Shown in pieces: positions 1 to 64,000 of a stretch of DNA of 64,000 nucleotides. The DNA lies in NCBI GenBank assembly GCA_977017575.1, contig CDRNVI010000053.1:186001-250000 (forward strand). Direction: 5' to 3'. The notes beneath the pieces are model-generated. The model was not told where the DNA came from and searched no databases. It was given only the letters and a program-made list of their open reading frames with translations. Made by a program: the position numbers and the translations under genes. Origin of the DNA: Paramoeba atlantica (lineage: Eukaryota > Protista > Discosea). Within the stretch, counting starts at the first letter, position 1, and every line of letters begins with the position of its first letter.

Positions 1-17
1 TACATGAACAGGAAATC

Positions 18-857
18 ATGAAGCTTGTCCCGAACAACGTTTTTGCCGCTGTACAAATGTTGTGGTTAACACATCTGGATGACAAAGTTATGTGCGGAAT
101 ACTGCCTGATCGTGCGACAACATTTGAGGCTATAGTAGGCTCCAGCTATTCAAGCGAGTTACTCCGAGTCTGGACTGAATGGTCACGTTTCTCGTCGCCA
201 GATTTCGACTCTAACATTAAAAGTAATTTTAGTATACTACATCCAAATGATAAAGTCACTTCATGTTCTGTGAGGCACATGTCTCCCATTGAGGCATTTG
301 TTGACCGCTATAAAGCCCCTCTCTTATCAATGCCGTATGGTATTTTTCGAAAGCTAATGCGCGCAAGACTTTACGGCGAGCGAACACGGTTTGTGTCGCG
401 CAAGTCTGAACGTAGGAAAAAACATTCTGTGCATCAATTACGTCCGAAGATACGACTACAGCATTCGAAAATAAAATCTCTCTATTTTCGGAGACCCACG
501 AGTCCCAAGCTTGATCAGGACCATCCGGTGTTTCACACAGTGCTTTCACTCCCTGGGCTTTCACAGTCATGCGTATCTTACCACCCACGTGCACGTACTT
601 CAACATTTTCTGAATCGAAAAAAATTCGTGAATTTCTGATGCTTAATGAGTCGCACCTGTTCGAAAAACAAAAAGAACTAGAATGTTCGTTACTTCCATG
701 TTTGATGTGCAAAAACGATTCTCTTCGAATTTATTCCAAGAATACACGCAACCGAAATCATGAGACTCGTCGAAAAGAATGTGCTCCGGCACTGTGGTCC
801 ATTGGTTCTTTCCTAGCAATGCTTATAATAATGAAGCGAGACGAGAACAACGAATGA
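18..857 (+). CDS. hypothetical protein (279 aa)
   Basis: Long ORF in non-repetitive sequence; no recognisable motif. Confidence 0.35.
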   Translation: MKLVPNNVFAAVQMLWLTHLDDKVMCGILPDRATTFEAIVGSSYSSELLRVWTEWSRFSSPDFDSNIKSNFSILHPNDKVTSCSVRHMSPIEAFVDRYKAPLLSMPYGIFRKLMRARLYGERTRFVSRKSERRKKHSVHQLRPKIRLQHSKIKSLYFRRPTSPKLDQDHPVFHTVLSLPGLSQSCVSYHPRARTSTFSESKKIREFLMLNESHLFEKQKELECSLLPCLMCKNDSLRIYSKNTRNRNHETRRKECAPALWSIGSFLAMLIIMKRDENNE

Positions 858-1588
858 AAGTGTAACGACCTATGTAAGTGTGCCTACTAAGCATCAAGTA
901 CATACCGTATACCCCCCCAGTACGAGAGTTTTGGCCCTTTTTGGGCAGACCCCCAGTAAGAGAGATTAGGATCGAAAGCCCCACAGGAAGCGTATAGGGG
1001 GTAGAGGGTGAGTGTCCGCATATCGGGGGCCTCGGGGGTAACCCAAATAAGCGTTTTAACCATAGCTGTAGGATTATTAATAATTCAGTTCGGTAATAAT
1101 AATTATTATTAATAGATTATTAATAATTTATTAATAATTTATTATTGAGCTTTCACACTCAGATTTCTCGCCCTTAATTATGTATAAAACAATATTTTCA
1201 TGCCGAAAAGGAGCATTGATGGGGATCTCCTTATGGAGTCGATGTTGATACTTCGAGCATCATTATCTGCACCTCAACCTACACGGGAAGTAGGATCCTA
1301 CACCTGACGCAGGTAAATGTGCTGTACCAACGGCAACTCCTTATGGAGTGCTGATATCGAGGGCCGGGAAAAGCCAAACTCTGTATTTGTATGATGTGTC
1401 GCAACGAAAATGAGCTTTCTGGATCTCCTGGCGGTCTTCCCTGGTGCTGCCATCATACTGCTGCAAATGACGCCGACCACATGTCTACATGCGAGGGGCT
1501 CCTCATGTGTCACTCACAGCCCCTCGTGTAAATGCATATTGAATTATTAATAATATTAATAATTTGATATTTTGAATAATAATAATTA

Positions 1589-1926
1589 CTGTACCCCCCC
1601 TGCTTATGAGTTCCCCGGTTTTGAGAAAAAGGAACTCATAATCGTACCAGATCAGAATTCGAGCCATAAAAACGCGAAAATTCGGGCCCGCGGCGCGAAG
1701 CGCCACGGGTTTTCCTTGACAATAATACTGGCGCTAAAATGTTTATTCACTCAGTGAGCGAGCCTGCTAGAGCAGGCTGAGTACGGGTGTTGGGGGGTTT
1801 ATGAATTTTTGTTCAGTGCAAAAAAAAGATTGCCTCGCGAAAAGTGGGTACAAAAACATTCGCCTTAGAAAAAGGAACTCATAAGCGCACCAGAATTGGG
1901 GGAACTCATAAGCAGGGGGGGTATAG
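1589..1926. mobile_element. MITE, TA-flanked, CTGTACCCCCC-type TIR
   Basis: ~28-bp TIR CTGTACCCCCCCTGCTTATGAGTTCCCC / GGGGAACTCATAAGCAGGGGGGGTATAG, TA on both sides. Confidence 0.8.
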
Positions 1927-2086
1927 TATTATTTCGTTCGTGTCGGAGGGCGGAACGGCTTGCTGGAGCTTCACACCCACGTAGGGACTGATAGCTGACT
2001 CGGGGTGGTCGGCCGAGTTAGCCCGATGTAACCACGTCGCGCAAAACGGAAGAATACATCGCCTAAATCCTCCGGACACTAACCCC

Positions 2087-4560
2087 GTGAAGGTAACGGG
2101 ACAGGAGCACACACACCGAGGACACCCCCACCCCACTACCCGACCCCCACATTACAGACCCCATTCCCACACCCCCGCTTCAGGGGATGGGCCGTGCCGG
2201 ATGCCAGCGAGGATTGCGCCGAGGCTGGCAGCCTCAGAGCGGGCCCGTATCCAAAATCCCATCGCAATAGGGGGCCCATCCCGACACCCAACAGCTTTTC
2301 ATCGGGCCCCAAGTCCACATCCCCTGTTCTGGGGGGGGCATGCCGGATGCCAGCGAGGATTGCGCCGAGGCTGGCAGCCTCAGAGCGGGCCCGTGTCCAA
2401 AATCCCTTTGTAATTGGGGGCCCACCCCGCTCGCGGGACCCTGATCGAGCACATCGCTGCGGCCGCCAATGTGCCCAAAACTTCTCAGCGGACGACGGGA
2501 CAGGGGGGACATCGGAGGTGGGGGGGGGTGTCTTCCACCACACGAAACAAGCAATCCACCCCGACAGCCCAGGGCGCTCCAGTTGAGGAGCGAGGACAAC
2601 CCCCTTCCCCCGAAAACTTAGCAGAGCTCCTTGGGAGGGGGTCTTTACGTAAACTATATGCACTCCAATACCCGGCTTGGAAGGAATACATTGCCAGTGT
2701 ATGGCATGATTTTGTAAACAAGTCAGTGGAGGGCAAGTTCGAGATGGCTTGGAACCTCCTCCTCGCCGTTAAACGTTTCCTTTTCCTCCCCGAGGACAAG
2801 CTGTCGCAACGCCAGCTAGCGCGCGAGCTCAGAATGCGTGCCCATCTAGAGGGTTCGGAGACCTTGGCTCCATCCCCGAGTCAGGCCAACGGTGCCCCGT
2901 GGTCTGTCAAAAAACGGGTCGAGGAATCGTGCAGGGCGGGTTGCTTCTCCAGGGCGGCCAAAACGGTACCACAAGTACCCTTCACCTTGGGGAAGGCCAA
3001 TGCATCACGAGCTCAAGGGGGGTCAAGCAAGGTGACCCCATGGCTCCCATCCTATTTGCCATAGGGATCCAGGGGGCAATCGCCAGAGTGGCGGCCAACT
3101 TCACAGGCACGCTGAAGGTCTGGGCGCACCTGGATGACGTCACCTTTGCTGGTGAACCCAAGGTTTACGCCAAAGCCCTAGAGGCCCTCCGCGAGGAGCT
3201 GAAGCATCTTGGGCTACGGCTAAATACCGCTAAATGCAAAGTAGCTACCAGACACAAGGACCTCTTCTCCCGGTTCTCCGGATCTCGCATGGTCCACTCC
3301 CCTGGGAGGGTCAAACTACTGAGGGCTTTCATCGGGGTGTCGGAGGCTAGGGAGGAAGAATGGGTGCTTTCCAAGGCCCCCAAGGTAATCTCCTTCCTGG
3401 AGAAACTCAAGGACATTAGCAGGCAATGCGCCTTGTCCCTCTTAAGACTCTGTGGGAGTCCTCGATGGAACTACGTCGTAAGGACCCACGAGGCCCCGGT
3501 CACTAAAGTGGCCAATACCCAGGTCAACAAAGCCGTCCTGGCGTGTGCTGAGGCCTTGTGTGGTCCTGGCATGTGCTGAGGCATGTGCAGAGGGGGATGG
3601 GCTCCTTGGGAAAAACGGCGTTCTCCAATAACCTTTTCACGGCAGATTTCCTGGGGACCATCCCCTTCGAGTACAAGGCGGAAGACATGCAGGCCAAGGC
3701 GAAGAACTCCCTACAGGGCCGACCCCAAAAGGGGTTCCTTGGCATGCCAGCCAAGGAACAGCGGCGCAACCTCTGTGAGGCCGCGTTGGGGAAAGCCCCG
3801 ACGGCTACCCAACTGGTCTGCATGCGACAGACCCAGAACATTCACTCCACTAAGTGGATGAACGCAAGGCCCAACCGGCCGGAGTACTACATGCGGGACC
3901 CGCAGTGGGAGACTGCGGCCCGTCTCCGGTACTTGGTCGCCCCCACCTCGGAGCCTGAGCTCCAGTGCGTGTGCGGTGCAACCCTCCGCAACGAGGAGTT
4001 TTGCGTACACGCGCTGGATTGCAAGAAGGTTAAGTGGAAAACACAGGTCTCCCGCCACAAGGAGGTCAAGGAAACCTTTCGAAACCTCTTAGTGCAGTAT
4101 GGTTTCAAACCGGACCTACACGAACCGAGGTTCGACAATGGACGGGGGCCCGACATATGCTTCCAACTGGGACGGAAGACCGTCCTAGTTGATGTCACCG
4201 TGGTGAACCCACTGGCCCCGTCCTACGTGGAGAAGGAGGCCGCAGAGCCTTCTCATACCCTGAGGATAGCCGAGGCCAACAAGCGGCGCTGACATGATGA
4301 GATGGCGACCGCCCGAGGGATGGAATTTTACCCCTTGGCCTTCACCACCTACGGGATCCCGGGCCCAGAGACCTTGAACTTCCTAACCAAGGTGGCCAGG
4401 GCCCACACATCCGACAAGAACGGATGCATGTCCCACCTCCTGATGGCCATATGGGTGGCCATCCAGAAAGGTTATGCCCAGATTGTACAAGCGGCAGTAC
4501 AAGACTGGTACCGCCGCGGGGTACGAGGCTAGCTGGGCGATGGGGTTTAGGGAGGGGATT
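2087..4560 (+). mobile_element. degenerate CRE/SLACS-like non-LTR retrotransposon (RT + restriction-like endonuclease)
   Basis: Frameshifted ORF pieces with GVKQGDP..LF and WAHLDDV (RT), and CVCG, SRH, GPD, VDVTVVNP (RLE); 54-bp exact repeat at 2195-2248/2341-2394 in the 5' region; RT N-terminal motifs appear deleted. Confidence 0.85.
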
Positions 4561-4574
4561 ATTACTAATTATTG

Positions 4575-4720
4575 CGGTGGTTGTATAACTACCGCTCTAC
4601 CCTCGATTATTGGAAAAAAGTGAACAAAAACAGTGAAAATATAAAGAGGAACACAGTAATATAATAGAAGAAAAAAATATAAAAGGGGGCCCCGGTGGTC
4701 CAAAATTGAAAAAAAAATTG
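4575..4720. repeat. dispersed repeat; reverse-complement copy at ~50460-50611
   Basis: GCGGTGGTTGTATAACTACCGCTCTACCCTCGATTATTG... matches the reverse complement of 50460-50611. Confidence 0.8.
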
Positions 4721-5676
4721 AAAAAAATGGGGGGTCTAGGGGGGCTCCAGGGGGGGGGGCGTACGTCGTTTTTTGAAAATTTCAAAATCTTGATTTTCGA
4801 GATCGAGCGCAGGGAAGTGGTAGATTAGGCCGCGGCGATGACTTTCCACCCCCCCACCTGGGGGTACCCCCCCTGGTACGCGCGGGAGGGGTCCGACAAT
4901 GTCAAAATTCCGAAATTTTTGGGATGACCAAAAAAAATTTTTTTTTGACCCCAAAAAAAGTAAAAATATTATTTTTCCAAAATCGACTCCTAAAAAATAT
5001 TTGGAGAGCTTGGGACCTCAGTTACCATTCTACGACGTTTTTGTCGACAGGTTCGACTCCTGCCCCTACTCGTCTAAAAATTGTCTAAAAAGTTGGAGGA
5101 AAATATTAAATTGGCAAAAGAAGTAAACCCCCCAGTAAGTGAGATTTGACCATTTTGACCCAAAACGCATTCTCTTACTGGGGGGGGTATACGGTAAGAA
5201 GAATTTCTAAGATCGCACAACGCCAAAATTGAATGTAAAAAACTGCACTTGTCATTTCGAGATCGCCTTGGGTAATGCAAGAGACTTGAAGGTAAAAAAA
5301 CCAAGTACTGAGTAGCGATTCCTCTTCGTTATGCAGGGGTGGGTACGAAAATATGGAGGGGTCAATACCGGTCATCCATTTTACACGTTATTTGTACACT
5401 CCTCAAAGTCCTCCCAATTATTTGTCTGATCAACTCTAAGCCCTCTATAGGTATGTAAGATGTTAAATCGCCAGAAAAATTAGTGTCGAGAGGTCGATAG
5501 TTCATTTATTCTACCGAATTTTTCTCAAATTTTATGCTGTTCCCTACACGTCAGGCACCTGGTAGCTTTTGTGTATATCTATAGTTGACTCAGTAAGCCT
5601 TCATCCTAAACTGTTCTTTCGCACCCTTTAAACGCAAAAAACTTCTTCCACGCCCAAAATAAACGTCCTTGGAAAT

Positions 5677-6480
5677 GAGGTGGCCACTTTTTCATGGGGT
5701 AGTCATCTGGCCACCTTTTTGAGGTGTGGCCAGGTGGCCACTTTTTCAGGGGTTGCCCAGCTGCTCCCTTTTTCAGAGCGTGGCCAGGTGGCCACTTTTT
5801 CAGGGTGTGGCCAGGTGGCGACTTTTTCGGGCTGCGGCCAACTCGCCACTTTTTAAGAGCGTGGCCAGGTGGCCACTTTTTCAGGGTGTGGCCAGCTGGT
5901 CCCTTTTTCAAAGGGTGGTCAGGTGGCCACTTTTTCAGGGGATGCCCAGCTGGGCACTTTTTATTATCTAACTCGCCTACTAAGGTTAATTCCGCGAGCC
6001 TTAAATGGGCATAAAACGAGTACAAAAATGATTTTTTTAAAATTTTAAAAACAGAGGTATGACTCATCAATCAATCTCCGTAATATTTCAAATATGAAAG
6101 GACAGCTGACCACCTCCTGCATGAAAGGACAGCTGGCCACTTTTTCAGCGTGTGACCAGGTGGCCACTTTTTCAGGGGGCGGCCAACTGGCCACTTTTTC
6201 AGGGGGTGGCCAACTGGCCACTTTTTCATAGGGTGGTCAGCTGGCCACTTTTTCGGAGGGTGGCCAGGTGGTCACTTTTACAGGGTGTGACCTGGTGGCC
6301 AGTTTTTCAGGGTGTGGCCAGGTGGCGACTTTTTCAGAGGGTGGCCAGCTGGACACTTTTTCTTAGGGTGGCCAGGTGGCCACTCTGTGTGGCCACATGT
6401 GTGGCCAGGTGGCCACTTTTTCAGGGGGTGGCCAACTGGCCTCTTCTTCAAGGGGTGATCAGCTGGCCACTTTTTGAGGT
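5677..6480. repeat. 27-bp satellite (TGGCCAGGTGGCCACTTTTTCAGGGTG) in two blocks
   Basis: Degenerate tandem 27-bp units; the ORF track shows 9-aa WPGGHFFRV periodicity; related arrays at 33655-33890 and ~42985-43185. Confidence 0.9.
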
Positions 6481-6525
6481 GGTTTTTGTAGACTTGAGCC
6501 ACTACTTGAGGTGGTGGTTTTTTTA

Positions 6526-6709
6526 GAATCCAGGTATAAAGGGGCGAGGGAGATACGAAGCAACAGATGTAGCAGATTCCCACTGAAAAGAAATCGCATC
6601 TCCCTGCACGAGGAATGCCTACCTATGCGCGTGCTATACGATTTCTTTTCTGTAGGAATCTGCTACATCTGTTGCTTCGTATCTCCTTCGCCCCTTTATA
6701 CCTGGATTC
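6526..6709. repeat. 184-bp near-perfect foldback (hairpin MITE-like)
   Basis: 55-bp outer arms with 1 mismatch, plus ~20 bp imperfect inner arms. Confidence 0.85.
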
Positions 6710-6749
6710 ATACCTCGTTTGGGTCCTTGTTACCAAACTTGTTACCAAG

Positions 6750-7140
6750 TTATTGCTCGATCAGCGGAGTGAGAAGGTCATCTACCGGCATTCGTGATAT
6801 CATCATACGTGCCTGGCGACGCATCAGCGTTATGTTCACGTCTGTGACGAGATGTAGCGTAGCAGCTCCGTCACTGAGAATGCCGTGGGACGTTTTGGCC
6901 CGGCGTTCTCCTACTTTCCGGAACACTGCTAGGGCACTAGAGCTCCATGAGCCGTAGCTCTCAACCATTGCTGTGAAGTCGCTTCCTGCAGACTCAGATT
7001 CACGGCGCTGTCGGGCTTTCTGGTCAGAGGCGTAGTGCTCAGCGAAAGACCCCGCGGCCACCCAGCTAGCATTTCTGGCTGTGTCCGTGTATTTTGATTG
7101 CTGGGCGTGAGTGACCGCGAAGTCAAGCACTATAGGTTTT
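6750..7140 (-). pseudogene. 3' fragment of RLE-type (CRE-like) non-LTR retrotransposon
   Basis: LDFAVTH...FTAMVESYGSW resembles the RLE C-terminal D(V/F)xVT...ExxG region. Confidence 0.6.
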
Positions 7141-8945
7141 CCGAGGAATATTACCTTTATCTTTTTTTTCGGTCAAAAAAAGTTTTTGGGTCCCCCCGCG
7201 AAATTGTTTGATTCTTTTTGTCGGGCAAAAGGCCGGCGAAAGGGGGGTGACGGGGGTGACGCAAGGACGTGAAGGGGGTGGCGACAGGGGGTGGCGAAAG
7301 GGGGAACACGGCCAGTCGAGGCACATGAGGAAAAGCGCTCTTACAAAAAAAAACAAGCAACAAGGTAAAATTGCATAAATTATAAACCCCCCACAGCGAA
7401 TAAATCACCCCCCTCTTTTTTTTGTACAACGAGGCTTAGGGGGGTTGCGGCACCACTTTTTCGTTCAAAATTTTGAGATCTGCACGTTCCCGCTGTTTTT
7501 AGACCTCTTCACAGATAACAAATTAAAACTCATTTTTTTAATGACGTTTTTACATAGTCATGCTAATATTACCCGAAAAATCTCATGTTCCTCGACCAGG
7601 GGGGGAGAAGGGGGTCAACATGAAAATGGTGTCACAGATCTTCGCTAGGGGAACGAGATCTCTCGATTGCAACAAAAATGATCAAAAACAGATAACAAAC
7701 ATTCAACTTGTCACGTGGTGGAATATTTGTCTTTGATTGGTTCTTTCTTGAAACGGTGATAAATCAACTTTTTTAAGCTGTCCCCTTTACTTTTTGCTTG
7801 AAGGGGCCTAAGGTGGTTAAGATATCATTTTCTCGTTCAAAATTCAGAGATCTACACGTTCCCACCATTTTTAGATCATTTTAGAAACTGAAAAAAAAAA
7901 TTATTTTTAGGTTCTATTTTTTTGCATCGTCATACCACACTAATTTAAGAAAACAAACACTCCGCGACCAGGGGGCACAAGTGGGTCAATATTAAAAAAT
8001 AGCGGCAAAGATCTTTGCTAGGAGAACGAGATCTCTCGTTCGCAACTAAAATCAGCAAAAACGGACAAAAATAATTGAATTTCTCATGGGAGGAGAAGAT
8101 TTATTTTGTTAAAGTGTGAGAAATTGGTCTCTTGAAAAATGAGAAGAAAGTGATAATCCATCTATCGGATGCACGCATTTGAGAGCCTTGGTTCCATGCT
8201 ATAACGCGCAAAGTCTTTGTGTTGGGAACAGCAAAATGCAACAAAAATGAGCTCAAACGGACACTTGGCTGAAAAGTTAGAGGGGGGTAACTTTTCGCTG
8301 TGGGGGGTTTACGTTATGCAGACCTCCTTCCGTTTTCTTCGGCTTTCGAAGCCAATTTTTCTTTTTTAATCTTTTCGTTAAACGCGGAGGTAGTTTTCAA
8401 CGCGAAGCGCGCAGCGTAAGTGACTTCTATGTTGAAAACAACCACCACGTTTAGCGAAGAGCCTAAAAAAGAAAATTACATAGCTTATACATTCGTATGT
8501 ACATAGGGTATACTCATCGTATTAGGTATCTTGTATAAAGTGTCTTACACATAGGATGCATGAGTGCTGATCCTTCACAACCTGGTGATCTGGACGTTCT
8601 GAGCGGTGGTTTCGTATTGAAAAACTTAATGTATGAACTGAATCCCTTTGGGTCAGGAAAGGTCCTTCTCTCTGCTGTCAAACCGGGGACGAAGCAGGCT
8701 GAGCAGCGCACGATACCTCCCTATACCCCTGCATTACCTTCTTCACATCCTTGCGCTTTTGAGAATGATCAACTAGCGAAATGTAATGCCACAATCGACG
8801 CACAAGTACTACTGGGTGGTCGGTGTGCAATATGTAATTCCGAACGCAAAAATCTGATGAAATGTCTAACCAAGCATAAATACACTGATGTATGAAATTA
8901 ACGGTAATGTATCATTTGAGGTACTGTGACCTCTCTCTTAATATA

Positions 8946-9694
8946 CAGGGGGGTGCACGAAAATATGGGGGGGGGTCAAAATTCTTATAACTCGCCCAAT
9001 TTTGGAAAATAATAGCGCATTCGAGAGCTTTCACAGAGTTACGTGTCATGTGATAATGCGTTTCCCGCATTTTTTTTTTTAAGAATATAAAAAAATCATG
9101 ATTTTTCAAAGTGCAAAATTCTGCAGTTTTTTGAAAAAAATGCCTTTTTTGTGAATTTATCGACTTTTTTGATCCTAATACAGTATTATGCCCCAGAAAA
9201 GGTCATATTCGAATAATAAAAAGGTGCAGAAGCGGAGTAGATTTTGTTATTCGCCTCGTGGGCAACTTAAAGCATCTCACAGGATACTCTTGGTTAAAAA
9301 ATTCTCGATTCTGATATGGACGAGCATAAAAACTCGCTTTGTCCAACGGATCGTGCAGGTTTGAGACGAGCGATCGCCTCTAGGATCGAAAATAAAAAGG
9401 AGCGCAATACGATGTATTTTTGAGGACTTTAAAGAGTGTTCCAACGCGTGTGGAAATTGTGTTGGACAAAAAAGGTGGAAATTGTGGATACTCGCTTTTT
9501 TTACCAGAAAAAAAAGCTTGCAGTAGCCCTTTTTACGGTATTCAGGAGAATGCATATACCTGGAAACTACGCAAAACGTAATATCACATGACACGTAACT
9601 CTGTGAGAGCTCTCGAATGCGCTATTATTTTCCAAAATTCGCCGAGTTGTAAGAAATATAACCCCCCCCCCCCATATTTTCGTGCACCCCCCTG
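8946..9694. mobile_element. Tc1/mariner-type MITE with ~120-bp TIRs
   Basis: TA|CAGGGGGGTGCACGAAAATATGGG...CCCATATTTTCGTGCACCCCCCTG|TA; inverted similarity extends ~120 bp. Confidence 0.88.
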
Positions 9695-9758
9695 TATTAT
9701 ACACCCCCCTGCATTATTCATAACGTGTATATTTACACGTTTTTCAGGTTTGTGAATA

Positions 9759-12224
9759 CCGTTACCACCCCCTTAGATATCCTAGTACGTTACTTATCTT
9801 CTTTTGTGATGAAATCTCCGGGTCACGAGAGGATAAGTAGCGTACTAGTTTACAGAGAAAAGTTTCGGATTTTTTCATTTCATTCAGTGGTAATTTTTTT
9901 CCAACTTCAGAGTTGCGCACATTTATTTCAGAATAGAAATACATACATGTATTTGCGCATGTACCAAAGAACTTCTGTTCACCATACAATACAGATGCTT
10001 CTATACTATTTCTACACTGCATACTAAAACTCTATTACTACCAAATGCGTCAACCATTGCCATCACTCATTTTTAGCGCGAATCAGGTTAGGGGTGCTCT
10101 AATGCCTCGAGACCCTGTCGTTGTTGTCACTGCTCCAGAGAACATTACCAACATCCTTCCGACAGCTCAGCTTCTCACGGAGCAGCATGTGGAAAGCGAG
10201 CGTGAGCGCAAGTCTCGAGTAGAGCTTACGATACAGCAGAAATGCAACATCTGCGCTTCTCTGGATGCAGGAAAAACAGAACGACTGTTTGCTCAAGAGT
10301 ATCACCTTGATCGAAGCACCGTCAGAAAACTATATAAAAAAAGCAAAAGTGGGACCGTTTGGTGCGCCTTGGCTGCGGTTCTATGGGCCAGTGTCACCCT
10401 CCGCGCCAGAATGCCGCACTATATGAGGCCGGAGCCAACATGCTGCAAACTCTGCGGGAAGCTTTCACTGGAGTTACGAAGACAATGATGTTTTCGTTTT
10501 TCTTTGGTAACTCAGCTCACTTTCGGGGCTTGTCTGAGTATGGCAAAGACAAGTTTTGGCTACGCTTTTGTCATTTTGCAAATGTGTGCCGACGCCGGGT
10601 GAACGGTTGTACACAACTTGTTCCTACCGACGCCGAAGAGTCATTCAGTAAATTTCTTGATATGATCGCTCTCATGAATGCCGACCGCGGTGGGTACACT
10701 ACCATTGTGACTGGTGACGAGACTTCGGTGTGTTGGGAGCCCGTAAGTGAGATAACCTATGAAATCCGTGGTACAGAGAGAGTAAAGGTTAAGACATGTG
10801 GAAAAGAAAAGGCCATGGTAACGGCTTGGTTTTGGGCAACGTCTGTGCTTGTTCCCGGTTCCTCCCCAGAACAACGTACTTGGGAACATCGTTTGTTTCC
10901 ACCACACCTGTTGTGGAGCGCTCAATCTTGTGAAGGTCGAGTTGCACGGGAAACGAAGGCAGCATTAGATCTGTATGGTTGCACTTCAACCGTTACAGGA
11001 TCATGCTGGATGACAGGAGATTCCTTTTTTCAATGGATGATAAAGGAATTTTTTAACACCAGTAAATATCCACCCAGCAAGACTTTATTGATTCTAGACT
11101 TGTACGCAAGTCACCGAACCGAGGTAGCCCTGTCCCTTCTTCGTCGCCAGGAAATCGACGTTTGTTTCGTCCCTGCAGGCTGCACAGCGCTGGTTCAGCT
11201 CATGGACTTGGCTGTCAATCGGCCGTTCAAGCAAAAGTACAAGGAGCTGTTCGCTCATTGGCGTGCAGCGACCAGAACACAAAAACGGCCACCCACTCGC
11301 CGGCTAATCACTCAGTTCGTTGCCGGAGCCCTAGCTTCCGTCGAGACTTCAGCTTACGAGAAGTCCTTTTGCAAAATTTATGTTCCTGCCTTACAGCGCG
11401 ATTTGCAGACCGTCCCGATTTCAGCGGTTGAAGATTTACGTGCCAACACCTTAGTTGTGACAGCCACGACTCAAGATACCGATGAAGAGACCGGTTTTAT
11501 TTCTCTTTTGGCGCAAACTTTAACTTTAGAGGATGAAGCGCGTCCCGAAGACGAGGAGTAAGGTCCTAGGCTATGTCCTAGGCTAATTTTGATTATTAAA
11601 GTATACTACTGAAAATCATCTTCTTGTATGTGCGCGGCATACATTTTAACAATTCTTGTATCATTATTTTCAAGGTGCGTTCAAGGCTATAGGTCAGGGG
11701 CATTGCCTATTTTCTTTTTTGACAATGTTGGGGTTTAGCGCTCCCCACCTTCCCGAGCTACGTCCACAGCAACGTTTTTCATATTATATTTTTACTCGTC
11801 GTATCTAAGTTTTTCTGTGGTTTTCCTTAGTGTCTTGTAAATCCTCTATAGGTATTCCAATTTCCGCGCGCTTCTTCCTTCAAGTGGCACAGTGTATGTT
11901 TGAAAGCAAAATACTTACGTACCTTTTTTCGTATACAACACATTATTTACATAGCATATCTCCTTTATCACAGCCATCACATAATTTTTAACTTTGATTT
12001 TGATGCCTCACTTGGACAGCGTGCAACTCCGACGAAAAGAACACATCGGCGAATACTTTCGACGCGGTTGTATCATGCAAAAACACCTTTTGGCACAAAG
12101 GTCACTCGAACTTCTTCTAGTACGCTACTTATCCTAGTATGCTACTTATCCTAGTACGTTACTTATCCTCAAACCGTCCATTTCGGAGACAGAATGCGGG
12201 ATATCTAAGAGGGGGGGGTAACGG
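9759..12224 (+). mobile_element. pogo/Tigger-family DNA transposon
   Basis: TA|CCGTTACC...TTAGATATCC TIR and its reverse complement at 12199-12224|TA; CTAGTACGTTACTTATC subterminal repeats; internal DDE_1 transposase. Confidence 0.85.
10045..11561 (+). pseudogene. pogo-like transposase (HTH + DDE_1), one frameshift near 10340-10440
   Basis: HTH YHLDRSTVRKL; GDETS, LILDLYASH, VPAGCTALVQLMDLAVNRPFK motifs. Confidence 0.85.
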
Positions 12225-12901
12225 TATTAAGGTGAGGTGCATAATAGAGCATACATCTCCTTAGTACGATAGTACCGTACTTACATACATCTCCGTAGTA
12301 CGGTGCTTTGTACTAAATGAAGTACGGACCCCCGATTTCGCACTACTAAGTACTTAGTACCATACTATCCGTACTAATTATGGTGTTACTTATGGAAACC
12401 TGATCTTGTATTCGCTCGAGATAGTATCCTGTGCGTAAAAAGTATTGTGGTGTCGCTGGGGTATGTATTTCGTTTTCAGGCTGATAGATACGGAAAATGC
12501 AACTACGTTGGATTGCTCCGCCCACATGGATGTTTCTTGCCACATGGATTGCTCTGGACTATGTTGTATTGTACAATGTATGTAATATGTATGTACATAT
12601 TGAGCGTGTTGTTATAACTGCACAGGAGTTTCCTGTTCAGGGTACAACACGCCATTATCTCGGCGTAGTAAACACGCCTTTGCTTGCCTGGCACAGTGAT
12701 CGCCGGAAAATTATATTTTTTTTTTTCGGTTCATTTCACTGCCCAAGTTGCTTCCCACTTAAGGGGCTGGCCCCCACAACTGAGTGATCTCCCCGGCGGC
12801 ATAGTATTACCTACATGTGTCAAGGAGGCTAAGAAGTGAGGCCAAGGAACTCTGTCTGCCTTAAGTTTCGCGCATTATGATTGTTGAATATGGATTGATC
12901 A

Positions 12902-13855
12902 TTAGTTTGGGTCTAGATGGGACAATGCTACCTGGAATGCAGATTCCAGAATATCATGTTTAATACTGAAACCAAACTCTGCGCAGGTCAAGCCGTCCGC
13001 CGGATTCTCCTTAGATCTAATGTGGAAGACCCTGTACGACATTTTTCCTTTCTTCTGTCTTTCGATATCCATCAACTCTAAGCAGATAGAGCGTCGAATT
13101 GATGTGTTTCTCTGCAACGACCGCACCGCATCCAGATTATCGCACCCCAGAATGACATGGGGGGCGAACTCCCATCCTTTCAACGAAGCGCGCTTTGCTG
13201 CCGCGAACTCAGCGTCGTATATGTTCTCCAAATATTGCGCAGTATACCATTGAACCAAAAGCTTGCTATTGGGATCAAAGATCGCAAATCCCATGTGCGT
13301 TAACGAGGCATCTGAAAATCCCACTACGAATCGCTTAATAGGAACAGGTGGAAGTTTGTGACACGTGTCGTTAAGCAACATTCTCCCCCAGTGCCATCTC
13401 AGCAGCCCTAGTTGGTGTTTTGTGAGTGAGTATACCGCATCTTCTGCTAGAAAAGACAGTGCCCGGGACATCATGCGAACGTCGCACACACCTGCGTAAG
13501 AAGACTGAGCCACCATTGTATCCCACATGAGAACACCTATTATTTTCATGATGTTGCGCACGGAATCGCGTGTTTTCAGTTGTATCGTACTCCACCGGGA
13601 CATGTTCGATGATGTATGCATCCAGCAGAGATTGCCATTCTTCAGGGAGAAGTCAATTCCCAAAAATGTTGCTGTATTTGACACGGAAACATACTTCCAC
13701 TCAATATTACAACCTTTAGGCGGATGCTTGCTGGCTTTTCGTAAATTTGATGTCAACTGATCAAGAATGTTTTTATGATGAGCCACTGCGAACACATTAT
13801 CAATCCACAAGAAAATTGCAACTTTTTGATTTGTCTTAATATTTATTAGAAACAT
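12902..13855 (-). pseudogene. RT C-terminal part + RNase H of DIRS/VIPER/TATE type
   Basis: WIDN (YxDD equivalent), TFLGI, FSDAS, IYDAE, CDN, HIRSKENPADGLT; upstream decayed RSAMGCSRS motif near 14000. Confidence 0.8.
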
Positions 13856-14920
13856 GAAAGCCGGTGGACTTTCAGTAGTGTCTCGTACCTGATGTACTTC
13901 GTATCCTATAGGACATGCTCTATATCATCCTATATGATATAGGATGATCATATAGGTCACCTATATGATCCGGTAACCTTGCAAAGTAGACCTTGAACAA
14001 CCCATTGCTGAGCGATTCCAAAGAAAGCAACCAAAGGATTCTTTGGAAACTTTACTATACCCCTTTTCTCTACAGAAACCCTTTAGAACTTCAATTCTAT
14101 TTTCATACAGCTTTCGCGTACTTGGCGCAATAGATTGCAAGCAATTCTTGAAGCAATAGATTGCAGGCGAGACGCTCGACGAAACTTTCTGTGCGAGGGA
14201 GGCTTCCTTGACTTTGGTATTCTTGCATAGGTAGCAAAACTAGATTCTCACAGAAGGAGGTTCTGGATATGTACAAATAATTAATAAGAATACAATATAT
14301 TTGTAGTAGGGATATTTTATCTTTGTTTCTCTGGATTTCTAATATGTAGTATGTATGTGCGTACTACCTCTGTTTCCATTATTGGGGCTGTAAATAATGG
14401 CTAATCTGAAGAATCTTTGTTTAATGATGTGTCTACTCTAATAATGAGGTGTATGCAGAGTCTTCACCACGTCGTATTATCTCTTGTGATAATTGCAATA
14501 CAGAACCAAATATTATCCAAAAACGATTCAAGGTCTTTCTTTTTCTTCTCTTCTCTGGAATACGCTTACTGATTTCCCTTAAATCAATCCATGTGTCATG
14601 GCACACATAGCTATAAATTTATTAATAAGTATATTGGGCGGCAGTACGTTGTACATCACTTTCAAATTGAGAAAAATGGGTTTATTATCAAAGGGTTTAT
14701 AAGTAAAGAAATAACGTCGAATATCTAGCAATCACGCGAATAACTACTCCCCATCATACGTTGAAATCATGTATTTTTAAAACTTTGGAATCAAAACTTG
14801 GAGTAATAATATATTGTACTTCGATTATTATAAGTTTTGTATCACTTTAAGTGCGTGCATTCTTCGTAAAGCGAAACATCAATGAGTACTGGTGCATTAC
14901 TTGATTTATTTACTCATTGC

Positions 14921-15904
14921 TTAGCTATTGTTCCCATCCCCTACAGAGGGGATTGGGTCCACTTTCTTTGGCTGACCTCCTTGTTGGGCGAAAGGAACCT
15001 TTGAAACCTTTTGATAACCCCTCTTCCGAGAATGAAAACCTATACCTCTCCCGAAGAATTTTTGGTGCGGTGGGTAATTTGAGCGGCGGATGTGGTCGTT
15101 GTCCCGATTCGCACTAAAGGCGCATTCCGGGACACAGACAGGATCAAGGTTGGGGAGGAGACCAACGTTCGTGCGACAGGCTTCCAAAACTCTTGGCACA
15201 TTCTGCACCTCTGCTTTTGCGTTAAACGCCAAGAAGTGTGCCGAGAGTTCTAGCACAAAATGGTTTAGCGAAATTGCCATTGCATCGTTCTCGCGACAAT
15301 CATTCGAGGACACACCCTTTCCAGCTTCAGCAAAAAGGTTTCGGCAGAAAAGCGAAAATTTTGTTTGAAGAAACGACGCTGCAAAACGACGAAACTCTTC
15401 GTCCTCCAGGGCATCCCAGAGCTTCCCCCCCAAATGAGGACGGCTTTCGATCCCTGCCCATTCCGTTAGCTGCCCTCCCTCCTTCTCTCCGTCGCGGGCT
15501 TTTTGAATTTTCATTTCCTTTGGAGGATTGAGTAACAATTATGCCAACTTTGAACGTTGACTTAAGTCTACGATCAGAGTTTCAAAGGCCTGGACATTTT
15601 GAGTACGACGAAACCCTAGGATTTTACTTGACAATTGAGCTCGGACTTCTAGCGATTCGCCCTTGTAGGCACTGTCGACGAACTCCATAACAGCCATCGC
15701 ACATTCATCTTCGCTTATTTCTGCCATATACTTGGCTATGCTCGCCAAGCTGACATTCCGATTAAAGCGGAGTTGAATTTTTATGTCCGTTTTCGTTGAG
15801 ACTGGGTCATGCTCACTCGGTGCAACCTCAACTTCGTCTCGGTTCATGGTCAAAACGTTTCTTCGAGGCATAATAAGATATAAATTTTCCTTTTCTTTCG
15901 GCAA
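14921..15904 (-). CDS. two abutting ORFs (121 and 205 aa), possible gag-like region of the element
   Basis: Position at the 5' end of the ITR-bounded element on the same strand as the RT; no motif recognised. Confidence 0.35.
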
Positions 15905-16246
15905 GTATGATCATCGAACCTGAACAGTAGGGCCTGTCAAACTATTGCCCAAACCACAGGTAAAAAAAATATATAATTTTCCGGCGATCACTGTGCCAGG
16001 CAAGCAAAGGCGTGTTTACTACGCCGAGATGGCCGCAATGGCGTGTTGTACCCTGAACAGGAAACTCCTGTGCAGGTATAACAACACGCTCATTATCACA
16101 GCTCCATAAGCACCTAGATACAGGACCCAGCCCGAGCTGCTAGGCAAGCTTAGCACAGCATCACCCCCTTTTCCCCCCTTTGCAATCTAAATTTAGTATC
16201 CTCGGGACATGGAATCCCCAGGACCCCGAAAATAAACAACACATTT

Positions 16247-16604
16247 CGGAACACATGACCGAGGGGAGGGAGTCACGAATGACCTCGGAGGAAGATGACA
16301 ACTCCCAGAACGTGCACCCTCGGGACATGGAGTTTACAAGAAGACCTCGAATACCATACCTAAACTGATTCGGAACACATGCCCGAGGGGAGGGAGCCAC
16401 GAATGACCTCGGAGGGAGATGACAACCTCCGGAACGTGCACCCTCGGGACACGGAGTCTACAAGAAGACCTCGAATACCATACCTAAACTGATTCGGAAC
16501 ACATGCCCGAGGGGAGGGAGTCACGAATGACCTCGAAGGCAGATGACTACCTCCGGAACGTGCACCCTCGGGACACGGAGTCTACAAGAAGACCTCGAAT
16601 ACGA
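16247..16604. repeat. 124-bp tandem repeat, ~2.9 copies
   Basis: CGGAACACATG unit starts at 16247, 16371 and 16495. Confidence 0.9.
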
Positions 16605-17081
16605 ACATTCATAGGGGCTGTGAAGTAATGTCGTGCCAGGCTTCCCAAGCCATTTCGTGCGAGTCTCCCAAGCGCTTCTTTATTATAAAGATGTCGGAAA
16701 AAACATAAGAAAATACAGTAAGTAGATGAATAAATAGATAATATGAAGAAAGTCCAGAAATAAATACAAGACCTTTGTTTCCGTTTACCCACTATACAGG
16801 GCCGTTTATGTCAAAGTTGAACAATTCCACAGGTTGCACATGATGTCGAATTCAAATAAAATGTGCGGAAAGCGTTAGTTTAGAACACAAGCAGATAGGG
16901 AAAAATATTTTCTACGCACATGGGCCCCTGTACTCAAAAGATGCAACGGTCCAAAAAGGCAATCTCAGGCAAAATTAACCAAGTATTTTATCATTATTTT
17001 TCGATAAACTTTAGTTTTTAGTACTGAGTTTCTCCCCTTTCCCAGAAATCACTTATTTTAACATTAGTACACATACAGTAT

Positions 17082-18190
17082 TTAGTAAGGAATCTTCTTT
17101 CCTTTATATAATATGCACAACTCGAGTCTTTTTTTGAAGGAGACATGCAGCTTCTTTATCGACTCCTTCGCTTCTACCGAGTCCAAATATGATTCACATA
17201 CGCGCTTAATTTCACCTGCAGAAATGGGGCATTTACGGTTCTTGAATTGCTTTGTTTGGTTCCACAAGTTCTCAATTGGATTAAGATCTGGGGAATCCGC
17301 CGGCCAGCGAAGCATTAACTCTCTAGTTGTACTCATGTACCGTGACAAGTTCATCGCCTTTCGATCTTTGCACCACTTTTTTGTAAGTATGGCCCGATGA
17401 GCGGGAGCACCGTCTTCCATAAGAATAATGTTTTCATGAGTGGCTGCGTAAGGCAAAAAATGGGACTCCAATATCGACTTGCGGTAATATAACGATCCGA
17501 GTTTTAATTCCTGAGGAAATTCTTCCCGCTTTTCCCCAGGTAGCAATTCACGCGAAGCTTCATCCTTGTAAAACTTGGTGAAATCGCACCAGTGGTAAAA
17601 AACGTGTCCGTCGCCCGCAATAGCACCCCAAATCATTACTTTCGTTGGATGATGCGTCCTTGACTTATACACAATGTCAGTCGGACTTTGCCAAGCACCT
17701 CTGGACATGTCCCCCGCTTCCATCCAGGATTCGTCAGAAAATATTAATCGCTTAAAAAATATGCCTTCGGTTGCCTCGTTCTCTTTTAACATTGATTGAC
17801 AAAAAGCGACTCTTGCGTCCATTTTTTTTGGGAGAGAGACAGATTTGATACTTTGGCCTTAAAAGAATAACCACCGTAGTAGAGCAAAGCACGTAATCGA
17901 AAACGTGGAATTATCAGTCGGCCGTTGCTCATTTCTACGAAGGCGCATCTCAGACTGTTAAGAGAACGGTGCGTTGGATGGGCTGCCATTACGCTCGACA
18001 GCATTCCTTTGGCCTGCTCAAAATCTTCCCAGTTTTCTAGCACCTGGCGCACGTGTCGAACTTTTTGAAGTCTTTCTCCAGCCTTAGAACTTTTTAGAAC
18101 ATAAGTGCAGGTCGAACGGGGCAAAGCAAACATGTAACAAAGGTCAGCGTGCCGGTAAACGCCGCTCCTGTGAAACAATTTTATAGCCAT
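17082..18190 (-). pseudogene. Tc1-like DD34E transposase, frameshifted
   Basis: FSDES, VMIWGAI, MEDGAPAH, WPADSPDLNPIENLW. Confidence 0.88.
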
Positions 18191-19950
18191 TACATCTGTT
18201 TCTGTTAACCGCGTTCTAGTTCTATATATATTCTATATATTTGAACTGCGGTTCGTCTGTTCATTGTTTTTCTTTTCATGGGTCGACCTCGCTTTCCCTG
18301 TTGCTTTTGTTCAAATGTCTGGGTGTGCTGCTGGCTGCACAACAATTGCAAAGATTTAATTATTTGAAATTTTTCAGTCTCCTCTTCCCTGTATCGTACT
18401 TCAGAAGTGCTCTTTCTTCCTTTACTATCTTCAGTTCGTTTTCTAACAGAGAGCAATCTCAGCCTCTTTGCAAGTGAACTCACTGTTTTTCATGCTTGCG
18501 TTTACCCTCTCACATATTTCATCATACCGCGTTTCTTGCTTGCAGTTACGATTCACAGCATTTCGTAACTGTCGTGTGCGCAAACGCAGTTTATGTTGTA
18601 AGCTTTCGATACGTCTTCGTAGATTACGTTCGACGTTCCTCTTGCTTCGCACCTCATCCGCCGTTACTTCTGTTTGACTTTTTTCCTCGTAAAAAAATAT
18701 TAGTGTCTGAACCGCGCTTGGCGACAAAGTCATCATATTTTTCCTTTCTAGAGGAGACTCGCGCCTATCTTTTGAGGTACATACAATATGGATATAAAAA
18801 GTATGTATATAAAAAATTGAACAAAACATATACTTGTAAGAACTGTTCAAAAAATGCTGAACGACCCTGTAGCTCAATACTTTATCCGTTTAATATTGCG
18901 TTTTGTTCTGCACTCTTCCCTCACACTTTCCCGTGTTTTTGCACGAGAACGCCGGGCTTGGGACCGGTATCTAGCGTGTTTCTGGAGCTTTGATAATGTA
19001 GTACTGTCACCCCCCCTTTATACTTCCGCCGGTTTCGGTACTTTTGGAAGTATAAAGGGGGGGGGTCTGACTTTTAGGAGTATAAAGGGGGGGGTCTGAT
19101 TTTTTGAAAAATCCGCGAAACAAATATTTTTGAAAAAGGGGCAAAAAAAAATATGCGCCGCTTCCTATTATTCTAGCTAAAAATCAATCATCTAATCTCC
19201 AAACATGCAGGGCATAATGTTTGCTTCCGTGTTCCTCTTGCACACAATCAACATACGCTATATATTACGCTGTAGTGAATACGTGTCGAGACGATCTACG
19301 ATTAGAAGCTTCATGGGACAGTCTTTCAAACGATGTACATTCGCCTTTGCTGCAGCAGGCGCATGTCCGCGCTGGCTGTCATCCCGCCCAGTTCGCTAAG
19401 GAGGAGTTCGTCAATTTTTTCGCATCTCGACATGTTGGTCCTTGTGCAAACCCTTGTGCAAACCCTATCGCGCTTGCGACTACGATAGATTTACTTTTTT
19501 CTGGAAATATCCGACACCATTTTTCCGGATGGAGCGGATGGTTCGAGATCAGACGCCGTACTTCTCGCTGATTTGTGGAGCACTGCTATTCGAATGACAC
19601 ACATTCAACTTCTCCTACATTGTTGGGTTCTTTCCTCCCTGGGGTGAACCGACGGACACTGGTAATGTCGCAGGCTCCGCGCTTGAAACCATTATTTCGT
19701 TGGGAGGCCGAACGCGATGAAGAGGGGGATAAAGCTTAACCCACTGTGAGTATTGGGAAAATACTCCTTGGGGGAGTATACATGGGAAAAAATACGGCAA
19801 ATAATTTAAATGTATATCTAGCAATATCTCTACACACATCTCTAACGTTTAAAAAATGTAGAAAATTGTTATTTTTATAAAAACGTAGAAGTTTTTCTGT
19901 AACGGAGATTCCTGCTACGATCCCGTAGCCCTAGTCGGCCAAACGGGTTG

Positions 19951-20007
19951 TCTTATCTTATCTTATCTTATCTTATCTTATCTTATCTTATCTTATCTTA
20001 TCTTATC
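19951..20007. repeat. (TCTTA)n microsatellite, ~11 copies
   Basis: Direct reading. Confidence 0.97.
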
Positions 20008-20309
20008 TTATCTTATCTTATCTTATCCAATTTGAACGCCTTAGAGAGTCTTTACACAATTCTACTGCGAAAACAAAAGGAAAATTGGCGAAAAGAAAGT
20101 CGAAAATTTTCTTTTTTTTGGGTACATTCTCACCCAACGTTACCCAAAAAAATACATTTAATATATATTTTAAAATATATTTAAAAAAAATATAAAAAGT
20201 CCTTTAAAGGAACTTTCATCCACTGAAAAAAACTTTTTTTACTATAAAAAAGTTTCCGCGAACCCTGTATATTTTCAATAATCAGAATCATCGCAATCTC
20301 AATATTCCC

Positions 20310-21032
20310 ATGCTACTGAGAACACTAATTTTCCGTGACCAGCTTAAGAATCTATCTGATTCTTCAAAGCGACTATTACATGCCCAGTACGGCGCAGCCA
20401 AATTTGAGAAACATCCTGAAGAAATCACTATACCCGGAAACTTTAGGTGGCATTCCCATCCATTTTATCATAAGCCACTTCCTCGAGGCACCTCCGGTGA
20501 ACCTATGGAATTCGTCCTCGCAATACTTTACTACAATCAGCCCGTGCAAATTAAAAATCTGTGGGATTTATGCCGCAGTATTCCACTTGTTCCTCTTGAT
20601 AGCCGTAGACACTTGCGTCAAGTGATACATCAAGCGAGGCTTGAAGGATGGATACATTTCGAAAAGACGGATAGAATTTGGATGGCATATCCTACACGTG
20701 AGAGATACAACGAGCTCAAGACAACAGTTTGTGAGTGGAGGGAAAAATGGTTAAAGCAGCAAGGTTCCAAAAACTATAATAAAAACATGCCATGCGGGGA
20801 TACATTATTGAGTTTCGCGAATCGCTTACCTGCTTCTGATACAGATGTGCATTACGATCGCATTGGGGAACAACTCAATCGTATCAAGCCCATGCTTAAC
20901 AAACATGAGCACACCAAGATTGCTTACCTGCCATATACAGATCCCAACGGAAAAGTGAATTTTATGTGGTGGTATGATTCAGCCTGTAATACAAATGTTC
21001 CGTCGGCCACGTTTCGTAACAATAGCAATTAA
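20310..21032 (+). CDS. conserved hypothetical protein, possibly mitochondrial (240 aa)
   Basis: Intact ORF, MLLR N-terminus resembling a kinetoplastid mitochondrial presequence; family not named with confidence. Confidence 0.6.
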   Translation: MLLRTLIFRDQLKNLSDSSKRLLHAQYGAAKFEKHPEEITIPGNFRWHSHPFYHKPLPRGTSGEPMEFVLAILYYNQPVQIKNLWDLCRSIPLVPLDSRRHLRQVIHQARLEGWIHFEKTDRIWMAYPTRERYNELKTTVCEWREKWLKQQGSKNYNKNMPCGDTLLSFANRLPASDTDVHYDRIGEQLNRIKPMLNKHEHTKIAYLPYTDPNGKVNFMWWYDSACNTNVPSATFRNNSN

Positions 21033-21425
21033 GGCTTTTTGCAAGCTTCTAAACCCAATAAATTATCATAAATAAATCTCATTGAGTTTTTTGAAGGAAT
21101 TTTTGAAACTCCACTGCCAACATTCCCCCGCACGCTAACGCTTAGTCTTATGATTTCCGCAATGTAAGAAAACTACTAGCTCAGAAAATTTCGGAGAAAC
21201 AACAATATGAATTGTATCTTCTCCAACACAACCAATGTTCTCGCATACTTTCTTGGAAAAAAAAATTGTTTGACAAACTTTACTACAGAGATAAAATTTA
21301 CAAGTGATAAAAGATGGGACGAAAACTATTCTTGATGGCGATAACGTTATCCTGAGTTTCGAAACAGCCAGTACAGCAGCATAAATTCATTTCTTAAGAA
21401 AAATTAACTTTCATTATATGATTAC

Positions 21426-22103
21426 ATGCACTCGCTGTCTCGTACGAAGTTGTGTATCGCCCATACTGGCACCGTCCCAATCCGCATATTACAGAGTTAT
21501 CTATTGAATGAGAATCGTGCGATTAAGCTATACCGGGAACGGTTTGCTTCCATACGTCGAGATATTAAGATTCCAGGATTCGGATGCCATACGAATGCTA
21601 GCGAAAAATTAGTAGGTCGACGTGATGGAACAGTGTATAAGGTTCCACCTCTGAGTGCAGGGATTTGTCGTGCAACTATAGTTGGTATCTTGTATGACGT
21701 AGTTCCCGGAAGACTTCAGCGAGCGTGTGTACATGATACAAAAAAAGTTACAAATGTACCGTGCATGATGCTGAGATTGCAAACCTTGACATTTTCATCT
21801 GACAATCTCTCAATGAACATACCATGTACCTCAAAAGATATGCATAAAATTTTGGTTCATAATTCAAGAATCAGCCAAGATTTCACATTTTTTCTTCAAG
21901 AAGCTTGCCACATGCATTCTTCGAAGAATAATGTTGCATTATGCATACAAGAAGCGGAGTGGAGAGGTAAACTTATTATGCGAGTTACTGGTGATGTCGG
22001 GTTACACAATTCATATGTGGCAAAGTACGCGAAGAAAGTACACGATCCAACTCTGCATGTACTTCATGCTGCTCATTCTATACACATACTTAGAAGTAGC
22101 TAG
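21426..22103 (+). CDS. hypothetical protein (225 aa)
   Basis: Intact ORF co-oriented with its neighbour; no firm motif. Confidence 0.5.
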   Translation: MHSLSRTKLCIAHTGTVPIRILQSYLLNENRAIKLYRERFASIRRDIKIPGFGCHTNASEKLVGRRDGTVYKVPPLSAGICRATIVGILYDVVPGRLQRACVHDTKKVTNVPCMMLRLQTLTFSSDNLSMNIPCTSKDMHKILVHNSRISQDFTFFLQEACHMHSSKNNVALCIQEAEWRGKLIMRVTGDVGLHNSYVAKYAKKVHDPTLHVLHAAHSIHILRSS

Positions 22104-22534
22104 TTAAACAACCAGAAGAATGAAAAGAGAAACACCGTCTAAACGAAAAGTTGATCTAGAAGGCCACTCACACACTGATAGTGCATAAAACTCGCACTCT
22201 GATAATACCCCCTTTAATATGCATCCCCACAAAATTGAGCAGGTTCGTGAAGTGAAGAGCATGGGATAAGAAGGTTTAAACCACCTGGGTTTGCCTGGGT
22301 TTGCCAATTTTCTATATTATACAGTGGTTTCAAGATATCTTCCCCCTGCGGAAACTTGATTTTTTTTCTGCTTTTTCTAATTTTCGCAGTATCGGATAGA
22401 TCTCGTTCCTCTAGTTAAGAACTTTGCCGCCTTGTTTATGTAGGGACCCCCTGGTACCCCTTGTGTCCAAAATACTGTCCAAAAAGGACTTGGTTTTTTG
22501 GGTCATTTTTCTGAAACTGCCGGCGTTAGTAATA

Positions 22535-24155
22535 CTGTACCCCCCCTCTTTATAATAGGCTCGATTTTGCCCAAATGAACCTATATGGAAGATTAAAAGT
22601 TGGCACAGAAATCACCCTACATTTTGGAGCGAGGATCCAAGAATTGTTCAATCGCTAAGTGGACCCCGGCGATCTGCTAAAGTGAAATGTCCGGCACCAC
22701 CCCGCGCCATACCTCGAAGAAGCATATGAAAATAAATAACAAAAAATTTAAGACGGTGCAGGAAAATTAAAAAAAATCTTCCTCGGTTTGCCAAAAAAAA
22801 AAGAACCTATAAAGGGGGGGGTCGAGGCTATTAAACCCCTCCGCACCAATAAGGCGCCCCCCTTAACTTTTCAAAAAAATGTCCGTTTGAGCTGATTTTT
22901 GTTGCATTTTGCAGATCTCAACACAAAGACTGCGCGTGAAGAAACGAAACAAAAAGAAACCCATATGCAAATTTTAAAGAAGAATTACAATTTTTTCACC
23001 TTTTCCCCTTTGTTGGCCACACAAGCCTTGAGCCGAGCATCGCAGCTCAAAACCGAATCATCAATATATACACTTTTTATGAGGTCTTCCTTATTTGAAG
23101 GAGTGTACTCATCGACAAGCTCTTGCACCATACTCCACACGTTTTCTATGGGGGAAAGATCAGGGGAGTTCGGTGGCCAATTTGGCAATAGTGTCATTTC
23201 GGTTTTTTCAAGATAAGCCTTAGATTCTTTGGCAGTGTGCGATGTCGCTCCATCTTGCTGAAAAATACAGTTGGGAGGAAATTGTACTTTTTTAGTGTAT
23301 TAGAAACGCATGTAATTGAGTTGGAAGAGAGAACAACAAGTTTCCTATAGCCTACCCCCACGGCACCCCATACATGACACTTAGGTGCCCAACGCACTCT
23401 TTGTCGCTTTGCGGGCTTTTTGCCTGGAGCCATCCACATCTTTTTTCTATGATCCTTTGTATCGAACAGCTTTTCGTAAGTAAAAACTAAACGAGAGGTG
23501 TCCCACTTTAGTTCTTCCCATTTTAAAGCAAACGATACCCTTTTCTTTTTCTGTACCTCCGTCAGCCCTTGTGACAAAGGCCGTGACCCATACTTGTAGC
23601 CTAGGGAACGTATATCTCTATTGATGGTGTCAGAAGATACGTTTACACCCTTTCTCTTCAGTTTTCCACGAATCTTGCGAGAAGACCCATTTATGGGGAC
23701 CGCCGCTCGGCCCAAAGGCTCAAGAGCATTTTTAACAAGATTCTCCTTTTTTTGATCCTATTTTTTACTTCAGGGCTTTGAGTATAAATATTTTCCAGCG
23801 ATTCATTTTTCAAATATTTTCTAATATGTTTTACATTAACATTAAACTCGTGAGCTAGTTGTTTCTTTGCAACCCCCTGACCATACCTCATGCGCAATAA
23901 CACTTTTCCACTTTCTGTAAGAACACCCCTCGGGAGTCGATATGTATTTTTTGGCATGACAAGGTAAAAAAGATTAAAAAAAATATTTCTATTTTTTTTG
24001 TTTTTCCAAGAGACCTAAAAATGGCGGGAACGTGCAGATCTCAAAATTTTACACGACAAAGTGGTACGATAACCCCCCTAACCCCCCTCGTGCGAAAAAT
24101 AAGGGGGGGGTGCCTTTTTGATGCGGAGGGGTTTATAAACAGGGGGGGGGTACAG
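22535..24155 (-). mobile_element. Tc1-like element with degenerate transposase and CTGTACCCCCC termini
   Basis: TA|CTGTACCCCCCCTCTTTATAA ... TTATAAACAGGGGGGGGGTACAG|TA; ORF pieces with HVWGAVG and WPPNSPDLSPIENVW. Confidence 0.8.
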
Positions 24156-24801
24156 TACCTTCTCAGGTATTAGGAAGAGACGCAACCCTGAGAGCTCATA
24201 TTTTCAAAACCAACGTTTTGTCTTTTCGATGCTACCCATGTTGAGTTCAAATACAATATTAACCCCTCGACAAGAATAAGGCACGCCCTTGTTTTTCGCG
24301 CGCGGGGACTCATGGGGGTTGCAGCACCATTTTTTCGTTCACAATTTTGAGATCTGTGCGTTCCTGGGGTTTTTAGACTGTTTTAAAAATTTGAAAAAAA
24401 TAGTTTGAGAAAGTAATTTTTGAGAACAGTTTTTGTAAAATTATGGTAAAATCCAAGTATCGTCCACCAAGTGGAGGGATGACACCATGGGGAAAATATT
24501 ATAATAATATTTTGATGCCACCGAATGCGACTCTCTGCTTTCCATCATGGGATGCACGACAGGCTTCTCTAGAATCTGACGTTATTGCGACACAGATGTT
24601 CCTCCGCGGTAATGTGGAGAATATTGGATTTGCGTGAAGTTGGTTTGACAAGAAAGCGACGTTTATAGATATTTGCTATACCTGTAGTACATTTTTTTAA
24701 GTTTACTTAGGGTGTTTTTCCGTGAGTTCTTAATGCTGGTCTTGTTTTTCCCTTTGTAAACATACAAGTTTGAAGTTTCTTCCGTTCTATATTCTATAAT
24801 A

Positions 24802-24965
24802 CTGTACCCCCCCCTAGTTATCTGTCGCTACTTTTCGAGAAAAGGTGACAGATAACTAGGGGGGGTAGGGGTGCGTCAGATAACTAGGGGGGTCAAAGTG
24901 CGACAGATAACTAGGGGGGTCCGTCGTCAAAAAAAGCGAGGGAACGAAATGTTACAGAAACGGTA
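24802..24965. mobile_element. partial copy of the 62356-62704 MITE family
   Basis: CTGTACCCCCCCCTAGTTATCTGTC end and CAGATAACTAGGGG repeats. Confidence 0.7.
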
Positions 24966-25221
24966 TCTTTATTGCCTAGGAAAATTCCTTTCTACCCCAA
25001 TGGGGTACTACAAGCTGAAGGCATGCGCCTACGGGTTAAAAGAAGCCCAGAGAGTAATTTACACACATTTTATTGGGCTAAAATATTAATTACGTTACAT
25101 CAAAGGGTAAAGTCATCCATGGGTAAGGTCATCCATGGGTTAAAGTAAAACATCGGGAGCTATCGGACTCCAATTTGCACAAAGGTCACGACGGGAAAGA
25201 ATGTGAATATCACGGTTTTCA

Positions 25222-25399
25222 AACCCAGGGTAAAGGGGACGAGGGAGATACCAATAGTGCAGGTGAGGCAGTTTCCCACGGGAAAAACGGTATCTCCACC
25301 TTTTTCGGCGCCTGTGCCACAGGGGGGATACCGTATTTCATGTGGGAAACTGCCGCACCTACACTATTGGTATCTCCGTCGTCCCCTTTACCCTGGGTT
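25222..25399. repeat. 178-bp foldback related to 6526-6709
   Basis: ~73-bp inverted arms at roughly 90% identity, short loop. Confidence 0.85.
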
Positions 25400-25546
25400 A
25401 CATGGTAAAAACATGTTCCCTAGGACTCCTTACAGCTTCCCACGCGAGGAAGTCGTCGTCGCTGCGTTTATTTTAATCATACAGGGTGGTACCTGTAGAG
25501 ACATAAAATTGTGGTATAGGGACGCATGCCACGTATATACCATCAA

Positions 25547-25754
25547 TTATTGAAGGGAATATCCTAGTGTGCCCCCCTCCCATTCAAGGGATTCCCGTTG
25601 GGTCCATATTACAAAGCTTCCACGAACTGCAGCGGCACACATGCTCTGTAGGCATTTAAAAGCTAACGGCTTATTGCCGTTAAAAAGGCTGTATAGATGA
25701 TTGCATGTGGTGTTCGGAAGACCTCTTGCCCCGATTTCAAATACTAGTAGATGA
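25547..25754 (-). pseudogene. HERO/NeSL-like RLE retrotransposon, extreme C-terminus (downstream of the IS30 insertion)
   Basis: HLLVFEIGARG...AAVRGSFVIWTQR. Confidence 0.75.
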
Positions 25755-27201
25755 TGTGGATTGTCATACTCAGAGCAACACCTTTTTGTCATACTCAGTG
25801 CAACAAAAATGAGAAAAATATGGGTGTGTTCCGGATGTCAGGATTTTCGCATACTCAGTGCAACACTGTTTTTTCGGTCGGACAGCACCACGAACGGACG
25901 CGGGATTGTATGAGCCACGGACGCGGGATTGTATGTAAGAAACAATGGATTAAGAAAAAAAAATTATATAAGGAGAAGAAAAAAGGAGTACCTGGATAAT
26001 CGATATTGACGGAACAACATAACGCGTTTCTTTAGTAAAGAGATAAACTTTTTACCTTTACTGCTTTACAACTTACGGCTATACAACTTACTGCTTTCAG
26101 TATAGTACCGTCTCTTTATAGTAAAATTTAAGTCTCTTTGGGGAGACCCATTTCAAGCACTTTCGTGGCCGTTTGTTCAGTTTGTTGACCGTCTTACTAA
26201 CTTCGCGCTGTGTCAACTCCCCAAAAGTATCTGACTTGGTGTGATACTACCGGACCAGACCATTCATGTTTTCAACGGCCCCCTTTTCCCACGAATGGTA
26301 AGGATGACAAAAGTAAGATTTGCATCCTAACTTCTTGTTGATGGCTTCATGATTGGTATTTTCAGTTCCATTGTCATACGTTATGGTATGCACTTTGTAT
26401 TTCTTTAAGGCTTTCAGCACCTGTGTTTCAACTTGTTTTGACTGCTTGGATTGAAATACACGAAGGACAACAAACCTACTCTTTCGTTCACAAAGGGTCA
26501 GGATGAAATACCCACTTTTCTTTGCTCCCTCAATTAAATCGGCCTCCCAATCACCATACCGACGTCGTGTGTTTACTATTTGGGGACGATGATCGATAGA
26601 AACCCGGTTTGGAATGGTACTTCGACCATGAATGCGTCGAACATAAGGCCGCCTTCCGCGGATCCGTAGGCACTTATGAATCTTCCCCCATTGTCTTTGT
26701 CTCGACGAACAAATCGATAGATTGTGGAAGTGGATGGTGAACCTTGTGAGCCGACAACAAGTGTATTAGCAACCTGCTCCGGGCTGTGAAGCTTTCGGAG
26801 ACGGGTCTTTACATTTTTTTCAAGACTGGCTCGAATTAGACGTGGTCTGGCCCCTTTATTAACCAGTCGTCTCTTGGCAACACGATGGGCACGGCTGGAA
26901 CGGTATTGCCCACCTCTGTTCCTGTTGCGTGCCAGCTCACGACATACCGTACTTGGGGACTTATCAATCGATCGGGCAATTTCCCTCTTCGTTGCGCCAC
27001 TTTCAAACATCGTTTGAATATCTTTGCGATTGCTTTCAGATAATCTTCTGTACTTTTGCATGAATGAACTCAATTATGTAGAAATTAGTATATGAAGTGT
27101 ACTATGTAGAAATTAACCTTTTGTTGCGCTGAGTATGACAATTATTATTATTTTGTTGCACTGAGTATGACAATTTGTTGCACTGACATTGACAATCCAC
27201 C
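25755..27201 (-). mobile_element. IS30-family insertion sequence, full length (1447 bp)
   Basis: 26-bp TIRs (21/26 identical) TGTGGATTGTCATACTCAGAGCAACA, TGA target duplication (25752-54 / 27202-04), three TGTCATACTCAGTGCAACA-like motifs at each end, IS30 transposase. Confidence 0.92.
26066..27073 (-). pseudogene. IS30-family transposase (~335 aa; frameshift ~26683, in-frame TAG at 26247-26249)
   Basis: HTH REIARSIDKSPSTVCRELARN, HSPEQVA, TIYRFV; second frame reads IPNRVSIDHRP, GDWEADL, TITYDNGTE, FCHPYHSWEKGAVENMNGLVR, LNKRPRKCL. Confidence 0.92.
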
Positions 27202-27900
27202 TGACATCTCGGGTTAGACATTCTGCGGCGGTGTAGTATGGCATTGTATTTGTCGCGTTTCCGTTGGTGTGACGCATCCATGGCCTCCTCCCATGGCACT
27301 ATCAGTTCGATTATGTATTCTGTTCCATCACTGAGTGTCACAAGTGCATCTGGGCGTAATAGGATGTCTGAAAACCACCAGGATGGAAGATTCCGCTCCC
27401 CTGGTAGATCGAAATGCTGTTGGGCTGTGTTCTGGGAGGCTCGAAGAAACTTTGATAACTCTTTAAGGACAAAGTTATGACGGAGCGTGTATCTATCTTG
27501 CGTGAGGGCAACTTTGCAACCAGTAAGTATGTGTCGTACGGTTTCCGTTTCTCTCTTACACAGAGTACATTTGGTGTCCGTGTACATTGTGATTCCCCAT
27601 CTTCTTCGGTTTGCCTTCGTGGGGAGCGCCGTAGTTGTCATGGCGGCAGCGTGGAAACGTGATATTTTCTCATTTCTGTTACCGTTGACAGCAGCTACAC
27701 AAAAAAATCCACCTGGCACTATCCCCACTGGCAGGCTGGAATATGAACGATTACTAGCCCGCTCAAGCTATCGCAAAGTAAATCACGTCCAAATAGCCTC
27801 CTGGCGTGACATCTGTCACGGTATTACAATAGGATGCTCTTCTGCCTCGGAAGCCGAAAAGCTCAATGTAGCCTGACACCTTCTTGGGGCCGTCAAACGC
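27202..27900 (-). pseudogene. HERO/NeSL-like RLE retrotransposon fragment (zinc knuckle + endonuclease)
   Basis: LPTKAN, CTLC..HILTGC, RYTLRH, LRPD, ELIVPWE, KRDKY. Confidence 0.85.
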
Positions 27901-27949
27901 TACCTCTTTATCCCCTCAGAAAAACTAAGCCACCGACAGCTGGCGCACG

Positions 27950-30660
27950 AACTTCGTTCACGTTTTTTAAAACCTGATCAGGAATGCAATCCTCCGAAAA
28001 CGCCCATTCCTCCAGCTAATGATAAATCCTCAGCGGCAGAGAAACGATCGCTTAGACTTCTTAGAAGTAGAGCGATATCGAAGGCCGCGCGCGCCCTAGA
28101 CAGTACGGAGAGAGATCCCCTCACCCCAGCAGAGATAAAGCGGGCCGCGGCCGTTTTACACCCACGCAGTATCGCTTCCCTATGCCGCGCCCCTCTGAGG
28201 ACACTACGGTCAACGTAGCTGGTCCAGATACCATTGAAGCGAATCGGCGGATGCTCCTGCGGCGGATGCTCAGCTCCTGGCCCCTCAGGTTGGACCCGCG
28301 AACTCTTGTCCCCCATCTCCTTATGGACGAACATGTTCTAGCATGCGTCGTCTGGATTGTAAAGCGAGCGTTGGAAAACACAGCTCCACCAGGCCTACGA
28401 AATGCCCTAACGCAGAGCGACTTATGTCTCTTCAGGAAAGATGACATCCCAAGTGACACCCCCGCATGCCGCCCGATTGCTTTGGGAGAGCTATTTTTAA
28501 AACTAGCGAGCTCCTATGCACGGTCTCAAGTTTCGAGCTTCACGGAGAAAAAATTCAAAGATATTCAATTTGGTGTGGGTGCACCACATGGAACGCATCA
28601 CATCATTTTTCGTTCACGTCGTGCTTTCAGAAGCAGTGTGAACAATACTCTACTAACAGTTGACCTTAAAAATGGCTTCAATACGATTGAACGAGCTTTT
28701 ATTGCTAGAGTCATACGTCAATGCCTCCAATTACAACCTCTGATTGGGATCTTTCTCTTCGCATACAGTCTAGTCTTATTCGTGGACTCGAACCCATCTC
28801 TAGCAGCCGAGGCGTACGTCAGGGAGAGGCGTTAGCACATTTATAATGCATATTAACTGCACGTTTATAATGCATACTAAGCGGCACATTCAAATGCATA
28901 TAGCACATTCACATGCATAACAGCACATTCACATGCATAATGCACATTCACATGCATATTAAGCGGCACATTCACATGCATAAAATTTTAGGCACGGATT
29001 TCAACTTTTTCGAAGTTGGTGCGGGGTGCTATGGAAGCTCACCTTTGCTCCCGGTGAGGCCCCGGAGTTGCGAGAGGCCTCCATACCCCACAACTACCAC
29101 CTTCCCCCCCTATTTAGCGGGGGTCGCGCGAGCGACCCCTGATAAATGGGGGGAAGGTGGTAGTTGTTTTGGGGGAAATGAGAGGCCGAACGCACGGAGG
29201 GGCCGGCCGGGCCAATGAGCCAATAATATCTACACGTTTTTTGAATTTTGTGATTAAAAGGGAAGGATCAACAAAATTGAGAAATATGCATGTGAATGTG
29301 CTATATGCATGCGAATGTGCTATATGCATTTGAATGTGCTGTTATGTATGTGAATGTGCCGCTTAGTATGCAATATCAATGTGCAGTAAATATGCATTTG
29401 TATGTGCTATATGCATGTGAATGTGCTGTTATGCATGTGAATGTGCTGTTATGCACCTGAATGTGCTATATGCATGTGAATGTGCTAATATGCATCTGAA
29501 TGTGCTATATGCATTATAAATGCGCCGCTTAGTATGCATTATAAATGTGCGGGCGGCAGATCCTTTGCACCATCTACCCAAGCAGGCAGCTTTGACTCTC
29601 TTCCGACACTGTGGAGCAGTAAGAAGGAATCACATAGTACAGAGTCACGAATTGGAATCAACATTGGAGGCGAACAGGCAGATTGACGCTGCAGTAATGA
29701 ATTTCGCGGAAGAGCTACTAGGTGGGTCCGGAACGCTTGAGAAGAACCCGTTGCAAAATAAAACTTTTACGGGTGACCTCATCGGATCCACTCTTTGGCG
29801 AAAACGCGGAGCAGCTTTATTCTGATACCCCCCACGCGGTCTACCCCCCCCCGAGTCTCATTTTGGCGGAAGAGCACAGTCTTCAAACAAACTCGAATTA
29901 CGAACACCCCTAAGTCATAAGCACAAGGCTCTCTTCGCGCAGCTCTCCAACAAATATTCGAAATACTGGATGGAAGCGGTCCCTAATCGCCCCGAATTTT
30001 ACCGACGCGACTCGGAGTGGCAGACTGCCCTCCGCATGCGTTATCTCCTAAGCCTAGTGTCGTCCCCAAGCATACAATGTGTATTCGGGGAACTGCATCC
30101 CAATGACTACTTCCCAGTGCATGCTCTTGATTGCAGTCGAGCACGCGGCAAGACGGGAGCATCGAGACACGCCCTAGTAAAATCATGCTCCTCAAATATT
30201 TTGAGACAGTATGGATTTAACCCCGACATTATGGAGCCCAGCTTCGAAGAAGGAAAAGGCCTAGACTTATTATTTCAAATGGGACATCAACTTGTTATGG
30301 TGGATGTCACAACAGCCAACCCATTAGCTCCTTCTTACGTAGAGATGGAGAGTAAAGCGCCCGGAAAAACCCTTGTCCGGGCAGAGGCCACGAAGCACAA
30401 GACCTACGACAGTCTTGCAGCAACACATGTAATGAAGCCTTTTCCCCTAGCCTTTTCTGCATTCGGTGTTCCCGGAAACGAAACTCTAGCATTTCTACGG
30501 AAGTGCGGAGGGTACACGTCGGACAGGCACGGTTTTCTCCGCCATGCTATACAACGTGGCCATACAACGTGGCAACGCCCAAATCATTTCGGCCGCCACG
30601 TTTCAATGGCGGCAAACGGGTATCTTGTAGGGAGTAATTATTCATAAATAATATAAAAAA
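27950..30660 (+). mobile_element. second degenerate CRE-like non-LTR retrotransposon, interrupted at ~28828-29550
   Basis: RPIALGE, QFGVG, VDLKNGFN and GVRQG (RT); RHALVK, GLDL, VDVTTANP (RLE); A-rich 3' end. Confidence 0.85.
28828..29550 (-). mobile_element. palindromic-core element with inverted satellite arms (foldback architecture)
   Basis: Ends GCACATTTATAATGCAT / ATGCATTATAAATGTGC; 19-20-bp ATGCAT satellite arms; core hairpin at ~29090-29165. Confidence 0.75.
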
Positions 30661-31004
30661 AACAAAAAAGTTGTAATTAGCTTTTTTGAACCCTACCTGG
30701 CTAGCGGGGGTAGGGGGTCGCTCGAGTGAAAAGGACCTCGGATTCGGAACGATTGGGTCGAAAAACGGTGGTAGTCATTTAAAGGCCCAAATTCAATTTT
30801 TTGCCTACACAATTTATGGTAACTTATACAACGAAGGGTAACTTTGCACCAATTAAGGTACTAAATTATTGAAGCAATTAAAAAGCAATTGAACTTTTAG
30901 CAAAATTTTAGACGTAGTCTTTTTCCTTCGGAATAGAGATTCTATTCGATTCAGGTAAGATTGTCCGTATTCACGAATATCCTGACTGACAACTACTGTA
31001 AGTA

Positions 31005-32351
31005 ATGAGTGGCACTAAGCTAGGTCTTGGAATAGAATCTTCTGCGAACAAATTAGCAGTAGGCATCGTAAGCTCCGAAGGCAGTGTGATGGCAAATGTG
31101 CGTAGAACCTATACTCCGACCATAGGATCCGGATTTCTACCTCGAGAGACAACGCGGCATCATGAAACTTACATTCTAGAATTAATCAAGTCTGCACTCG
31201 AGAAGGCACATCTAACAAGGCCTTCCCATGATATCGACTTGATATGCTACACCAAGGGCCCTGGAATGGCTGGCCCTCTTTCTGTGGGTGCCACGGTGGC
31301 TCGTACACTCTCTCAATTATGGGGAAGACTGAGGGCTACGTACCTTGCTGATGTTCAGCTTGGTATTTACAGATGCAAAACAAAACAAGCCCAGGATTCA
31401 GGGATCCCGGACGGCAAATTGCTGCTCTTGCCAATAGTTGGTGTAAATCACTGTGTTGCTCACATAGAAATGGGGCGTTTGATTTGTGAATCATCCAATC
31501 CTGTGGTTTTATATGTAAGTGGAGGAAATACACAAGTGATCGCATATCGCGACAATAAATATCATATTTTCGGAGAAACCTTGGACATTGCTGTAGGAAA
31601 CTGTCTCGATAGATTCGCCCGTATGTGCAACCTCAGCAACGAACCGTCCCCGGGGTATAATGTGGAATTAGCAGCGCAGAAGAGCAGACTCCATTCTTGT
31701 TTGCAGCATGTTCAGAATACGGATGATATGCCACATGTACTTGAATTGCCATACGCAGTTAAAGGAATGGACATGAGTTTTACTGGTATATTGTCTTTGA
31801 TTCAGAGGTACATCATATCATTTAGCACAGACGACGCGATTGATCAGAGAATTTTGTGTAGAAAAATTATGGATTGTTGTTACATTTTCCAGGAAACCAT
31901 ATTCTCTATGCTAGTGGAGGTAACTGAACGTGTGATGGCACACTGTGGTGCAACAGAAGTGCTAATGGTTGGTGGAGTGGCCTGTAATGCGAGACTTCAA
32001 GAAATGATGAGGAAAATGGTATATCACCGTGAATCAATGGTCCTTGCTCATCGAAAAGGGACGCGTAGCAAATACATCTCGCATGACATGGATGAGCGAT
32101 ACTGCATTGACAACGGGTGTATGATTGCTCATACTGGTTTACTGCATGACAGATCTACATGTGATCTTAACAGCTCCTCCAATGAAAATCACTCCAGCGC
32201 TGCCGAAGTCGAATCACAGAATGACATACGCCAACGTCTGGAAAGGTGTGGTATACGTCAAAGATATAGAACAGATGAAGTTCACATTCCGTGGCGCTCC
32301 TCCCTAAATGATGAACAACGAAATGGGTCACCCGCATCCGGAAATAAATAG
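31005..32351 (+). CDS. KAE1: tRNA N6-threonylcarbamoyltransferase Kae1/OSGEP
   Basis: LGIESSANK, VNHCVAHIEMG, YVSGGNTQV, GETLDIAVGNCLDRFAR, VGGVACN, IDNG, RYRTDEV. Confidence 0.95.
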   Translation: MSGTKLGLGIESSANKLAVGIVSSEGSVMANVRRTYTPTIGSGFLPRETTRHHETYILELIKSALEKAHLTRPSHDIDLICYTKGPGMAGPLSVGATVARTLSQLWGRLRATYLADVQLGIYRCKTKQAQDSGIPDGKLLLLPIVGVNHCVAHIEMGRLICESSNPVVLYVSGGNTQVIAYRDNKYHIFGETLDIAVGNCLDRFARMCNLSNEPSPGYNVELAAQKSRLHSCLQHVQNTDDMPHVLELPYAVKGMDMSFTGILSLIQRYIISFSTDDAIDQRILCRKIMDCCYIFQETIFSMLVEVTERVMAHCGATEVLMVGGVACNARLQEMMRKMVYHRESMVLAHRKGTRSKYISHDMDERYCIDNGCMIAHTGLLHDRSTCDLNSSSNENHSSAAEVESQNDIRQRLERCGIRQRYRTDEVHIPWRSSLNDEQRNGSPASGNK

Positions 32352-32386
32352 AGAATATAAAATAGAAATGTTACTTCTCTCTTTTT

Positions 32387-32485
32387 TAGGCCCTGCGTTA
32401 AATCCGGTGGTTGTTTTCAACTTGGAAGCCACTCATGCTGCGCACTTCGCGATGAAAACTACCTCCGCGTTTAACGAAGAGCCTA
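32387..32485. mobile_element. ~100-bp MITE family (TAGG...CCTA); other copies at ~8370-8465, ~45405-45630, ~56915-57010, ~62810-62850
   Basis: Inverted arms GTGGTTGTTTTCAAC / GAAAACTACCTCCGCG around CATGCTGCGC(A/G)CTTCGCG. Confidence 0.7.
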
Positions 32486-33037
32486 AACAAATTGGTCGGG
32501 CTGAAAAAAGCTGATGGATTCGAGCAAAAAATAGAAGATTTTTAGCCAAAAATTGGGAGATTATTGTGTATTTTTGTGTTTCAAAGTTTGGGGAATATTT
32601 TTGAGCCCCTAAACTAACTTCCGGACATTTTGAAACGCATTTTACTCGCCGACGGCATAACAAATAATCGAAAAAAAGTTATGATTTTCTCGGCCTTGAA
32701 AAGTGGCCAGCTGGCCACGCCCTGGCACAATGGTGGGTCAAAGTAAATGACTTTTGCATAAGTCAAGGACTTTTGCATAAGTCAAGGACTTTTGCAGAAG
32801 TCAATTTTTAGCAGGGACCCCCTTTATATGAGTTGGTCCATTGCGACTCATGTATAGCACCATCATACAGATCTGTCATTATACTACCGAATTACCCCCT
32901 GGTTTGGGTCCTGGGGAGAATATTTGGAGGCAACAATGTGCATGACATTTTGCCAAAAAAATACCTTTTTCGGCGATGTTGACCTTACGATATCCCACTC
33001 GCACATTGATAATGCATAGAGCACATTGATAATGCAT

Positions 33038-33063
33038 AAAGATACAGTTTCTGTACCTTGTTG
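33038..33063 (+). other. spliced-leader (mini-exon) 3' part remnant
   Basis: AAAGATACAGTTTCTGTACCTTGTTG resembles the euglenozoan SL exon end ...AAAG(A/C)TACAGTTTCTGTACTTTATTG; not followed by the GT intron. Confidence 0.7.
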
Positions 33064-33654
33064 TTCATCTTTTCTTTCCCCGGCAACGGGCATAATCTTA
33101 CTGTTTTATATGCCCGTTGCCGGCCGGCACTAAGGCCGAAACTGTCCCTCTTTCTCGGCGAAGTAGGGGACGCGCTTCCACCCCATCACCCCTCCCCGGC
33201 TCACTCCTTGAGTGGGTTTTCTTCCCTCCCCGGCTTTCTTCCCTTCGCGCCCTTTCCTTCCCGGGGAGCCATGCGCCATGGTGGCCTCCCTTGAGGACCA
33301 CTGGGCGTGGCTCTGCCTCGTCTTATCGCGAGGCAGCGGTCGGTTGCAGTGCGCCCCTCCGGCTGCGTAAAGAGGTGGTGAGTTGCCTGGACCACCTCTA
33401 CCGACTGGGACCGAGTCGGTTGCAGTGCGCCCCTCCGGCTGCGTAAAGAGAGGGCGAGTTGCCTGGACCCCCTCTACCGACAGAGTCCGAGCTAAACCCG
33501 CTTGGTGCGACATCCGTCAATACGGAATGTGCCGATGATATCGGCTGTCGCATCAAGGGCTGTATCTCTGCGCCAACGAGCGCATGAACATCAACTACTG
33601 CACATTGATAATGCATAACGTGCCGCACATTGATAATGCATATAGCACATCCGT

Positions 33655-33890
33655 TAGGGTGGCCAGGTGGCTACTTTTTCAGAGGGTGGCCAAGTGGCCA
33701 CTTTTTCAGGGGGTTGTCAGCTGGCCATTTTTTCGGAGGGTGACCAGGTGGCCACTTTTTCAGGGGGTGTCCAGATGGGAACTTTTTCGGGGGGTGGCCA
33801 GGTGGCCTCTTTTCCAGGGGGCGGCCAGGTGTCCACTTTTTCAGGGGGTAGTCATCTGGCCACTTTTTTGCGGGGTGGCCAGGTGCTCAC
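33655..33890. repeat. 27-bp TGGCCA satellite
   Basis: Same unit as 5677-6480. Confidence 0.88.
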
Positions 33891-35124
33891 AGTTGGGCCT
33901 TGCTCGCAGACGGGGGGTTTTGCCTCCAGAAGTGGGCTTCGCTCACAGTTGGGCCTTGCCTCTGGACAATCCTGCGGAAGTGGCGGACATAGGTTCTCAT
34001 TGCACGGGGTCCAAAAAATACAGCATCCCTCCTCCATTTCCTACGCATACGCAAGTCACAAATGTCACAGATATCAACACTAAAACTAGGCATCGCAGTA
34101 TAGGAAAATAAATACACAATCCTACGGAAGTGGCAGACATAGGTTCTCAGTGCGCTCCAGCGCGCGGGTCGCCAAAAAATATAATTATGTCCCAGGGCTA
34201 CGCTCACAGTTCGGCCTTGCTCGCAGACGGGGGGGTTTGCCTCCAGAAGTAGGCTTCGCTCACAGTTGGGCCTTGCTCGCAGACGGAGGTTTTGCCTCCA
34301 GAAGTGGGCTTCGCTCACAGTTGGGCCTTGCCTCTGGACAATCCTGCGGAAGTGGCAGATATAGGTTCTCAGTGGTAATTCTTCTCTAAATTGTGCGTAT
34401 TCGTTTCTTTTTGTCCCATTTCTTCACGCGCAAAGTCCTTGTGTTGAGATCTGCAAAATGCAACAAAAATCAGCTCAAAAGGACATTTGTACGAAAAAAA
34501 AGAGGGGGGTCACTTTTCGTGAGCGGGGGTTTATATTCAAGTTTAAAACCTAAAAGTGATGAGGCTGAGTGTTTGTGTAGTAAAGGGTGCGGTATAGTTG
34601 AGTGTACAAAAGCCTGCAGAGACTGGCTTAAGGAGCATATCCATAACGTGGCGTACGACCCTAAAAAACCGGGTAAGTGCGCCAAGTCATAATGTTCACG
34701 CTTTCTAGATTACCACACTACCGATATTTCACAAAAAAAAGTATGAATCTTGGTTAGAACATAAAAAATGTACACATATTTGCTTTTGATTATCCTTTGA
34801 TCAAATACAATCTTAACTCAGATTTTTTCTACGCAATTGTTGAAATATGACGCAAGGAAGATTGACCGAGACCGCACTGAGGCCGCACCGATACATCACA
34901 CCTTTATGTAGAGAAGGCGTTCGGATCTCTCTGAAACCGCGCGAAACCGCGGCGAAACTGCGCGAAACCGTGCTGACACAGCACCCGCAGCCCCTCAAGA
35001 ACAAACCCCCCAGAACAAACCCTCCTTACCTCCACCCGCACACACCCACAACAAACCCTTCCTACCTCCACCCGTACACACCCAGAACAAACCCTCACTG
35101 CCTCCACCCGTACTCACCGGCACC

Positions 35125-35240
35125 CGCACCCTTATCTGTCATAGAAATTCGCACCTTTATCTGTCATACAGCACCCTTATCTGTCATATAAGCCGCACCC
35201 TTATCTGTCATACTAAGGTGCACCCTTATCTGTCATAATA
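35125..35240. repeat. GCACCCTTATCTGTCATA minisatellite (also 37760-37942; related array 46815-47015)
   Basis: Tandem ~20-25-bp units. Confidence 0.85.
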
Positions 35241-35630
35241 CATTTTTTGTTAATTTTCTGTGAATGACGGTGAAAGGTAGAGTCAGCACACGCATCGATT
35301 CAACTCATCGGTCTCATATCGCATTGTTATATAATAACGGAGAGATGTCACAGGAGGAGTTTATTCATTTGTGCTTTCCTTATCAATTTTCCCAAAAGAG
35401 ATCCCTTGGGCGTGCAAGTTTGATCTCAATAATTAGTATCAAAAAATTCATGCTTTTTTTTTTGGGCTTCTTTTTCGCGTCCGCAGTTCCGGTTTTTCTC
35501 TCTCTTTATGATATCTAGACCTTGTCGTATCTGGGATTTCTGTGGTTTGTCTCGGTGTCGTCCAATACAACTGATCATCACCTAGGGCTTCGCAAATGCT
35601 TCCCACGAACTCAGCGTCACACTTTAACGT

Positions 35631-35810
35631 GACTCAGTGGCCCGGCCGGCCCCTCCGTGCGTTCGGCCTCTCATATTCCCCAAAACAACTACCACCTTCC
35701 CCCCATTTATCAGGGGTCGCTCGCGCGACCACCGCTAAATAGGGGGGGAAGGTGGTAGTTGTGGGGTATGGAGGCCTCTCGCAACTCCGGGGCCTCACCG
35801 GGAGCAGAGA
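35631..35810 (+). mobile_element. palindromic-core repeat (at least 10 full or partial copies between 29 and 51 kb)
   Basis: 19-bp perfect arms CAACTACCACCTTCCCCCC / GGGGGGAAGGTGGTAGTTG within a ~110-bp imperfect palindrome. Confidence 0.8.
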
Positions 35811-35852
35811 CGAGTGTTCACTATCTCTTGAAAACACCTTTAGTTTCCAAAT

Positions 35853-36015
35853 AATGCATCATCAATGTGCTATATGCATTATCAATGTGCTGTATGCATT
35901 CTCAATGTGCTGTATGCAATATCAATGTGCTATATGCATTATCAATGTGCTATATGCATTATCAATGTGCTATATGCATTATCAATGTGCAGTAACTATG
36001 CATTATCAATGTGCG
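35853..36015. repeat. 20-bp satellite ATGTGCTATATGCATTATCA (also 39580-39838, 32998-33037, 33595-33648)
   Basis: Tandem 20-bp units. Confidence 0.9.
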
Positions 36016-36344
36016 AGTGGGGACCCACAACAAACCTCCCTTGCCTCCTCCCGTACACACCCGCAAGAAACGCTCACTGTAGCAATATTCTCATAATTTA
36101 TGAGAAGTGTGAGTGGCTCTTCTACATAAAAAAGTCGGAAGGGGCGTATGGTGAGGGCCCGCGTGGTAGGCCTGAGCCATACGCGGCGTCGTTAGTGGCA
36201 AGCAATTTGCGAAGCCCAGTTTAGCAACAACCACCGCTTTTTGACGAAGCAGCTACCACCGCGACATCGTTAAAGTTAAAATATTCGTTTCGATGAGTAC
36301 TCATCCAAACTACGCCAATCTGGCTTAAAAGTTAAATTTTAAAA

Positions 36345-36416
36345 TTCCGATACCGGGAATCGAACCCGGGTTTTGCGGGTGAGAGCCGCATGTGCTACCG
36401 ACTATACCATATCGGA
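36345..36416 (-). tRNA. tRNA-Glu(CTC)
   Basis: Cloverleaf TCCGATA/TATCGGA, anticodon loop CT-CTC-AC, GGTTCGATTCC. Confidence 0.95.
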
Positions 36417-36491
36417 ACAAGAATGTAACGGATGAAATGTTTGGAATTGAGAATAGGAGGCTTGATGAATTACCGCTGTGCACATCAAATA

Positions 36492-36563
36492 GGCTGAATG
36501 GTCTAGTGGCATGATTCCCGCTTAGGGTGCGGGAGGTCCCGGGTTCGATTCCCGGTTCAGCCC
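36492..36563 (+). tRNA. tRNA-Pro(AGG)
   Basis: CCCGC-TT-AGG-GT-GCGGG, T-loop, T5 terminator. Confidence 0.96.
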
Positions 36564-36585
36564 TTTTTCTGTACATGGAAACAAA

Positions 36586-36658
36586 TACCTCAGACGGGAC
36601 TCGAACCCGCAACCTTTGGCTTAGGAAGCCAACGCCTTAACCATTAGGCTACTGAGGC
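36586..36658 (-). tRNA. tRNA-Arg(CCT)
   Basis: TTGGC-TT-CCT-AA-GCCAA, GGTTCGAGTCC. Confidence 0.95.
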
Positions 36659-36688
36659 GCCTGAACTGATGTGGGATGGAGGAGAAAA

Positions 36689-36769
36689 CGAGGACGGCAG
36701 GATTCGAACCTGCGCGTGAGAACACACTTGATTTCGAGTCAAGCCTCTTAACCACTTGAGTACGCCCTC
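36689..36769 (-). tRNA. tRNA-Ser(CGA)
   Basis: CTTGA-CT-CGA-AA-TCAAG, long variable arm, GGTTCGAATCC. Confidence 0.95.
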
Positions 36770-36789
36770 TAATTGTGCGGTTGCGTGGC

Positions 36790-36861
36790 GATCCTGTGGC
36801 TCAAAGGTAGAGCGTCAGACTCCGGATCTGAAAGTTGCGGGTTCGAGTCCCGTCAGGATTA
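36790..36861 (+). tRNA. tRNA-Arg(CCG)
   Basis: TCAGA-CT-CCG-GA-TCTGA, GGTTCGAGTCC. Confidence 0.94.
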
Positions 36862-36923
36862 TTTCCGACTAACGTATACCAAAGACCAAGGGGCCCTAAC
36901 CTCATGCTCGTAGCTCCTTCAAC

Positions 36924-36995
36924 GATCGCTTGGTCTAGTGGCATGATTCTCGTTTTGGGTACGAGAGGTCACGGGTTCGATTCCCGTAGCGGTCC
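36924..36995 (+). tRNA. tRNA-Pro(TGG)
   Basis: CTCGT-TT-TGG-GT-ACGAG, T5 terminator. Confidence 0.94.
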
Positions 36996-37057
36996 TTTTT
37001 ACTCTCCGGCAAAACATTTTCCTCCATTTTCAGAGAATCTTCATCCCCACGGAGTGT

Positions 37058-37130
37058 GCCCGTCTAGCTCAGTCGGTAGAGCGCCAGACTCTTAATCTGG
37101 TGGTCGTGGGTTCGAGCCCCACGGTGGGTG
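37058..37130 (+). tRNA. tRNA-Lys(CTT)
   Basis: CCAGA-CT-CTT-AA-TCTGG, GGTTCGAGCCC. Confidence 0.95.
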
Positions 37131-37190
37131 TTTTCTCCCCTCGCCAGACCGTTCGCTCGGTGAGCGCAGAGCGAGAGGAAAAATGAGTAA

Positions 37191-37262
37191 GGTCTCATAG
37201 TGTAGTGGTGAGCACAGCGGACTTTGAATCCGCTAACCTGGGTTCGATTCCCAGTGAGACTG
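37191..37262 (+). tRNA. tRNA-Gln(TTG)
   Basis: GCGGA-CT-TTG-AA-TCCGC, GGTTCGATTCC. Confidence 0.93.
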
Positions 37263-37317
37263 ATTTAGCAATTCTTACCCATTCTAACAAGCAAAGTGAA
37301 TGTAAGACCCGAAGCAG

Positions 37318-37390
37318 TCCTCCGTGGCGCAGTAGGTAGCGCGTTAGACTGTTAATCTACAGGTCGTTGGTTCGAACCCAACCGGAGGAG
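37318..37390 (+). tRNA. tRNA-Asn(GTT)
   Basis: TCCTCCG/CGGAGGA acceptor, CT-GTT-AA loop, T4 terminator. Confidence 0.93.
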
Positions 37391-38249
37391 TTTTCACGAT
37401 GGCACAATAAGAAGTGAGGGGCTGCGCGTGACGCTAACCGCTGTCCCCCGCTAAATAGTGGGGAAGGTGGTAGTGGGGGGGTTGTTGTTTCTTGCACCCT
37501 TTTGGCCTTTACAGGCTATGGGCCCTCTACCGTCCACGCGAGGGGGCCCGACGGCTCCGATGCGTACGACCGGTCCTTGCGGACCGGCGGGCGAGCCAGC
37601 CGTAGCAAGCATAAGTATAGGAATATTGCATAGCCGTCTAATCATGTCACAAAATACTGTGAATTGGTTTAGTATAGGTTTAGTTTTTCGGTATCACACT
37701 TTCACGTGACTCAGTGGCCCGGCCGGCCCCTCCGTACGTTCGGCCTCTCATTTCCCCCACTCGCACCCTTATCTGTCATAAACGCGGCACCCTTATCTGT
37801 CATAGAAACTCGCACCCTTATCTGTCATAAATGCACCCTTATCTGTCATAATGCACCCTTATCTGTCATATAAGCCGCACCCTTATCTGTCATATAAGCC
37901 GCCCCCTTATCTGTCATATAAGCCGCACCCTTATCTGTCATAAACTGATTAAAAAAAAGTCGATCCCTTAAAAAAAATTTCAAGGCCTAAAAAGGATTTC
38001 AACCCCTAAAAAAAAAAGATCGACCCTTAAAAAAAACTCAACCCCTCCCAAAAATTTACAATTTTGCTACACAGTTAACGTAAAAAATAGCTAACCTCAA
38101 TTGTGGTCCCGGTGAGGCCCCGGAGTTGCGAGAGGCCTCCATACCCCACAACTACCACTTTCCCCCCCTATTTAGCGGGGGTCGCACGATTAGGGGTATC
38201 GAGGCCTCTCGCAACTCCGGGGCCTCACCGGGAGCAAAGGTGAATTTAT

Positions 38250-40325
38250 TCGGTACCTCGGCCGACCATCTTTACGTGCCATTTACGGTTCTGTTGTGCA
38301 GACGGGTAAACAAGATCTAGGTTTAGTTTTTGGGTGTCACACTTTCACGTGACTCAGTGGCCCGGCCGGCCCCTCCGTGCGTTCGGCCTCTCATTTCCCC
38401 CAAAACAACTACCACCTTCCCCCCATTTATCAGGGGTGCGCGTGCCCGCCCGCTAAATAGGGGGGAAGGTGGTAGTTGTGGGGTATGGAGGCCTCTCGAA
38501 ATCGGTGCCTAAAACTTTATGCATGTGAATGTGCTGTTCCGAAGTATAGGAATATTGCATAAGTATAGGAATATTGCATAAGTATAGGAATATTGCATAA
38601 GTATAGGAATATTGCATAAGTATAGGAATATTGCAGAGCCCCTCTAATATTTTTTTAACTTTTGAAAAATTTCTCCTGGCAAGATCCGACCTGTATTGGA
38701 TTTTACAAATCCTTTTCCTTGTAGATGAGATTCCAAAGTATATACGCACATCACATTTTCAAAAAATGGAAAAGTTGCATATAGGGGGTGACCCCGCCAA
38801 AGTAGCCAAAAACAGGTGAAAGTGGGCTTTTTTAAGCAAAATCCACGAAAAGTGGCCATTTTAGGGCATTTTAGAAGGGTCACCCCTAATATGTGAAGTC
38901 TTCATTCGAAGTAAAAGTAGTTCAAAGTGATAGATTAGGGTACGTTATAGCGTCCATATGTTCGGTATTCCATTTTCCCGGGGTTACAAGTCTATGAGGC
39001 ACGTAACAAATAAAAAAAATCGCATATTTTCGAGAAATATACCACCCCTGACTTTGTAAAAATTTGTTTCAAATTACAAAAAATAGGTGGTTTCCCGACA
39101 GTGTAATCGCAGATCTATACAACGGTTATAATTGTCTACCGAAATCAAGAAACTCATATTAAGGGGTGGGGGGTCAAAAATAGAGTTATGCAATATTCCT
39201 ATACTTATGCAATATTCCTATACTTATGCAATATTCCTATACTTTGACCAATTTATTGGGTACCTCGGCCAACCATCTTTACGTGCCTTTTACGGTTCTG
39301 TTGTGCAGACGGGTAAACAAGACCTAGGTTTAGTTTTTGGGTGTCACACTTTCACGTGACTCAGTGGCCCGGCCGGCCCCTCCGTGCGTTCGGCCTCTCA
39401 TATTCCCCAAAACAACTACCACCTTCCCCCCATTTATCAGGGGTCGCTCGCGCGACCCCCGCTAAATAGGGGGGGAAGGTGGTAGTTGTGGGGTATGGAG
39501 GCCTCTCGCAACTCCGGGGCCTCACCGGGAGCAGAGACGAGTGTTCACTATTTCTTGAAAACACCTTTAATTTCCAAATAATGCATCATCAATGTGCTGT
39601 ATGCATTATCAATGTGCTGTATGCAATATCAATGTGCTATATGCATTATCAATGTGCTATATGCATTATCAATGTGCAGTAACTATGCAATATCAATGTG
39701 CCGCTTAGTATGCACTATCAATGTGCTATATGCATTATCAATGTGCTATATGCATTATCAATGTGCTATATGCATTATCAATGTGCGGCACGTTATGCAT
39801 TATCAATGTGCAGTAACTATGCATTATCAATGTGCGAGTGGGCCCCTCTAATTTTTTTTTAACTTTTGAAAAATTTCTCCTGGCAAGATCCCACCTGTAT
39901 TGGATCTTACAAATCCTTTTCCTTGTAGATGAGACTCCAAAGTACATACGCAGATCACATTTTGTAAAAATGGAAAAGTTGCATATAGGGGGTGACCCCG
40001 CCAAAGTAGCCAAAAACAGGTGAAAATGTGCTTTTTTAAGCAAAATCCACGAAAAGTGGCCATTTTAGGGCATTTTCCCGGGGATACAAGTCTATGAGAC
40101 ACGTAACAAATAAAAAAAATCGTATATTTTCGAGAAATATACCACCCTTGACTTTGTAAAAATTTGTTTCAAATTACAAAAAATAGGTGGTTTCCCGACA
40201 GTGTAATCGCAGATCTATACAACGGTTATAATTGTCCACCGAAATCAAGAAACTCATATTAAGGGGTGGGGGGTGAAAAATAGAGTTATGCAATATTCCT
40301 ATACTTATGCAATATTCCTATACTT
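38250..40325. repeat. imperfect ~1.0-1.2 kb segmental tandem duplication of core + satellite + spacer units
   Basis: 38640-38880 matches 39843-40075; 38975-39240 matches 40075-40325; includes the 19-bp AAGTATAGGAATATTGCAT array at 38543-38635. Confidence 0.8.
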
Positions 40326-40630
40326 TGACCGGCGAGCGGGGGGCGCGCAGGGCGGAGAGCAGGTAGCGAACAGTTGTGGGGTATGGAGGCTATGAGCTTC
40401 CATAGCACCCCGCACCAACTTCTCGAAAAAGTTGAAATCCGTGCCTAAAATTTTATGCATGTGAATGTGCTATATGCATGTGAATGTGCCGGATTTATGC
40501 ATGTGAATGTGCGGCTTAATATGCATGTGAATGTGCATTACGCATGTGAATGTGCTATATGCATTTGAATGTGCCGCTTAGTATGTATTATAAACGTGCA
40601 GTTAATATGCATTATAAATGTGCTAACGCC

Positions 40631-40693
40631 GGCACGTTCGTTGAATGTTCAACGAACGGGCACTCAGTTCGTTGAAGATTCAACGAACGTGCC
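40631..40693. mobile_element. 63-bp double-hairpin mini-element with 15-bp perfect TIR
   Basis: GGCACGTTCGTTGAA...TTCAACGAACGTGCC; flanks CTAACGCC / CTAAAGCC. Confidence 0.55.
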
Positions 40694-42008
40694 CTAAAGC
40701 CCAGAGTTGCCTCACTGTTAAAAACCCTTCTATCGCTCATTGTCTTGGTCACTATTATTTATACTATTCTGAAAAAAGAGGCCCCCTTTTTTCTAATTCG
40801 CGATATTGTGCATCCATATTAACGCAGCTAGAATATATTTGCGTGATTTTTATACATTTTTGTACGTTCACATTTCGTAGATTTCGAGATTTTCGCACCT
40901 TTTTGCTATAAAACTTTATAGTGAGTATCTAACTCGCTTACTAAGGTTAATTCCGCGAGCCTAAAATGGGCATAAAACGAGCACAAAAACGATTCTTTTA
41001 AAATTTTAAAAACAGAGGTATGGCTCATCAATCAATCTCTGTAATGCTCCAAAAATGAAGAAAATCGAGTACAGTCAGCAATTTTTGAGAACCGTTTTAC
41101 CAAAATCGCGACTCGGAATGCGGCTCAGAGATGGACATTTCAAATCCGAAAAAAACGCGAGGATCGTTGATTATGTTCCCAAAATTGACAGACTACACGC
41201 TGTTTGAACGTACGGGGAATATTTTTGAGCTCCTAAACTACACTGCCGCCAAAAATTATTGAATTTTTAATTGGTGTCGAAACCGGACAACTTTTAATTT
41301 AAAATTCAATAACTTTTGTGCCAATAATTTTTGTAGAAATGTGTACATGCGCAAATCTTGGGCTGTGGGAAATTAAGCGCCCGTCGTAGTGTTTTCACGT
41401 TCTTATTGACTACCGTGGGTTGGCGGGTTGCTCGTCTCATGGCCTTCGTCAGGTAGGAGTGAAATGGTGCGAGGGTGCATTCCAACAGAGAATTTATCAT
41501 TGTACTCTTATTGGTAGATAAAAGCAATGCATGTATTAAAACAATGCAGCTAATGTTGCGTACAAAGGTGAATAACAAAAAAGAGCGCGCGTTAAAATAT
41601 TTCATTTTAATATCTAGTGCGGGGAAAAAGTGTAGACCGATAGAACAAAACATGGAAAAAACCCCACAAAATATCAGCATAAAATCTGAGTAAATGTTAT
41701 TGCGCACTTTCACAATTCAATACCATCAGAAAATTCAATACAATCAAAAATATTTTGGAGGTGCTCATCAAAGGGGGAGTCACAGCAACTAAACTTTAGG
41801 ACCGATTCCATACGATGAGAGAGGAGTAAACGTCAGACTCTGAGCGGATTTCACCTTCATCATCCAAGAAAATCGCACCACTAGACGTACTCATTTACTG
41901 TATGTAAATGAGTTCACACACTATCCAAATGAGTTTGCAAATGCTTGTAGGCATCGAGACGTGACGGTCGGTTTTTTTTGCTGCCAAATAACACCACTGG
42001 AATTTCGG

Positions 42009-42821
42009 TTATTTCCCAGGAGGCCATAATCTGAGCTTGGGGAAGTTCTTGCATAGCCTGCACAATGTACGACACTTTTTTCTCTCGGCAAAGTGTTCGC
42101 GATGTGCAAATAACGTTGGAGATGGCTGAATTGAGGTCGGAACGCGCAAAGATGCGGGATACATCATCGTTGTAGAGCTGAATTCGTCTGTGTTAAACAC
42201 AAGTTCTTTTTCACAACGATTTTTATAGCTTTCAAGCTGTGAAAAGAATGTTTTAGATGCCTCAACAACTTCATTCGGCGTAACAGTTCGATCGCTAGTA
42301 GCGTGGCGGACACGAATGTTATTTTGCTTCATCCAGTCCTTTGCCCATGATAGCGAAAACTTCAGAGGACCCCCCTTTAGGGATGTGGATTTCGGGGAAG
42401 ATTGCTCTTTGATACCGCGGGCCACACTAGCTACAAGAGCCGCGTACACTGGGACAGCTTGCTCCCTCATTTTGTCGAAAGCTTGAAGGACAAGTGAAGA
42501 TTCCTTTCCCGTAAGTAGGCCACGCCGGCCGCGACTACCGATGTTTTCTAGCGAGCGCATGCCCTTATATTGCGAAACGCAAGCAGCCGAAATTACTCGT
42601 CCAAATTGATCCAAAAATCTCTCCATAACTAGTGCATTTTTACATGCACCTCGAGTGTTGTCAAAAAGCCATTCGCGCTCGTCCGGCGCTAAATCTTTCG
42701 AGGACGGCTGACTTTTCTTCGTCTGATGGATCGAATTCGCTACCAAAAAATGCTGAGCAATGTCCTGGTTGACCATCTCGAGCGGTTGACAAAAAATAAA
42801 TAATAAATAAAACGCAGGCAA
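42009..42821 (-). pseudogene. pogo/Tigger-like transposase fragment (CENP-B-type HTH to first catalytic D)
   Basis: LKFSLSWAKDWMKQNNI, VFNTDE. Confidence 0.75.
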
Positions 42822-43543
42822 AAAACGACCATTTTTAATTAAAAATTCAATAATTTTTGTACCATGAATATTAGCGACAATAAAATTTGACTGGGGTGTA
42901 AGTTCCAGAACTATTTTTTGAAACGCACTTCACTCGCCGACGGCATAACAAATGAATGAAAAAAAGGTATGATTTTCTAGGCCTCGAAAAAATGGCCAGC
43001 TGGCCACCCCCTGAAATAATGGTGAGCTGACCACTTCCTGGAAAAATTGCCAGATGGCTGACCGAAAATACAGTTTGCATTTCATATACGTAAGATGAAT
43101 GGCGTCGTCCAAAACAATTCGCATGCTCGCCACCACCTGCATGAAAGGAGCCACTTTTTGGGGGGGTGGCCAGCTGGGCACTTTTTCTGGGTTAAAGTAA
43201 AGGACTTTTGCATAAGTCAAGGACTTTTGCATAAGTCAAGGACTTTGCAGAAGTCCTTTTTTGACCACCAACCGCTTAATATGCATTCGTTGATTCCGAA
43301 CGAGAGTTATCGCCAATTTACAGATCCATGATCACACTGCCTAAATACCTCCTATTTTGCGTGCTCGAACACAAAGTTCGACAGGACCAACGACCGGATA
43401 TTTCACAAAAAAAAATTGAATTTGATCAATCTTGGTTATAAATCTTGGTTGTAAATCTTGGTTATATTCAGGGTTATATTCATCTTGGTGTATTCAGGGG
43501 TCCCTAAAACTTTATATTATATAAAGTGTATATATAATATATA

Positions 43544-44157
43544 CAGTATCTCAAGAAACTGATCACACTTTCTCGCGTTGAACATTGTTGTAAAAAAACA
43601 TACACCCCGACGCCATTATGCTCCCCCCACCGTATTTTAGAGTTCCTATGACGGCTCGGGCACTAGGTGGTTCACCATGCCTCTTCCACACTCAGTGAAT
43701 AACATCAGATCCGAAACGGTTGCTTTTGGTTTCGTCGGAAAAATACACCTAAGACCACTCTTCCTTCCAATTCTTGTGGTCTAGGGCAAATTTCATACGC
43801 ATAGCACGGTGTCTATCGCTCAGGAAGGGTTTTCGCTGACGCTTCCGACCCTCCAGACCATCAGAGCGCAAGATATTACGAATGGTTTCTGGACAAACAT
43901 TGCTGATGCCTTCGCGGCAGAAACGATTCCGCACTGCCACAGCAGTCCTTTCCGCCCCGCTCTGAATTAGATGCTGAGAGCGCCTTATCGAGGTCTCAGA
44001 GAGGTTTCTAGGGCGACCTATACGACCTAGGCGACTAATATGGTATAGAAGGCTATATTACCACACCATAATATTAAGTAGAGCAATATGCTTTATAAAA
44101 CATTTTCTTACAACAATGTTCAACGCGAGAAAGTGTGATCAGTTTCTTGAGATAGTG
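43544..44157 (-). mobile_element. internally deleted Tc1-like element
   Basis: ~50-bp TIR CAGTATCTCAAGAAACTGATCACAC..., TA flanks; TIRNIL..G...RKPFLS..H...R.KFA and FSDE remnants. Confidence 0.88.
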
Positions 44158-47100
44158 TATAGTTTATAGTATTTCAAAAACAATTATAGTACTATAAATG
44201 CCATTTATAGTACTATAAATACTTCAAAGTGTTCGAAAAACTTTGTTTTTAAAGGAGGATGAAAGGGGTTCAAGAATAATCCCAGAATGGTAGTGGATGT
44301 TGTAAGGGGTGTTCATCTCGGGGGCCTGGCGTTCGGCTCGCAGTTCCGGGGTTGAAAAACCTTCTCTGAGATGGCAGTCTCAGAGGGGTGCCCCATTTTC
44401 CTTTTTTGACGCTGAGTAGACAGTGCGGGATTTGGGCAAAGTTACCCTTCTTTGTATAAGTTACCCTACGTTGTATAAGTTACCCTACGTTGTATAAGTT
44501 ACCATAAATTGTATATGTTAAATTTTGAATTTACATCCTTTATATGACATTGATGGAAAATGCAAATTCAGTGATATGATATCGAAATTGGTAATGTAAA
44601 CTATTCTTTGCTTGCCTTTCCCCTTTGCTATGATCCCATTATATGCACGTTCGACAGGGTATAAAATTGTCAGTTTTTGTCGAAAACACTTTAGAAAATG
44701 GGGGCGCACTTACGTTCCGCTCGTATATTCGGAATGAGGCACAATTACGAATAGCCAAGCCCTCAATATACATTCCCAGAGCTTTTTCTTTCGGAGAACT
44801 ACATTTCAGTATAAGGGGTGACCCCTTCAAAGTGGGCTAAAACAGGTAAAAATGATGCTTTTTGACAGAAAACGCCCATTTTGGGGCAAAAAATGCCATT
44901 TTCAGTGGGGTCCCCCTTATACATAAAATCCTCGTTTGTGAAAAAACTGGTACAGGAAGAGTCTTTGAAGCCTAGTCTCGCCCGTACATGAGACTTTGAG
45001 TCAAATAAGAACGTGGCTTAAAAAGGGTGCAACTTACGAAAAGTGTTTTTTTCCGGGCACTTTCAGGGGGGTGCAAGCTGTGAGAAAGAACCATAAATTG
45101 CATAAGTTACCATAAATTGCATAGGATGAGGCCACAAAACGATGACCTCTATAGCGGGTCACTCCATCACTCATGACACATAAATGTTTTGTATTTCATG
45201 CAGGGCAAAACATGCAGACCGAGCGCCTGACGTACGACGAGCGTTATCAACGGCCATTACAGCGCATTCAACGCCGGTCGTACGCAGGGATTCGGCCTAT
45301 GGCCACGCCGCGTGGTGGCACGCGCACCCTTATAACGTATAAAACTCGCACCCTTATAATGCATATTGTAACCTGATAACGCATAATGTACTCTTTATAT
45401 TATCTAGGCTCTTTGTTAAACGCGGTGGTTGTTTTCAACTTAGAAGTCACTCATGCTGCGCGCTTCGCGTTGAAAATTACCCCCGCGTTTAACAAAAAAA
45501 TTCGAAGCACAAAAATAAGAACAAGCGATTTTCATCTCATTTTAGAGAATCATTTTTTAGAGGATCTTAGAAGTCACTCATGCTGCGCGCTTCGCGTTCA
45601 AAACTACCACCGCGTTTAAAGAAGAGCCTAAAAAAGAAAATTCGGCCTGGACAGCTAAAGTAAAACAAAGATTATAGCCAAAAATAGCCGATTTTAGGGT
45701 AAAAATGGGGTGATTTTTGGGTATTTTTGCTCTCAGAGCGCGAAATCTGATATTTGCGTATGAGAAATAACTCGTAGGCGTGAATGAAAGCCTACTGAAC
45801 GTATTGGGTATAGAATGCGACTCCAACCACACCATTCTTTTAACATAAAAAGACCCCGTTGGGTCCGAAAATTACTTTTCCGCACTTTTTGGTCAAAAAT
45901 GGGCCACTTTGGGAGGCGTGCCACGGCTAGAAGATGGGGTATCTGGCGAAAACAACGGTGTAGATGGCTAGTATAGGTCCCAAAATCTTAAAATGCAACA
46001 GCGAAAAAAATAATGAAATTATTTTTTTTTAGGTCAGGGCTTTACTAGGGGTTGGGTGTGGTGGAAAAGTTGGGCTTCGAAAATTGCTTCCCACTAACGT
46101 CAGACTCAGTGGCCCGGCCGGCCCCTCCGTGTGTTCGGCCTCTCATATTCCCCAAAACAACTACCACCTCCTCCCCATTTACCAGGGGTCGCTCGCGCGA
46201 CCCCCTCTAAATAGGGGGGAAGGTAGTTGTGGGGTATGGAGGCCTCGCGCAACTCCGGGGCCTCACCGGGAGCAGGAATGAAATCCTAGCGCTCTTTAAC
46301 TTACTTCTCCTCTCCACTTCTTTTCTTTTTAACTTATTTCCCCCCTCCACTTTTTTTATGGGGTCGTTTTTTTTTCGGCAAATTGCTTCCCACTAACGAC
46401 ATACATTTTTGTCTTGCAGACAGGTAAACAAGGCTTTGCTAGGGGTTGGGTATGATGGAAAAGTTGGGCTTCGCAAATTGCTTCCCACTAACGTCAGACT
46501 CAGTGGCCCGGCCAGCTCCTCCGTGCGTTCGGCCTCTCATATTCCCCAAAACAACTACCACCTCCCCCCCATTTATCAGGGGTGCGCGTGCCCCCCCGCT
46601 AAATAGGGGGGGGGAGGTGGTAGTTGTGGGGTATGGAGGCCTCTCGCAACTCCGTGGCCTCACCGGGAGCAGGAATGAAATCCTAGCGCTCTTTAACGTA
46701 TTTCTCCTCTCCACTTTTTTTTCTTTTTAACTTATTTCCCCCCTCCACTTTTTTTTATGGGGTCGTTTTTTTTCGAGGGGGTGGGTCACTTTTTTTTAGG
46801 GGCTCGCAAAAAATGTGCATTATAAGGGTGCGAGTTTTATGTGTTATAAGGGTGCGAGTTTTTATGCATTATCAGTGGCACAATATGCATTATCAGTGGG
46901 ACAATATGCGTTATCAGGGTGCATTATGCATTATAAGGGTGCGAGTTTTATGCGTTATAAGGGTGTGAGTTTTATGCGTTATAAGGGTGTGAGTTTTATG
47001 CGTTATAAAGGTGCGAGTGGCGGTCCTCAAGGGAGGTCATGCAGCGCCTGGGGGGTAAAGGGGCACTGGACTTCCACTGTGGGGGGGCGTCGTTGAGAGG

Positions 47101-48415
47101 CTGCAAGAAGCCTTTCGGCTACACAGCGTCGTTGAGTGGAACACTGACTATACTGAGCATCACGTCATCTTCCCTCTTCCACATGACTGTGAATCGTATG
47201 CTGTGTGACTGTTCACGTGCCGCCACTCGCACATTGATAATGTTTAGTTAAGGAGCCCAATAAATTCACCTTTGCTCCCGGTGAGGCCCCGGAGTTGCGT
47301 GAAGGCCTCCATACCCCACAACTACCACCTTCCCCCCCTATTTAGCGGGGGTCGCGCGACTTATACAATTTATGGTAACTTATACAATTTGTGCTAACTT
47401 ATACAATTTATGGTAACTCATACAATTTATGGTAACTTTCTCCCGGGATTTTATTGCGGCACACGTTAATTACGGGACAACTCAATTACGGGACACTTAG
47501 CTAAGGGACACTTGGGCCTTGGGACTGAGTTTCGCTACCACTGCCTGTAACGAAGTGTGATGGATCGGGGTAGGCCGGCGTATTCTCCGCAAAGCAGTTT
47601 TACACGCCTAAGTGAGTGGTGTATAAAAATAACATAAACCACATATCCATTTAATATTCCCCCCCGGTATGTGTCAAGGTATGGGTATGTTATCAAGGTA
47701 TAGGTATGTAGAGTACCTAGTAGTAGTACCTAGTAGTAGACTGGTAATGAAATAGGAAAGAGAAGAAAATCAATTTCATTGTTAGAACCTGTATCTAAAG
47801 ATGTACCGCGTGCAGTAATAAATGCTAAAACGTATCAAACTACATCTAAAAACGCATAAAATTGTTACCGATATGTTTCATGGAGCCCCCTCGGCGTGGA
47901 TTTCATAAACGAAACATTTTGTTAAAAAAGTACGTGACATTATGATTGGATTTTTGTACCGTTGCAGAAAAAGGCCGTGGGACGAGGGGGGGGGTATGTT
48001 AAGTGTCGCAGGCCAGAATAACATACCCCCCCGGTATGTTGTCCAAGGTATAGGTATGTTAAACGGGTATGTGGTTTAAAATATAACAACAGAACCTGTA
48101 GCACAATCACTCACTACATTTTACAGATCATCTGACAGGTCAAGGCTAAGGGACACTTAATTACGTGACACTTTTGACCAAAAATGGGGTGTCCCTTAAT
48201 TAAGGTGCCCCGTAAAAAAGTTCTGCACTGTATTTCGCAACCACTACTTATAATTTAGGTTGTGACTTTTTTCAAGTGCGTGAGGGCCGAGGAGTAGGAG
48301 ACTCGAATTTTCGCAAAAAAAGGGTTTCTTCGCGCCTACTTCGCAGACCTGGCATTCGAAGTTATGCGCTTCGTCGCTTATTTTGGCATTTCTGAGAAAA
48401 AAAAAGTTTTATATA

Positions 48416-49189
48416 CAGGGGGGGCCACGAAAACTGACTAGCTTCGCATTTTAGCCTCGTGAGGCCGTTTGAGCTAATTTTTGTTGCAAACGAGAGATCT
48501 CGTTCTGAATATCGTGTCTACGCTATTTAGAACTCGTTTGTATAAACCTGATATTTTGCATTTCGAAAATACTGAAATTTAAGAACAATGAAGAAGCGAA
48601 ATGGGTTTTTTAACTGGATGCATCGGCGGCCGGGGGCTGCTGTTGTCCTTGACAATGCGCCAGGGCACGGGGCAGCCCGGAGAATAGGTAAGCTGGAAGG
48701 AATTAAAATTATTGACTGGCCTTCGAAATCTCCTGATCTCAATTTGATTGAGAATTTGTGGAGTATGATGGATAAGTACATCCACACCCATCTTCGTCCG
48801 AAAAATCGAACGGAATTGCAAGCTGCTATTCCTAAGGCGAAGGACTACTTGTTGGCAGAGTGTCACGAGGCGTATGTGAACACGTTACAGAATCTTCCCA
48901 CACGCCTCGATACTCTACGTGAGCGTGGAGGTGGGAATACTGGATATTAAGACTTAGTTTCTACCGCGAAAGGCCAAAAATTACTATTTTGCGCCCTTTT
49001 TTCAATTTGCAAAATCTCAAAAATTTCAGTTTTTCGACCCATGGGAAAGGCTTGCTTTCATCAGTTTTTGTATTCTAAATAGCGTAGACACGATATTCAG
49101 AACGAGATCTCTCGTTTGCAACAAAAATTAGCTCAAACGGCCTCACGGGGCTAAAATACGAAGCTAGTCAGTTTTCGTGCCCCCCCCTG
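48416..49189 (+). mobile_element. internally deleted Tc1-like element with ~117-bp TIRs
   Basis: TA|CAGGGGGGGCCACGAAAACTGACTAGCTTCG...CCCCCCCTG|TA; DNAPGH and WPSKSPDLNLIENLW. Confidence 0.9.
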
Positions 49190-49366
49190 TATATTGGGGG
49201 AAAGTAAAGCACTTCTGCACAATGTAAAGCACTTCTGCACAATGTAAAGCACTTCTGCACACCAAGTCCCTCATTGGCCCGGCCGGCCCCTTCGTGCGTT
49301 CCGCCTCTCATCTCCCCCTAAACAACTACCCCCCTATTTAGTGGGGGTCGCTCACGCGCGCGGGTC

Positions 49367-49925
49367 TTCTCCACGGGAGATCAGCGTGAGTCTTGCGTAA
49401 AGAAGATGATGTTAAGGTGTCGCGTGTCGCAGTGTATGGTTTCATCAAGCGCGATGAATCGCTCGGGGGAACACTATAAGTGCCTGCGTTGAGGCGGTGG
49501 TCGAGGCCGTCGCCTGCGCGGCAAAAACCTTTTTAAGATACCGAAGAAACGGCCAATTGTTACGCGAACGGCCAATCGTTATCAACACGCGGGGAAGATT
49601 TGGTGACTGGGAGTGCAACCAAATAGAGGGATCAAAGCACAGTGGGTTCTTTCTAAGTTTGCTGGAACAGAAAAACAGATTTGGTATACTGAAGATACTG
49701 CGCACGAAGAAGAGTGAGGTCGTTGCAGAGGCCATTGGTAGCATCCTGGAACACTATCTTCTTTCATACGATTACGTATGGCAATGCGTCAGAGTTTGCG
49801 AAACATGGGAATGTAAACACGCTTCTTGGGTGTGACTCATTCTTTTGCAAACCCTATGCCAGGTGGGAAAACGGTAGAGTAGAAAACTTTGACGGTGTGG
49901 TTAGAGATTTCTTCTCCCCAGACTA
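49367..49925 (+). pseudogene. second, divergent IS30-family transposase fragment
   Basis: SPREIS, VYGFIKRD..GG...KCLR, RERP, GDWE, HTITYGNASEF, FCKPYARWENGRVENFDGVVR in shifting frames; no TIRs seen. Confidence 0.8.
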
Positions 49926-50898
49926 TGGGGAAAGCCATTAAGAAGGAAAGCCATTAAGAAGGAAAGCCATTAAGAAGGCTCTAGATGGGCACAATATGAC
50001 GCTGCTCAGCAAGTACGACATCACTCTACATAAGGCCCAACCACAGAAGATTGAGGAGCCACGATACGAACAAATCATACGAAGTTCAGACCAGCCATTC
50101 CGAATCTCACCAACGCCTGAAAATCCAACCCCTTCACCGAAAGAGGCTGTGCGCTACCGGATCCCACGCCGGCATAAGTGTATCGCAAAGCTGAAGTATG
50201 GCCACGCATGCTACAAAATATTTAGCCCGCTTCCAGTCCACAACGGTGACGTCACGGTAACCACCGTTTCCTCCGACCAACTTGAAGACACAAACCAGCG
50301 CGACCCGATATTATCCAGGAACTGCCCATTAGACCAAAGTATCACAAATACGAAAGGTCATCAGAGCGCCCGAGGCTCACAAGAGGCTCTTCAATGCAAC
50401 AAGGTCAGCACGCATTCGCAAGAACCATCTAATGCAAGAATCTCCAGCCGCCCATTTTTGTTTGATTTTTTTTTCAATTTTGGACCACCGGAGCCCCCTT
50501 TTATAAATTTTTCTTCTATTATATCACTGTGTTCCTCTTGTATTTTCACTGTTTTTGTTCACTTTTTTTTCAATAATCGAGGGTAGAGCGGTAGTTATAC
50601 AACCACCGCAACTCACCTTTGCTCTCGGTTAGGCCCCGGAGTTGCGTGAAGGCCTCCATACCCCACAACTACCACCTTCCCCCCCTATTTTAAATGATTT
50701 AGCGGGGGTCGCACGAGCCAACTTATCATGCAATACAACGGCAATTATAGCACTTTTATAGTACTATAAACTTTAAATACTATACATTCCAATACTTTGT
50801 ATTCCAATACTTTGATCTACATTGTTTTTATTATTCGGTATATTGCTCAGTATCGGATTTGGGTAGATCCTATTTGTTCGATTAACTTTTTCCTTTAA

Positions 50899-52473
50899 AT
50901 GCCCCACCCGTATCCTCGAAGATCCAAAAAAGTGCGAAGCGTTCTTTTCGATCCTGCCCGAGGTGGACGTGTACTCGGTAAGGACCAAACAGATGGATCT
51001 CATGATGGAGATCCCCCAATTAGTCTTTTTTTCAAGTTGATCATTGAGAAATATTCCCTTTTGGTTAATCAACGAGCCTTGAATTTGTCACAGATATCTC
51101 AGTACGAAGAAACACGGTCTGTCATCAATTTCAATACCCAGCACGCCTGTGAGGCGCTTTGCTCGTGCATAAAATCTTATTACCCCGATGTCGAGGCAAT
51201 CGCACTAGACCGGAATCGTATAAAGATGCCATTAATGCTGCTTAATGCCATGAAGAAATTTGATCTCTCGAGCCGTATTACAGCGATATCTTTGCAAGGA
51301 AATCCAATCTGTGAACTGGGATTTCTTCACAAGTTAAAGTTGTTTCCAGCCCTCCAAGAGCTCCGCCTTAAAGAGTGTCCCGCTACTCGACGTTCAAATT
51401 ATCGCAAAGAGGTCGCACGAATCCTCCCCGAGCTCATGCTCCTCGATGACGAGAGCGCGGAGGCGATCTCCCTATCCCTCCCCTGGCCGCTCTACCCCTC
51501 CCCGGGTGGGTTTTCCCCCGACCCCTCCGACCCCGACGCCACGTGTCGTGCCTACCTCCTACGCTACCTCGCCGCGGTGGAGGCCAACGCCGTGGAGTCC
51601 CTCGTCAGCTTCTACCACCCCGCCTCCACCCTCTCCACCACCGTCACCGAGGGGTTCTACTTCCCCACCCCCCCGGGCGCCACCCCCGCCGAGCGCCGCA
51701 CCCTCGACCGCGCCTTCCACGAGCTCCGCCACCTCCACAGCCGCAACCTCGCCCCCGCGCACCAATCCAAGGACGCCCACAGCAGACTCACCCGGGGCTA
51801 CCTCGAGCTCACCCACGCCCTCCGCGCCCGGCTCTACCTCGAGACCCCCCGGGTCACCCAGGCCGTGGAGCTCGGCCCCCACGTCGAGGTCACCCACCCC
51901 CCCGCATTCGGCGCCCACGCGTTTGGGAAGATCCCTTTCTACATTGTAAAGATGCATGGGACACTGAAGTACTGTTTTGAAAACACAAAAGACGGGCCAA
52001 AGGAAAACAGAGAAAACAAAGAAAACAGAGAAAACAAAGAAAACAGAGAAAACAAAGAAACCCCACACGAGACCATCATCACACGGTGGTTCGACCGCTC
52101 CTGGGTGCTACTCCCCCGGGAGAGTGGGGAGCTGGGGATATGGAGTGACATGTGGGTGTTGCGGGGGGGAGAGGGGAGGGGGGGGCCGTTGTGGGGCCCC
52201 GCCCAGGGGGACCGGGTCGAGAAGCTCGCTCGTCGGTTCGCGCTCCCGGAGACGGTGGCACAGGAGGTGATTGGAAAGTCCGGGAATGATTTACAGTGTG
52301 CCTTGTTGGGGGAGTTGGTGAGTCGTACCCGGTTGCGTCCGGAGATTGCGTTGGCGTGTTTGTCCGAGCGGGAGAATGATATGGAGAAGGCACTGGCGTT
52401 GTTTGAGGAGAGGAAGGGGGAGCTGCTGCCGAGTCATTTTTGTGAGGAACCGCAAGGCGCGGGGAAACCGTAG
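50899..52473 (+). CDS. MEX67: mRNA export receptor Mex67/NXF1-like (LRR + NTF2-like + C-terminal UBA/TAP-C)
   Basis: LRR ISLQGNPIC/LRLKECP; NTF2 FL.RY..A.E..FYHP and WFDRSWVL..I.SDM; UBA-like CL..RENDMEKALALF. Confidence 0.8.
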   Translation: MPHPYPRRSKKVRSVLFDPARGGRVLGKDQTDGSHDGDPPISLFFKLIIEKYSLLVNQRALNLSQISQYEETRSVINFNTQHACEALCSCIKSYYPDVEAIALDRNRIKMPLMLLNAMKKFDLSSRITAISLQGNPICELGFLHKLKLFPALQELRLKECPATRRSNYRKEVARILPELMLLDDESAEAISLSLPWPLYPSPGGFSPDPSDPDATCRAYLLRYLAAVEANAVESLVSFYHPASTLSTTVTEGFYFPTPPGATPAERRTLDRAFHELRHLHSRNLAPAHQSKDAHSRLTRGYLELTHALRARLYLETPRVTQAVELGPHVEVTHPPAFGAHAFGKIPFYIVKMHGTLKYCFENTKDGPKENRENKENRENKENRENKETPHETIITRWFDRSWVLLPRESGELGIWSDMWVLRGGEGRGGPLWGPAQGDRVEKLARRFALPETVAQEVIGKSGNDLQCALLGELVSRTRLRPEIALACLSERENDMEKALALFEERKGELLPSHFCEEPQGAGKP

Positions 52474-52749
52474 AGGGTGGAGTGAAGGGGGTGGTTTACG
52501 GTGTGAACCATTCGCTACGCCTAGTGGAACGCTTTTTTCGACACGGTCGAATAGCCGGTATTTGTGTTATACAGGTAAGACGATGTAAACTACGGGAGTT
52601 TTTATAGCGAGAGAGTGTAGTTCTGCATGTTTCAAAGCATGAACTTCCTCTTCTTTTTCTCTCTTTTTTCTACTTTTTTTCTACTTTTTTTAATCCCGCT
52701 CTTTTCTTCCTCTCCTCTTTTTCCCACCCTCTTTTCTCTCTTCCCCCCT

Positions 52750-53520
52750 ATGGACGCTGAAACCCTCGCCGGGGTAGGTGGCTTCATGGCCTCCCAAACC
52801 GACCCCTCCAAACCCAAACCCCCCGAGTCCCGCCAGCGCGGCTCCTTCCCCCTCCGTCCGCTCACCATCAAACAGCTCCTGGACTCCACCCACGTCGGGG
52901 ACGGCACCATGGTCGTCGACGACAAGGAGGTGGGGCAGATCACCGTGCTCGGTCGTGTCCTCTCCCACCCCGACGGCCCCCCCACCCCCGGGCTCGCGCG
53001 CATGTTCGCCGTGGCCCTCTGCGACGACACCGGCACCCTGCTGTGCAAGAAGTGGATGGACGCCGCGGAGCCCTTCGACCCCGCCTGGGCCGTCGGGAAC
53101 TACCTCCGCGTGTCCGGGGCCGCCAAGCTCACCGAGGGGGTCCCCTCCCTCACCGGGCAGTTCCGCCCCGTGGTGGACAGCAACGAGGTGATCTACCACG
53201 GGCTGGAGTGCGTCCTGGTGCATCTCCGCAACACACGACCCCCACCGGCAAAGGGGAAGGGGGAAGCGGGGGAAGCGGGGGAAGGAAAAAGAGTCACCCC
53301 CGTCCCCGAGGCCCCCGTCGGGAGTCTGCGGGAGGCGCTACGAAAGGTAGCCGCCGGGGGGGATCGACGGCAGGGGATGACGGTGGAGGAGATGGTGTCG
53401 AGGCTGGGGGAGAGTGGGCGGGTGGGGGTGGGGGTGGGGGAGGTGCGACGGGAGGTGGGGTATCTGGTTTCGCAAGGGTTGTTGATTACAACGGTGGATG
53501 AGAATCATTTTACGTGTTAG
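52750..53520 (+). CDS. RPA2: replication protein A 32-kDa subunit
   Basis: LRPLTIKQL, ITVLGRV, DDTGT, YLRVSG, DSNEVIYHGLE; C-terminal winged helix; ATG at 52750 follows a pyrimidine tract. Confidence 0.88.
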   Translation: MDAETLAGVGGFMASQTDPSKPKPPESRQRGSFPLRPLTIKQLLDSTHVGDGTMVVDDKEVGQITVLGRVLSHPDGPPTPGLARMFAVALCDDTGTLLCKKWMDAAEPFDPAWAVGNYLRVSGAAKLTEGVPSLTGQFRPVVDSNEVIYHGLECVLVHLRNTRPPPAKGKGEAGEAGEGKRVTPVPEAPVGSLREALRKVAAGGDRRQGMTVEEMVSRLGESGRVGVGVGEVRREVGYLVSQGLLITTVDENHFTC

Positions 53521-53835
53521 GGGAAAGGGGGGGGGTGGAGGGGGGGGTGAATTGTACAAGGGGACATGTGTTTTTAGGATGTAGTGTTGCATTTAGGTTC
53601 ACTTGTTTTCTTTATTCGTCTGTAGAGAAAGGTTGATGATGGAACTTAAAAGTTGCTAGTCATAAGATTGTATTGAACGGGTCACAACGAATGGGGAATA
53701 CGATGCAAGACATTGAACTCTGAGTAACAGCTGTATTTTTGAACCATTTTTTTTTCGGTTTGTATTCTACACAAGTTTCTACCCAATTGAATTTCATCAA
53801 CAAACAAGTCAAAATATTACCCCACTCTCCGTGAC

Positions 53836-55863
53836 ATGAAAAACGAAACCCTCTCACTGAACACGAAAAAGAAACTCATGGCCCTCGCCCACGAAGCGAG
53901 TGGTTTAAAACGGAAAAAGCACCTCTCGGAGTCTATCCCCACACCCTCAGACGCCGAAACCCCGGAAAATCCACGTCCGCCGGTTTCCGCATTCCCTTCA
54001 ACCTCCTCCCGCTTCGGTCCTGCCCCCCTCCCCCCCTCTTCCCTCACTTTCGAAACCCTCGGCGGCATGTCCCAGGCCAAAATCGCCCTCCGCGACGCCC
54101 TCTTCCCCATTTTTCACCGCCCTGAACTCTACCGCTCCCTCGGTGCGGACCCCCCCTCCGGGATTCTCCTCCATGGGGTGCCGGGATCGGGAAAAACCAC
54201 CCTTGCCCGGGCCCTGGCCGCTACGCTCGGCGTCCCGCTGTTTCACCACACCGCCTCGGAGCTCACCGCGGGGGTCTCGGGGGAGAGTGAAGCCTTAGTC
54301 CGGGAATTGTTTCAAACCGCAATTTCGTTTTCTCCCTCTATTATTTTGCTCGATGAAATCGACAGCATTACGGGAAAACGCGACGACAGCACACGAGAAA
54401 TGACAAGACGCGTGGTTTCGCAGTTTCTCTCCTGTATGGACCAATTAGCGGTCGCGTGGCGTGAGAGAGGCACCGTGGTGGTGGTCCTGGGCACCACAAG
54501 CCGGTTGGATACCATTGACCCCGCGGTCCGGCGTGCGGGGCGGTTTGATCGCGAGATTGTGCTCTCCGTACCGAACACAGCAGAGAGGGAAGAGATATTT
54601 CGTGCGCTGTGTGCGGAGATGAAGGTGAGTGAAAAAGTCGATTTCGCAGAGGTCGCACGAAAAACCCCAGGGTTTGTTCCCGCAGATTTACATGCCGTCA
54701 CAAAGGAAGCCGCAGGGTTGGCCATTCGGCGAGTCATGGACACGGAAAGTAAACCCACCCAATCCCCCAACCCCACAAACCAACCAACCACCCCAACCCC
54801 CCCTCCTCCACCCGTTTCCATGGACGAAGACACCCCCTTGGCGTCCTCCTCCCCCCCTCCCCCCCTCTCCCTCCTCCCCCGCGACATCACCGCCGCCCTC
54901 ACCACCGTCCAGCCCGCCGCCCTCCGCGAGGGCTTCACCACCCTCCCCTCCGTCTCCTTCCACCACGTCGGGGCCCTGGCCCCCGTCCGCGCCGAGCTCT
55001 TCCGCTCCGTCGTCCTCCCGCTGCGCCACCCCGCGCTCTACCGCCGCTTCGGGTTGGCCCAATCCCTCGGGGTCCTACTCCACGGCCCCCCGGGCTGCGG
55101 CAAGACGCTGCTGGCGAAGGCGGTGGCCCACGAGGCGGGGGCGAACTTCATCGCGGTGAAGGGGCCGGAGCTGCTGAGTAAGTACCTCGGGGAGTCCGAG
55201 CGCGGGGTGCGGGCGGTGTTCGGGCGCGCCCGGGCCAGTGCCCCGTGTGTGTTGTTTTTTGATGAGTTGGATGCGCTGGCGCCGCGGAGGGGGGGAGGGG
55301 ACGCGGGGGAGGGGGGAAGTGGAGGAGGAGCTGCGGAACGGGTGGTGAATCAGCTGCTCACGGAGATGGATGGGATGGAGGCGCGGGATGTGGTGGGGGT
55401 GTATGTGTTGGGGGCGACGAATCGACCGGATCGGATTGACCCGGCGTTGACGCGACCCGGGAGGTTGGATAAGACGTTACATGTGCCGTTACCGAGTCCC
55501 GAGCAACGGGTGAGTATTTTGGAGAAACTGGCGAAGGGGTTTCCGTTGAGTCCGGAGATTGATTTGGAGGGGACCGCGAAAGGGGATGTGCGGTGTGAGG
55601 GGTTTAGTGGGGCAGACCTCGCGGCACTGTTGCGGGAGTCCGCGTTGCTGGCGGTGAGGGAGGTGTTGGGGCACTGTTGTGAGGAGTCCGTGGGGTTCTC
55701 CTCGGCCAATGCCGTCGGGGAGTTGGTGGCGAATTTGGATGCGGGGATCAGCCAGCCATGTATTCAACCCGCGCATTGGAATGAGGCGCTGACAAGGACG
55801 CGGCGATCGGTGTCGGATAGGGTGGCACAGGCGTACGGGTCGTATCAGGCCGGTCGTACGTGA
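53836..55863 (+). CDS. NVL: two-domain AAA+ ATPase, NVL/Rix7 (CDC48-like) family
   Basis: [29 protein letters not shown]; [37 protein letters not shown]; short N-terminus. Confidence 0.85.
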
Positions 55864-57278
55864 GGGAAAACTAAAGAGGGGATGAAAAAATAAAATTGTA
55901 GTTAAGTAAGAAATAATCCATTTGTTGGTCTTGTATTTAAGCTTTTCTTTGTATCTATGATTTTTAGCAGGGTAAGACAAATGGGCTTTAGTGTATAGCA
56001 AACGGATGGATTTTAGTTATTGGTTTTGCATGGATGAATTCTATGATCGTTAAGGGAAGCACGCTGCAGACGCCATCAGATGTGCCAGTCAAAAACCCAG
56101 CGAAACGCAGAAAGAAAGTAACGGGAATAGCCTTCAAAGATATATCCCAGAGGCATGAGAAAAACACTAAAGAAGGCCGTATAGGGGAAAAGTCGCATCA
56201 AACTTCATCGTTAAAGGCTGACTCAAAGGAATCTAAGGCACCTGATCCAGCTGCAGGAAGCCCGGCAGCGAGATCCTCCTAAAGTGAGATTGCCCTCATT
56301 GATATGAGCATTAGCGAGTTGATTACAGAGTCCATTCATCTCATAAGTGGCGTCAAAAGGAGTTGCGACATATTGCCTTTCACAAAGTTATGAGTCCGAA
56401 ACTGCGGAATTATGTTCTTGCGATTGGAGAAACAGAGTCTTAAACTCATGGTTTTTCATGTTTTCCAATATTAGTTTTGTGAACGACCTAGAATTCAACA
56501 AGCTGACTATCACGATTTTTTCTTGCTGAATGTTCCTTGGTACGCCCTTTTCATTACCTTCACCACAGTTTTCATCGCTCAAGATTTTTTGCCATGGTAA
56601 AAATAGATAAAAAAGTTAATTTTCCTGAGGGGATCATTACGTTTCCTACTGTAGAGTACAGCGGTACATTAGCTTAGCATTTTCGTAATGTAATCGTACA
56701 TAAAATTGGGGGACTGCGGTGGGATCTCACAGGATCTCACGACCGCGCTGAAATTAACGTCGCGCTGCTTCGCGTTGGCGCGTCAGTCGCGACTGTTCTG
56801 TTTGATTTTGCTTTGAATGGTTTCGTGTGATCTCACGCGATCTTGTGGAATCTCGTTTGAACCTCACCTGCAGCCCCTCAATTCTATACATTGTACGGAA
56901 GTTTTCGTTTGTAGTTGCTTCGTTAAATGCTGTGGTTATTTTCAATTTAGAAGGCACCACTGCTGCGCGCTTCGCGTTGAAAACTACTTCCGCGTTTTAT
57001 GAAGCGACTAAAGACCGACAAAAAGAATTCTCAAAAGATGACGAATATCTATTTTTGGGGGTGAAAAAGCCATTTTTAGGCCTTAAATGAGAAGGTTTTA
57101 CCCCAAACTTGGGCCCTATTTTGATGCCTTACCGGCAGAGGTAGGAGGGAGATCTGATTAGAAAACGTGACGTCCAATTCCTTGAATAAAAAATTGTACT
57201 CTCTACATGCTCCACCACTCAAGACTACCTACACGAGACGACCCTTACCCACCCAACTAAGTCCTCTGCACCGCTCTG

Positions 57279-59825
57279 ATGAAACTCCCCACAAAAATCT
57301 ACATTAAAAAGATTGCCCACTCGCGCCCGCTGGATGCCATGACCTTCACCTTCCATCAGGCGACAAAAGGAACATGTAACCGCGGCGCACTGATCCAAGC
57401 GATACAACATTGTTACCAAGATAAGGACACCTCCCCGCACCGCAAACGCCATCGCGGATGTTGGGAGAACGCCCTCTGCGCGGTCCTCGGCGCCGAAGCC
57501 GCGGGCTACCCTCGCCTGGGCGAAATCTACCGCGAACTCGCCAAATGTGCCTACCACAACCGCGCCTGGGAGGGTGCCCTCCACATCCTTGCCCACTGGC
57601 GTTGTCCCCAAATCGATCCCCACGCCCTCACAGCCGACTCCCCCGCACACCCCCCACTTCCTCCTCCTCACCCTCAAAATCGCAACTCAACCCTCAACCC
57701 CTCCTGCCTCACCCCCCCTCCCCCACCCCCTTATTCCACCTCCGTGAACGCCCTCCCCTTCGCCATGACTCATCACTCTAAACAACAATCACAGCAACAA
57801 CAAGAACAACAGCAACAATCACAACAGGAACAATCACAACAATCACAATCACAATCACAACAACAACAACAATCACGTCGACGACAGCAACAACAACAAC
57901 AACCACAACAACAATCACAACAACAACGACAATCACAACCACAACAACAACAATCACGTCGACGACAGCAACAACAACCCCCACAATCCCAGCAACCAGA
58001 ATCTTCAATCACCCCCTTTTCCCCTTTTTCCCCATCCCCTCTTTCCTCTTCCCCCCCCTCTCTCCCCCCCTCCCCCGCCCCCTCCCCCCGTCCCCTCCCC
58101 TCCCCCTGCCTCCACCACTACGCCCTCGCGTCCCTCGCCCCCACCCCCCACTGGCCCCTCGCCCTCGCCGCCCTCCACGACCTCCCCCGCTGCGGCCTCA
58201 CCCCCTCCCCCACCACGTACGCCCTCGTGCTGCGGGGGCTGGAGCAGAGCGCGCAGTGGAGGCGTGCGCTGTGCGTGTACGACACGGTGAGGGGGGTGGG
58301 GGGAGTAGTGGGGGTGAGGGAAGTAGTGGGGGAGAAGGGAGTGGGGATGAAGGTGAAGGGAGTGGGGGTGAAGGGAGTAGTGGGGGTGAGGGGGATGGGG
58401 GTGAAGGGAGTAGTGGGGGTGAGGGAGATGGAGGTGGGGGTAGTGGGAATGGGGAAGGAAGGGATGGGGGCAAAGGGGACGGGGACAAAGGAAATGAAGG
58501 CAAAGGAGATGGGGGAGATGGAGGGGATGAGGCAGATGGAGGGGATGGGGGAGATGGAGGGGATGGGGGAGAGGGGGGTAGTGGGGGCAAAGGGGATGAG
58601 GGGAGTGGGGGCAAACGGGGTGAGGGAGATGGAGGGGATGGGGGCAAGTTGGATGGGGGAAACGGGGATGGGGGTGAGGGGGGTTGTGGGGGCTAGGGTG
58701 GTGGGGACGGTGATGGGGGCCTGTACGCGTGCGGGTCAGTGGGAGGTGAGTTTAGCGGTGGCGGGGGATTGGGTAAGGGGGTGGGGTGAGGAGGAGAGAG
58801 GGAGGGGGAGAGGAGGGAGGAGAGAGAGAGGGGGGAAGGAAGAGGAGGAGGAGGTGAAGGAGGAGGATAGGCATGTGAAGGATGAAAAGGAAATGAATAA
58901 GAACCATAAGAGTCAGCAAAGTGATATGATTCGTCACAGAAACGACGATAAGACCCCGCACCGTGCGGTATGGATTAACAGTGATGTGTTCTATCAACTC
59001 ATGCGGGCGTTATCGAAAGGAGGGGTGTGGCAGGAGGTGGTACGGGCGTATGAAGCCGCAGAAAGGGTCGGAAGGGGGACAGATCGATCACGTACGTTGG
59101 TGGTACGGGTACTGCATCATGCAGGGCAGTGGGAGAGGGCCGTGAGGGTGGCGTGTGAGAGTATTGGTAAAGGAGAGGATCGCGGCCGGGGAGAGGGTAG
59201 AGAGGAGGAAGAGAGGGGTGAGCTAGAGGTCGAACCGCTGGAGTATGATATACGGAATGACAACGGCAAAATGGATAGATATAAAATGCGTATGTGGAGC
59301 TATGCACTCGGGGTATTGCTTCAAGGGTGCAGGTACGCTAAAAACGAGCCCTTGACAACGTCTCTTGTACAATACGTCCACGAAAATACAGCAAGCCTTA
59401 CTCCACTCTCCGGTTTACTTTTCTCGGAGCTTTGTCACGAGGCCGCACGGCTGGGGCATTTCCAAATTGCCATGCGCCATGCGGAAAAAGCAATGCGCAA
59501 CAATTTAATGATGAATGCCGTGGTTCAACTGCTGGGTTCGACAAGGCAATGGGATGAAATGCTTAAGTCCTATCATCGGTACCAGAACAACCCACGTTTC
59601 GTGATGACCTCGGAGAGCTTAGACCACTTTTTACAGGGTATGGGGCAGCTACGGAATTGGCACCAAGCCCTAGCTGTGGTTGATTCGTTAGAAAGCAATT
59701 CGAAGCGTTGGGCTACCAAAGGGGCCCCTTCCATTGTGAATGTTACCCATTTACGTACACTGTACGATTTATGTGAGTCGTGCGGGTACCATCATAGCCA
59801 ATGGCGATGGAAACACCATCCCTGA
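57279..59825 (+). CDS. pentatricopeptide-repeat protein with large low-complexity insertions
   Basis: PPR-like motifs [58 protein letters not shown]. Confidence 0.75.
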
Positions 59826-59976
59826 GCCATAGTTACAAGCTTTGTCATGTTATACGCCACAATTTTAGTTTTCAGTTAAGTCCAGTGTCATTTTTTCACA
59901 TGCCAAAAAAACGTGCTTTCGAATTCAAATCTTGTTTTTTTGCTTAGAACTTCCTTTTTCCCACCAAATCCCCTAC

Positions 59977-61047
59977 TCCATGAAACCCCGTGCCCCACGT
60001 TGTCGTCACTGCAAACGCCCCGACACCCTGGTCGAGGACGAACACGAGGGCTACACCATCTGTACCCACTGCAACTACATCGCCGGCACCCTCCTCGACG
60101 CCTCCGAGGGGGCTGAATCCTTTATCTCCTCCCGTGCTGATATCTCCTCGGATCTTACACTCCGGCCTGATTTCTTATCCTCTTCCTCTGCTTCTTCCCC
60201 CACTCTTGATGCCACCACCGAAGCCGACCTGCGGCTACAAAAACAAAAACTCGTTAAACTAGGAAACGCTCTAGGACTACGACAACCCGTTGTGGATCGC
60301 GCAGTCTCGTTTTATTTCGCCTATGGAGATTATCTCAAAAGGAGAGGCGACAAAGCACTGCGGGGGAAAGAGGAGATTCTAGCCGCGTGCCTACTCGAGG
60401 CCGCGGCACAGTCCCAGGTAGCCGTGTCGCTCCCTGAGCTCCTACGGGGGATGCGCGTACCGGACAAAGAGGCAAGGCGGGTTGCGGGGAATATCACAAG
60501 GGTGCGGCATAAAGTGCAGGATGTGGTGGGAGGGGGAGGGGGGAGAGGAGAAGATGCCGTACAAAAGGGTGTGGAGAGGATAGAAATTGGAGACCCGACT
60601 AGAGAAGGTTTTGAGAACCAGAGCTTCTCAAGCCCCGTGGTTACTTTGGAACAACGCTACCGGGAGATGATGCAGCGTTGTGTACAGCGGCTGTGTGTGC
60701 CTGGGGTGTACACGATTGCGCTGGTCGCACGTCTGGGGGCGCTGTTGGAGGATAAACTCCCGGCAGCACGACACCCGGAGGTAGTGCTGGCATATGTGGT
60801 GTACACGATACTCACGAGCCAGGACTACCTCTCGCTGTGTGGCACACGAGTGGAGTTTGTGATTCCGCTCGGGAGTCCGGGGGAACGGATTCTGCGCGCA
60901 AAATTGTCCGACCACTTTGGTGTGAGGTGGGCCGACGTGGAGGCGTTCGGGGGTAAAGTCACGGAGGATGTGCGTCAGGGGATGATGTACGAGGCGGAGA
61001 GGTATGCGAGGGAGCTGAGAAAACCGCAGGAGACCAAGAGGGAGTAG
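59977..61047 (+). CDS. TFIIB-family transcription factor
   Basis: Zinc ribbon CRHC..LVEDEHEGYTICTHC plus cyclin-fold repeat LGNALGL...VDRA...LAACL; length fits TFIIB rather than BRF1. Confidence 0.75.
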   Translation, partial: SMKPRAPRCRHCKRPDTLVEDEHEGYTICTHCNYIAGTLLDASEGAESFISSRADISSDLTLRPDFLSSSSASSPTLDATTEADLRLQKQKLVKLGNALGLRQPVVDRAVSFYFAYGDYLKRRGDKALRGKEEILAACLLEAAAQSQVAVSLPELLRGMRVPDKEARRVAGNITRVRHKVQDVVGGGGGRGEDAVQKGVERIEIGDPTREGFENQSFSSPVVTLEQRYREMMQRCVQRLCVPGVYTIALVARLGALLEDKLPAARHPEVVLAYVVYTILTSQDYLSLCGTRVEFVIPLGSPGERILRAKLSDHFGVRWADVEAFGGKVTEDVRQGMMYEAERYARELRKPQETKRE

Positions 61048-61395
61048 GGATCTCTTCGGAGGATTTCTATGGTTCTTTGCGAGAACTTCGCGAGGTGTAA
61101 ATTTACACCTTAACAAAGGAAATAGTTTCGTTTCTTCAAGATATTCGAAGGGCACGCACACACGGTGCATTAAAGAATCTATGTTACTCCATTTTTACTG
61201 CACTCTGTGCAAGTGAATTTGTATTGTAGCGAGAGGGTCTAGCCTTCCTGTAGAATTCCGGTAAGAATTCCTGGTACCACTTGGAATCACGGTTGGCTCT
61301 AAGCTTCCACTGTTTCGCAAGTATCTTTTTTTCGTACATCATCAAGAGTTCATATTTTTTCTTCTCTCGCTTCTTTCACATATCCTAACAGCCTT

Positions 61396-62325
61396 ATGCA
61401 CCCTTTCATCTCTCTCGCTTTGCCTCGCATCTGTTGTGCAGATTCAAGCGGTTCCCAGAGGGGCCGCATTCGAGGCTCGTCGCTTCCTGCCGAAGTGGAA
61501 CTTGCACGGCTTGTCGCGAAGATTACGAATCCACACCCTTCATGGAAGACTACTGTCCCACTGGAGAAGTGGCATGGTGTCCGAATAAGTGAGGAAGGAC
61601 AACTACATACATTTATATATATATTCTGGGGAGAGTATAGTGGAAGAAGCAAATGCGGCCACCATAAGTAAGGTCTGAGTGGCGAATTCACCTGGAAGTT
61701 TCTCCCAAAAGAGCTACGAACATTTGCCATCCACTGTGGAATGGATTTAAAAGGGATGGTGCCATTGAACGAATTACCTGCTTCCATGACGCACCTTAGC
61801 CTTCCATATTGCCAGTACAGTGGGCCCCTTGATTTTTCTCAAGCGCCGACCAAAATGCGTTCTATTCATCTCTACCACAATGAATTTTCGGGCCCATTGG
61901 AATTATCACAACTGCCCCCTAATTTGTTTTCACTGCGGCTGGAGTACAACGCCTTTTCCGGTGAAATAACGCTTAAAAATCTTCCGAAGGATATGAACGA
62001 ATTGTTTCTGAGGGGCAATAACCTATCAGAATCACTCTGCCTCGTTGGGATTCAGGATAATTTTGATATACTGGCATTGGATGACAATAACTTTGAAGGG
62101 TGTGTAGATCTAACGTCCCTTCCTAGGGCCCTTCGCGAGTTATACCTTCAGAAAAATAAATTGTCGGGTTCTGTAAGGTTTAATAACCTTCCTGAATACA
62201 TTGAAACGATCGATTTGTCACACAATGAGATCAAGGAATACGAGCCCAAGGTTGTGCCACGGTGCACTGTTACTTCTTCCGAAGACGTACTAGTATTGAA
62301 GGGATCTGTTGAAATGATAACATAG
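61396..62325 (+). pseudogene. LRR protein paralog 1 with a single in-frame TAA at 61669-61671
   Basis: Colinear with 62896-63876; TAA stands where the paralog has GAA, and the frame continues into the 61741 ORF. Confidence 0.75.
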
Positions 62326-62355
62326 CCTTTGAGTCAGGATCAAAACGTAAATATA

Positions 62356-62704
62356 CTGTCCCCCCCCTACTTATCTGTCACTACGTTTCGCGAAAGGGTG
62401 ATAGATAACTAAGGGGGGGGGTAGGGGTGTGACAGATAACTAGGCGTATCAGTGTGCGACAGATAACTAGGGAGGGTGTCTGTCACAAAAAAAAGTCAGA
62501 ACATGGAATTACAGGAACGGTTTATAATAGCACCACGCTCGACCATTCGCTTGAAACAGAAAAAAAAATGTATGTTTCATTTTATGATTTTTTTCGGAAA
62601 AAAGCATTTTACTTATTTTTAAAAAATGACAGATAACTAAGGGGGGTAGTCGAAGAAAAAAATTCGAAGTGCCAAAAAGTGACAGATAACTAGGAGGGGC
62701 ACAG
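62356..62704. mobile_element. MITE, TA-flanked, CTGTCCCCC-type TIR with CAGATAACTA repeats
   Basis: TA|CTGTCCCCCCCCTACTTATCTGTCAC ... GTGACAGATAACTAGGAGGGGCACAG|TA. Confidence 0.8.
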
Positions 62705-62895
62705 TACTACAAAATTTCAAGTAAGTAGTACGTCCTTTTAAATATCCCGTACTTAGTACGGGAACCATTTGTGTATAGGCGCCAATACTTATTTTGAACT
62801 GTGTTCCGGGTTATTGCACTTCGCGTTGAAAACTACTTCCCCGTTAAACGACATCCCTGTTTTTCAAAGTTCACTGTTCCACAAATTTCTTTTCT

Positions 62896-63876
62896 GTGTA
62901 CTTTATCGAAAGTATAGATTTATTTTTTCGTTTCTTTCATTCATATATCCCCGACCTTATGAACCCTGTGATCTCTATCACGTTGCGTCACATCCATTGT
63001 GCGGATTCAAGTTGTACCAAAAAAGGCCGCATTCGAGGCTCGTCGTTTCCTGCCGAAGTGGACCTTGCACGGCTTGTCGCAAAGATTACGAATCCACACC
63101 CTTCATGGAAGACTACTGTCCCACTGGAGAAATGGCATGGTGTCCGATTAAGTAAGGACGGAGAACTTGAACACATCTTCTGGGGAGGGTTTAGTGGAAG
63201 AAGCAAATACGGTCATAAGGAAGGTCTGCGGGGCGAGTTAATTTGGAGGTTTCTCCCGACTGAACTACAAACATTTGCTATTAACTGTGGAATGGATTTA
63301 AAAGGGATGGTGCCATTGAACGAGTTACCTGCTTCCATGACACACCTTAGCCTACGATATTGCCAGTATAGTGGACCCCTTGATTTTTCTCAAGCGCCGT
63401 CCGAAATGCGCACTATTCATCTTGACCACAATGAATTTTCGGGCCCATTGGAATTATCACAACTACCCCCTAATATGTATTCGCTGCGGCTGGAGTACAA
63501 CCGCTTTTCCGGTGAAATAACGCTTAAAAATCTTCCGAAGGATATGAACGAATTGTTTCTGACCGGGAACAAACTATCAGGATCACTCTGCCTCATTGGC
63601 ATTCAGGATAAGCTGCGTATATTGGCATTGGATGACAATAACTTCGAAGGGTGTGTAGATCTAACGTCCCTTCCTAGGGCCCTTCGCGAGTTATACCTTC
63701 AGAAAAATAAATTGTCGGGTTCTGTAAGGTTTGATAACATTCCTCAATACATTCATACGATCGATTTGTCAAACAATGAAATCAAGGAATACGAGCCCAA
63801 GGTTGTTCCACATTGCACTGTTTCCTCTTCTGAAGATGTACTTGTGTTGAAGAGAGCTGTTGAAATGATAATATAG
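62896..63876 (+). CDS. leucine-rich repeat protein paralog 2
   Basis: Repeated LxxNxFSGxLxLxxLP units; N-terminal cap WHGV..W. Confidence 0.88.
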   Translation: MYFIESIDLFFRFFHSYIPDLMNPVISITLRHIHCADSSCTKKGRIRGSSFPAEVDLARLVAKITNPHPSWKTTVPLEKWHGVRLSKDGELEHIFWGGFSGRSKYGHKEGLRGELIWRFLPTELQTFAINCGMDLKGMVPLNELPASMTHLSLRYCQYSGPLDFSQAPSEMRTIHLDHNEFSGPLELSQLPPNMYSLRLEYNRFSGEITLKNLPKDMNELFLTGNKLSGSLCLIGIQDKLRILALDDNNFEGCVDLTSLPRALRELYLQKNKLSGSVRFDNIPQYIHTIDLSNNEIKEYEPKVVPHCTVSSSEDVLVLKRAVEMII

Positions 63877-64000
63877 CCTTTGAATCACGAAGCGTTTGAA
63901 GCAGGATCGAGGTCTAGTAGATACAACCCAGGCTAAAGTGTACGAGGGAGATACTAAAGGTACCTTTGGAAAACCACCTCAAAACTGGAACGATATCTCC

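Follow-up and report, generated by a model that had tools for sequence, protein, structure and literature searches.

IS30 is one of the large families of bacterial DDE transposons, for which we know of no recognised eukaryotic counterpart; its target-site duplications are 2–3 bp long in ISfinder's description. The E. coli IS30 is 1221 bp long, with one repeat at each end and an ORF that nearly fills the element, and its transposase combines an HTH at the N-terminus with a DDE domain at the C-terminus, the second D of which is separated from the E by 33 residues. In IS30A (insI1, K-12 MG1655), the 26-nt ends (TGTAGATTCAATTGGTCAACGCAACA) combine an outer TGTxGATT block with an inner GCAACA block, and the occupied site shows a 2-bp duplication (AC). 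On the eukaryotic side, an IS5-like element of a bdelloid rotifer is reportedly single copy, without sign of spread. It constitutes a bacterial IS within a eukaryotic genome (cited in PMC10045372). IS481EU, a DDE lineage from a few protists, has a prokaryotic IS family as its closest relatives, and was explained by transfer into the eukaryote, where it then spread (PMC10045372). IS30 is missing from the published links between bacterial IS and eukaryotic transposons (PMC10045372), and a January 2026 report on a 2025 meeting, in which IS481EU is the newest such superfamily, does not mention it either. No catalogued eukaryotic IS30 lineage was found in the searchable literature (Repbase and Dfam lie outside that search), and within this scope the statement of a preliminary description of this DNA, which knew of no described eukaryotic IS30 superfamily analogous to IS3EU/IS481EU, holds.

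The window studied here, by which we mean the whole stretch of 64,000 nucleotides, contains a 1447-bp element at positions 25755–27201. We regard it with high confidence as a dead, structurally complete cut-and-paste DNA transposon with a bacterial IS30-family enzyme, carried by a kinetoplastid-like protist in its nuclear genome. The span first assigned to it (25752–27204) equals the element plus both copies of a TGA duplication, and the 26-bp terminal inverted repeats (TIRs) and the duplication proposed at that time were both located. The features of the locus, in window coordinates, are the following:

25547–25751, minus strand: downstream piece of the host ORF, HLLVFEIGARG... to the stop
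25752–25754, unstranded: left copy of the TGA target-site duplication, 3 bp
25755–25780, plus strand: left TIR, 26 nt, TGTGGATTGTCATACTCAGAGCAACA; lies 3′ of the transposase gene
25786–25808, plus strand: left subterminal repeat (copy 2 of the end motif), with 100% complementarity to 27151–27173
25850–25865, plus strand: left copy 3 of the end motif, core CATACTCAGTGCAACA
25866–26126, minus strand: non-coding stretch, 3′ of the transposase gene
26127–27061, minus strand: IS30-family transposase pseudogene, HTH_38 plus DDE/rve
27119–27141, minus strand: right copy 3 of the end motif
27151–27173, minus strand: right copy 2 of the end motif
27176–27201, minus strand: right TIR, 26 nt; lies 5′ of the transposase gene
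27202–27204, unstranded: right copy of the TGA target-site duplication
27205–27728, minus strand: upstream piece of the host ORF, with a zf-RVT zinc knuckle and a PD...E.K restriction-like endonuclease, ending ...RMSNPRC

At 26 nt, the ends fall within the 20–30 bp of IS30-type repeats and share both blocks of the E. coli element (TGTGGATT...GCAACA here, TGTAGATT...GCAACA in IS30A). The E. coli end given in the preliminary description was right, and has the same length as the present one (TGTGGATTGTCATACTCAGTGCAACA). In the window copy itself the terminal repeats measure 25–26 nt, with a complementarity of 84%, and the duplication is 3 bp long, compared to 2 bp at the IS30A site. The layout, in contrast, departs from the compact IS30 plan (around 1.0–1.25 kb, one repeat per end and a single ORF filling the element), not only in the length of 1447 bp and the eukaryotic host, but also in the presence of a non-coding tail of about 350 bp and of a motif of around 20 nt (TTGTCATACTCAGTGCAACA), three copies of which are found at each end. 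These multiplied repeats, common to the two subfamilies A and B described below, are putative transposase-binding sites. The non-coding stretch at 25866–26126 contains a 19-nt direct repeat (25894–25912 and 25917–25935) and a pyrimidine-rich tract on the sense strand, and a folding test of this tail revealed no significant structure (z = 0.79).

The assignment of the encoded protein to the IS30-type transposases was borne out. An intact paralogue scored 250.7 bits against the NCBIfam equivalog profile NF033563 (transpos_IS30; cut-off of 80), whereas the competing IS481 (61 bits) and IS21 (43 bits) profiles stayed far under their own cut-offs. HTH_38 covers residues 3–46 and rve residues 168–257, and the DDE triad (D175, D230 and E264) aligns with that of E. 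coli IS30, with the same 33-residue spacing from the second D to the E; identity between the two proteins is 33%. The length of ~335 aa proposed previously was too high, as intact copies encode 317 aa. With respect to these, the window copy has a 1-bp deletion near 26684 that shifts the frame, a TAG at 26247–26249 where other copies have CAG, and a 7-bp deletion near 26130. With two frameshifts and a stop codon it is a dead copy, a pseudogene, in which D, D and E are all retained. Intact 317-aa frames are found elsewhere in the genome (L002/L003 and L006) and, since the ends of the window copy are intact, such copies could still move it. The only candidate RNA run contained no part of the whole window.

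The target of the window copy was a non-LTR retrotransposon, whose endonuclease domain it splits in two. Upon removal of the element and one TGA, ...RMSNPRC is joined in frame to HLLVFEIGARG..., as had been proposed, and all of the 11 uninterrupted paralogues that were compared are collinear through the insertion point, with no indel. Six of them, aligned as protein, are gap-free at the site, residue by residue, and exactly three residues separate the flanking pieces in the paralogues. The endonuclease domain has at least 150 paralogues in the genome, with frames of up to ~1850 aa, one of which (L048) matches RVT_1 with 109 bits and has zf-RVT too; the motifs RPD...ELxVPWE...K..KY are visible in the paralogue alignment. 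In this non-LTR retrotransposon a reverse transcriptase (RT) precedes a zinc knuckle and, at the C-terminus, a PD...E.K restriction-like endonuclease. This order is the one of HERO-type elements, and "HERO-like" is the label given in the preliminary description. In addition, the same window encodes an NXF-type nuclear RNA export factor, a Cdc48-like ATPase and a pogo-type transposase. No empty version of the site was detected, as the flanks (25467–25751 and 27205–27697) had no other match in the genome and no read contig joining 25754 to 27205 was found; thus, the window copy looks fixed in the sequenced material. In any case, the precise interruption of this ORF, together with the many copies and the junction-spanning contigs described below, supports the earlier proposal that the transposase acted in this nucleus, moving DNA by cut and paste. 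As the target is itself a eukaryote-only element, the window copy provides the cleanest proof of nuclear transposition.

Searches of the genome (45.7 Mb) produced at least 86 DNA matches over dozens of contigs, and at least 133 protein matches over many contigs. Subfamily A comprises at least six independent insertions, with the duplications TGA, ACGT, AGT, ACA, CAG and ACT. A 3-bp duplication is present at five of six subfamily-A sites and at the subfamily-B site, in agreement with the 2–3 bp of IS30, and one site reads 4 bp (ACGT); for IS481EU, which derives from a different IS family, duplications of around 4, 15 or 25 bp are described. Chance is ruled out, since the same ends recur in six or more independent insertions, all of them with a 3–4-bp duplication of their own. 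Copies of subfamily A diverge by 1–3%, except for an older one (~7%). For the sister subfamily B, a presence/absence polymorphism between haplotypes was observed: the element at L031:7838–9262, with the duplication CCT, is carried by an alternative haplotype of 96% identity, and the corresponding site in the organism's own contig C32 is empty, with flanking alignments that overlap by 3 bp. The existence of intact copies and of this heterozygous insertion suggests that the family is still active. An abutted junction of right and left ends, the mark of the IS30 circle/dimer pathway, was searched for in the assembly at distances of 0–10 bp and none was found; transient intermediates would escape assembly.

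Four subfamilies, 57–98% identical to each other, were recognised, and further IS30-like copies in the genome have identities of only 29–45%. Between subfamilies dN ranges from 0.29 to 0.46, with synonymous sites saturated and hence no dN/dS ratio, and two intact subfamily-A copies yielded a dN/dS of ~0.9 from very few changes, as expected for drift after insertion. The persistence of intact frames and the evolution of the protein under constraint could also be expected from a domesticated transposase gene that no longer belongs to a mobile element. Such a gene is very hard to reconcile with the inverted repeats and duplications that surround copies at many different sites, with internally deleted, truncated and haplotype-polymorphic copies, or with a window copy that is itself a pseudogene, and domestication was rejected on these grounds. 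The family is multi-copy in a nuclear genome, and its members carry inverted repeats and have target-site duplications of their own at separate insertion sites, as expected of a eukaryotic DNA-transposon superfamily in the sense used for IS481EU and IS3EU. Compared to the IS5-like element of the rotifer, there are many copies here, in several subfamilies, with independent duplications and haplotype polymorphism.

Protists of this kind are cultured together with bacteria, and the family signature of the transposase is entirely bacterial, so an IS from a co-cultured or prey bacterium could have been stitched into a eukaryotic contig by contamination or misassembly. The left junction is covered by short-read contigs of three runs (25437–25804), with no mismatches in two of them and one in the third, and the right junction by contigs of two runs (27172–27653 and 27172–27829) that include just 30 bases of the element. 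All three read sets belong to a single study, probably the one behind the assembly itself, so they are not independent. Nevertheless, both junctions are bridged, which argues against the chimera that the preliminary description had considered, and the at least 86 DNA matches, together with a best bacterial match of no more than 51% protein identity, do not fit the single copy from a co-cultured bacterium that it had also considered. Moreover, the copies that it had suggested counting, those with distinct eukaryotic flanks, are multiple, six sites have duplications of their own, and the insertion within the retrotransposon ORF is precise to the codon. Contamination was consequently rejected as extremely improbable.

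Outside this organism, the nearest sequences to the transposase are bacterial and metagenomic, with protein identities of 43–51%, and a search of 5.8 billion proteins found nothing above 51% outside the organism's own assembly. In trees that cover the four subfamilies, with the genome's copies of 29–45% identity left out of them, these form a clade with supports of 100 (FastTree SH-like, 179 rows) and 99 (IQ-TREE SH-aLRT, 62 rows). The clade has a long stem branch (0.49) and, with an arbitrary rooting on E. coli IS30, is nested in a group supported at 96, the other members of which are mostly Verrucomicrobiota. Thus, the phylogeny with IS30 members suggested in the preliminary description places the eukaryotic copies in a clade of their own, beside a mostly Verrucomicrobiota group. 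The bacterial relatives are IS30s from aquatic, metagenome-assembled Verrucomicrobiota (Akkermansiaceae, Puniceicoccaceae and others) and related metagenomic IS30s. In contrast to the protist elements, these have one inverted repeat at either end, lack a long tail of non-coding DNA and are surrounded by bacterial genes. One of them (L062/L063) is a compact IS of 1084 bp, the end of which starts with GGCGGATTCAA, similar to the GGCGGATTGTCAA of subfamily B. No relative was found in the IMG/VR viral contigs, where a virus that acted as vector might have appeared.

A bacterial origin, with transfer from bacteria to the protist, is what we infer from these relationships. An ancient eukaryotic lineage, inherited vertically within euglenozoans or a wider, unsampled group, would also be consistent with the long stem branch and with the lack of a donor closer than 51%, and the IS30-like copies of 29–45% identity imply long residence or several lineages. 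We consider this explanation improbable, because none of the 5.8 billion proteins exceeds 51% identity beyond the organism's own assembly, the clade lies within bacterial IS30 diversity (in the tree arbitrarily rooted on E. coli IS30), the 26-nt end is still recognisable as that of E. coli IS30, and IS30 is absent from the published IS-eukaryotic transposon links (PMC10045372). Several independent bacterial transfers, instead of one entry followed by diversification, constitute a more serious possibility, albeit a tentative one: the genome's own copies go down to 29–45% identity, lower than the 43–51% shared with the nearest bacterial elements, but the four subfamilies are monophyletic with strong support, and the end repeats are multiplied in A as well as in B.

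Regarding the single entry that we prefer, an IS30 element would have come into the protist lineage from a bacterium whose nearest sampled relatives are mostly aquatic Verrucomicrobiota. Purifying selection would have preserved the transposase as the element diversified into several subfamilies, and extra putative transposase-binding repeats at both ends, as well as the non-coding tail of ~350 bp, would have been gained. At the window locus, the transposase, through its N-terminal HTH and C-terminal DDE domains, may have bound the 26-nt ends and cleaved the retrotransposon's endonuclease domain at positions staggered by 3 bp, where the element would have been joined. Gap repair would then have produced the TGA duplication, and the two frameshifts and the stop codon would have been acquired later.

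In the trees, the four subfamilies group apart from the prokaryotic members, as a clade of their own, in the sense applied to IS481EU and IS3EU. On balance, we favour the existence of an undescribed eukaryotic superfamily, "IS30EU", in which a bacterial IS30 entered a kinetoplastid-like protist, remained catalytically competent in its nucleus, had its ends rebuilt by multiplication of a transposase-binding repeat, and is still active. A lineage that multiplied and diversified in a protist, and is still polymorphic there, would represent a new bacterial-eukaryotic transposon link, of the kind predicted by Kojima and Bao. It also makes it possible to examine, in a natural setting, the requirements of a bacterial transposase that has to function in chromatin; the changes visible in this case are the multiplied end repeats and the non-coding tail. 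Kinetoplastids transcribe their genes in long polycistronic units, which makes gene-specific promoters unnecessary, and this may explain how a bacterial gene could have been expressed upon arrival. A kinetoplastid-type spliced-leader motif was detected 11 times in the genome, compared to none in a reversed control.

The element with inverted-repeat ends and a TGA duplication reported in the preliminary description was found at 25752-27204 of the window, where it interrupts an ORF on the minus strand, with the following arrangement.

25547-25751, minus strand: HLLVFEIGARG... up to the stop codon of the interrupted ORF, left of the element
25752-25754 and 27202-27204: TGA target duplication on either side of the element
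25755-27201: IS30-type element, 1447 bp
near 26130: 7-bp deletion in the transposase gene, relative to intact paralogues
26247-26249: TAG stop codon, CAG in other copies
near 26684: 1-bp deletion in the transposase gene, relative to intact paralogues
27205-27728, minus strand: zinc knuckle (Pfam zf-RVT), then RPD...ELxVPWE...K..KY motifs, right of the element

The termini form an inverted repeat over the outermost 25-26 nt, 84% complementary in this copy, and an end motif of about 20 nt (TTGTCATACTCAGTGCAACA) is found twice more just inside each terminus, giving three motifs per end. The minus strand of the element encodes N-terminal HTH_38 and C-terminal integrase-core (rve) domains, in a gene that is disrupted when judged against intact paralogues; private substitutions of the window copy amount to about 1.3%.

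An intact 317-aa paralogue (L002:1640-2590, another copy from this genome) scored 250.7 bits on the NCBIfam IS30 equivalog model, the cut-off of which is 80 bits, and fell far under the cut-offs of the IS481 and IS21 models. Alignment with bacterial IS30 proteins and E. coli InsI revealed that the DDE triad (D175, D230, E264) is kept. Judged by these sequence features, the family of the window element's transposase is IS30. Moreover, the ends of E. coli K-12 IS30A (TGTAGATTCAATTGGTCAACGCAACA and TGTAGATTCAATCTGTCAATGCAACA) and the terminus of the window element (TGTGGATTGTCATACTCAGTGCAACA) are alike in length (26 nt) and share TGTxGATT as outer block and GCAACA as inner block, in agreement with the length and termini given for the E. 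coli element in the preliminary description.

The motifs to the right of the element are of the kind usual in the restriction-like endonuclease that non-LTR retrotransposons encode. This endonuclease domain has at least 150 paralogues in the genome, about 50% identical and in frames of up to ~1850 aa, one of them with a clear RVT_1 domain upstream. In 11 of 11 uninterrupted paralogues, the two flank pieces share a reading frame and are exactly three codons apart, and the window without the element and one TGA has the same frame and spacing, so that the in-frame rejoining first noticed in the window is matched by all of them. As read from these alignments, the target of the insertion is a eukaryotic retrotransposon, precisely cut. 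An RT-like ORF at 28182-28835 (plus strand; a weak RVT_1 match of 23 bits, under the cut-off) runs in the opposite direction to the interrupted endonuclease ORF, so that the target is a 5'-truncated retroelement copy adjoining another element. A repeat of about 250 bp (25221-25466), with at least 80 matches in the genome, was also observed some 290 bp left of the insertion; it matches itself on the opposite strand, in a foldback- or MITE-like manner.

Logan contigs, built from short reads of three runs, were placed on window positions 24700-28300. The runs are three samples of a single study that probably also gave rise to the assembly, and are not independent material. The left junction, one of the two that the preliminary description had proposed to check, was crossed in all three runs by a 368-bp contig over 25437-25804 that reaches 50 bases into the element (no mismatches in two runs, one in the third). 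The right junction was crossed in two runs, by contigs 27172-27653 and 27172-27829, with only 30 element bases, just short of the 31-base spanning rule. No contig joining both flanks directly, as in an empty allele of the window site, was found among the contigs of the three runs. The junction contigs provide read-level support for the window insertion, apart from the long-read assembly.

The window corresponds to C53:186001-250000. In the whole assembly (45.7 Mb, 248 contigs), element DNA gave at least 86 matches and the transposase protein at least 133 in six-frame translation, both on many contigs. Identical IS30 copies with identical flanks occur on the contig pairs C30/C3, C52/C8, C39/C37 and C58/C10, which are haplotigs or recent segmental or large duplications; their retention in the assembly inflates the raw copy counts, and each pair was scored as one insertion. 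Full or near-full copies of subfamily A, to which the window element belongs, are mutually 97-99% identical, with one older copy at ~93%, and three loci (on C3, C30 and C47) retain the full 317-aa frame. The copies occupy independent sites, each with its own duplication.

Target duplications of subfamily-A copies
TGA: window
ACGT: C30/C3
AGT: C52/C8
ACA: C70
CAG: C70/C44
ACT: C39/C37, internally deleted copy

The deleted derivative (C39:86347-87174 and C37:80202-81029, ~830 bp) retains element positions 4-540 and 1154-1449, and as both ends and the ACT duplication are kept, it is possibly a non-autonomous form. Repeated transposition of the IS30-type element has thus taken place in this genome. 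These data confirm the original observation and support its interpretation as transposition in a eukaryotic genome.

The nearest database proteins to the transposase came from another ENA assembly, ERZ24900291, which is from the same organism, since 8.2 kb of its contig ctg2714l match C8 with 100% identity. Another of its contigs, ctg3222l (L031), is collinear with C32:161255-175107 at 96-97% identity and carries at L031:7838-9262 a 1425-bp element with CCT on both sides. This element belongs to a sister subfamily, B (57% protein identity to A), with additional end-motif copies inside both termini. C32 is uninterrupted at this site, with flank alignments ending and beginning at C32:171678 and 171676, a 3-bp overlap, so the insertion is present on one haplotype and absent from the other. 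Six other subfamily-B copies are 97-98% identical to the L031 element. This presence/absence is the strongest indication of recent movement of the family.

Regarding the host, the same window encodes an NXF-type NTF2-domain protein (nuclear RNA export factor), a Cdc48-like double AAA ATPase and a pogo-type transposase. The motif CAGTTTCTGTACTTTGTTG, which we take to be the 3' motif of a kinetoplastid-type spliced leader, was detected at 11 sites genome-wide against none in the reversed control. Together, these features identify the host as a eukaryote and fit a kinetoplastid-like protist. A remnant of the spliced-leader motif with 2 mismatches lies at 33046-33063, and nine tRNA genes on both strands are packed within 1.05 kb at 36345-37390.

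Outside this organism, the best matches among 5.8 billion proteins were 43-51% identical to the transposase, and their readable contigs showed bacterial neighbourhoods (IS200-type transposase, aminotransferase, DNA polymerase III beta, cytochrome oxidase operon). The best named matches in a plasmid search were 40-41% identical (IS4351 and IS30 family), and the best matches in species-representative bacterial genomes 43-47%, mostly from aquatic Verrucomicrobiota and including multi-copy elements on one 4.2-Mb contig. Four protist subfamilies formed one clade in both trees (FastTree, 179 rows, support 100; IQ-TREE, 62 rows, support 99), on a long stem (0.49 changes per site) and nested in a group with support 96 that otherwise consists mostly of Verrucomicrobiota sequences. 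Values of dN between subfamilies of 0.29-0.46, with saturated synonymous sites, show that the protein was constrained during diversification of the clade. This genome has further IS30-like copies that are much more divergent, 37-45% identical and many with intact 330-390-aa frames; the trees cover the four subfamilies, and the IS30-like copies as a whole may stem from one entry or from several. A degraded IS30-like fragment (49432-49917, plus strand) has 29-30% protein identity to subfamilies A and B, with GDWE and VEN catalytic motifs still visible. One bacterial relative, its bounds set by comparing two contexts, is a compact IS of 1084 bp with a single repeat per end, in contrast to three in the window element, so the triple repeats and a 350-bp tail look derived in the protist lineage.

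As is established for IS30 and for other transposases of the DDE type, the terminal repeats would be recognised by the HTH region. The DDE domain would cut the ends and link the 3'-OH of each to target phosphates separated by 3 bp, and once the gaps are repaired, the target duplication would be left. The inner repeats, having the same sequence as the termini, are probably additional putative binding sites that aid assembly of the transposition complex. With kinetoplastid expression, processing of polycistronic transcripts may be enough, and the element would need no promoter of its own.

The term "IS30EU" was absent from a literature collection of 8.4 million papers, where work that treats IS30 alongside eukaryotes, kinetoplastids, DNA transposons or horizontal transfer was bacterial or made passing mentions only; like the preliminary description, we found no described eukaryotic IS30 superfamily in these papers, as distinct from the Repbase, Dfam and ISfinder collections. 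Kojima and Bao (2023, PMC10045372) give IS630, IS1380, IS1595, ISAzo13, IS256, IS5/ISL2, IS3 and IS481 as the IS families with an accepted link to eukaryotic transposons, nowhere mention IS30, and predict that more such families will be found; as late as January 2026, a report on a meeting held in 2025 has IS481EU as the newest such superfamily. A compact build with one repeat per end is a defining feature of bacterial IS30 elements, and because the window element departs from that architecture and its host is eukaryotic, the family is a candidate for a new superfamily of eukaryotic transposons with IS30 ancestry. Apart from this family, an ORF with an IS1595/Merlin-type DDE domain (PF12762) was observed at L060:152-1111, and a 1.2-kb segment of that sequence has at least nine genome copies, ~99% identical, which suggests recent activity of a further IS-related transposon family.
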